Of a stretch of DNA of 40,103 bases, positions 1 to 40,103 are shown in pieces (positions within the stretch are counted from its first letter, which is position 1; each line of letters opens with the position of its first letter). This DNA comes from a virus (lineage: Duplodnaviria > Caudoviricetes): positions 1 to 40,103 of the IMG/VR virus record IMGVR_UViG_3300044972_002456, one strand, 5' to 3'. The notes under the pieces were generated by a model. The model made no database searches. It saw only the letters and a program-made list of their open reading frames with translations, and was not told the origin of the DNA. The translations under genes and the position numbers were made by a program.

Positions 1-155
1 GCCTTCATTTCGTCAATTTTGCTATTTAGATATTCCATCTTTTTTTGTATAATGTAAGCTTTGTGAGTATTACCTAACTTTTGTAACTTTATCATAAAAT
101 ATTCTAATTCTCTAGAATCTTTTTTTAACCGCTCAATTTGTGGCTGGTATGACAT
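1..155 (-). CDS. hypothetical protein, 3' end outside window (MSYQPQIERLKKDSRELEYF...)
   Basis: Translated by hand; ATG at 155 with AGAGG RBS; open to window edge. Confidence 0.7.
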   Translation of the reverse strand, partial: MSYQPQIERLKKDSRELEYFMIKLQKLGNTHKAYIIQKKMEYLNSKIDEMK

Positions 156-242
156 ATGAATATACCTCTAATTGATTATGAGTTAATGAAAGCAAAAGGT
201 GTTAAGGTAACAATCTCCTCTGATGTTGGCGTTATAGAAAGT

Positions 243-280
243 AAAAAGGATCATGGCCTTTTGAAAGCCATGATCCTTTT
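243..280 (-). terminator. Rho-independent terminator (potentially bidirectional)
   Basis: 14-bp perfect inverted repeat aaaaggatcatggc / gccatgatcctttt with U-tract on both strands. Confidence 0.85.
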
Positions 281-314
281 CGTTAGTATGAGTTATAAAA
301 TTTGCTCATAATTT

Positions 315-322
315 TATTTATA
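315..322 (-). promoter_or_regulatory. T4-type late promoter TATAAATA
   Basis: Exact gp55 consensus in intergenic position. Confidence 0.7.
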
Positions 323-327
323 AAAAA

Positions 328-783
328 CTAATCTTCGTCTTTAATTAAACCTGGAAATGCTTCTATTACTAATTTCTTAGTGATTCCTTTATAATGTGCA
401 GTTCCTGTTTTTTTAATTAGCGATTTATCTTTCATGAGTATAAGCAACTCTGCTTCTTCTGGATGCATAGTCTCGAGTAATGTTATAAACATTTTTTCTC
501 TTTTAACGCTGGCCATGCTTTGCCCAGGACCATTCTTTACAAAGAACTTTAGTTTCTTAGCAGCGCGTTGAATAGCTGATGGAGTAAATCCCCACTTCTT
601 AGATTCTTCTAAACTAAATGGAGGTCTACCTTCTGGCAATATAAATTCAATACCTGAATCCATCCCACCTTGCAATACTGTTCGTAGCGCAAAACTATTA
701 TTGTCTCTTAATATTGTTATTTTTTCTTCTTTAGTTGTTGCTTGTGCAGCCCTTTCTAGCACAATATAGACAAAACTGGCCAT
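328..783 (-). CDS. conserved T4-like phage hypothetical protein
   Basis: 151-aa ORF coupled to rnh; LPEGRPPF and KREKMFITLLE motifs recalled from aquatic T4-like phages. Confidence 0.75.
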   Translation of the reverse strand: MASFVYIVLERAAQATTKEEKITILRDNNSFALRTVLQGGMDSGIEFILPEGRPPFSLEESKKWGFTPSAIQRAAKKLKFFVKNGPGQSMASVKREKMFITLLETMHPEEAELLILMKDKSLIKKTGTAHYKGITKKLVIEAFPGLIKDED

Positions 784-1631
784 TATAAAAAATCTCCTAC
801 ACTATCGATTAGTAATTTACAACGCTTGGTAATTAAGTAATTAAGTACTCTAGAAGAATGCGGTACTTGAAAAGATTCATAAGCAGCAATTACTTCATTC
901 TTTAGTTCTACAGGGGTTTGCGATAAATCAATCATCTTTTTATTTCTGCAATAATTTCTATATATCTCTTCGCCCATAACTGAGCGCAAGTCTTCAGGTG
1001 GTACAGAGAATTGCGCAATCTTCTTTTGAGTCATAGGCGATTGTCGAATAGAATCTACAAAGGTATTATCAGGGCTAAGAACATTTGGCACACCATCTGA
1101 TGCATCTCCTTTTAAAATATGCTCAAGGAGATATTGATTAGGATTCGAGTCTTCAATAAACTTTTTAGTCATTGGAGAAAATTGCCGAACGTTATTGTAT
1201 TTCTGAAGTTGAATAAAATCTTTATCAGATGATACGATCATAACTCTATCGTGTTTACCAAACTCTTGAGTCGTTTCTACTAATGTAGCAATGATGTCAT
1301 CTGCTTCACAACCATTAATACGAACAGTTTTGTATGGTAGGTTTTGACCAATTTCGTCAAATACTAAATTAATAATTCTAAAGATTTCATTCCAATCTAG
1401 AGGTGATTCATCTCTGCCAGATTTGCGAGAAGCTTTGTATTGCGGAAATACTTCTTTACGCCAGTTTGATGAATCGTTTGCAATTACCATCTGGCCGTAT
1501 TCATCACGAAATTTTTTGTTATACATTCGAATAGAATTCAAGATCATATGACGAATCATATCTTCGCTGATCTCTATCTTTTGTACAATAATGTTTGCTA
1601 TAGCAATTGCGTTATAATCTAAGATAATCAT
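783..1631 (-). CDS. rnh: RNase H / 5'-3' exonuclease (T4 Rnh, FEN family)
   Basis: ILDYN, WRK..FPQYKASR, EADDII, SSDKDFIQL, GDASDGVPN motifs. Confidence 0.95.
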   Translation of the reverse strand: MIILDYNAIAIANIIVQKIEISEDMIRHMILNSIRMYNKKFRDEYGQMVIANDSSNWRKEVFPQYKASRKSGRDESPLDWNEIFRIINLVFDEIGQNLPYKTVRINGCEADDIIATLVETTQEFGKHDRVMIVSSDKDFIQLQKYNNVRQFSPMTKKFIEDSNPNQYLLEHILKGDASDGVPNVLSPDNTFVDSIRQSPMTQKKIAQFSVPPEDLRSVMGEEIYRNYCRNKKMIDLSQTPVELKNEVIAAYESFQVPHSSRVLNYLITKRCKLLIDSVGDFL

Positions 1632-1660
1632 GATACACTCAAGTTTGTATTATATAGTAT

Positions 1661-1689
1661 ATTATACATTAAATCATATAATATGTACA
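1661..1689 (-). promoter_or_regulatory. early/sigma70-type promoter TGTACA-N17-TATAAT
   Basis: One of 10 copies of the same motif; upstream of rnh. Confidence 0.8.
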
Positions 1690-1690
1690 C

Positions 1691-2107
1691 TCATTTTTTA
1701 AGATGTTTTAAGTGCGATTTGCGTACTTTCACTTGAATCCAAGCATTATAGTACTCATCACTCAATAACACGTTTCGCTCAATTTGTTCTTTTAATTCTA
1801 AGTAAGCGCATTCTGCTTTGGTTTTACATAAATGCAATATAGTTCTTTTAAAAGATTCTTTTCCTATATTGGTTATTTCTGCTCCGAGCTCAGCTGATGA
1901 TCCGTAATAATCTTTCCAATCGGACTCAACTTTATATCTTTTCTTTTTCTTATTCACCTGTTTAATTTTTGATGACCAGAAAAACTTTTTACCAATATAT
2001 TTTCTGCCATTAACCAAGTTTTCAATTAAATAAACAAATCCATATACTTCTTTATGGTTAAGTTCTTCAGGTAAATATAATGTATCTTTCAATAACCAGT
2101 GATTCAT
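1691..2107 (-). CDS. GIY-YIG family endonuclease (free-standing, short)
   Basis: GFVY...KYIGKK motif, YYGSS, conserved E and YYN. Confidence 0.85.
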   Translation of the reverse strand: MNHWLLKDTLYLPEELNHKEVYGFVYLIENLVNGRKYIGKKFFWSSKIKQVNKKKKRYKVESDWKDYYGSSAELGAEITNIGKESFKRTILHLCKTKAECAYLELKEQIERNVLLSDEYYNAWIQVKVRKSHLKHLKK

Positions 2108-2143
2108 AAATAGTCCATAAGGTGTTTATATGGACTATTTATA
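2106..2143 (-). promoter_or_regulatory. late promoter TATAAATA (2136-2143) within a 14-bp hairpin that sequesters the RBS/ATG of the GIY-YIG gene
   Basis: Perfect inverted repeat 2106-2119 / 2129-2142. Confidence 0.8.
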
Positions 2144-2147
2144 TTCC

Positions 2148-2285
2148 TTATTCGTCGTTAAAATCTAGCTCTTCTATTTGCTCTTCACCACAAAATGGAC
2201 AATATACTGCTTCTAGATCGTCATCATCAGCTTCGTCAGAAATTACTCTATATAATACGTTACATGAACTACAAGTATGCTTCAT
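2148..2285 (-). CDS. 45-aa zinc-ribbon protein (MKHTCSSC...YCPFCGEE), not in ORF track
   Basis: Hand translation; two CxxC pairs; starts immediately after nrdB stop. Confidence 0.8.
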   Translation of the reverse strand: MKHTCSSCNVLYRVISDEADDDDLEAVYCPFCGEEQIEELDFNDE

Positions 2286-3263
2286 TTATACTCCCCAAAC
2301 ATCTTTCCAATCTCCAGTAATTGCGCCTTTAGCATAGTCCGTTGCACGGTTTTCAAAGAAATTAGTATGCGTTGGAGCATTGATCATTTCTTCAACCCAA
2401 AGCAATGGATTCTTTTTTATTTTAAAAATTCCTTTTAATCCTAAAGAAATTAATCTTCTATCACAAATATACCGAATATATTTTTTTACATCATCAGCAC
2501 TAAGATTTTCCATACTACCGGTGGCAAATGACAAATCAATAAACTTGTCTTCTAGCTCAACCATCTTCTCGGCAATAGTATATATCTTTCCTTTGAGGTC
2601 ATCATTCCAGATACCAATATTTTCATTAATGTATTCACGGAACAGTTTGATCATATTCTCTGCGTGTAGTGTCTCGTCAACAATACTCCAGGTAATGATT
2701 TGTCCCATGCCTTTCATTTTACCGTGACGAGGAAAATTCAATAGCATAATAAAAGAACTGAACAATTGCATACCTTCAGTGAAAGCAGAAAACGCAGCAA
2801 TATTTGTTGCTACTGATTCAACTGTTCCATTTGAATTTGACATGTCAATAAAATATTCATGCTTATCTTTCATAGCTTCATATTCTAGGAATTCAGAATA
2901 TGTAGACTCAGGCATGCCAAGAGTCTCAATGAGGTGAGAATATGCTGCAATGTGAAGAGCTTCACGAGCAGCAAATCCTGCAAGCATCATTCTTATCTCA
3001 GGTTGTTTAAAATAAGGCAGGTAATTATTAACATATCCACCCGCAACATCAATATCACCTTGTACAAAGAATCTAAAGATGTTTGTTAAAAATCCTTTTT
3101 CTGATTCAGATAGTTTTGATTGCCAGTCCTTTACATCTTCAGACATTGGAACTTCTGTATGAAGCCAATGCGATTGCTCATGCTTAAGCCAAGCATCATA
3201 TGCCCATGGATATGAAAACGGTTTGAAGTAAGACCTTTCATCTGTTAACTTTAATTTACTCAC
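2286..3263 (-). CDS. nrdB: ribonucleotide reductase class Ia beta subunit
   Basis: Di-iron ligands (GDIDV, REALH, FTEG, DETLH), radical Tyr region AYSH, C-terminal NFFE. Confidence 0.95.
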   Translation of the reverse strand: MSKLKLTDERSYFKPFSYPWAYDAWLKHEQSHWLHTEVPMSEDVKDWQSKLSESEKGFLTNIFRFFVQGDIDVAGGYVNNYLPYFKQPEIRMMLAGFAAREALHIAAYSHLIETLGMPESTYSEFLEYEAMKDKHEYFIDMSNSNGTVESVATNIAAFSAFTEGMQLFSSFIMLLNFPRHGKMKGMGQIITWSIVDETLHAENMIKLFREYINENIGIWNDDLKGKIYTIAEKMVELEDKFIDLSFATGSMENLSADDVKKYIRYICDRRLISLGLKGIFKIKKNPLLWVEEMINAPTHTNFFENRATDYAKGAITGDWKDVWGV

Positions 3264-3513
3264 TTAACCATGCCTCCAAATCTGGTATACTCATCATGCC
3301 AGATTTGCGTTTGATTTCATACAATCCAGCCATAGGATCATGATCAACCATAATTAAAGTTGGTACACCACGTATACCGAATTGCTTAGCGTATTCTTGA
3401 TTCTCATCGATATCTATTTCTTCAAATGGAATATCTGTATTGATAGATTGTATTGCTTTGGAAAGCATTTGGCATGGAGCACACCAACTTGCACTAAACT
3501 TTAACACCTTCAT
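3256..3513 (-). CDS. thioredoxin
   Basis: WCAPC active site, GVPT cis-Pro loop; start moved to MKVLKF. Confidence 0.9.
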   Translation of the reverse strand: MKVLKFSASWCAPCQMLSKAIQSINTDIPFEEIDIDENQEYAKQFGIRGVPTLIMVDHDPMAGLYEIKRKSGMMSIPDLEAWLSE

Positions 3514-3514
3514 A

Positions 3515-5317
3515 TTAACCCTCACATGCTAAACAAGGTTCGTCATTTACTAAAGAAGTCATATCCAACTCTTTTATAATTTGTCTTTCAATTTTATTTG
3601 CTACTTTATCGGCTTTGCCTAATTTCTCTGATCTGCAATAATACAATGTCTTTAATCCCTGTTTCCATGCTAAATAATGAATTGCATGTAGGTACTTAAT
3701 ATTCGAATCTGGTCTAAAGAATAAATTAAGCGATTGCCCTTGGTCAATATATTCCTGTCTCTTAGAGGCGTGATCAATTAGCCAACGTTGATCGATCTCC
3801 ATAGCAGTTTTGTATACAGCTTTCTCATCAGCGCTTAGCATTGATAAATGCTGCACAGATCCATCATTTGAAATTATTGATGACCAGATTTCATCTTCTG
3901 TCTGTTTAGTTTGCCCAGCTTCAATCTTACTTTGAATAATGTCCACCAGATGCTTATTTTTATTAAGATGAGACCCGGATAGAGTGTCTTGCCTGTAAGC
4001 ATTCGCCCTAAAAGGTTCAATGCTCGGGCTAGTGTTGCCCATAATAATACTGCTAGAAGCATTAGGAGCGATAGCCATGACATGGCTAAACCTTCTTCCT
4101 GTACCCTGAGCATCAGGTGCTTCACCGCGTTGTGTTCCAAGTTCAATATTTGCTTCATCAAGTTTAGTCCTAATATATTTAAACATTCTCACGTTGGCAC
4201 TAGTTGCTTGCCAGCTTTCCCATTGTATCATATTCTTTTGCAAATATGCATGAAACCCTAATGCGCCAACACCAATACTTCTTTCACGCATCGCTGAAAA
4301 CTTTGCACGTGAAACAGTATTAGGAGCATTATCTATAAAGTACTGTAATACATTATCTAGCATCTCAGCTATATCTTTCAGGAATAATGAATTTTTAGAC
4401 CACGTATTGTAATATTCAAGATTCACTGATGATAAACAACATACGGCTGTTCTATCTTTATTTGTTGGAAGAATAATTTCAGAACAAAGGTTTGATTGAT
4501 GAATCTTAAGGCCAAGATCTTTTTGAAATTGTGGAAGGTGCCTATTAGATGTATCAATAAAGTGTACGTATGGTTCGCCAGTTTCCATACGTAGTTCTAT
4601 AATTTTTTGCCACAAAGCTTTTGCAGATACTGTGCTTTTAATCTGGCCAGAATGTGGATCGATCAAATTCCATCTATCATCAGCATTTGAATCGGTCATA
4701 CATCTTTCGATAATTTCCATAAACCGATCTGATATGTTAATACCATGGTGCAAATTTAAGCAACGAACATTTTGATCGCCAGTAGGCTTTCTCATTTCTA
4801 GAAACATTATTACGTCTGGATGAGAAATGTCTAGATAAGTTGCATATGACCCACGACGAGTTCGACCTTGACGATAGGCCAAACATGAAGCGTCATAGGT
4901 TTTAAGGTGAGGCATTACTCCAACAGACTTATCATCGCCAGATCGAATACCAAAACCAATACCAACTCCACCCCCTAGCATAGAAAGCCAGTTTGTTTCA
5001 GATAGGTTTTCGACTAAGCCTTCTGCCGTATCATTGATATAATTTAGAAAGCAAGATATCGGCATGCCATTTTTTGATCTTCCGAATGAAAGAATTGGAG
5101 TAGAATATGATAACCAATGTTTACTTGAATAATCATATAATCTTTGAGCATGTTCTGCATTGCTGCTAAATTTCGAGCTAACATATGCAAATCTTTCTTG
5201 AGGAGACTCTTCGTCGTCCTTCATGTAACTTTCTTTTAATCTTTGAATTCCCAATTTATCAAACAGAGCATCTCTTGAATAATCTATTTGAATTCCCATA
5301 TACTCTATTTTCGACAT
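3515..5317 (-). CDS. nrdA: ribonucleotide reductase class Ia alpha subunit, no ATP-cone
   Basis: SCFL, SNLCSEI, VCCLSS, APNASSS, LKTLYY, C-terminal CLACEG; start probably MSKIEY. Confidence 0.95.
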   Translation of the reverse strand: MSKIEYMGIQIDYSRDALFDKLGIQRLKESYMKDDEESPQERFAYVSSKFSSNAEHAQRLYDYSSKHWLSYSTPILSFGRSKNGMPISCFLNYINDTAEGLVENLSETNWLSMLGGGVGIGFGIRSGDDKSVGVMPHLKTYDASCLAYRQGRTRRGSYATYLDISHPDVIMFLEMRKPTGDQNVRCLNLHHGINISDRFMEIIERCMTDSNADDRWNLIDPHSGQIKSTVSAKALWQKIIELRMETGEPYVHFIDTSNRHLPQFQKDLGLKIHQSNLCSEIILPTNKDRTAVCCLSSVNLEYYNTWSKNSLFLKDIAEMLDNVLQYFIDNAPNTVSRAKFSAMRERSIGVGALGFHAYLQKNMIQWESWQATSANVRMFKYIRTKLDEANIELGTQRGEAPDAQGTGRRFSHVMAIAPNASSSIIMGNTSPSIEPFRANAYRQDTLSGSHLNKNKHLVDIIQSKIEAGQTKQTEDEIWSSIISNDGSVQHLSMLSADEKAVYKTAMEIDQRWLIDHASKRQEYIDQGQSLNLFFRPDSNIKYLHAIHYLAWKQGLKTLYYCRSEKLGKADKVANKIERQIIKELDMTSLVNDEPCLACEG

Positions 5318-5374
5318 GCAAATATCCCACAATAAGTCCAAGTAAATGGATTATTTTAATTTTATTAAGGTAAT

Positions 5375-5403
5375 ATTATATATCAAAGCGCTGAGTATGT
5401 ACA
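5375..5403 (-). promoter_or_regulatory. early/sigma70-type promoter TGTACA-N17-TATAAT
   Basis: Motif copy upstream of nrdA. Confidence 0.8.
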
Positions 5404-5423
5404 ACACTTTTTACAGATATATT

Positions 5424-5630
5424 TTAAGATAGAGCTTTTACTATTGTTATGGCTTTTACAATAGCATCATAGAGATCTTGCTTTTTTTGCAGATCCTTTG
5501 CGCCATTCTTAATGGCACCCTCTAAGTTGAGGCTGTTTATTAATGCAACATATTCTTGATGTGATATATTGCCTTCTTGATACATTTTTTGTATGTTATT
5601 AAATTTTACTTCTAAATCTGATACATTCAT
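5424..5630 (-). CDS. hypothetical protein
   Basis: 68-aa ORF with ATGA overlap to upstream gene. Confidence 0.7.
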   Translation of the reverse strand: MNVSDLEVKFNNIQKMYQEGNISHQEYVALINSLNLEGAIKNGAKDLQKKQDLYDAIVKAITIVKALS

Positions 5631-6040
5631 TTTCTTTTCCGTCCTATTACTTGTTGTATACTTGTGGCTGAATCAGCTATCTGTAATAAACTTGTTTGAC
5701 AAAAAAACTGCGATACTTCTTGATTATCATATAAAGTGTATCCTTCATCGACGAGCAAATGCAAATTTATTGCTAAATCATGTGCAGGCTGATTTCTTCG
5801 TAGATACTGAGTAAAGTTTTTAAATTCTAAAGAACCCTTATACAATACTTCAAAATTCTCTCGAGAGATCTCAGTGCTATAACATGAATCTACTGATAGC
5901 TCAGCAGTAGTTCTTATCCAATTTATAAGCTCATATTCATTAGTATCATATCTAGCAGGAAACAATACCGCTGTTGCTTGATTTGTAACCGAGCAACCAG
6001 TAAAGGCAAATAAGAGTATTAGCAGTGATATTCTTTTCAT
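5627..6040 (-). CDS. putative lipoprotein
   Basis: Signal peptide with lipobox FTGC. Confidence 0.75.
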   Translation of the reverse strand: MKRISLLILLFAFTGCSVTNQATAVLFPARYDTNEYELINWIRTTAELSVDSCYSTEISRENFEVLYKGSLEFKNFTQYLRRNQPAHDLAINLHLLVDEGYTLYDNQEVSQFFCQTSLLQIADSATSIQQVIGRKRK

Positions 6041-6041
6041 A

Positions 6042-6497
6042 TTAATTTCCTGATTCTAATTCTAACTGGTTATTTTGACGTATTGCATTTTCTTCTAGCC
6101 AACCTTCAGGTCCTTTTGGTTTAGTAGCTTCACGATAATATTTTATGATTTCTGTTTGTTGCCTAATGTACCTACGAATTTCTTGTAGGTTATATGCCAT
6201 GTTTTCATAACTTTGTGGAGTCATACTAAATACAACGAACTCTGCTCCAGTAAAACGTTTTACTTCAGCAACTTTATCTTGCATATTATTTTCTGTCAAC
6301 ACAAACCATTGCACATCATCTAAAGAAATTTCAGGAGGCAAAGGCGGTTGGTATATTTCTAACTGCACAGTTTCTGTAATTATTTTAACTGGAGGCAAAG
6401 GAAGCGGTTCAGGGGGTTGCGAACGACCAAACAGAGAAAAGCTACTGCATCCAGGTAATATAGCAATCAACATTATCAAAGCAAATGATTTATTCAT
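6042..6497 (-). CDS. putative o-spanin (Rz1-like lipoprotein)
   Basis: Start MNKSFAL, lipobox LPGC, Pro-rich linker, overlaps end of coiled-coil TM gene. Confidence 0.75.
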   Translation of the reverse strand: MNKSFALIMLIAILPGCSSFSLFGRSQPPEPLPLPPVKIITETVQLEIYQPPLPPEISLDDVQWFVLTENNMQDKVAEVKRFTGAEFVVFSMTPQSYENMAYNLQEIRRYIRQQTEIIKYYREATKPKGPEGWLEENAIRQNNQLELESGN

Positions 6498-6909
6498 TGA
6501 GTGCAGCAATTTCCTTAGAGTCTTCTTCAACTTGCCTAAAGACTTCTTGTGTTCCATTATTAAGACGTGGTTCAATTAATCCTGGTCTTGCAAGTGCTAG
6601 TCTAGCTAAATCGTGTCTACGAAATATACTTAAGTATTCATCTTTTTCTGATTGAATTTGTTGATTCGTATTTGTTAGAGCTGTCACTTGTTCAATTTGT
6701 TTTTGGTTATTCTCTTCCAAAGAACGAATTGTTTGCTCATTAATTTCTGCGGCAGATTGCAATGCAACATTTTGTGCTTGGTATTGTCTTACATCTGATT
6801 GAAGCTGAACAATTTGAGTGTCGAGTTGATTGACAATAAAGACATGTGCGCCATATCCTAGTCCAGCTAGTATTAATATAAATGGTAAAACTTTCAACAT
6901 AGATAACAT
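6490..6909 (-). CDS. putative i-spanin (Rz-like)
   Basis: N-terminal TM helix followed by long coiled coil; RPGLIE motif; paired with lipoprotein. Confidence 0.75.
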   Translation of the reverse strand: MLSMLKVLPFILILAGLGYGAHVFIVNQLDTQIVQLQSDVRQYQAQNVALQSAAEINEQTIRSLEENNQKQIEQVTALTNTNQQIQSEKDEYLSIFRRHDLARLALARPGLIEPRLNNGTQEVFRQVEEDSKEIAALNE

Positions 6910-6919
6910 TATTAATTAC

Positions 6920-7183
6920 TCAGTTTTTTTTTCTTTTTTCTATCATACTTTGAATATACCGCATGCCTAATGATCTACGGTACATAACCTCAACGTCTTC
7001 TTTTTTACGCTTATCTCTTTGTTTATATGTAACACCAGTGGTATTCATATCAACTCCGCCACCAGAAACAGAATTGGCAGCAACTTCTTCATTAGGACCA
7101 CATGCGCATTGGCTTTCTAATTCATTGCAAAAATCACAATAATTTTCAAATTTTGATTCGCGAATATGGGTAATAGTTTTCAT
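6920..7183 (-). CDS. hypothetical protein
   Basis: 87-aa ORF in operon; CxxC..CxC. Confidence 0.7.
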   Translation of the reverse strand: MKTITHIRESKFENYCDFCNELESQCACGPNEEVAANSVSGGGVDMNTTGVTYKQRDKRKKEDVEVMYRRSLGMRYIQSMIEKRKKN

Positions 7184-7764
7184 CTTATTATTTCCGCAGG
7201 ATTAATAAAAATCTTTTGTTGAGTTTGTAAATGAGTTACTTCGTATATTGGTGCACCTAACATAGTACCTACGGGAAGACAGTTTTCATCTACAACGATT
7301 TTAGACTTGGATGTTGCTATTATTTCTCCAGTCTTAGGAGATATAGTATCGTACATCAAAGTATATGTTCCTGGCTGCAACACATTGTTTTGCATATACC
7401 AAGTAGATTCAAACAATGTATCATCAAAGTCTATGTCCATTTTTTTAAGAACTTTGAGAATACCTTCTTCAGACATGCCAGTTTCTTCTTTGATTAAAAA
7501 CAAAGCAGTAGCCCAAGCAGCTAATTTAGTTTTTCCGAATGGTAACTTATTTACTAATCGCTTTATATTAAAGACTAAACGATGAAAAATAGTATAAGCT
7601 GCTTTTTCATTAGAAGTGCTCAGTGAAGAAGCTCTTTTAATTACTTTACCGTTTGCATCAATAATGCCAAGCTTATAAGCTTCTGTTTTTTCCCATGAAG
7701 TAACTAATAGCTTAAGGAATCTATAAGCATAGAATAGATCACCAGCTCTTGATATAATGCTCAT
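7180..7764 (-). CDS. conserved T4-like hypothetical protein
   Basis: YRFLKLL..W...AYKLGIID.NGK motif recalled from T4-like phages. Confidence 0.75.
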   Translation of the reverse strand: MSIISRAGDLFYAYRFLKLLVTSWEKTEAYKLGIIDANGKVIKRASSLSTSNEKAAYTIFHRLVFNIKRLVNKLPFGKTKLAAWATALFLIKEETGMSEEGILKVLKKMDIDFDDTLFESTWYMQNNVLQPGTYTLMYDTISPKTGEIIATSKSKIVVDENCLPVGTMLGAPIYEVTHLQTQQKIFINPAEIIR

Positions 7765-8129
7765 ATTTTTCTAAGTCTCTCAACAACAAAGGGATCTAAT
7801 GGTATTTCTATATTTTCTGAGTCAGTAATATAGTTTAAATAAAGCAAGATTGGCTTTATTACTGGCCACTCTTTCTCATCAAATTTATAACTCATCATTT
7901 TTTTAGCTGCTTCAATACCAAATAGATTAAATATAACCACAGTGTGATTAATCAATAATCTTTCTTGTAATTCGCCAGTCTGTGTATATCTGCTTATTAA
8001 TCTTTTGATGTATTTAAATCTTTTCAAATCATCATAAAATTCTTCAGCATCTACACATTGGTTATTATTATAATGATGTGCAGCAAATAAAACAAAATTG
8101 CTTTTATTCAAACTATTAAAAAGCTTCAT
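7761..8129 (-). CDS. conserved T4-like hypothetical protein
   Basis: EEFYDDLKRFKYIKRL, RLLINH motifs. Confidence 0.75.
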   Translation of the reverse strand: MKLFNSLNKSNFVLFAAHHYNNNQCVDAEEFYDDLKRFKYIKRLISRYTQTGELQERLLINHTVVIFNLFGIEAAKKMMSYKFDEKEWPVIKPILLYLNYITDSENIEIPLDPFVVERLRKI

Positions 8130-8169
8130 TACTTCCTCAATAAAATAAAGTCATTATTAACTTTATTTA

Positions 8170-8394
8170 TTAAAGATCTTCGGCTTGTTCTACAACTTCT
8201 TCAGGAGCAGCTGGAGCAACTTCTTCAGGAGCAGCCTTAGGCTTTTTTGGCTTAGCTACTTTTTTTACAACACCATTCCAAGCATCTTGCTCTTCTTGTG
8301 ATAATGTTATTCCCTTAAGCTTTTCGCCTTTGGCAGTATAGTATCCAGTTGCTTTTGCAATAGAGTTTTTTAAGTATCCAGGTTTTTTAGTCAT
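8170..8394 (-). CDS. hypothetical protein with Lys-rich then acidic low-complexity tail
   Basis: 74 aa; GAGG RBS. Confidence 0.7.
   Translation of the reverse strand: MTKKPGYLKNSIAKATGYYTAKGEKLKGITLSQEEQDAWNGVVKKVAKPKKPKAAPEEVAPAAPEEVVEQAEDL
8193..8235. repeat. 19-bp direct repeat with 24-bp period (AAPEEV x2) inside CDS
   Basis: caacttcttcaggagcagc at 8193 and 8217. Confidence 0.9.
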
Positions 8395-8413
8395 ATTAAC
8401 ACCTCAGTTAAAG

Positions 8414-9688
8414 TTATAGTTCGAACCATTTTAGTATTCCTGCGGCCGATTTATTTGTTGTACTTGCCCTAACAGCAAGAGTTAAAGTATCCGAAACTCC
8501 AGGAATAGTTTGGCCTAATTGATAATCCCAATCGAATGATCCATCGCCTAAGGCATATGGCGCGGTTTTACCACCCATATAACCACCAGCAACTTTACGT
8601 CCACCAGAAATATTTACTGCATTCAATGCATATTGCACGTTATTTGTTGCTTGATTAAATGTTAATGCTGAATCAGGAGTTGCATTTACAAATAAGCCCC
8701 ATTCAAAATCAGCATTTGAAATATTTAATATATCAGCTCCAGATGGAATAACAATAGCTTTATTTTGACTCATTTTAATTGTAACTAAATTAATAAAAGT
8801 ATTGGCAGTCGCTGTTGCATGACCAGCTAATGGTGTTCCATATACATGTTGTAAAGCTCGGGCTTCATATCCACCTTCAGAAATTACTGATGAGCATATT
8901 TGTTTTAATGTTGCAGGCTCAGCTAATTCGCCATTATTAATAATTTCATACCTTACTGGAAGGTTTGCACTAGTAATATATACTGACTGAATTATATTTG
9001 CATTATGAAAAGTATGAGCAACAATAAATTGGCCATCAATTACGAATCCAGTTCGAACAGATCCTACACCCAGCCACTCAACATCAATCCAAAAAATTTG
9101 TGCTTTAGCAGTATCTAAAGTAATATGTGATGAGCCATCACCATCAAATGCATCAGAGTTCCATTGTGTTTGTGGAATTCGAGTTTCAACAATAGAACCA
9201 GAGATAGAAGTTCTCATTACAATATTAGTAGTATTGCCATTTTGTTCTAGGAAAATACCATTATCATTATCATAATAACCAACGCGTTGTACAAGATTGG
9301 TTTGTGGAGAATTAAAAACTGCAGTATTAAGTATTAATAAACTTTTACCAGGCTGATAAGAAAAATATCTTTTACTCTGGCGAAGAATACTATTACCAGA
9401 AGCAGTGCCATTTGACAATAACACACTACTCTGATATGTTGAATACGATATTGAACCAGTGCCAGTTATAAGTTCATCAAACTTTTCATTCTTATAATTC
9501 ACATTAGAGGAATCAAAAAGTGTTAATGGTGTACTTACACGCGCGCGACCAAACGCGTCTACAGCAACTCCAGAAGGATTAGCTGGACCAATAACGTTAC
9601 CAAATTGGTCTGCTAACATCACTACTTCATGAATATCGGTATTACCACCAGGATAATGCGCTTTTCTATTGACGCTATACTGAGACAT
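8414..9688 (-). CDS. putative virion structural protein (beta-rich)
   Basis: DAFGR.RVS.P.TLFDS, YQPGKS, WLGVG motifs; Gly/Ser/Thr/Asn-rich; in late operon. Confidence 0.6.
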   Translation of the reverse strand: MSQYSVNRKAHYPGGNTDIHEVVMLADQFGNVIGPANPSGVAVDAFGRARVSTPLTLFDSSNVNYKNEKFDELITGTGSISYSTYQSSVLLSNGTASGNSILRQSKRYFSYQPGKSLLILNTAVFNSPQTNLVQRVGYYDNDNGIFLEQNGNTTNIVMRTSISGSIVETRIPQTQWNSDAFDGDGSSHITLDTAKAQIFWIDVEWLGVGSVRTGFVIDGQFIVAHTFHNANIIQSVYITSANLPVRYEIINNGELAEPATLKQICSSVISEGGYEARALQHVYGTPLAGHATATANTFINLVTIKMSQNKAIVIPSGADILNISNADFEWGLFVNATPDSALTFNQATNNVQYALNAVNISGGRKVAGGYMGGKTAPYALGDGSFDWDYQLGQTIPGVSDTLTLAVRASTTNKSAAGILKWFEL

Positions 9689-10311
9689 TATTTATTAACG
9701 CCTATTTTAGTAAGTAACCAATCTCTAGGATCTGTATCAAGAGTTTTAGCATAGTCAACTGCTGCTTTCATATTTCCTTGACCAAGAAATTTTGAAACTT
9801 TTAGCATATCTGCTTTGTCAATACCGCCTTTTTCATTTGCGTATTTTTCAATTTCTGTAGCTTTGGCTCCCATTGCAGCTAATTCTTGGCGCAAGCTTTC
9901 ATCCACGCTTTGCTCATCAATGGCATCAGCAGTAGACTTTTTCATAGTAACTTTATATTCTTTATCGCCAAATTTAAAAGTTTTATCGCCTTTCTTCGCA
10001 GCAGCTGCAGCAGCTCCCATAAAATCTGCAACACCTTCATCAGAAATTTCTTCTGGTACCCAGTCTGCGCGTTCTTTTAATTTTCCACGCTTTGATAATT
10101 CAGCTGAAATTCTTTTTAATTGCGCAGCAAGAGCTGGAGAAGGCCGCTCTTCGTCTTTATGGCTATCCCACATAGACTTTAATTTATCAGTAGACACCTT
10201 TGATAAATCGGTAGCTTCTTCTAACTCATCTACTAGAGTTTGTTTTTCGTACATAGCAACGTATGCTGCAGCTATTGGATTATCTTTAAAATTCAGTGCG
10301 TTATTAAACAT
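9688..10311 (-). CDS. hypothetical protein, possible internal head protein
   Basis: Charged, Ala-rich, several (L/I/V)xE sites. Confidence 0.65.
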   Translation of the reverse strand: MFNNALNFKDNPIAAAYVAMYEKQTLVDELEEATDLSKVSTDKLKSMWDSHKDEERPSPALAAQLKRISAELSKRGKLKERADWVPEEISDEGVADFMGAAAAAAKKGDKTFKFGDKEYKVTMKKSTADAIDEQSVDESLRQELAAMGAKATEIEKYANEKGGIDKADMLKVSKFLGQGNMKAAVDYAKTLDTDPRDWLLTKIGVNK

Positions 10312-10323
10312 AGTAATTCCTTA

Positions 10324-10644
10324 TTAAAAAATAAAATATTGTGCGGCAGCTGCGCCTACTATAGCTGTTAAACATATCCAAAATACGTTAGTTATAATAT
10401 TTATAGTAGTTACGCTTGATTCAGTTTTGCTTTCAACTTCATCTAATCTATCTGAATGCGTATTTAATCTCTCAGTAATAACTGTTCTATCAGCTTCTAA
10501 TCCTATTAGCTTTTCTTCCGCGCGAGCAAGAGAAACCATAATATCTGTAAGCTTATCAATCTTACTTTCTATTCTAGTTAGTCTGCTTTCATCTTGAACT
10601 AAATGCTCATGTAAAGCAGAATCTTCTTGTATTTTTCTAACCAT
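10324..10644 (-). CDS. coiled-coil protein with C-terminal TM helix (holin/XhlA-like architecture)
   Basis: Heptad pattern then hydrophobic IITNVFWICLTAIVGAAA. Confidence 0.55.
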   Translation of the reverse strand: MVRKIQEDSALHEHLVQDESRLTRIESKIDKLTDIMVSLARAEEKLIGLEADRTVITERLNTHSDRLDEVESKTESSVTTINIITNVFWICLTAIVGAAAAQYFIF

Positions 10645-10903
10645 TGGTATTATGCCTTTCTATTTTAAGTTTTAAATTGGTAGTACCTTTGAGTACTCTA
10701 TGATACTGCATACTGGAAATAAACACTTTGTCATTAATATTTAAATTAAATGGTAATCCATCATCATATTGAAATTGCCAACCAATTCCTTCTAAAACTG
10801 TCACAATTCTATTTTCTAAATCTCTATGCCATACCAATTCTGAACTTAATACATGCGCAGAAAATTCACGAATATCACCGTCATCGATATATGGATCTAC
10901 CAA
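10637..10903 (-). CDS. cupin-like small protein
   Basis: WHRD...V.EG.GW and YHR cupin-type motifs. Confidence 0.6.
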   Translation of the reverse strand: MVDPYIDDGDIREFSAHVLSSELVWHRDLENRIVTVLEGIGWQFQYDDGLPFNLNINDKVFISSMQYHRVLKGTTNLKLKIERHNTNG

Positions 10904-11445
10904 AAAAAGTTACCTCCTCCCGATAGACCCAATTGTTTAGCATAATAAGGTAATCTACAAGACCAATATCCAGCAGACGTCTTATCTTTCTTTTCAGCAC
11001 AATTATGGCGAGCAGCAAAGGATGCTCGAGCTTCAGGATCATTTATTTTTGCTGATAATCCTGAAGTATCGCCAAACTCTACCTTTATAACATTACCTTT
11101 TTCGTTTTTTACATATACGTAAAACTTTTTAGATCCACCACGTTTCGGTTCATTTAACTCAACTTCAGCACCATTATATTCGGCTTCAGAAATCATTGGC
11201 GAATCTAAAGGAACGTTATTACCTTCATAGATTGCATATGTACCAATGTCTGTTTCTAATAACGTTTTATCAATTTCTTCTGGCAAGTATTTTCCAGAAT
11301 TCATTTGCTTTCTGGCTTCTGTGAATAAATTATAATATGCTTCAGAGCCAACTCTAAATATATTATCATGTAAAGGTATATTGTTCTTTACATGATAATT
11401 AAAATTTACTACAGTATCTTGTTGATATTGCCAAAAGCTTTTCAT
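10897..11445 (-). CDS. conserved phage protein (KKFYVYV..FGD..FAARH.C..YWSC domain)
   Basis: Motif widespread in aquatic phages; MKSF.QY N-terminus. Confidence 0.7.
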   Translation of the reverse strand: MKSFWQYQQDTVVNFNYHVKNNIPLHDNIFRVGSEAYYNLFTEARKQMNSGKYLPEEIDKTLLETDIGTYAIYEGNNVPLDSPMISEAEYNGAEVELNEPKRGGSKKFYVYVKNEKGNVIKVEFGDTSGLSAKINDPEARASFAARHNCAEKKDKTSAGYWSCRLPYYAKQLGLSGGGNFFW

Positions 11446-12620
11446 TATTTGTCTTTCATTTTAGCCATTAGATCTGCTAGTTGTGCTAATTTTGCTTTAT
11501 CTGCTGCAGATATATTTGCTTTCTTTAGATCATCTAATATCTTATTAGCAGACTGAGCATAGTTTGATGTTGATTCTGTGGTAGTATCTTTAATGCCTTC
11601 CATCACATCAGCATAAAATAGTCGACTAAATTCTCCCCTTTTTATATAACTTATAAAGCCGTTTGAATCGCTTGTTGAGTTAAATTTAACAAAAAACCCT
11701 TTATCTGAGCTACCATCAAATTTGCCATTATACCGATCTACACCTTTTTCTATAAAATCTATGGCTTTTTTACTTGGCTGTTTGCCGTCATAATTAGAAC
11801 CGTCATTGACATGCACGCGCACGGCCTCTGATATAGTTTCTTCATCAACTTGCTTTGCTTCTTTTGTTGTCTTGTTACGAATTTTACTAAGAGCTTGATT
11901 TTGACCGGTATAACGCTTATAACTTTTCTGGCGTAATGCTGCCGCAGCTTCTGAATCGCCCATATCGCGTGCTCTGCCAGCTTCTATGCCCTTTGATAAC
12001 GCATCCTTACCAGCTTTACTGGCATAACGCAGGAGTGTTCCGGTTTTTAACTCGTCAACTTGGTCTGCTTCTTTTTCTGCGCCTTTTTTTGATTCTCGCT
12101 TTGCAGCAAGATATGCAGCAATCGCCATTGTTCGACGCTCGTCTTCGTCAGCATCAGCAAACTGTGGTGCATCTGAATCTTGAAAGTCTTTTATCCAAGC
12201 ACCCATGCCATCTGATACTGATAGTTTTTCACTAACCTTTATTTTTTTCATATTAGTTTTTTCCTGAATTGGTTCGTCTTTATTCATCATGTATGAATGG
12301 GCTGATTGCAAATAGTCAGCTGCTTTAGTGATTTTGTTTTGAACCCATTCAGGTAAATTTTGTTCATCAGAAAACATTTTAATCATATGACTAGCATCAG
12401 CAACTATACCTCGAAGCTGAGTTTTTGCCATAGCCCCTTCATTATCATATTCACCTTTATCGGCTGGATTAATATCTTCCGGAACACAATTGGGAACGGT
12501 TTTGCCATTTTTTTTCTTAAGACCAATTTGCTTATAGTTATCCCAACATGGATCGCTATCTTCCAAAAGGGGGTTTTTAGATGTAATTAAGTCTATAATT
12601 AGTTTTGTCATATTATTCAA
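11445..12620 (-). CDS. modular hypothetical protein, possible processed internal head protein
   Basis: DPCW..Y...G.K.K.GK.VPNCVP and LPEWVQ.KI modules separated by xxE sites. Confidence 0.65.
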   Translation of the reverse strand: MNNMTKLIIDLITSKNPLLEDSDPCWDNYKQIGLKKKNGKTVPNCVPEDINPADKGEYDNEGAMAKTQLRGIVADASHMIKMFSDEQNLPEWVQNKITKAADYLQSAHSYMMNKDEPIQEKTNMKKIKVSEKLSVSDGMGAWIKDFQDSDAPQFADADEDERRTMAIAAYLAAKRESKKGAEKEADQVDELKTGTLLRYASKAGKDALSKGIEAGRARDMGDSEAAAALRQKSYKRYTGQNQALSKIRNKTTKEAKQVDEETISEAVRVHVNDGSNYDGKQPSKKAIDFIEKGVDRYNGKFDGSSDKGFFVKFNSTSDSNGFISYIKRGEFSRLFYADVMEGIKDTTTESTSNYAQSANKILDDLKKANISAADKAKLAQLADLMAKMKDK

Positions 12621-13440
12621 CCAACTTAATGTCGTATAGCCACTTGCGATATTTTTTATTATCAGAAGTTTCTACTATTACGTAATTAGCGCCTAACATT
12701 GAAATTGTTGCAATTTCTTCTGATTCTTTTATAACTACTACATCGCCAACGGCAAATAAAGAACCTTGCACGTAAGCTTCTCGTTCTTCTGAAATTGGTT
12801 CGAATTGTACATGAGTATGATAATCAGAAGCTTCTTTAATACCCATACCCTTTCTAATATCATCAAACAGTTCTTTACCACCTTTAAAGGAATTAGGCAA
12901 TCCTTTCGAGAAAGATGCAAAGTCATTACGACTAGCTGCGGCTCTCATCTTCGAAGCTGACATACCTTCAACGCCTTCAGCATCTGGATCTCTTTCACCA
13001 GCAGATACTATATTAATACCATCTTCAAAATTATAAAACCCATGTCTAAGTCTTTGCCCATTATACTTATTTGTTAAAGCAGCAAATTCATTTACACGAT
13101 CAGACCCTACTACCATGGTTACTTTGGTAAATCCTTGATCGTATAGGTGTGTTAAAACTTCTAAAGCAGTCCTTATATTTTTATCCAATATAATATTGCG
13201 CCCATGCTTAGGAAACATTTTACGCATTACTTTAATTTTGGTAGTATAATCTAAAGGATTTTTTTGTGGGTCAGTTGATTGTGCAGCGTATATATGATAA
13301 TTGTTGCCTTTTGCAATTGCGGCAACTTTTGTCAATAGCTTTTCGTGACCGATGGTAGGAGGATTGAAACGCCCAAAGGTAAATACTATTTCTTTAGTTT
13401 CTTCGACTAAGTATTCTGAGAAAGATTTCATACTGTTCAT
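12613..13440 (-). CDS. cytidylyltransferase-like (HxGH class I nucleotidyltransferase)
   Basis: FTFGRFNPPTIGHEKL, VVGSDR, MSASKMR motifs. Confidence 0.85.
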   Translation of the reverse strand: MNSMKSFSEYLVEETKEIVFTFGRFNPPTIGHEKLLTKVAAIAKGNNYHIYAAQSTDPQKNPLDYTTKIKVMRKMFPKHGRNIILDKNIRTALEVLTHLYDQGFTKVTMVVGSDRVNEFAALTNKYNGQRLRHGFYNFEDGINIVSAGERDPDAEGVEGMSASKMRAAASRNDFASFSKGLPNSFKGGKELFDDIRKGMGIKEASDYHTHVQFEPISEEREAYVQGSLFAVGDVVVIKESEEIATISMLGANYVIVETSDNKKYRKWLYDIKLVE

Positions 13441-13443
13441 TTT

Positions 13444-13809
13444 TCAGCAGACACCTTTTTCGTTTACTGATGTATTTTCGTTAAAACCAAATACTGCATC
13501 AACTTTTTTATCACCATGACGGTGTCGTATAATAACAGAAGCAGCATGGTCTTTTGTAGTATAGTCTTTTACATCTACGATTTTTTGTTGTTTTTTAATT
13601 ATTGAGCGCAAATCGTCGATAGACAATTTTTTAAGGTCTAAATATTCTTTATAGATTGCATGATTTTTATCTATTGATTCATTTTCTAGATCGACGCTTT
13701 CGTCAGTTCCATCAGCATCAGCTCTCTTGCGCTTCATTGCGGCAAGAGCTAATAGCTCATCTCCGGATCCAGTATAATCTACCGTCATATAGTCTTTAAA
13801 AGAGTACAT
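13444..13809 (-). CDS. hypothetical protein
   Basis: 121-aa ORF; MYSFKDY N-terminus. Confidence 0.7.
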   Translation of the reverse strand: MYSFKDYMTVDYTGSGDELLALAAMKRKRADADGTDESVDLENESIDKNHAIYKEYLDLKKLSIDDLRSIIKKQQKIVDVKDYTTKDHAASVIIRHRHGDKKVDAVFGFNENTSVNEKGVC

Positions 13810-13822
13810 TTATATTTCCCAT

Positions 13823-15070
13823 TTAGCCACGAGATGGAGAATCCCAGCCCTTTATAATATTCGGGTCGAAGTTATTAGTAGAGAATTCAAGACGATCTAC
13901 TAGTTTAACAGCTCCACCACCAATGCGGTCTATAGCAACAAAGCCTTCATGGCCGGTTACTCTAAACCCCGTTTTAGTTTTTACAAAAGTATTAATTTTA
14001 TTAAGTTTGTCTAGCTTATTTATAATAATTAATTTTGCACGAGCTATGGCTTGTTGTAAATCAAATACTAATTTTAAATTTGCCTTATTTGTGGGATTAA
14101 AGAAACTAAGTATTTCGTCTCTCTTGGCATATTGAGCTTGTTTACCAGTGTCTGTACTTCTCTTATCAGCTTCTTTTTGAAATTTATCGTTGACAAACTG
14201 AATAAGACCATCAACATGCTTTGCGGTATTACTTATTGCAGTCTTATTTCTTAAAAAGCTATTGTTATAAGTTTCAATCATTCCAGCAAATTCTTGATTT
14301 TCTTCTATTTCTTTTAGAGTAGAACCTGCTATCTTTTGAAATATTTTTCCAGCAATGGATAATGCTTCTTGAACTTCAGCAGTATCTGCTTTAGTAAGTG
14401 TTACTTTACCAGACATATCTCTAAGTTCAGCATCTTGTGCCCAGATAGTAGATACTTTATTAAATTTAGATACATCAACGCCGTACGATGCAGTCATTGT
14501 CTCGAACGTTCCGCCAGAATAAGCGGTGTGAAAAACGATACCGATTTTAGCTTTTTTAATAATAGCAGCTTGATCTGAATCTGCTGGAAACGCATAAAGA
14601 ATTGTATTAGGATGAAAGGTAATATATTTAGTGCCATCAATCGTTTCAGTTTTAATATCTGGAGAAGTAAACATAATATCACCTTGCACAACTCCGGTAA
14701 TACCAAGTTTGCTCATTTCAGTAAAAGCAATTTTTAATTTTTTAGATAAATCGCCAGAAGTATCAGCGTCAATATCGGCATGACTTTTATATACTTTAGG
14801 GTCCTTATTAAAGATACCTTTTTTAGCTACAAAGAATTTTCCATCAGTTGGATCTATACCAGCAAATACTGCTGGTGCTCCATCCCACTTAACGGTAACA
14901 TCAGTAGATGAAGTGGCAGAACCTGCTAACATATCTTTTAAAGATCTTAATGCAAGTATTGCTTGCCGAGCTCCTTTAACTCCACCGTAGATTACTAAAT
15001 CTTCGATGTGAGTCATATGTGTGTTTTTTCCAGTTGCTTCTGCTAATAGAAACTTGCTAAATGATATCAT
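13823..15070 (-). CDS. conserved phage protein with ligase-like KxDG motif
   Basis: TVKWDGAP, QGD, EGFV, VKLVDR resemble nucleotidyltransferase motifs I, III, IV, V. Confidence 0.6.
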   Translation of the reverse strand: MISFSKFLLAEATGKNTHMTHIEDLVIYGGVKGARQAILALRSLKDMLAGSATSSTDVTVKWDGAPAVFAGIDPTDGKFFVAKKGIFNKDPKVYKSHADIDADTSGDLSKKLKIAFTEMSKLGITGVVQGDIMFTSPDIKTETIDGTKYITFHPNTILYAFPADSDQAAIIKKAKIGIVFHTAYSGGTFETMTASYGVDVSKFNKVSTIWAQDAELRDMSGKVTLTKADTAEVQEALSIAGKIFQKIAGSTLKEIEENQEFAGMIETYNNSFLRNKTAISNTAKHVDGLIQFVNDKFQKEADKRSTDTGKQAQYAKRDEILSFFNPTNKANLKLVFDLQQAIARAKLIIINKLDKLNKINTFVKTKTGFRVTGHEGFVAIDRIGGGAVKLVDRLEFSTNNFDPNIIKGWDSPSRG

Positions 15071-15080
15071 TAATATTTTC

Positions 15081-16211
15081 CTATTTAGCTGTAAAATCGC
15101 ACATCATGCGTGTAGGGAATCCATCTTTACCTTGAGTATCTCGAATATTAATCTTAAACTTATAAGAAGCTGATTCAAATTCAACGTCTACTCGCTTACC
15201 ACGGCCAGTTTTTCCACCATAATATACAATAACTTTTCCAATTGGCTTTGCTGCTTTAACCATCGCAGCTTTATCCATTTGTTTAGACACTATTTCTTTA
15301 GTCATTTTATGAATAATATGATAACCATATCCTATGCCTGACTGCAATAAAGCAGTCATTTTTGCTGCGTCAAATTCGGCGTTACGATCAATATCTGCTT
15401 TTTTATGTTTTCCATTAAAGACATTAGCAAATTTAACTGGATCAATACCAAAAATCTTTAATAAATTGAGACCCTTTTCATTTTCAATTTTTCCAGCTTT
15501 AATTTCTTGAGTTGTTAATATCGTTTTGACGCCAACGTTAAAAAATGTCGTCGTTGATCCAAGCTTAAGACTTAAATAAATTTCTTGTGAATCGGTAACT
15601 AGAGTAATATCCGTGACTGATTCGCCGATATCAAATCCAGAACCTTTCGTATTGGCCAATACAATTTTATTAGAAGAAAACTGTAATGGCCTTTTAGTAT
15701 TTTCTCCACCAACAACATTTACTTTTAACGATTTAGATTTTTTTAGTTTATAAATTTTATCTAGATCATTAATTGCAGCTGCAATATTGGCGTCTGCTAT
15801 TGCTTCTCCATCCCACCATGCGATTATCGCATCAGCAAACATAGGCTCAAATAAATTTCCACGATTGGCAACACCACGGTTACCAGACGAACCATTACCG
15901 AATTTTATTTTTACTTTATCTAATTTTGCACCACTAATTATGTCTGATAATTCTATTTCTGTTTGTAGTGCTCGAGTAACATTAACAGCCCTTGGACTTT
16001 TCAAATCCATATTGATAGGCGAATCAATACTTGGAAATTTTTTCTTAAGAAAGGCAAATAACCGCTTTACTTCTTGAACGATGTCTGCAGATACTTCATT
16101 AGAGATCTCAATTTCGCTCTTTGGAAAAAATGAATATGCCTCCGATAAAGATACTTGAGTATCATCAGAGGCATTGTTTTGTTCTAAAATAAAACTACTA
16201 AATTTTTTCAT
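15081..16211 (-). CDS. hypothetical protein, possible PD-(D/E)xK-like nuclease fold
   Basis: GNLFE...TDITL...YLSLK pattern; MKKFSSFILE N-terminus. Confidence 0.5.
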   Translation of the reverse strand: MKKFSSFILEQNNASDDTQVSLSEAYSFFPKSEIEISNEVSADIVQEVKRLFAFLKKKFPSIDSPINMDLKSPRAVNVTRALQTEIELSDIISGAKLDKVKIKFGNGSSGNRGVANRGNLFEPMFADAIIAWWDGEAIADANIAAAINDLDKIYKLKKSKSLKVNVVGGENTKRPLQFSSNKIVLANTKGSGFDIGESVTDITLVTDSQEIYLSLKLGSTTTFFNVGVKTILTTQEIKAGKIENEKGLNLLKIFGIDPVKFANVFNGKHKKADIDRNAEFDAAKMTALLQSGIGYGYHIIHKMTKEIVSKQMDKAAMVKAAKPIGKVIVYYGGKTGRGKRVDVEFESASYKFKINIRDTQGKDGFPTRMMCDFTAK

Positions 16212-16243
16212 AGAATAGTATTCAACAAGAGTTATTAATAATA

Positions 16244-16723
16244 CTATTTATATGTTTTTAAAAACTGATTTACAATTTTTTCCTGTAACTTATAAGCTTC
16301 TTTTTCGTGAGGTTGTTTAAAATAGTCTACATCAGTTACATCTTTTCCATTAAATACTGTTCGATACTCACTGGTGACATATGCATTAGATAATTGGCCA
16401 AGCACGTACTGTTTAACGTGGACCAGTTCATGAGCAATAAGTGTTAGAAACGTAATAAAATCGTATCCCTTCTGTATTCGAATAGTAAAAACTCTAGGAC
16501 GACGAGCCGTTGATATTGGATAATCTTCAGCCTCTTCTTTATTAGTTTCTTCCCAGTCAACGTCCCCCTCAATCCCTTCGTTCTTTTCTAAAGCTTCCAT
16601 GAACTTAAATGTCACGTGAACTTTATGCTTGGGAAAGTATTTTTTAGAAATGAAATAAAAAAGAGCATCAATTACTTTACGCTCTTCTCTATTTGTGCGA
16701 CCTTCATATTGAGAAGTAATCAT
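16244..16723 (-). CDS. putative zinc metallopeptidase (HExxH)
   Basis: IAHELVHVKQY and downstream PHEKEA. Confidence 0.75.
   Translation of the reverse strand: MITSQYEGRTNREERKVIDALFYFISKKYFPKHKVHVTFKFMEALEKNEGIEGDVDWEETNKEEAEDYPISTARRPRVFTIRIQKGYDFITFLTLIAHELVHVKQYVLGQLSNAYVTSEYRTVFNGKDVTDVDYFKQPHEKEAYKLQEKIVNQFLKTYK
16245..16252 (-). promoter_or_regulatory. T4-type late promoter TATAAATA heading the operon that starts at 16211
   Basis: Exact consensus overlapping the stop of the upstream gene. Confidence 0.75.
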
Positions 16724-16923
16724 ACATCAGTATTAGTAAATTCGTTACGCAAATAGTATGAAATCAATTGCCTATCCATAATCCCTTTCGTATTACCATA
16801 ATATTTGACGTCAAATCTAAATGGCGAATTGGCCCATGTATTTGTTTCAATAAAACTATAATAAGCTTTTCTATGTTCTGGATTGGTTGCATCAAAAATT
16901 ACTTTTGGTCTAGCTAATTTCAT
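16720..16923 (-). CDS. hypothetical protein (67 aa, MKLARPKV...)
   Basis: True start at 16923 with GAGG RBS; longer ORF call runs into tRNA. Confidence 0.7.
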   Translation of the reverse strand: MKLARPKVIFDATNPEHRKAYYSFIETNTWANSPFRFDVKYYGNTKGIMDRQLISYYLRNEFTNTDV

Positions 16924-16945
16924 GTATGTATTCCTCAATATAATA

Positions 16946-17021
16946 TGGCGCACCCGGAGAGATTCGAACTCCCGACCAGACGGGTAGAAGCCGTCTGCTC
17001 TATCCACTGAGCTACGAGTGC
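16946..17021 (-). tRNA. tRNA-Arg(UCU)
   Basis: Cloverleaf folded by hand; anticodon loop CT-TCT-AC, TTCGAAT T-loop, encoded CCA. Confidence 0.95.
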
Positions 17022-17030
17022 AAAATTGTA

Positions 17031-17279
17031 TTAGCGGCGTGGATAGATATAAACGTCTGCACGTTGAGCATTGTTAATACCACCAACAATATTCCCACCA
17101 CGATCATAAGATTTATTAACTTTCAAAATCGGGTTTCTACCACGAAGACACACGCGGAATTTGTCTTTAGTAAGAGAATTTAGCACTCTTACAGACGCGC
17201 GAATTGCTTGAAGTTTTTCCATATCAGAAGTTGACATAAAATCAATTGTTGTTACATAAGTAGTAGAATAACGCATCAT
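17031..17279 (-). CDS. hypothetical protein between tRNAs
   Basis: 82-aa ORF. Confidence 0.7.
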   Translation of the reverse strand: MMRYSTTYVTTIDFMSTSDMEKLQAIRASVRVLNSLTKDKFRVCLRGRNPILKVNKSYDRGGNIVGGINNAQRADVYIYPRR

Positions 17280-17307
17280 ATAAATTTTCTCATTAAATTA
17301 AACAAAT

Positions 17308-17392
17308 TGGTGCCTCGAGCCGGAATCGAACCGGCACGCTCTTCAGCGAGAGATTTTAAGTCTCTTGTGTCTACCTATTTCACCATCGAGGC
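17308..17392 (-). tRNA. tRNA-Leu(UAA)
   Basis: Cloverleaf with long variable arm; anticodon loop CT-TAA-AA; encoded CCA. Confidence 0.95.
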
Positions 17393-17401
17393 AATAAAAC
17401 A

Positions 17402-17746
17402 TTAAATCTTGCTAAACCCAAAATCATCAACCATGTAAAGCTCACCATCTGAATTTTTGATGATATCGCCAACACTTACAGAATGCATACGATCAAGACG
17501 AGTAATTTTTTCTTCAGGACCAATATTACCAATTTGAAAGACTTGATCAAGGTCGCTAGCATCAATTTCACAAACAGGTTTATAATATTGAAACATCGAT
17601 GATTCCCACTTAGCAGAACCTTGAAAGCGAACATCCATTGAAACTTTCCATTCGGGGTATTTTACAGCAGCTTCAGCGTGTCCGACTTCGTTAACGTAGT
17701 CATATACTTGCCTTGCGATCTTGAGCTGGTAAACTTGGTATATCAT
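17402..17746 (-). CDS. hypothetical protein, YodL-like domain
   Basis: HSVSVGDII...YMVDDFGF motif; first gene after repeat promoter. Confidence 0.6.
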   Translation of the reverse strand: MIYQVYQLKIARQVYDYVNEVGHAEAAVKYPEWKVSMDVRFQGSAKWESSMFQYYKPVCEIDASDLDQVFQIGNIGPEEKITRLDRMHSVSVGDIIKNSDGELYMVDDFGFSKI

Positions 17747-17756
17747 AATAATGTCC

Positions 17757-18033
17757 TCTTCATCAATTTATAGTACCATTATAAACAGGTTTTAGGACAA
17801 TGTACAATTTATTTTTTCCAATAGAATCAATGGCTTATAAATGTATATCTCTAAGCCATTGATTTATAAGGAAATAAGAATTGTAATAAATTGTAACGAA
17901 TGAAAAATAAAAATAGCAATCAAATCAATAACTTATAAAACCGCTTCAGAGGCCCTCTGGTGGCACTGGAGACTCGCTATCTTAGGGGTGGTATAGAACC
18001 ATTAGATAGATCATAAAGTGTCTCTGAGAGGCT
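17757..18033 (-). repeat. promoter cassette copy 1 (TGTACA-N17-TATAAT at 17778-17806 plus three IHF-consensus sites)
   Basis: Aligns with 31118-31405 and 36522-36755; WATCAANNNNTTR at 17825, 17852 (inverted), 17923. Confidence 0.9.
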
Positions 18034-18264
18034 CTAAGAAGCATCTTTAGGAAGCTTGGCTGTTTTAAGGATATCTTGTAATATTGACAAATGTTCCCTA
18101 GAATTATATATTGTATCATTTGGATGTAGCCGAAGCAGCGTTTGCTCTACTCCAAGCGATATGCCTAAGGCAAAAGATTTTCTTTTTTCTCTAGTTGATA
18201 TAGCATATACAGAAATTACCCACCACACATAAAGCAAACCCATCATCCACCAACTTAAGTACAT
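18034..18264 (-). CDS. small membrane protein
   Basis: N-terminal Trp-rich hydrophobic helix; start likely MYLSWW. Confidence 0.6.
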   Translation of the reverse strand: MYLSWWMMGLLYVWWVISVYAISTREKRKSFALGISLGVEQTLLRLHPNDTIYNSREHLSILQDILKTAKLPKDAS

Positions 18265-18265
18265 A

Positions 18266-18523
18266 TTATTTCTCAATGATTTCTTCAATTATTAACGGGC
18301 ATGCCCATGATTCCCACGGCGTTTTTTTAATTCCTAAAGCCCAATTTTCTGCAGCATCTTCATGCATGTGCAATGAATGATTTCCATAAGCTTCTCTAAA
18401 TCTTTTATCGCCGTCATAAAAATCTATATAATAGATAGAGTCACACTCATAAACTTCTGCACGGCCTGTACCATCTAATTTAGTGTGTATTGATATTAAC
18501 TTAGGCTTAATAATATTCATCAT
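18266..18523 (-). CDS. hypothetical protein
   Basis: ATGA overlap with thyX stop; EDAAENWALG motif. Confidence 0.65.
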   Translation of the reverse strand: MMNIIKPKLISIHTKLDGTGRAEVYECDSIYYIDFYDGDKRFREAYGNHSLHMHEDAAENWALGIKKTPWESWACPLIIEEIIEK

Positions 18524-19197
18524 TCTATGACCTGCAGCATTAAAGGAAATATTGGCAATATCGCAATTGCACAAGCGCGGGCAATATGCATATGTTCTTT
18601 TTGAGTACCGTTAGAAGATCTTAATTCTATATAGTGTAGCCACGATCGTAATGTGCCATTCATATATAACCTAGAAACAGTATTACCTTCAGGAAGCACC
18701 GCGCGAGCTTGTTCTTTTGCAATGCCGTTATCGATAGCCCATTGATATGCTACCTTTGCTTCATGTATAACTGACTGCTGTTTTATCTTCCAGTTATATT
18801 CAAGTTCTGTATCTTCGTTTTCAATACTGTTTTGGCGATTCTTATTATCTTGTAATCTAGCTTCTCTAAATACAAAGTCTAATTCCTTTGTAGGATCAGC
18901 GTATCTCTGTGAAAACTCTTGAAATGAAAAGGATCTATGTCTTAGTATTTGCCTAGCGATATCACGAGTAGTTTCAATCTCTAAACAAACACTAACCATT
19001 TCAAATGGAGACCAATGCTTATTTTTAGCTAGATATTTTAATAGTTTTTCATTCGTATCAACAGTATTTTGATTTGAAGGATTCGACACTCTAGCGCAGT
19101 ATGCAATCAAGTTTGCAAGTTTATTATTCAGATCCATTGGTTCTGCTTGGAAGTGATCTTGCGGAGCTTGACTATAACTAATTAATTTTACGTTCAT
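18520..19197 (-). CDS. thyX: flavin-dependent thymidylate synthase
   Basis: HWSPFE and RHRSFSFQEFSQRY ThyX signature. Confidence 0.95.
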   Translation of the reverse strand: MNVKLISYSQAPQDHFQAEPMDLNNKLANLIAYCARVSNPSNQNTVDTNEKLLKYLAKNKHWSPFEMVSVCLEIETTRDIARQILRHRSFSFQEFSQRYADPTKELDFVFREARLQDNKNRQNSIENEDTELEYNWKIKQQSVIHEAKVAYQWAIDNGIAKEQARAVLPEGNTVSRLYMNGTLRSWLHYIELRSSNGTQKEHMHIARACAIAILPIFPLMLQVIE

Positions 19198-20555
19198 ATT
19201 TTAAACCCTTCATATTTATTTGAAGAATAATTTGTATTTGTAGTAGTGCCAGTATTAACCAATCCACTTTGAGCAGATTGTTCAACATCAAATAGTTTCA
19301 TCTTATTTCGATCAATACCAATAACAAATCTTTTATTGATAGATGGATCGTTATATCGATTCTTTAATTGCTTTACTAATATTTGACCTAATCCTTCGAG
19401 CTCTTCGTTTGAGATTAAAGCAAACATTAAATCAGCAGTTGCTGGTAGCCCAAAAGATTCAGAAGTATCTTCAAGACCAACATCAGAATTTGCAAAGCCA
19501 GATCGAGTAGTTTGAGTTGCTGATACAATAGGAACATTAAACTCAACAGCTAAACCACGAATCTCTTCAGCAATTGCTTTAATATAACTATATGAATTAA
19601 TTGCTCCACCCATACCTTTCATACGAGAAGAAGAACATATGTTTAGATAATCAATAAAGATAATATCTGGTATAAAATTCTTTTTCATTTTAAGTTCTTT
19701 TAGCAGTGCTCTAAAATGACCAACATGAGCAGCACCAGTAGGATACTCTTTAATAATTATCTGGCCATGCGATCGTTCACCAATATTTTTTACTTTATTA
19801 GTAAATGCTTCTTTCGAAAGATTACCTAGGTGATTGATCGATACATTCATTAAATTTGCATCGATACGTTCAGCAATCTTTTCTTCAGACATTTCCATAG
19901 TAATGTACAAAGCATTCTTTCCCTGAGAAAGGACAGAGCCAGCAATGTGACACATAAAAAGAGATTTACCGACACCAGTACCAGCAAGTGCAATATTCAA
20001 AGTTTTCTTTGGTAATCCACCTTTTGTGATTTCGTTAAATCTTTCTAAGTCAAATGGTATTTTATCTTCTACCATATGATACGAGTCGTAGCGTTCTTCG
20101 CCATTCAATAAGTAATCATGGCCAATGTTATTATCAAAGCATACTGATAAGGCTTCAGATAATAGTTCTGGCAAAGCATTCTTCGTAAGCTCTGGGTCTT
20201 TACCATCAATGATAGAAATGGACTTCATGATTGCAAGATGGATTGCTCTATCTTGACACCATTTCTCCGTGTGATTCAAAAGCCATTCTAGGTCTGGTTT
20301 TTCAGATATGTTAACAATTTCATTAACTACTCCAGCCGCTTCTGCAAATTGAGAGTTATTAATAATCTCTTCACTTAAATCAACCTTTAAAGATTCTATC
20401 GTAGGTAGTTTATTATACTTACTTACAAACGCTAAAATCTTATCGAAAATTATACGATGCGAACCTTCGAAATAATCTTTACGCAAAAATGGAATAACTT
20501 TACGAGTAAAATCATCGTTAGTTATAAGATTTTTCAAAATGACTGTTTGTATCAA
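19194..20555 (-). CDS. 41: replicative DnaB-like helicase (T4 gp41)
   Basis: Walker A AGTGVGKS, IDYLNI, SATQTTR, SESFGLPATAD, LKNRY. Confidence 0.95.
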   Translation of the reverse strand: MIQTVILKNLITNDDFTRKVIPFLRKDYFEGSHRIIFDKILAFVSKYNKLPTIESLKVDLSEEIINNSQFAEAAGVVNEIVNISEKPDLEWLLNHTEKWCQDRAIHLAIMKSISIIDGKDPELTKNALPELLSEALSVCFDNNIGHDYLLNGEERYDSYHMVEDKIPFDLERFNEITKGGLPKKTLNIALAGTGVGKSLFMCHIAGSVLSQGKNALYITMEMSEEKIAERIDANLMNVSINHLGNLSKEAFTNKVKNIGERSHGQIIIKEYPTGAAHVGHFRALLKELKMKKNFIPDIIFIDYLNICSSSRMKGMGGAINSYSYIKAIAEEIRGLAVEFNVPIVSATQTTRSGFANSDVGLEDTSESFGLPATADLMFALISNEELEGLGQILVKQLKNRYNDPSINKRFVIGIDRNKMKLFDVEQSAQSGLVNTGTTTNTNYSSNKYEGFKI

Positions 20556-20871
20556 CTGGCTTTACTCCAATAGCAAAATTATTATGTTCAAGTGCTTCAA
20601 GTATAATCACCTGAAGCATGTCACCAAGATATGTTTTGAATTCATTTGACTCTAATGTCTTAGTATCCAAATTAGATTCATTAACAACATATTCATACGA
20701 AAATATTATTTCAGCATCAGGATCTTCTAGAGTTGGTTCTGTTAAACATATTTTACCATATGTAACAACTGTGCCAGCATATTCTCCAGTGAGTATCTTA
20801 ATAGAGTCATGATCAGACTCTTTCATATAAGATATCTGTGCATAATCGTATTTTGATATTCTATTATACAT
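20518..20871 (-). CDS. hypothetical protein at the T4 gp40 syntenic position
   Basis: Between uvsX and 41; start overlaps uvsX stop. Confidence 0.65.
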   Translation of the reverse strand: MYNRISKYDYAQISYMKESDHDSIKILTGEYAGTVVTYGKICLTEPTLEDPDAEIIFSYEYVVNESNLDTKTLESNEFKTYLGDMLQVIILEALEHNNFAIGVKPVDTNSHFEKSYN

Positions 20872-21931
20872 CAGTATCACTCTGAAGTACATCTTCAAAT
20901 ACTTCTGCAGGAATTTGAGATCTATACCCAATAGTGTAGTGTTGCTTTACAAATTCTTTAAAGTCTGTATTTTTAAAGATTGGAAGCCAAAATTCTTCTA
21001 ACAAGGTTTGTGCTTCACGAACTTTACCAGAAGTCACTTCACCAGTTGCTGGGTTTATTGCTTCGTACCAACCATTAGAAGGCTTTTGCACATAACCACC
21101 AGCCATAGCAACTTCAAGTAGACCAGAATATTTTTCAATACCGCCTTCCCAAGTTACAGTGATAGGTACTTTAGATTTTTCTTTTACAAATCGCGATTTT
21201 TCTACATTGATAACAAACTCATAACCAGTTACTTCTGTACCAGTTTTATTCTGTCTGCGTCCAAGAATCCAAATATTATCTGCAGAATAATAAATACCCG
21301 TGCCACCACTCACTACTGCTTTAGGAAAAAGCCCGATTTCTTGATACGTGTGATTTACCGCAAGCATTGGAATATCTTTCATAGTCAAATACGGAGTTGA
21401 CATACGAAATAGTCCTTTGAGTGCTTTAGCTCTAGACATATCAGCTACAGATTTTTCATTAATGGTATCTTCTAATTCTTTCTTCGAAGCAAGATTACCA
21501 ATAGAGTCAATTACTATAATAACCTTTTCACCACGTTCAATTACTTCCAATTGATTGATAAGATCAAATTTAAGTTCTTCAACATTAGTAATAGGTGTAT
21601 GCAAAACACGATGCGTTTCAATATCAAATGATTCAAAATACGATTGTGGAGAACCAAATTCAGAATCGTAAAATAGCATAATAGCTTCTGGATATTTTTT
21701 CATATAAGCGCCAGCCATTAGTAGCGCAAATGAAGTTTTGAAATGTTTACTTGGACCAGCAAGTACGGTCATACCTGGGGTAAGTCCACCATCTATAGAT
21801 CCAGATAGTGCAACGTTAATCATAGGCACATCTGTTGTAACCATATCTTTTGAAATAAAGAATTTTGATTTTGAAAGAACTTCAGTATGATCTAGTTTTG
21901 AGTTCTTTCTAAGTTTATCCATTACTGACAT
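20864..21931 (-). CDS. uvsX: RecA-like recombinase
   Basis: AGPSKHFKT, YDSEFG, IDSIGNLASKKE, DMSRAK, GGTG motifs. Confidence 0.95.
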   Translation of the reverse strand: MSVMDKLRKNSKLDHTEVLSKSKFFISKDMVTTDVPMINVALSGSIDGGLTPGMTVLAGPSKHFKTSFALLMAGAYMKKYPEAIMLFYDSEFGSPQSYFESFDIETHRVLHTPITNVEELKFDLINQLEVIERGEKVIIVIDSIGNLASKKELEDTINEKSVADMSRAKALKGLFRMSTPYLTMKDIPMLAVNHTYQEIGLFPKAVVSGGTGIYYSADNIWILGRRQNKTGTEVTGYEFVINVEKSRFVKEKSKVPITVTWEGGIEKYSGLLEVAMAGGYVQKPSNGWYEAINPATGEVTSGKVREAQTLLEEFWLPIFKNTDFKEFVKQHYTIGYRSQIPAEVFEDVLQSDTDV

Positions 21932-21962
21932 TTTGATTCACCTTTATTTAGTATAGTGTGCT

Positions 21963-21991
21963 ATTATATCATTAATTGATCTAATTGTACA
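21963..21991 (-). promoter_or_regulatory. early/sigma70-type promoter TGTACA-N17-TATAAT
   Basis: Motif copy upstream of uvsX. Confidence 0.8.
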
Positions 21992-22013
21992 CTGCTTTGT
22001 TTTAAGTATTTTG

Positions 22014-23048
22014 TTATGCAAAGAAGTCTTCTAGTGTTGCAGGTGCGTTTCCGGAAAGGCCAGACCATTTGTGACCTTGCCAGTGTGGATATGATGCTCG
22101 CGATAGATGAACGGACTTTGGCTTTTCCATGTGGGAAAAATCAAGTTCGCCTTTATCATTACTTAGGTACTCAACCCACTCGATGAAGTTGACACTGCCA
22201 TGCGCACACAGCTTTCTCATCTCGTCCTTGAAGATAAGGCGATATCTATTTCGATCTTCCCATGAACCATAAAACGGAGTACCTTTATAATAACCAGTTT
22301 TTGGTAGAACCCGAGATTCGTTTTCGATAGGAAGTAACTCGTATGCATAGACCTTTGCAAGATCGAGTTGGCTAAGTTGTGTATAGTATCTATTCGCTAA
22401 ATCTCGAGTAGCCGCTTCAGGATCAGGCTGACGACAAAGGTGATGACGAATATCGATGTTGCCAAAGTAAAATTCTGCGATCTCGTGGTGTGGTTTAATG
22501 AATGATTGCAAACCCTCCTTGAGTGCACCGTGTAGCGTCTTAAACGGAACGGAGTTGACAAACCAACCAGGACGATACATGCAAATAGCATGGCTGTCGC
22601 CGGCTACAACACGATTTACAGATTCAATCTCACGAATGGTGATTGCAGTATCTTCGATAATTTTTAAGTTATCCCAATCAACCTTGTGCCAGTCAGGATG
22701 GATCTCTCCGGTCATACGAGGCTTTAGCATCTCTGAATATTTTGGATGATCAATCCACAGAGAATATATAGGGCCTTTGATCTTTGAGTACCGAATTAGA
22801 TTATCAATGCTGCCATAATTTTTCATGCCACCAAAGAGATTCAGCGTACCACCCCAATCATTACCATGATAGACGTATACACTATCAAATGCATTTGGAT
22901 CCGGGGCAATATTACCAGTCCGATCTAGATGAACATGACGACAGAGTGCAACGCTCAATTGCTCAGCATAGATTGCAGCCTGCGCCGCACGATGCGAATG
23001 AATGTTAGACGAGATGTTAGTGAATGGAGATGTAATCAGAATGCTCAT
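22014..23048 (-). CDS. putative DNA-modifying enzyme: BGT-like N-domain plus SGNH-like C-domain
   Basis: LNLFGG..IYSLWID resembles T4 BGT INFFGG..IYYLFTD (recalled); VAGDSH, FGNID, SVH resemble SGNH blocks. Confidence 0.5.
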   Translation of the reverse strand: MSILITSPFTNISSNIHSHRAAQAAIYAEQLSVALCRHVHLDRTGNIAPDPNAFDSVYVYHGNDWGGTLNLFGGMKNYGSIDNLIRYSKIKGPIYSLWIDHPKYSEMLKPRMTGEIHPDWHKVDWDNLKIIEDTAITIREIESVNRVVAGDSHAICMYRPGWFVNSVPFKTLHGALKEGLQSFIKPHHEIAEFYFGNIDIRHHLCRQPDPEAATRDLANRYYTQLSQLDLAKVYAYELLPIENESRVLPKTGYYKGTPFYGSWEDRNRYRLIFKDEMRKLCAHGSVNFIEWVEYLSNDKGELDFSHMEKPKSVHLSRASYPHWQGHKWSGLSGNAPATLEDFFA

Positions 23049-23057
23049 ATTTTATTC

Positions 23058-23960
23058 TTAAATATCAAGTGCTACATAAGGTATGTCTTTTTTTGGCCAG
23101 TCGCGATAACTATTTACACGATCGTAGATAGTAGGATCGTTAAGTACCGGTTCCTTACCAACGTTCCAGAAAAGAATGTTTTTACCGGTGTTTTTAGGAA
23201 TGTACTTCCACACCTTACCATCATACGTATCGATGCATGGGAACGGTGGTAGGTTCTTGGCCTTTTCACTTTGTTGGAAAGCCATTGGTTCTGAGATAAC
23301 ATCAGCACGACCAAGTTCGCCAGCTTTCAGGTTACGAGACACAGCAACTGAATGGAACTTGGCATTTGGCCAGGCAATCTGCATTGCTCGCGAAAGAACG
23401 CCTGTTGAGATAGCTACATAGACTTCATCAGGCGGATCAATCTTCGATGCAGCCATTACGATACCTGCAGTAACTAGCTCATGTTTCAGGCCGAGTGGAA
23501 CAAAGAACGCATCTTCCTGAGAATCAGCCCAATCTTTTGCGATCTTGTTTAGATTTGGCATAGCAGCGATACGATGAAACGATGCATCTGCTCCTTGTTC
23601 AATACAACATGCCTGATGGTGAGAGATTGTTTGTGAAGAAGGCATGAACAACTTCACCTTCTTATTATGGCGTTTTGCTACATCGAGAAGAGAAACGCCT
23701 GCAAGTCCAGTACGAGGCTGGACGTATACGATTGTTGACTGACTGATTCTTGAGACGAGGCAATCTCCTCCACGCACCTTCGTACCTGTGATGAGATCGT
23801 CTCGCACACACCGAATGCCATCATGTATAGTTACTACTGGATCAGGATACGGATCTGTCCATGTTGCCGCAAGATTTAGATAATAATCTTTTGCCTCTTG
23901 CCAAGATCTGTATCCTACATCTTGGTTGTATCCATCGACTACGTGCTTATTGTGGCTCAT
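23058..23960 (-). CDS. PLP-dependent enzyme, fold type II, of the kind found in phage base-hypermodification loci
   Basis: VRDDL..GTKVRG (PLP Lys), VAISTG phosphate loop, YDGKVW, LFWNVG. Confidence 0.8.
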   Translation of the reverse strand: MSHNKHVVDGYNQDVGYRSWQEAKDYYLNLAATWTDPYPDPVVTIHDGIRCVRDDLITGTKVRGGDCLVSRISQSTIVYVQPRTGLAGVSLLDVAKRHNKKVKLFMPSSQTISHHQACCIEQGADASFHRIAAMPNLNKIAKDWADSQEDAFFVPLGLKHELVTAGIVMAASKIDPPDEVYVAISTGVLSRAMQIAWPNAKFHSVAVSRNLKAGELGRADVISEPMAFQQSEKAKNLPPFPCIDTYDGKVWKYIPKNTGKNILFWNVGKEPVLNDPTIYDRVNSYRDWPKKDIPYVALDI

Positions 23961-25108
23961 GTCATATTCCTTACTAAAGCTTTGTATTGCTCGACAGAGA
24001 TGCCTGCCTGCTTGAGTATATAGTCATCTGATGGATGAGCAGTCATACCATTAAAGGTCTTGATGAGTCCGAGATCTAGCATCGCACGTTGACGCCCGTA
24101 CGGGTGATCCTTAATTTTACAGGAAGACCAGACAGAGTCAAAACAAAGATGGTTATAGTCTGATCCTGGCTTAACATAGTTCTCGACCCATCTGATAAAG
24201 TCGCAACATACATCTTCTGCATTATACGGGTATGCACCCGTGTCTGCATAAATCTTTTCCATTACCCTATCAAGAAATAGTTCTTTTTTTATTCTATCCG
24301 TGTTGTCTGCTAGATAGGAGATGCACTCGACTGCATTCGTACCATAGTAGAACGGACTCTCAAGATTGCAGTACTCTGGATACCAGTCAGCAATGTCAGC
24401 AACAACCGCTGCATACTGAAACTTGTATTGACGAAGACCATTAGTAACATTCCATGCCAACATCCAATCTCCGATCTCACGAAGATCTCTCTTGGCATTG
24501 TTACCCTGAAGCCACTCAGCAAGGTCACGTGCTAGACGCGGAGCAAACTCGGATAGATAATAGTCGCCACCTTTCTTGTACTTTAAACCAGCAGGTACCT
24601 TAGGGAATGCAGGAAACTGATAACCGACCGATGTAAAAAATGGATGTTGATGAGAGTTCACACGACGAACCATATCTTCGATCGACTTATATTGATATAG
24701 ATGTGGAAGCAGTGTGTTGTGATAACCGGATGGTTTCTTTGAATAGTTAATGCCAGAGCCTGTGACACGGTGAAGAATAAATATGTATAACCATTCTGGT
24801 AAATCAAAGTCGTCATGCTTACCTGTCCAGTCACGGGCGATGTACCCACGCTCCCGTGTGTGGAAGCCTTGTTCCATCTTATGGAAGTAAGGATGCTTAT
24901 CAGTCCAGCCATAGAAAACATCGTTTACGATCTGAGAAAAGCCGGCAAACTTGCGTTCAACAACATCGTACAATTCGACATTCTCGAGAAGATCGTCGTT
25001 CATATTGCTTTCAAGATATGGAACTGTTCCTAGGTTACACTTTGCTTGTTGATCCTTTGCAAGTTCAAAGTACCGAAGATATTCATCATAATATTCTGTT
25101 AGCTTCAC
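23957..25108 (-). CDS. aGPT-Pplase / 5-HMUDK-like helical (HhH glycosylase-fold) DNA base-modifying protein
   Basis: FQYAAVVAD...YGTNA...AEDVCCDF pattern resembles the family C-terminal motifs; operon context. Confidence 0.6.
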   Translation of the reverse strand: MKLTEYYDEYLRYFELAKDQQAKCNLGTVPYLESNMNDDLLENVELYDVVERKFAGFSQIVNDVFYGWTDKHPYFHKMEQGFHTRERGYIARDWTGKHDDFDLPEWLYIFILHRVTGSGINYSKKPSGYHNTLLPHLYQYKSIEDMVRRVNSHQHPFFTSVGYQFPAFPKVPAGLKYKKGGDYYLSEFAPRLARDLAEWLQGNNAKRDLREIGDWMLAWNVTNGLRQYKFQYAAVVADIADWYPEYCNLESPFYYGTNAVECISYLADNTDRIKKELFLDRVMEKIYADTGAYPYNAEDVCCDFIRWVENYVKPGSDYNHLCFDSVWSSCKIKDHPYGRQRAMLDLGLIKTFNGMTAHPSDDYILKQAGISVEQYKALVRNMT

Positions 25109-25120
25109 GTTTTTCTCGAC

Positions 25121-25600
25121 CTATTTTATCCATAAAAACTCCCAAGTAATTCCTGCTTCATCAAACATTTCTTTCGTTATTTCAAATGACTGCATCCAAC
25201 GATCAGTCACTTTATAATCTTCTTCTATTGACATTATTACATGCTTTATTCCAGTTTGAATAACGCCTTTAGCACATTCTGAACAAACCGGTAATCCAAA
25301 AACATATAATGTAGCTCCATCAAGAGAAACGCCAGTATATGTAGCATTATATATTACGTTCATTTCTGCATGAACTACATACTTGTATTTTTGTTCTTTG
25401 GTATGTAGTCTTTCAAAGGTGTCTTTTACATTTCTAGGAAAGCCATTATAACCTTGAGATAATACTTGGCCTTTTTCAGAAACGGCAATCGCACCAATTT
25501 GGCGCGATGGATCCTTTGACCATGTAGATATTTCTTTTGCTAAAGATAAGAATCGAAGATCCCAAATTTTATCGGAATTCCTAATAGGAGCAATATTCAT
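25121..25600 (-). CDS. cd: dCMP deaminase
   Basis: SKDPS, GYNG, HAEMN, PVCSEC zinc motif. Confidence 0.9.
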   Translation of the reverse strand: MNIAPIRNSDKIWDLRFLSLAKEISTWSKDPSRQIGAIAVSEKGQVLSQGYNGFPRNVKDTFERLHTKEQKYKYVVHAEMNVIYNATYTGVSLDGATLYVFGLPVCSECAKGVIQTGIKHVIMSIEEDYKVTDRWMQSFEITKEMFDEAGITWEFLWIK

Positions 25601-26259
25601 TATTTTACCAAATCAAAATGGCGCTCATAAACGTGAAGGTTTTGAACTTGCCAGATAATACTACCAGTGCCAATACTTAGCTGAGTAGCAAGTTGTGTTA
25701 ACACATACTCTTGCCATGCATAATCATTCTTATATCCATATACAACATCGTTAGATCGCATTTGTACAACAGCATATAGTAACTTATTACGAATATAGTA
25801 AGTTACAGCATTAGTGCAAATAAAATCAGATTTTCCATTTTCATCAAACTCAACCCAAATAGAAGGACGATTATAAATCATCGCTGCACGACGACCATCT
25901 GGGTTATTACGTAATTCTCTTAGTACGTTATTATATTGGTTGTAATATTTCTTAGACCAAATAAGAGTACCGTAATTTGAATTGATTTCTCCATGATCAT
26001 TTGACGATAACTGCCACGCTTTTGGTGGACTTCTACCATCATTGAAGATATCATTTATATTTGTGGATTGTGATCTATACCAAGAAATTTCAGAATCAAT
26101 ATATTCTTTATTTACTTGGCCAAAAATTGCTGGTTCATCTGCAATAAACGATGCACCAATAATTTCAATTGTTTTTTGACCGGTTTTATCTAAAGTAAAA
26201 TTTTTATTTTTTAGTTCATCAATAAAGTGTTTGCGAATATCTTTTACTGTGAGATACAT
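25600..26259 (-). CDS. 42: dCMP hydroxymethylase (T4 gp42-like)
   Basis: Colinear similarity to T4 gp42: DKTG.KTIEIIGASF.ADEP, GEINSNYG, DF.CTN, MRSNDVV.G..NDYAWQ (Asp specificity residue), LHVY.RHF. Confidence 0.9.
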   Translation of the reverse strand: MYLTVKDIRKHFIDELKNKNFTLDKTGQKTIEIIGASFIADEPAIFGQVNKEYIDSEISWYRSQSTNINDIFNDGRSPPKAWQLSSNDHGEINSNYGTLIWSKKYYNQYNNVLRELRNNPDGRRAAMIYNRPSIWVEFDENGKSDFICTNAVTYYIRNKLLYAVVQMRSNDVVYGYKNDYAWQEYVLTQLATQLSIGTGSIIWQVQNLHVYERHFDLVK

Positions 26260-26271
26260 AACAATACGTCC

Positions 26272-26302
26272 AAAAAAGCTGAGGAGATCAAATGATCTCC
26301 TC
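26272..26302 (-). terminator. Rho-independent terminator
   Basis: gaggagatc / gatctcctc stem followed by U-run on minus strand. Confidence 0.7.
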
Positions 26303-26318
26303 GCGCCTATTTATTTAC

Positions 26319-26609
26319 TTACACTGTAAAGCCGTAACTACGAGCAGCTGCAATTGCACGATAACCTGCAGCAACAACCGATCGGCTTGGTGTACCGAGT
26401 CGATAGAAGGTACGGGTTTCGCCACCTTTATTTGTCAAGCGATTTGCATAAATTGCAAAGCCTTTCTGACGAAGATTGGTAATAGTAGCAGTGGGATTAG
26501 CTACGCCGAAACGTGACGTCATCTGAGCAGCGGTAAGACCTTTTGAATCAGCCTGAAGAGCTGCAAGTACACGTGATTCTTTTGTTACAGTTGTTGTTAC
26601 ATTTGTCAT
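26319..26609 (-). CDS. small winged helix-turn-helix DNA-binding protein
   Basis: VLAAL...LTAAQM...PTATITNLRQKGFAI...YRLG pattern. Confidence 0.7.
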   Translation of the reverse strand: MTNVTTTVTKESRVLAALQADSKGLTAAQMTSRFGVANPTATITNLRQKGFAIYANRLTNKGGETRTFYRLGTPSRSVVAAGYRAIAAARSYGFTV

Positions 26610-26641
26610 ATCAGTTTTCCTGTATATATTAATATTAAAGT

Positions 26642-26803
26642 TTATCTTACTAGGTATTTAATAAGATAAGATTATTATACCACACTTTCTATATAATGTA
26701 CACCTTTTTTTACAGATTATGTGGCGTTTCTTATCTCTTACTATCTACCTTTTTAATAAGATAAGAATATTATACTACGCTTTCTAGTTAATGTACACCT
26801 TTT
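26642..26803 (-). promoter_or_regulatory. two tandem TGTACA-N17-TATAAT promoters (26674-26702, 26769-26797) in a ~95-bp duplicated unit with TTATCTTA/TAAGATAA inverted boxes
   Basis: taataagataaga.tattatac...aatgtacacctttttt occurs twice. Confidence 0.8.
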
Positions 26804-26814
26804 TTTAATTATTT

Positions 26815-27000
26815 TTATACTAATGCGTTAAGCTTATGTACTTGCGATTCGATCAATTGACCAGAGGAATTATACAAATATAATATTTCGTGTACAAGAT
26901 TTTCATTTTGTCTTCGTTGTACAGATTGTTCTATTAGTGCAGTTTGCTGTTTACTTGTGGGTATTGGTACTATATTAATTTCAGATTTTTCTACTTTCAT
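26815..27000 (-). CDS. hypothetical protein
   Basis: 61-aa ORF. Confidence 0.55.
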   Translation of the reverse strand: MKVEKSEINIVPIPTSKQQTALIEQSVQRRQNENLVHEILYLYNSSGQLIESQVHKLNALV

Positions 27001-27020
27001 ATTACTCTCTGGAATGTAAT

Positions 27021-27049
27021 AAAAGGAGCCAAGTTTCCCTGGCTCCTTT
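27021..27049 (-). terminator. Rho-independent terminator
   Basis: aaaggagcca / tggctccttt stem right after the monooxygenase stop. Confidence 0.85.
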
Positions 27050-27059
27050 GATCTAAGGT

Positions 27060-28427
27060 TTAGTTAGAAACTACTGACTGTAACTGCGCAGCTGCCCTTT
27101 CTTCAACCAACTCAGCATAACCTTCTTCGTCCAAATGAGTTACCGCAATCCAAGCGTGAGACATTTCGTCTGCTGTACGACTACCGTCAACTACCCAGAA
27201 ATCTGGATCAGGGTTGTTCGGGTTGTTGGCTGTGTTATCATACCACTGCTTGATTACAAGGGTAGCTCCAACTGGAAGTAACGGAGCCACATCTTCTTCA
27301 TACAAATGACTGTGATGCCATGTTGCACTCCAATTAGAAATTTGACTGATTTGTTCAGTTCTACCTGTTTCAGGATAGTAAATTTCTAAAGAAGCTGCTC
27401 TTAAACGCAAGTGACCATGAGGCTGGAAGCTGTCGATTCTAACCGGATGATCAAATGAATGAAAGCCCTGAGTCATGGCAGTGCCATGTGGAGGAACAAT
27501 CAACTCGCCCTGATTCAATCTGTAAAGTTTTAGATCCTGCTTGTACTTCGCAACTTCTTCGTAGCCTTCAGGATGGAGCCAGATACCGATTTCAACAACG
27601 TTGTCCTCGATCACTGTGCCAGGAGCAGTTGCGCCTACGCCACCTGGGAACATATGAATGTCCCAACGAATTCTGGCATTAGCTGGAAGAGTACGGCACA
27701 CGTTGTCAGGAGCAATCTCGCCCCACTTGCCCATAGCGTATTCAGTCAACATACCAACATCTTCGTACTCGCCGTCAGCATTCATGATTTCTACATTAGA
27801 ATTAGCATGATGCACAACTGCTTTGGCATTACCCGCTGGTTTTACTTGAATCGCTTTAATGCAACGATCGGTTGTCAATCCAGTTTGCACATATGGACGA
27901 TGCCACATGTCGTTGCCCAGAGCAGGAACGTCAATTGGTGCAGAGTCTAGAATCAGACTTGGCGCACCAAACTGAGCAGCGAAGGTCCACTCATCTGCCG
28001 CTGGTAGATCAGCAACGGGGTGGCTGCGATCTCCCCAATCACCTTCGGGAGCACCTTGTGCGACCCATTGAGTAATTGTATTGATTTCTTCATCAGACAG
28101 ACGCCAGTCGCCTTGCAAATCCTGAATACCAATATGATCGTCATAAGAGTAAGGAGGCATTTCTTTGTTAGCAACTCTCATACTAACTAGAGGCGCCCAA
28201 GGACGAACTTGTTCATAGCTTGTTAATTGCATTGGGCCGATAGCACCTTCTCGGTGACACACTACGCAGTTATCTGTGATAATCTGCGCAACATGATCGG
28301 CATATGTAATCTGACTGTCAATTACTGACAAATCAGATTGTGCTTGAGCGGTTATGCCCAGCATTGTGAATGTAGCAGTAGCTACACCACGGTACACATT
28401 CTTTAAGTTAAAACGTCGATTTTTCAA
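27060..28427 (-). CDS. exported c-type cytochrome fused to a copper type II (PHM/DBH-like) monooxygenase domain
   Basis: Signal peptide ending AQA; CVVCH heme motif, MPP axial Met; VVHH, DIHM, PHGH, DEM copper ligands; TTG start with AAGGAG. Confidence 0.8.
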   Translation of the reverse strand: MKNRRFNLKNVYRGVATATFTMLGITAQAQSDLSVIDSQITYADHVAQIITDNCVVCHREGAIGPMQLTSYEQVRPWAPLVSMRVANKEMPPYSYDDHIGIQDLQGDWRLSDEEINTITQWVAQGAPEGDWGDRSHPVADLPAADEWTFAAQFGAPSLILDSAPIDVPALGNDMWHRPYVQTGLTTDRCIKAIQVKPAGNAKAVVHHANSNVEIMNADGEYEDVGMLTEYAMGKWGEIAPDNVCRTLPANARIRWDIHMFPGGVGATAPGTVIEDNVVEIGIWLHPEGYEEVAKYKQDLKLYRLNQGELIVPPHGTAMTQGFHSFDHPVRIDSFQPHGHLRLRAASLEIYYPETGRTEQISQISNWSATWHHSHLYEEDVAPLLPVGATLVIKQWYDNTANNPNNPDPDFWVVDGSRTADEMSHAWIAVTHLDEEGYAELVEERAAAQLQSVVSN

Positions 28428-28476
28428 TCGTTTTCTCCTTTATGTGTAAAAAAATACTTCATAGGAAGTACAATAT

Positions 28477-28484
28477 TATTTATA
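28477..28484 (-). promoter_or_regulatory. T4-type late promoter TATAAATA
   Basis: Exact consensus ~50 bp upstream of monooxygenase gene. Confidence 0.7.
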
Positions 28485-28497
28485 TAAATATAATTGC

Positions 28498-28716
28498 TTA
28501 ATTATTATATAATCCCAGTAGCCGGCGTAGCTTAGTTAACTCGTCTAAAAGTTGTTCGCGTGTTTGATTGGCTTTCTCTTCGTCAGCTGTGACAAAGATC
28601 TTTAGTGTACGCCCATCATCCTGCAAGTCAAACGTCATTCCAACGATCCCGTACTCCACGTATGATCTTCCTTTGGAATCAATTATCTCTAGTCTGCTTA
28701 CATTCTCATAGTTCAT
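28498..28716 (-). CDS. hypothetical protein
   Basis: RLEIID..GR, LQDDGRTLKIF motif common in phages. Confidence 0.7.
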   Translation of the reverse strand: MNYENVSRLEIIDSKGRSYVEYGIVGMTFDLQDDGRTLKIFVTADEEKANQTREQLLDELTKLRRLLGLYNN

Positions 28717-28760
28717 TACTTTAATCCAAAGTGTTCTTTGATTCTGGTATCAATACGTGA

Positions 28761-29258
28761 TTACTCATTAGGATATTCATCTGTAGAAATAAACACATAC
28801 TCTGTTTTTGGTGTATAAGGAAACTCAATAGGCACCTGTGAATCTTTATTAGTAAAATAAGACTTGTGCATCTTACCGTCTTCCTCACTCCTATACCACT
28901 CCCAGAACACCTTACCATCAATATAATAAGGCTGACCATTAAAACGATCTGCTGATTTAAATACAGCACTGCATCGGTTGTTTTGATATGTTTCGCTATC
29001 ACAGATATCAGAAACATTATTCCATTCCCAATCTTCACCAGTCAATGGAACAATCGGATAAAACTTTGCTAATTTAGAGAACAAATCAATAGCGTATGGA
29101 GCAGAGGATCCCGAGTGTCCTTCACCATTAAAAACATCTAATAGGGCAAGCACATGATTGCAAATCATTTCTTGCCAATCATCCACCCACACACCGTTCT
29201 CATCTATCCATCCTGCTGCACGAAACTCGTTCATTGCGTGAACTTTATAGTTGCTCAT
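28761..29258 (-). CDS. hypothetical protein
   Basis: GHSGSSA, PLTGEDWEW, YQNNRCS motifs. Confidence 0.75.
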   Translation of the reverse strand: MSNYKVHAMNEFRAAGWIDENGVWVDDWQEMICNHVLALLDVFNGEGHSGSSAPYAIDLFSKLAKFYPIVPLTGEDWEWNNVSDICDSETYQNNRCSAVFKSADRFNGQPYYIDGKVFWEWYRSEEDGKMHKSYFTNKDSQVPIEFPYTPKTEYVFISTDEYPNE

Positions 29259-29467
29259 TCTTTAACTCCAAAATGTCTTTTGATTCTGGTATCAATACGC
29301 TCGGGTATTTGCTGGTCTGTATATACACCTTCGTATATGGAAGCACATTCTCTCACAATCAACTCGGCGAACTCTCTCATTTGGTCAAAAGTGTATCCGT
29401 GCATATCGCCACGTTCAGGATCATATCCAAGCCATTCTTGGTCGGGGAGTTTAATTCGTTCGTTCAT
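29255..29467 (-). CDS. small paralog 3 (MNERI...FAELIVREC...HFGV family)
   Basis: Shared motifs with two upstream neighbours. Confidence 0.8.
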   Translation of the reverse strand: MNERIKLPDQEWLGYDPERGDMHGYTFDQMREFAELIVRECASIYEGVYTDQQIPERIDTRIKRHFGVKE

Positions 29468-29682
29468 TATTTTACTCCAAAGTGATTCTTTACATCTACC
29501 GCAGCCAAATCAGCAGGTCGTGTCCTGAGTTCAACAAAGATATCACAGCATTCCCGCACAATCAACTCGGCGAACTTTTCCACAAATTCTTCGTGTTGTC
29601 GCCATTGTTCATCATCAACCGTGGTTAATACTACCATTTGTCCTCTTGCATCAGCGGCAAGTTTTTTAATTCGTTTGTTCAT
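29467..29682 (-). CDS. small paralog 2
   Basis: MNKRI...FAELIVREC...HFGVK. Confidence 0.8.
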   Translation of the reverse strand: MNKRIKKLAADARGQMVVLTTVDDEQWRQHEEFVEKFAELIVRECCDIFVELRTRPADLAAVDVKNHFGVK

Positions 29683-29894
29683 TCTTCAACTCCAAAATGT
29701 ATCTTTAACGCACCACCTACTGTTTTAGATAAATTCTCACCACAGTAATCAATGCATTCTTTCACAATCAACTCGGCGAACTGTTCCATCTGTTCGTAAC
29801 TTCCACCAATTGAGTATCTACCCACAGTGATGTCATCGCCAAAATCCGCCAACACATTTGCTTGTTTAGCAATTTCTAAAATTCGTTTGTTCAT
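29679..29894 (-). CDS. small paralog 1
   Basis: MNKRI...FAELIVKEC...HFGVEE; ATG at 29894. Confidence 0.8.
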   Translation of the reverse strand: MNKRILEIAKQANVLADFGDDITVGRYSIGGSYEQMEQFAELIVKECIDYCGENLSKTVGGALKIHFGVEE

Positions 29895-29918
29895 CCCCAC
29901 GTCCTTTTGAAAGTCATT

Positions 29919-30074
29919 TTATATATCCTGACAGCACTGAGTTTCACATTCATCGCAACAAGTACAACAGTATTCATAGTCGTTGGATATTTCTGCTGCG
30001 TAGGGGCAAGTGTGCGGAGACTGGGCTTCGTTGTATTGGCATCGTGAACATAATACTACTTGATCGTCTTGCAT
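29919..30074 (-). CDS. 51-aa Cys-rich miniprotein, not in ORF track
   Basis: Hand translation MQDDQVVLCSRC...HTCPY...YCCTCCDECETQCCQDI; GGGAG RBS. Confidence 0.7.
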   Translation of the reverse strand: MQDDQVVLCSRCQYNEAQSPHTCPYAAEISNDYEYCCTCCDECETQCCQDI

Positions 30075-30107
30075 CTTCTTGCTCCCGTTTCATCAATTTA
30101 TATAACT

Positions 30108-30135
30108 ATTATAGCAGATTTGAGTAAGAAGTCAA
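30108..30135 (-). promoter_or_regulatory. sigma70-type promoter TTGACT-N16-TATAAT with extended -10
   Basis: Followed by the ATAAATTGATGA leader shared with the repeat promoters. Confidence 0.7.
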
Positions 30136-30138
30136 GCA

Positions 30139-30354
30139 TTATTCACAAGTTTCTACGGTTGAGTCAGGCTTGAATTTTGGTGCGAAGCCCCAACCATGGT
30201 AGTCTACCCCGTGTCCATGGTAGTAGTAAACTACTCCATTTAAACAAACTTCCGAAAGAGATTTCTCAATCCGGTGCGGGTTGGGGCGCGTATCATCAGC
30301 AGGTGAACAAGCAACCATTAAGGTCAGTGATAATAGGATAAATGCGGTTTTCAT
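30139..30354 (-). CDS. small lipoprotein
   Basis: Lipobox MVAC; AGGAG RBS. Confidence 0.7.
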   Translation of the reverse strand: MKTAFILLSLTLMVACSPADDTRPNPHRIEKSLSEVCLNGVVYYYHGHGVDYHGWGFAPKFKPDSTVETCE

Positions 30355-30510
30355 GTTATTGCTCCTGTTCAGTATAGGGCTTCTAATATAATTTCTCTAT
30401 TGGTCATATCACCAAACAACCTTTTCCGTAGGTTTCTCACAGTGACGCTACCATCAGCAAGCCAATCACAAACGCTATCGACAGAACGGCAATCATCGAA
30501 AAAAACTCTT

Positions 30511-30915
30511 TCATTGTGCTTCTCCTGAATTCATGTCGGCGTAAACAACAACCATGCATCTAAGATTATTCAGTATCAATGCAGCTGATGCTGTCTCATA
30601 CTTGCTGATCAGATTACTAGTAATACTGGTGCTGAAGGAAGGATACATAGCACCATTAATCACCTTGCTTGTTAGCATATCAATTAAGTTCGATACCGGA
30701 TCAGCTGCAGCATAATCTACTTCATGGTTCAGATAATCGACTACCTGCTTAAGAATCTTAATCTCTGCAGCAGCTGCAAATACATCCTGGGCCCAAGACA
30801 GAGTATAAGCAGGGTCCTTCTGGACAGCCTCAGCAAACTTGGCAATCTTCTCTTCTTTACCACGGATGTCTGACTCATAGCGGGTCAGCAACTTCTCTAC
30901 TGTAATTACTCTCAT
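30511..30915 (-). CDS. hypothetical protein
   Basis: 134-aa ORF with AAGGA RBS. Confidence 0.7.
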   Translation of the reverse strand: MRVITVEKLLTRYESDIRGKEEKIAKFAEAVQKDPAYTLSWAQDVFAAAAEIKILKQVVDYLNHEVDYAAADPVSNLIDMLTSKVINGAMYPSFSTSITSNLISKYETASAALILNNLRCMVVVYADMNSGEAQ

Positions 30916-30924
30916 ATTATTTCC

Positions 30925-31104
30925 TTAATCAAACAAGTTACCGGGGTGGCATACGAATTCATTCTTACCAGCATCAGCCCATACCATGGGATGCAGCTGC
31001 AACTTGTCAATCACCTGACGGTTGCACATCTCCATGGCTTTGCCAACAGACTCGGCAGTGAACTCAAAGGTTTCTTTCTTCACATAGAATTTAACAGTAA
31101 TCAT
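30925..31104 (-). CDS. 59-aa hypothetical protein (MITVKFYVKKETFEF...), not in ORF track
   Basis: Hand translation; first ORF after repeat copy 2 with GAGGA RBS. Confidence 0.7.
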   Translation of the reverse strand: MITVKFYVKKETFEFTAESVGKAMEMCNRQVIDKLQLHPMVWADAGKNEFVCHPGNLFD

Positions 31105-31117
31105 GCTGGTTTCTTCC

Positions 31118-31405
31118 TCTTCATCAATTTATAGTACCATTATAAACAGGTTTTAGGGCAATGTACAATTTATTTTCATTTATTTTTTGTAATAGAATCA
31201 ATGGCTTAGAAGCTTGCCTTTCTAAGCCATTGATTTGTAAGGAAATAAGAATTGTAATAAATTGTAACAAACTAAAAATAAATTGTTTAACAGAATCAAT
31301 AACTTAGAGGACCGCATCCAGAGACCCTCAGGCGGCGCTGGAGACACTTTTTCTGGAGGTGGTATGGTACTATTAGATAGGCTTTAAAGTGTCTCTCATG
31401 AGGTC
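31118..31405 (-). repeat. promoter cassette copy 2 (promoter 31139-31167 plus three IHF-consensus sites)
   Basis: Sites at 31196, 31223 (inverted), 31294. Confidence 0.9.
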
Positions 31406-31929
31406 TGGTGCTTTTGGCATAAAGTCCTAATCCAACTGGTGTCTGAGATATTACCAGAATTTCCACATACTTCACACGTAACAGCACTCATACTTTCTGC
31501 CATTCGCACGATTCCGTAAATAACATCGTCGCCACCATAGTAATAAAAATTGAGTGTGCCAAATTTTTCTTTTACTTGTGTTGCAACCACCTGAGGACAT
31601 GCTACTGGAACTAGTTTGAGCTGAGGCTCTGGCATACTCATTTCTTCGTCAATCCATCTTTGTTCCCATTTAGACAAACGATTGTAACTACTGTAATCTC
31701 CATCACAGGCTCTATTTAATGCACGATTAAATATCAATGCATGCACACGTCTGTTTCTAGTCCAATTAATATGGCTTTGAATATTAGCACACATCATATC
31801 AATAATATTATACCAACCATCACTATGATCAAATCCCCAACACATAGCAGTGTGAGTCATAGGTGCATGCCGATTCATAAAAATCCTAGGATATTTTTTA
31901 CAGAGCTGCGCATCAAGTTCTAATTTCAT
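31396..31929 (-). CDS. conserved phage hypothetical protein
   Basis: DGWY, QVKEKFGTL.FY, CEVCG...LC..H motifs. Confidence 0.75.
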   Translation of the reverse strand: MKLELDAQLCKKYPRIFMNRHAPMTHTAMCWGFDHSDGWYNIIDMMCANIQSHINWTRNRRVHALIFNRALNRACDGDYSSYNRLSKWEQRWIDEEMSMPEPQLKLVPVACPQVVATQVKEKFGTLNFYYYGGDDVIYGIVRMAESMSAVTCEVCGNSGNISDTSWIRTLCQKHQTS

Positions 31930-31935
31930 ATTGCA

Positions 31936-32127
31936 CTACCAATGCCTTATTACGTTGGCGAAAATAAAAAAACAAGTTATAACGTGTAAAACAATCCATG
32001 ATGTTTTTAAGATCAATGCAACTCTTGCTTCGCGCACTGTTAAAATAGGAACATCAGGTTTGCATTGATCAGTCTCACCCATCAAGTGACCTGTAGCTCT
32101 TGCCCATATTCGCTCAAATGAATTCAT
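31936..32127 (-). CDS. small membrane protein
   Basis: C-terminal hydrophobic helix ending RHW. Confidence 0.65.
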   Translation of the reverse strand: MNSFERIWARATGHLMGETDQCKPDVPILTVREARVALILKTSWIVLHVITCFFIFANVIRHW

Positions 32128-32196
32128 ATGTGTTTACCAATTGCTTTTCAATGTGACCATGGAAATGAGCTTCAAGTGCCTGCACGATTCTTTGTT

Positions 32197-32409
32197 TCAT
32201 AAACTATTATCCTTTACTAAATCTTCAAATGTGTTAAACAAACTTTCAAATCTCATTTTATAAATGGACTCTATTCCAATTAAAACATTAGCTACTTCAT
32301 CTTCAGTCATTTGAGGACCGTCAAGATATCTTTTTGTTAACATACTAATATCGTCTACCACATGCCAGCAATTCAATATTTCTTGTTCTAAATCAAATCG
32401 TGTTTTCAT
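32197..32409 (-). CDS. hypothetical protein
   Basis: RFDLEQEI..CW motif. Confidence 0.7.
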   Translation of the reverse strand: MKTRFDLEQEILNCWHVVDDISMLTKRYLDGPQMTEDEVANVLIGIESIYKMRFESLFNTFEDLVKDNSL

Positions 32410-32411
32410 AA

Positions 32412-32732
32412 TTAAATCTCAAGAGTAAGCCAATCAGTTTCTTGTGGTAATACTTCTACAGTAATATCGCTTCTTTCTTTTTGCATTTGATTTACAACAC
32501 CAGAGCTTTCTAAGTGCATGCCATAATTATCAATACCACACTCATAACACGATCCTGAAAAGCCATAAAACAAAAATGCATCTTCTGTTTTTTCAACTCT
32601 TTCGATACCAGAGTTCAATCTCCAAGATTGTCCACATGTATAACCACCATACCAAGAACCTAAAACTTTGTAAAAGGTTCCATCACTTGATGAAAATATT
32701 TTTAATACTACCCATCGGTCAGGTCTCGTCAT
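32412..32732 (-). CDS. hypothetical protein
   Basis: PDRWV, W.GGY, SWRLNSGI motifs; start MTRPD. Confidence 0.7.
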   Translation of the reverse strand: MTRPDRWVVLKIFSSSDGTFYKVLGSWYGGYTCGQSWRLNSGIERVEKTEDAFLFYGFSGSCYECGIDNYGMHLESSGVVNQMQKERSDITVEVLPQETDWLTLEI

Positions 32733-32734
32733 AA

Positions 32735-33457
32735 TTAATCCCAAAGTGCTTGATAATATTTTCCAAACAATCTTGTACCATTTTTGATACGATCTTCAAC
32801 TTTTTGCATACGATCATAATCAACTCTAAATGCATCAGGTCCTGTATCTGCTATTAGTTGTGACATACCATTCTCAAGTCGAATTGATTTCATACTAACA
32901 TTACCAGAATAAAACTCTTCTTGCCATCCTTCATCATTTACGATATGTTCAAACGCCCAGATCATTTCGTCCAACGCCCAATCCCAACGCTTAAAATGAT
33001 TCTCATCTGTATCCCAATCGTTTTCCTTTGCAGGCGATGATGTACTCTTTAGTTCTTCAGGTACATCTTCATCGTCCACAAACGGTGCGCCATGTTTTGT
33101 TTCTTTTAATTGCTTGAGCATGGGTAAAATAATCAGCGCTAATGTATGATCCATTGACCAAGTGTCCCATGGATCAATTTGAATCTTTATTGTGCGTTCG
33201 TTATTGCCTTGAATCCAGTATAGCAATCTGGCAAACCATGTTAATTTTCGATCATCGTTAAAAATAGAAAAAACTTCACCAACAGCAGGTTCAGGTTTAA
33301 CACTACCATAAGTCAACCACTCGCCAAAGTCATGAACCCAATCAGGCTCACTCTCCATCCCGTATTCATCGGGTACTGGTTTCGCCCAAAAACACAACTT
33401 CTTCGCTATATTATAGCAAGAGTAATGGTATTTGTATTTTCCTATTTTAACTTTCAT
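32735..33457 (-). CDS. conserved phage hypothetical protein
   Basis: WDTWSMDHTLA, EMIWAF, LFGKYY..LWD motifs. Confidence 0.75.
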   Translation of the reverse strand: MKVKIGKYKYHYSCYNIAKKLCFWAKPVPDEYGMESEPDWVHDFGEWLTYGSVKPEPAVGEVFSIFNDDRKLTWFARLLYWIQGNNERTIKIQIDPWDTWSMDHTLALIILPMLKQLKETKHGAPFVDDEDVPEELKSTSSPAKENDWDTDENHFKRWDWALDEMIWAFEHIVNDEGWQEEFYSGNVSMKSIRLENGMSQLIADTGPDAFRVDYDRMQKVEDRIKNGTRLFGKYYQALWD

Positions 33458-33459
33458 AA

Positions 33460-33705
33460 CTATTCCTTATATGCAACCAACACCTGCAATGCTTCCCACT
33501 GACCGTAAGTAAGACCAAACCTTTGTTCGCCACTTGAATTAACAGTAACATCGAATCCTTCGCCATTAGACCATTCACACACTTCAGCAAAGTCATGTTG
33601 TTTACTCAGGTGACAATAAGGATCCAGTTCAATAAACTTATTTTTTCGTTGATCAACTTTTATCACTATATATTTCCTCAAATACAAACCATTCACATAT
33701 TTCAT
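33460..33705 (-). CDS. hypothetical protein (true start probably ~33666)
   Basis: EWSNGEGFDV motif. Confidence 0.6.
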   Translation of the reverse strand: MKYVNGLYLRKYIVIKVDQRKNKFIELDPYCHLSKQHDFAEVCEWSNGEGFDVTVNSSGEQRFGLTYGQWEALQVLVAYKE

Positions 33706-33841
33706 TCATGACAGCTTGGTGTATAGCTTCTTTTATTTCGCCTTCAGATGGAGAGTCATTATGTTTGTGAGCGCGGTTATATCCATATTCAACACCTGCG
33801 CTGACAGCCATCTCCATTATGTTATACTCTTTTATCTTCAT
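33653..33841 (-). CDS. hypothetical protein
   Basis: G..RAHKH motif; strong GGAGGTGA RBS. Confidence 0.7.
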   Translation of the reverse strand: MKIKEYNIMEMAVSAGVEYGYNRAHKHNDSPSEGEIKEAIHQAVMNEICEWFVFEEIYSDKS

Positions 33842-34014
33842 ACCTCACCTCCATTGTCTGCTGATAGCCGCTGACCTTGACGGATTGTGTTTAGCTTGTT
33901 TGCAAGCTCCTTCGCTGCGGTGTCTCGGAATTTTGCAGAACAATTCACCTGCATCAATACAAGCAACTGCACGCCGTTTTCATCGTAAATACTACCTCCG
34001 ACTGCCTTATACAT
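33838..34014 (-). CDS. 58-aa hypothetical protein (MYKAVGGSIYDENG...), not in ORF track
   Basis: Hand translation; GGAGGTGA RBS; ATGA overlap downstream. Confidence 0.7.
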   Translation of the reverse strand: MYKAVGGSIYDENGVQLLVLMQVNCSAKFRDTAAKELANKLNTIRQGQRLSADNGGEV

Positions 34015-34032
34015 CACTCACCTCCCTTGCTG

Positions 34033-34317
34033 CTAAGAGCAGTGCTTTTCTCGCGCTAAATAAAGCCGTTCGAGGGCGGCCTCAGCTGCAATTACTTCGT
34101 CATAAGTTCCCATGTTTAAGTTGTTACACAGCTCAACAAGCGCCTCAAGTGCTGGCTCTAATTTTTCGTACTTATCCGCCACCGCCTCCCCGCTGTGTTG
34201 CAGGGCTGCTTGTAGTTTAATCAACTGCCTTATCGCTGCGGCAGCCAGCATGTGGTGGTCGCCTGACGTACTTGACCATTCCTCCATTGTGTCTGCCAAT
34301 AATTCCAAGTCACTCAT
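34033..34317 (-). CDS. hypothetical protein
   Basis: 94-aa ORF, coupled to upstream gene. Confidence 0.65.
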   Translation of the reverse strand: MSDLELLADTMEEWSSTSGDHHMLAAAAIRQLIKLQAALQHSGEAVADKYEKLEPALEALVELCNNLNMGTYDEVIAAEAALERLYLAREKHCS

Positions 34318-34607
34318 ACCGTTTCCTTGACTGCTGATAGCATTGCGTCACGACAAGCATTCCAACCGTCTACGTACATCTTGCCGTCCCTGCCCTCTAG
34401 TTGATTCCAGACTTTTGCTTCAGGAACCACCGGCTCCCCGCTTTGCAGTGCTTTCAATTCTGCAAGTGCTGCCACGGCGTTTGACTTTAAAAACCTGTCA
34501 TACGCGACTATCTGGTAGGCTGTTATATCTGAATCACATGGACTTTCGTCTATGTAATCCAAAGCAGATTCCAAAGCTTCTATCGCCTTGCTGATTGCGT
34601 CACTCAT
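34314..34607 (-). CDS. hypothetical protein (GWNACR..ML motif typical of temperate-phage early genes)
   Basis: 97-aa ORF, GGAGGTGA RBS. Confidence 0.7.
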   Translation of the reverse strand: MSDAISKAIEALESALDYIDESPCDSDITAYQIVAYDRFLKSNAVAALAELKALQSGEPVVPEAKVWNQLEGRDGKMYVDGWNACRDAMLSAVKETV

Positions 34608-34610
34608 ACC

Positions 34611-35081
34611 TCACCTCCCTTGCTGAAAATTCAAAGTATTGTTCTGCACTTCGAGGACAAACTCCCCATCTTCAACAGACACGTTAACAAATGTTTGCAA
34701 ACTATCAGCACTACATCTCAAGTAATCACGCCCACCATCAATCATGTATCCGTCTTTCATTATGCAGTCATGGCGAAATCGACTCACAATCACCTCACCA
34801 TCCTTTGTTAGGATACCGGTGATAGGAGAACTGAACGCACTTGATGCATCAGTAATGTATGAAGTGTCGCCGTCACGCCTAAACATACCAAAGTAATTAG
34901 TATGCCCCTTGCTACGATCAGGTTCAGCAACATAGAACACATCAACTGGTGATTCATTCCAGCCATCTCTTAGGTTCTTAGTACACCAGTATCCCATATA
35001 CTTGGCATTATACATTTCTTCTATCTTAGCAATCGAGTCTGGACCATAATGGTAACCATTTTGAGGAATCTTTATAAACAT
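34611..35081 (-). CDS. hypothetical protein
   Basis: SR.RHD, IDGGRDYLR motifs. Confidence 0.7.
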   Translation of the reverse strand: MFIKIPQNGYHYGPDSIAKIEEMYNAKYMGYWCTKNLRDGWNESPVDVFYVAEPDRSKGHTNYFGMFRRDGDTSYITDASSAFSSPITGILTKDGEVIVSRFRHDCIMKDGYMIDGGRDYLRCSADSLQTFVNVSVEDGEFVLEVQNNTLNFQQGR

Positions 35082-35095
35082 TTTTTTTCTCCAAT

Positions 35096-35359
35096 TTAAG
35101 CTAATACTTTATTTTCAGGAAGTTCTTTCCAATTAAAGTAAGCTAGCCGCGCCCAATTGACGCCATATACAAAAACTAAAAGCATAACTCCATATTGAGC
35201 ATTTACCCATGCTGTAAAAAACCAAAATGGTTCTCCAAACAATCCAACTAATCCAGCATAATATCTCATACGCGGATCTTGAGAAGCCATTAAGTACAAT
35301 GACGTAAACCCCGTAAAAGTAATAATCCCTTGAGAAGCATAATCTAAAATATCTAACAT
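35096..35359 (-). CDS. small multi-pass membrane protein (PnuC/SemiSWEET-like three-helix size)
   Basis: Three hydrophobic segments. Confidence 0.55.
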   Translation of the reverse strand: MLDILDYASQGIITFTGFTSLYLMASQDPRMRYYAGLVGLFGEPFWFFTAWVNAQYGVMLLVFVYGVNWARLAYFNWKELPENKVLA

Positions 35360-35371
35360 TAACTTTTTACC

Positions 35372-35911
35372 TTAAGCAATAGCAGCAAACAGTCGAATAT
35401 TTGATGAACCATCATAAAGTTGATATGGACCATCAATAACAAGTTCTCTATCTGAATCATCACATTCTACTGAGTATGCTTTACTATTTACAGATTTTGC
35501 AAACACAGTTACATCTTTTACTTTAGACAATTGAGCCCAGATATATCTGCCACCCGGAGATTGACACGTACCAGCTTCAAGTATAATATCTAGCTTTTTC
35601 ATTATAAACTTGTAAAAGCGAGGAACCAAACCATATCCCTGAAAACGCTGATCAACCTTTACATGGTCGACTCTCCAAGCAACACTTTTCTCATATACAT
35701 TTTTATTGATTTGTGAAAGTTCTATTTCACAAACACTGTAGCCAGACACATTGTTTTTAGGTAAAACAAATACGATTGTCTTTGTAACTTTTCCTTCGTA
35801 AGCAAAACACTTTATTGATCGTACCGAACCAATAAGTGTATACGTATCATCGCTCATACAAAAATCACGATTATTACCACTTTGAGGAAGATCTATTCTA
35901 TCAATTGCCAT
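35372..35911 (-). CDS. putative GNAT-family acetyltransferase
   Basis: VKVDQRFQGYGL acetyl-CoA motif A; QSPGG..IW. Confidence 0.7.
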   Translation of the reverse strand: MAIDRIDLPQSGNNRDFCMSDDTYTLIGSVRSIKCFAYEGKVTKTIVFVLPKNNVSGYSVCEIELSQINKNVYEKSVAWRVDHVKVDQRFQGYGLVPRFYKFIMKKLDIILEAGTCQSPGGRYIWAQLSKVKDVTVFAKSVNSKAYSVECDDSDRELVIDGPYQLYDGSSNIRLFAAIA

Positions 35912-35918
35912 AATATCC

Positions 35919-36152
35919 TTAAACTTTTAACCCATAAAATTCTTTATACATTTCACGTAAAACCGGTTGCAACTCGTTTTGATATGAGTATGGTATATTT
36001 AGCACATAACATATATATTCAACGCTAGTCATTTCTAGTGGAGACCATCCAGAACTTTCAACTATCCAGCGTAAAGCGGTTTCACGGTCATTTGCTCCGC
36101 GGTCAATAGTGCTTTGAATATATTCTTCAAAGACTTCTGTTTGTAGTGTCAT
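35919..36152 (-). CDS. hypothetical protein
   Basis: GA.DRETALRW motif; start MTLQT. Confidence 0.65.
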   Translation of the reverse strand: MTLQTEVFEEYIQSTIDRGANDRETALRWIVESSGWSPLEMTSVEYICYVLNIPYSYQNELQPVLREMYKEFYGLKV

Positions 36153-36154
36153 GA

Positions 36155-36505
36155 TCAATCCCACCGCTCACCGGCATATGCTTCAAAGCCATATTTGGTA
36201 AACACAGCAGCTGCAGCTTTTGCTCCAGCATATTTACAATCAACATTCTGTAAACCAGCACCACTTGGGTTCCACCATCGCATAGAGCCTGATAGATCCT
36301 TAGTAATATTACAAGAAGCAAGAGCTTTACCTACTTTGCTATTTGCACGGATATTTTCTCCATTCATCTTGTATACATTCAACCAAGCAAAACCACAAGG
36401 GTACTGATCTTTTGAATTAAGTTCTTCAACAAAATATTTGCTTGAGGCTGCAAGTGCTGCGGCCTGTGCTTCTTCTACAATCATACGGATTACTGATGGT
36501 GTCAT
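36155..36505 (-). CDS. hypothetical protein
   Basis: CGFAW, K.AGA.A.A motifs; first gene after repeat copy 3. Confidence 0.7.
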   Translation of the reverse strand: MTPSVIRMIVEEAQAAALAASSKYFVEELNSKDQYPCGFAWLNVYKMNGENIRANSKVGKALASCNITKDLSGSMRWWNPSGAGLQNVDCKYAGAKAAAAVFTKYGFEAYAGERWD

Positions 36506-36521
36506 AATAAGGGGTCTCGTT

Positions 36522-36755
36522 ATCAATTTATAATACCATTATATACCTGCTAAATGATAATGTACAATTTATTTTTTGTAATAGAATCAATAACTTAGAA
36601 AGGGGTTATCCTAAGTTATTGATTTATAAGGAAATAAGAATTGTATCAAATTGTAACGAACGTAAAATAAAAATACTAATCAAATCAATAACTTATAAAA
36701 CCGCTTCAGAGGCCACCACGATCCACTGGAGACCATTCGCCTGGAGGTGGTATGG
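36522..36755 (-). repeat. promoter cassette copy 3 (promoter 36538-36566 plus three IHF-consensus sites)
   Basis: Sites at 36585, 36612 (inverted), 36683; distal part overlaps 3' end of upstream CDS. Confidence 0.9.
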
Positions 36756-37086
36756 ACCTAATGGACCTATTAAGGAAGTCTTTTGATGCGTCCTGGCCAG
36801 GTATCTTGCCACGTGAATAGGCCACCAAAAAAGAGGCATAGTTAATAAGGTCTTTGGCCGAGTCTTCAATGGATTCATAATTTGGGTTATAATTCGGATC
36901 TGACTCCATGGCTTCAATAACAGACCAAAGTCTTAGAACTTTAGCATGAATAATATCCATAATTGAAGCAACACCACGCGGATAATAGTCAGCTTGGACT
37001 ATTCGTGAATTTGGATTCTGATAGTCATTAGATTTCTTAATTTGAATTTCAGCACATTCAGATAAAACTTTTAGCGATTCTTTCAT
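36706..37086 (-). CDS. nucleotide modification associated domain 1 (Nmad1/DUF1599-like, MazG-fold) protein
   Basis: KKSNDY...K..RL...ESIEDSAKDLINYA pattern. Confidence 0.7.
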   Translation of the reverse strand: MKESLKVLSECAEIQIKKSNDYQNPNSRIVQADYYPRGVASIMDIIHAKVLRLWSVIEAMESDPNYNPNYESIEDSAKDLINYASFLVAYSRGKIPGQDASKDFLNRSIRSIPPPGEWSPVDRGGL

Positions 37087-37109
37087 AATTATATTCTCTG
37101 CAAAAATAC

Positions 37110-37138
37110 ATTATACCACATTTTTTATAAATTGTACA
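37110..37138 (-). promoter_or_regulatory. early/sigma70-type promoter TGTACA-N17-TATAAT overlapping end of upstream CDS
   Basis: Exact motif and spacing. Confidence 0.7.
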
Positions 37139-37542
37139 CCATCAAAATTATATATTCCTTCTAAGTAATAGTCACCAGTTTTTCTATCACCAATAAAGAT
37201 ATAAAGCTTATTAGGATACTTTCTCCATTTTTCTGAAGCAGCTGCATTTGCGCGCTTGAGCACGTACGGCACAAAATATTCGCCTTCAGTGACCTTTACT
37301 TCAATAGCATCACCACCAAACCGAAGAGGCTCAAACAAGTCTTTATATGGTCTAGTATCATCAACATATCCTTGTTGTAATAAAAATACTTCTGCAGCTA
37401 AACCATACATACTTGTAATTTTGATTTCTTCTAATGGTCTTCCGTGTCGAGTAGATTCTTTCGAATATATTTCTAAAGCTTCTCTTTCTGCTCTCATTTC
37501 TAAAGCAGAGATGTTGACATCTGTGTTTATATTAAATTTCAT
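37111..37542 (-). CDS. putative PD-(D/E)xK nuclease
   Basis: GLAAE helix, YKDL, IEVK motif; ATGA overlap with primase-like gene. Confidence 0.55.
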   Translation of the reverse strand: MKFNINTDVNISALEMRAEREALEIYSKESTRHGRPLEEIKITSMYGLAAEVFLLQQGYVDDTRPYKDLFEPLRFGGDAIEVKVTEGEYFVPYVLKRANAAASEKWRKYPNKLYIFIGDRKTGDYYLEGIYNFDGVQFIKNVV

Positions 37543-38471
37543 AGATTGCAATAAACAAACTCTAAAGCTCGTTCTGCCTCCTTGTCCAATGGTCTATTTG
37601 AATACCAATTTCCAGTTTCTAAATCAAGTTCTTTACAAAGTTCTACTACTTCATGAACAGTAATCGGATATTCTTGTTTTATTGCATTGGCTGATATTGA
37701 CACCATCAGCTGATACATCTTATGATACCATCCAGTATCAGATATAGTTTTATATTCAGCAATAAGTTTTTTGTTAACAAATGGACAATCGCGATATGAT
37801 GTCCACCGAATAGATCTATTCTCTAATTGATCTTTACGATGCTGAATTATTTTTTTCTGCATTTCTTCAGGAAGACTGTCGAATAACGTATTGCCAACTT
37901 TCTTTTCTATAAATGGATGTTTCAATAAAAGTTGGTCAACATCAATGCTTGTACCTTCACGCTTAAAAATAAAATTGTTAGAGTTATCATACTTAGCGGG
38001 AATATAATACATTCTCGATAAATCTTTAGTTTGTATATCTCCCATTGATTCGAGTTCTGTATTAAGAGCAAACCAAAAATGTCTAATTTTATCAGCTTGA
38101 ATATGTTTGTTTAGTTCAAAGACAAGCCTAAATTTTGGTTGCGCAATTGTAGAACTTGCTGTTGAGTAACAAATAAACTTCCAATCAGTAATCTTATTAT
38201 ACATTAATTCTTGCAAAGTTTCCATCGTACAATTTAAACTATCAACATCAACTGCTGCCCATCCTCCCCAAGCAACAACGTTTTTATTTGCACGAGTAGT
38301 ATCTTTTACGTAGTAGGCTGGTGAAATAAGTTGAGCAGATTTTTTATCTTTTCTTTTGACTTCAGATAAATTGTAAAGTAATTGCTCAAACTCATCGAAG
38401 CTAGAAAGATTCATGCTTCGATGAGTTTTGTTATCAAATATTGAATTAAAAAGTGTAAGGCAAATGTCCAT
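37539..38471 (-). CDS. AEP-superfamily primase-like protein
   Basis: AVDVD, YSTASS, KFRLVF, D..TKDLSRMYYIP motifs; helical C-terminus. Confidence 0.6.
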   Translation of the reverse strand: MDICLTLFNSIFDNKTHRSMNLSSFDEFEQLLYNLSEVKRKDKKSAQLISPAYYVKDTTRANKNVVAWGGWAAVDVDSLNCTMETLQELMYNKITDWKFICYSTASSTIAQPKFRLVFELNKHIQADKIRHFWFALNTELESMGDIQTKDLSRMYYIPAKYDNSNNFIFKREGTSIDVDQLLLKHPFIEKKVGNTLFDSLPEEMQKKIIQHRKDQLENRSIRWTSYRDCPFVNKKLIAEYKTISDTGWYHKMYQLMVSISANAIKQEYPITVHEVVELCKELDLETGNWYSNRPLDKEAERALEFVYCNL

Positions 38472-38874
38472 GGTTGTCTTCATGATTAGGTGCAATCCAA
38501 CCAGCAGGTTTAATAAGATCTGGCAATCCCAATGGATTAGGCCTTTCTGGTTTTACGCCAGGAACCTTCGACATATTTGCTTCAAGTACTTTATCCCAAG
38601 CTTTATAAGCATCAACACCAAATGCATCAAGTGTGCCAATTGCTACTACGCACAAATCAATTAATCCATCAACAATTTCTTCAGCGTCTTTACTATAAAT
38701 CGCGTTTTGTGTTTCAAGTAGTTCTTCATTAAGAAACTTCATACGAAAATGTAAAAATTTTTGAAGAGACTCTTTACTTCCATCAGTGTTAACACGCAAT
38801 TTATTATTCACCCAGTCATTCACGCCGTACTTGGCATGCATTGCTTCTATATCGCTTACCCAATCTTTACTCAT
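38446..38874 (-). CDS. MazG-like NTP pyrophosphohydrolase
   Basis: EELLE...EIVDGLIDL...V.EANMSK, DLIKPAGW. Confidence 0.85.
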   Translation of the reverse strand: MSKDWVSDIEAMHAKYGVNDWVNNKLRVNTDGSKESLQKFLHFRMKFLNEELLETQNAIYSKDAEEIVDGLIDLCVVAIGTLDAFGVDAYKAWDKVLEANMSKVPGVKPERPNPLGLPDLIKPAGWIAPNHEDNHGHLPYTF

Positions 38875-38882
38875 AATATCCT

Positions 38883-39203
38883 CTATGTGTGTGTAATAAT
38901 TTTAATGCCAGCATCACGAATTGCCAATTGGCATATTTCACATGGTTGCGCTAACTTTGGTTTACCTAACGAATCATACCTTGATATTTCAATTTTATGT
39001 GCTAGGCTAATATCTTTACATTTTAATATAGCATGAATTTCAGCATGTAAAAATATTGCATGTTCTCTTCCAATTTGCTTAGCGTATTTGGCTTGTATAG
39101 GATGAGACTTAACATAAGAGTTTTTGCCGGAACTTAAAACTGCTCCACGCTTATCATATATCGTAGCTTCTAATTCGAATCTTTTTCTTGTATTACATTT
39201 CAT
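38883..39203 (-). CDS. cytidine/deoxycytidylate deaminase-fold protein
   Basis: HAE and PCEIC zinc motif. Confidence 0.8.
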   Translation of the reverse strand: MKCNTRKRFELEATIYDKRGAVLSSGKNSYVKSHPIQAKYAKQIGREHAIFLHAEIHAILKCKDISLAHKIEISRYDSLGKPKLAQPCEICQLAIRDAGIKIITHT

Positions 39204-39210
39204 AGTATCT

Positions 39211-39239
39211 ATTATACACCAATAGTATTGATATGTACA
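39211..39239 (-). promoter_or_regulatory. early/sigma70-type promoter TGTACA-N17-TATAAT
   Basis: Motif copy between gp43 and the deaminase. Confidence 0.75.
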
Positions 39240-39244
39240 TAGGG

Positions 39245-40103
39245 TTAACTAAAAAAATCTTCGATTGAAACTTTCTCTTGAGTAGACCAACCAATAGCGT
39301 CTAGAATTGGCGTGATAGGATCAAGGAAAGTTTTTTCAAACTGCATTCCATAGTCTATATACTTATTGAGCTGAATTTCTGGAGGTAAGTACATTGGAAA
39401 CGATATAACATTTTCTCTAATTGGATTAGGAGTTTTTAGATAGCAAAACTTTATCTTATCACTGTTTTTAATTAGAACATATTTTTTTTCTAGGTTCTTA
39501 TCGGCAATACATTTGTTATAAAGCAAACTTCCACGTACGTGAATTGGTGTGCCTTTTGTGTATATTGTAGCTTTGTTCTTCCACTTATTGATATCACTTA
39601 CGCCACGTGGAAACGAAATTTCTTCAGGTGGCAAACTATAAAAATATTTCTTAAAATCAGAAATTGCTTTTTGAGTATCAGATTGAGACCCAGTCATAAT
39701 CACTTTGAATATATCTCTTAGTGCAGTTCGAACTTCTGATGGAGTTGAAGACTTAATAGCTTCAATGCCCATGATCTTTAATTTTGGTTCAGCGTATTGC
39801 ACACCTTCATTATTGTGCACGTTCAAAATATATCTTTTCTTTGCTGTCCAGATACCACGATCAGCTATAGCTTCTCTAGCCATAACCATCCTGTTATCAT
39901 ATCCATTCATCATTTCAAATAATTTTGCATACGCGTTTTCAAATATTGGTTCAAAGTGGTCAGTGCAGATTTTATTAAGAAATGCGACTGGTTCAACAGG
40001 ATCGAACTTAGATACAAGTTTTCCAAAATCAACGTAAAGAGAATCAGTATCGATAGCAATAACATAATCAACCTCCTGGGTTTTTAATATTTTATTCATT
40101 TCA
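39245..40103 (-). CDS. 43: family B DNA polymerase (T4 gp43), C-terminal part; 5' end outside window
   Basis: DTDS motif C, AKKRY, GIEAIKSSTP, TPIHVRG, C-terminal clamp-binding SIEDFF. Confidence 0.95.
   Translation of the reverse strand, partial: EMNKILKTQEVDYVIAIDTDSLYVDFGKLVSKFDPVEPVAFLNKICTDHFEPIFENAYAKLFEMMNGYDNRMVMAREAIADRGIWTAKKRYILNVHNNEGVQYAEPKLKIMGIEAIKSSTPSEVRTALRDIFKVIMTGSQSDTQKAISDFKKYFYSLPPEEISFPRGVSDINKWKNKATIYTKGTPIHVRGSLLYNKCIADKNLEKKYVLIKNSDKIKFCYLKTPNPIRENVISFPMYLPPEIQLNKYIDYGMQFEKTFLDPITPILDAIGWSTQEKVSIEDFFS

Follow-up and report, generated by a model that had tools for sequence, protein, structure and literature searches.

Two systems are among the closest described counterparts of the locus analysed here. 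One is the beta-glucosyltransferase (BGT) of phage T4, of which we take the N70-x-F72-GG loop to grip or flip 5-hydroxymethylcytosine (hmC) and Asp100 to be the catalytic base. The other is the hypermodification of thymidine; in the literature that we searched the decorations described for hmC are sugars, whereas amino-acid and amine decorations are described for thymine and follow a kinase step. The thymidine route, as present in phages M6, ViI, PaMx11 and phiW-14, combines 5-HMUDK, AADT (aGPT-Pplase2) and a PLP enzyme, and its AADT transferase acts on a phosphate leaving group that is made by the kinase (PMC8989533). For instance, gp46 of PaMx11 is a glycine:DNA transferase in which a cysteine attacks C6 and a glutamate and a threonine hold a metal at O4 (PMC11472151 and PMC8989533). 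The Aeromonas phages 44RR2.8t, 31 and 25 are described in PMC2993671 as having gene 42 and no T4 glucosyltransferase.

The window, i.e. the whole stretch of 40,103 nucleotides that was analysed, represents part of a T4-like phage genome (40 kb, completeness 24%). It encodes on its minus strand, at 22014..23048, a two-domain protein of 344 amino acids (model pLDDT 95.2), in which a BGT-like N-domain (residues 1-140; 22629..23048, -) is followed by an SGNH domain (residues 141-324; 22077..22628, -) and by the C-terminal residues NAPATLEDFFA (22014..22049, -), which resemble the clamp-binding tail of gp43. A first-pass annotation had reported this reading frame with its motifs, all of which are present, and the chimera of a BGT-like front and an SGNH fold is real. 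Single-sequence searches with the 344-aa protein gave no Pfam or PDB sequence match and the family profile gave no meaningful match among PDB sequences; over residues 1-321 the protein matches two PHROGs of unknown function. Homologues are common, 1,269 proteins having been retained out of 3,055 candidates, and the family comprises 405 representatives upon clustering at 50% identity. Conservation was scored in an alignment of 125 sequences, namely the window's protein, seven close homologues and 117 of the 118 representatives that form the 300-400 aa class among the 150 listed (P0130, which matched residues 1-191 only, was left out). In the literature searched, mainly main texts outside subscription journals, we found no paper that describes the family and no SGNH enzyme that has a DNA base as substrate; the term SGNH is absent from the main texts of PMC13326640, PMC13458397 and bioRxiv 2023.12.21.572611, and the family is not named in the Aeromonas portions of PMC8056088.

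As judged from profile comparisons, the N-domain is a homologue of the N-terminal acceptor domain of BGT. The first-pass annotation had proposed such a relationship on the basis of T4 letters (DVNDYDRLIVV, INFFGGKPN and AKYKSKIYYLFTD), which agree with the T4 record NC_000866 from which we took the BGT sequence (b-gt, NP_049658; PF09198), and HMM alignments uphold the proposal. In a BLASTP comparison with T4 BGT alone the match is weak (15 of 51 residues identical, E 0.007), whereas with profiles it is clear. The family profile aligned by hhalign with BGT at 81% (E 1.2e-5), residues 1-98 falling onto BGT 1-98, and a profile of the N-domain only at 94% (E 1.4e-7), whereas the highest values that decoys reached were 7.6% (120 real ones) and 2.1% (80 shuffled ones). 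With the same N-domain profile BGT came out on top of 1,344 ranked sequences (1,042 ORFs from the loci, 300 shuffles, BGT itself and the phage 25 protein) with E 5e-4, the runner-up having E 0.21. The Pfam model PF09198 weakly matches three of the 125 family members (best E 0.011). Conserved in the domain are S18-H19, G62 and the N70-x-F72-G-G loop, within which the positions of the BGT base-flipping residues are kept as Asn70 in 120/125 and as Phe or Tyr at 72 in 103/125. The annotation had also pointed to the catalytic Asp100, and here the window's protein does have an aspartate at the equivalent position but the family has it in 27 of 125 members; the catalytic base of BGT is therefore not a family trait, and a conserved Asp100 was rejected. 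A second Rossmann domain for the binding of UDP-glucose was not found, residues 140-324 being SGNH and the profile of the C-domain missing BGT. The likeness to BGT thus lies in the first ~100 residues with their loop, in the hmC-making phage background and in the place of the window's gene upstream of uvsX, as in T4, and the difference in the SGNH domain that stands where BGT has its UDP-glucose domain and in the variable Asp100 position. BGT is absent among the matches listed in four fold searches with the whole model, because SGNH proteins filled these lists, an absence that does not speak for a different fold; an ESM Atlas search with residues 1-140 yielded no usable match.

For the C-terminal half, the annotation had seen no obvious UDP-sugar domain and SGNH-like motifs in its place, which agrees with the predicted model: Foldseek assigns residues ~140-324 to the SGNH fold (E 7.9e-7), and VIA-align superimposes 160-170 residues with Z 13-14 and an rmsd of about 3 Å (in one search Z 13.4 and rmsd 3.1 with 170 residues aligned). 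Most of the top structural matches are esterases, and PatB, OatA and the OSK domain of Oskar (Z 11.3) are among the VIA matches. Residues G150-D151-S152-H153, T171, D199, H203, R246, R266, E308 and H314 are invariant in all 125 sequences, down to ~30% identity, and S152 sits after the first SGNH strand in the model. The three motifs that had been read as SGNH blocks (VAGDSH, FGNID and SVH) are borne out in the fold, in the G-D-S of block I and in the histidine of block V, i.e. S152 and H314 in 125/125, which are the features shared with the superfamily (GDSL-2 esterases, PatB, OatA). They depart from it in block III, which reads G196-N197-I198-D199 against a canonical G-x-N-D, the asparagine being shifted by one, and in the acid of the D-x-x-H motif, which is missing (position 311 is R, Q or K); the fusion to a DNA-enzyme domain is a further difference. 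The invariant E308, at -6 from His314, may serve as the acid in place of the missing aspartate. Position 169 is a glycine in 70/125 and a phenylalanine in the window's protein. Since active SGNH families include dyads and other oxyanion holes (PMC9487903), the variants in blocks III and V are not an argument for a dead site, and an inactive domain was rejected because G-D-S-H and His314 are invariant in 125/125.

The gene had further been described as a domain swap in the beta-gt slot beside uvsX, which is only partly right. It does lie upstream of uvsX (20864..21931, -) in the window, but a promoter-like site TGTACA-N17-TATAAT (21963..21991, -; a consensus match only) lies between the two genes, ahead of uvsX, and uvsX comes next after the gene in six of 28 sequence clusters (20 of 140 loci, some contigs having been entered twice). 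On the latter ground uvsX was rejected as a conserved partner and is regarded as a neighbour in the window. The sequence TGTACA-N16/17-TATAAT occurs four times in the window, namely at 21963-21991 and three times at 26674-26896 (-), the total number of sites being at chance level.

The genes on the other side form a cassette in the order hydroxymethylase, deaminase, transferase candidate, PLP enzyme and, last, the gene of the SGNH chimera. The dCMP hydroxymethylase (25600..26259, -) is of the gp42 type, 55% identical to T4 gp42 with a KNDYAWQ motif, and has an aspartate at the position of T4 Asp179, as in the cytosine type; a pathway via hmU, with a dUMP hydroxymethylase, was rejected for that reason. 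It is followed by a dCMP deaminase (25121..25600, -). Elsewhere in the window a flavin-dependent thymidylate synthase, ThyX, is encoded (18520-19197, -), so that the supply of dTMP is separate from the gp42-type enzyme. The next gene of the cassette (23957..25108, -) encodes a 383-aa helical protein, a candidate transferase of glycosylase fold that we denote type T1, with an invariant E298-D299-x-x-C302. The best of 48,161 chains for its model was gp46 of PaMx11 (8z2m; 207 residues aligned, rmsd 4.1) with a VIA Z of 9.5, which is middling for a helical protein, and the matches ranked below gp46 were also of the HhH type or glycosylase fold. Foldseek gave nothing at E<=0.001 for this model (E 2.5), and the T1 profile, which is diluted by fused rows, did not match M6 gp51. 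The spacing of the invariant residues equals that of E243-T244-x-x-C247 in PaMx11 gp46, and the replacement of Thr by Asp may be the counterpart of the Asn-to-Asp exchange by which gp42 becomes cytosine-specific. The PLP-dependent (PALP-type) enzyme of 300 aa (23058..23960, -) matches PALP with E 0.0058, below the Pfam cut-off, phrog_7093 with E 6e-39, and M6 gp52 weakly (E 2e-6 over 37 aa). A lysine motif G[TS]KxR is present in 93 of 102 sequences, and the enzyme likely trims an amino-acid adduct.

Some other genes of the window were noted in passing. Two ORFs of unknown function (126 and 146 aa) and a MazG-like nucleotide pyrophosphohydrolase are located at 36706-37086, 37111-37551 and 38446-38874 (-), and relatives of the 126-aa ORF and of the MazG-like ORF are found near gp42 in many of the loci that carry the chimera. 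A 455-aa protein (27060-28427, -) has a start that resembles a signal peptide, a CxxCH heme motif and, by eye, a second half like a copper monooxygenase; it has weak matches to cytochrome c and is unusual for a phage.

The genome context of the gene was compared over loci taken from viral scans (the best 80 of at least 593 and the best 80 of at least 569 matches), a genome scan (13 loci) and three cultured phages, which together supplied 161 loci where the gene is full-length (including contigs that were entered twice); at 70% identity these fall into 42 clusters. In 28 of the clusters at least 3 kb of sequence flank the gene on either side, and 26 of the 28 have a transferase with E-x-x-x-C at the locus, as judged with profiles that were seeded from the same loci. 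Type T1 is found in 17 clusters, with the PLP enzyme alongside in 16 of these, and a second type, T2, in 10, with an inositol-1-phosphate synthase alongside in nine; one cluster has both types. T2 matches PF18723 (above the cut-off in three of four tested), and its cassettes also contain a short ORF that resembles a phosphatase (D-x-D-G motif, no Pfam match) and often an FkbM methyltransferase. Cassettes of this second type, with the inositol-1-phosphate synthase, the phosphatase-like ORF, FkbM and the PF18723-type transferase, are seen at loci L098:7708-11074, L166:7204-9962, L169:5164-9342 and others. They point to an inositol-bearing cytosine. The hydroxymethylase ORFs that are linked to the gene have an aspartate at the T4 Asp179 position in 69 out of 69 cases.

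Fifteen homologues are long, ten being fused to T1, two to T2 and three to neither (two pairs are 77-90% alike), and the fusions carry a long charged linker. A tree of the protein with 44 rows shows seven switches of the partner label, at least five of them forced by supported branches, with two long branches that are unsure. As partner type and supply genes swap while the gene stays, the step performed by the SGNH chimera would be independent of the nucleophile. The 5-hmU DNA kinase (PF18748) was found in none of nine sequences (eight carrier records and the 40-kb window, three complete and six incomplete), M6 and ViI being positive, although PF18748 might have overlooked a more divergent kinase; conversely, the profile of the SGNH-chimera family had no match in M6, ViI and T4. 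The system thus resembles the hypermodification of thymidine in its hydroxymethyl-pyrimidine, its glycosylase-fold E-x-x-x-C transferase, its PLP enzyme and its gene fusions, and differs in being directed at cytosine (gp42 Asp179) and in having the SGNH chimera where no kinase was found.

Several additional genes recur in or near these cassettes. In 31 of the first 80 loci, T1 and the PLP gene have between them the gene of a second helical protein with E-D-x-x-C (~330 aa; e.g. L018:477-1484 and L155:7372-8364), which the window's cassette lacks. The cassette region of 23 among the first 80 loci includes a 141-aa ORF of the uracil-DNA-glycosylase superfamily (E 0.0015; L031:933-1358), and in several cassettes a divergent C5 cytosine methyltransferase comes after the gene (L162:4619-5833, L166:11038-12234). 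In small phages, i.e. Erythrobacter phage R6L and Microcystis phage Mae-JY30 (L085, L086), relatives of the window's PLP enzyme bear the annotation of a DNA methylase or are joined to one.

The C-terminal tail had been likened to that of gp43, and within the window the comparison holds, TLEDFFA standing against the SIEDFFS of the window's own gp43 (C-terminal part of the DNA polymerase, 39245..40099, -, which ends in QEKVSIEDFFS). Over the family, however, the tail is limited to a clade: a strict LEDFF-type pattern marks nearly all close homologues (117/120) but few distant representatives (4/118, or 16/118 with a loose pattern). A slightly wider L-x-x-F-F pattern occurs in 10/12 gp43 proteins, 68/124 family members, 6/26 T2 transferases and 9/514 other ORFs. 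Going by this resemblance in sequence, the tail would likely tether the proteins of the window's clade to the sliding clamp. In T4 it is the alpha-glucosyltransferase and not BGT that co-purifies with gp45 (PMC13216743), so that a clamp tail is not a trait of BGT.

The explanation that we favour, with about an even chance of being right, is that the SGNH chimera O-acylates the 5-hydroxymethyl of hmC in freshly synthesized phage DNA and thereby creates a leaving group, in replacement of the 5-hmU DNA kinase. In such a mechanism gp42 would supply hm-dCMP, the N70-x-F72-GG loop would grip or flip hmC, as in BGT, and Ser152 would carry an acyl group to the hydroxymethyl oxygen (acetyl from acetyl-CoA is a guess). 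Cys302 of the 383-aa enzyme would then attack C6, expel the carboxylate and add the nucleophile, in parallel to what AADT does with phosphate (PMC8989533 and PMC11472151). The nucleophile would in the window probably be an amino acid, to be trimmed by the PLP enzyme, and in other phages probably inositol, and in the window's clade the LEDFF tail would likely hold the enzyme at the sliding clamp. Activation by O-acylation is the simplest account because two kinds of transferase and two kinds of supply kit share, and fuse to, one constant partner and no kinase was found. We counted against it that phage 25 of Aeromonas and phage PTm1 of Tenacibaculum keep the gene with its Ser and His and lack T1 and T2, that the link between T1 and AADT is one of Z 9.5 with a Foldseek E of 2.5 and a profile that failed to match M6 gp51, and that blocks III and V are non-canonical and no acyl donor is evident. 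A carboxylate is, moreover, a weaker leaving group than phosphate. The first-pass annotation had proposed an acyltransferase or deacylase that acts on modified cytosine. The SGNH fold, the Ser and His and the dCMP hydroxymethylase fit its acyl-enzyme directed at modified cytosine, whereas a deacylase is less likely than a biosynthetic role and the cassette, with its AADT-like enzyme and PLP enzyme, had been missed.

Cultured phages carry the gene as well. The 43 records that matched comprise 19 of the Aeromonas 44RR type (with a T2 fusion), 21 ranked with phage 25 (including two of Stenotrophomonas phage IME13; details are given for phage 25 itself) and three of Tenacibaculum. ORF233c of 44RR2.8t and 31 and ORF225c of phage 25 (PHROG 17781 and 13881, of unknown function) are full-length homologues with 28-33% identity and a TM of 0.85, and gp42 is Asp-type in 44RR and phage 25, but neither of these has the T1 or PLP genes of the window. 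In 44RR the T2 fusion is found beside a sodium:sugar symporter: in 44RR2.8t (L001:5408-9388) a sodium:solute symporter that is closest to vSGLT (E 3e-103) lies directly ahead of the SGNH::T2 fusion, the genome has no inositol synthase, and we infer that the acceptor of the transferase is imported via the symporter. In phage 25 (L002:4776-8047) the 44RR module after motA is replaced by a UDP-galactopyranose mutase, a BGT-like glycosyltransferase and the SGNH gene, which suggests galactofuranosyl-hmC. The glycosyltransferase is BGT-like by Atlas alone (scores 0.95-0.97), with no match to T4 BGT in a pairwise comparison and none among PDB sequences. Both T1 and T2 are absent genome-wide in phage 25 and PTm1, whose SGNH proteins have Ser and His intact and diverge in the otherwise conserved loops LPKTGYYKG and MEKPKSVH.

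These phages bear on a possible, if rather unlikely, alternative, namely that the SGNH enzyme comes in after the transferase or glycosyltransferase and acylates the finished adduct (an amine, inositol or the hydroxyl of a sugar), or that it caps residual hmC in the form of a stable ester. Since the family can work in phage 25 and PTm1 without a transferase, and with the two loops altered, terminal acylation is supported at least there, and in phage 25 the mutase and the BGT-like glycosyltransferase adjoin the gene; in addition, SGNH enzymes O-acetylate carbohydrates (PMC9487903) and gp48 of PaMx11 acetylates the final amine (PMC8989533). The same order of events would, however, leave the transferases without an activating step, no kinase having been found, and would require that one enzyme takes both amine and inositol after repeated swaps of partner. 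Activation and terminal acylation can both hold, in different clades.

Ser152 might also carry a group other than a simple acyl, i.e. an aminoacyl from a charged donor or a phosphate, the adduct then arising by transfer or rearrangement together with the cysteine enzyme. The non-canonical blocks III and V and the conserved R201, R206, R246 and R266 suggest an anionic donor, and a tRNA-dependent modification of adenine in DNA has been reported (PMC13219725). We consider this quite improbable, because an aminoacyl route misfits the inositol cassettes and the conserved arginines may simply bind DNA. To our knowledge there is no SGNH phosphotransferase, which we counted against the phosphate variant. 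Very unlikely is a hydrolase that deacylates a modified base or nucleotide (for editing, unmasking or precursor supply): esterases make up most of the top structural matches, as they do most SGNH proteins, but no acyl-adding gene recurs in the cassettes, so that nothing evident would make its substrate, and the fold cannot separate esterase from transferase, PatB and OatA being among the matches. A non-catalytic reader or scaffold that presents hmC to the transferase, for which the match to the Oskar OSK domain (an SGNH fold without enzyme activity; Z 11.3) and the long charged linker of the fusions would speak, is barely credible with G-D-S-H and His314 invariant in 125/125 down to ~30% identity.

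Taken to the level of the family, activation of hmC by O-acylation would mean that a widespread SGNH enzyme does without a kinase and that interchangeable cysteine transferases add amino-acid-derived or inositol groups, a generalization that we hold at slightly less than even confidence. If true, it would establish a novel type of acyltransferase, acting on DNA bases, and a novel class of cytosine hypermodifications that are not sugars, in cultured Aeromonas phages. Such an enzyme, by acylating 5hmC in DNA, could also serve as a tool for labelling next to BGT. The old question of how hmC is protected in phages 44RR, 31 and 25 of Aeromonas (PMC2993671) is made testable, and the SGNH-chimera family, which counts 405 clusters when grouped at 50% identity, points to bases not yet described in the T4-like phages that abound in aquatic habitats, and to a third route of decoration.
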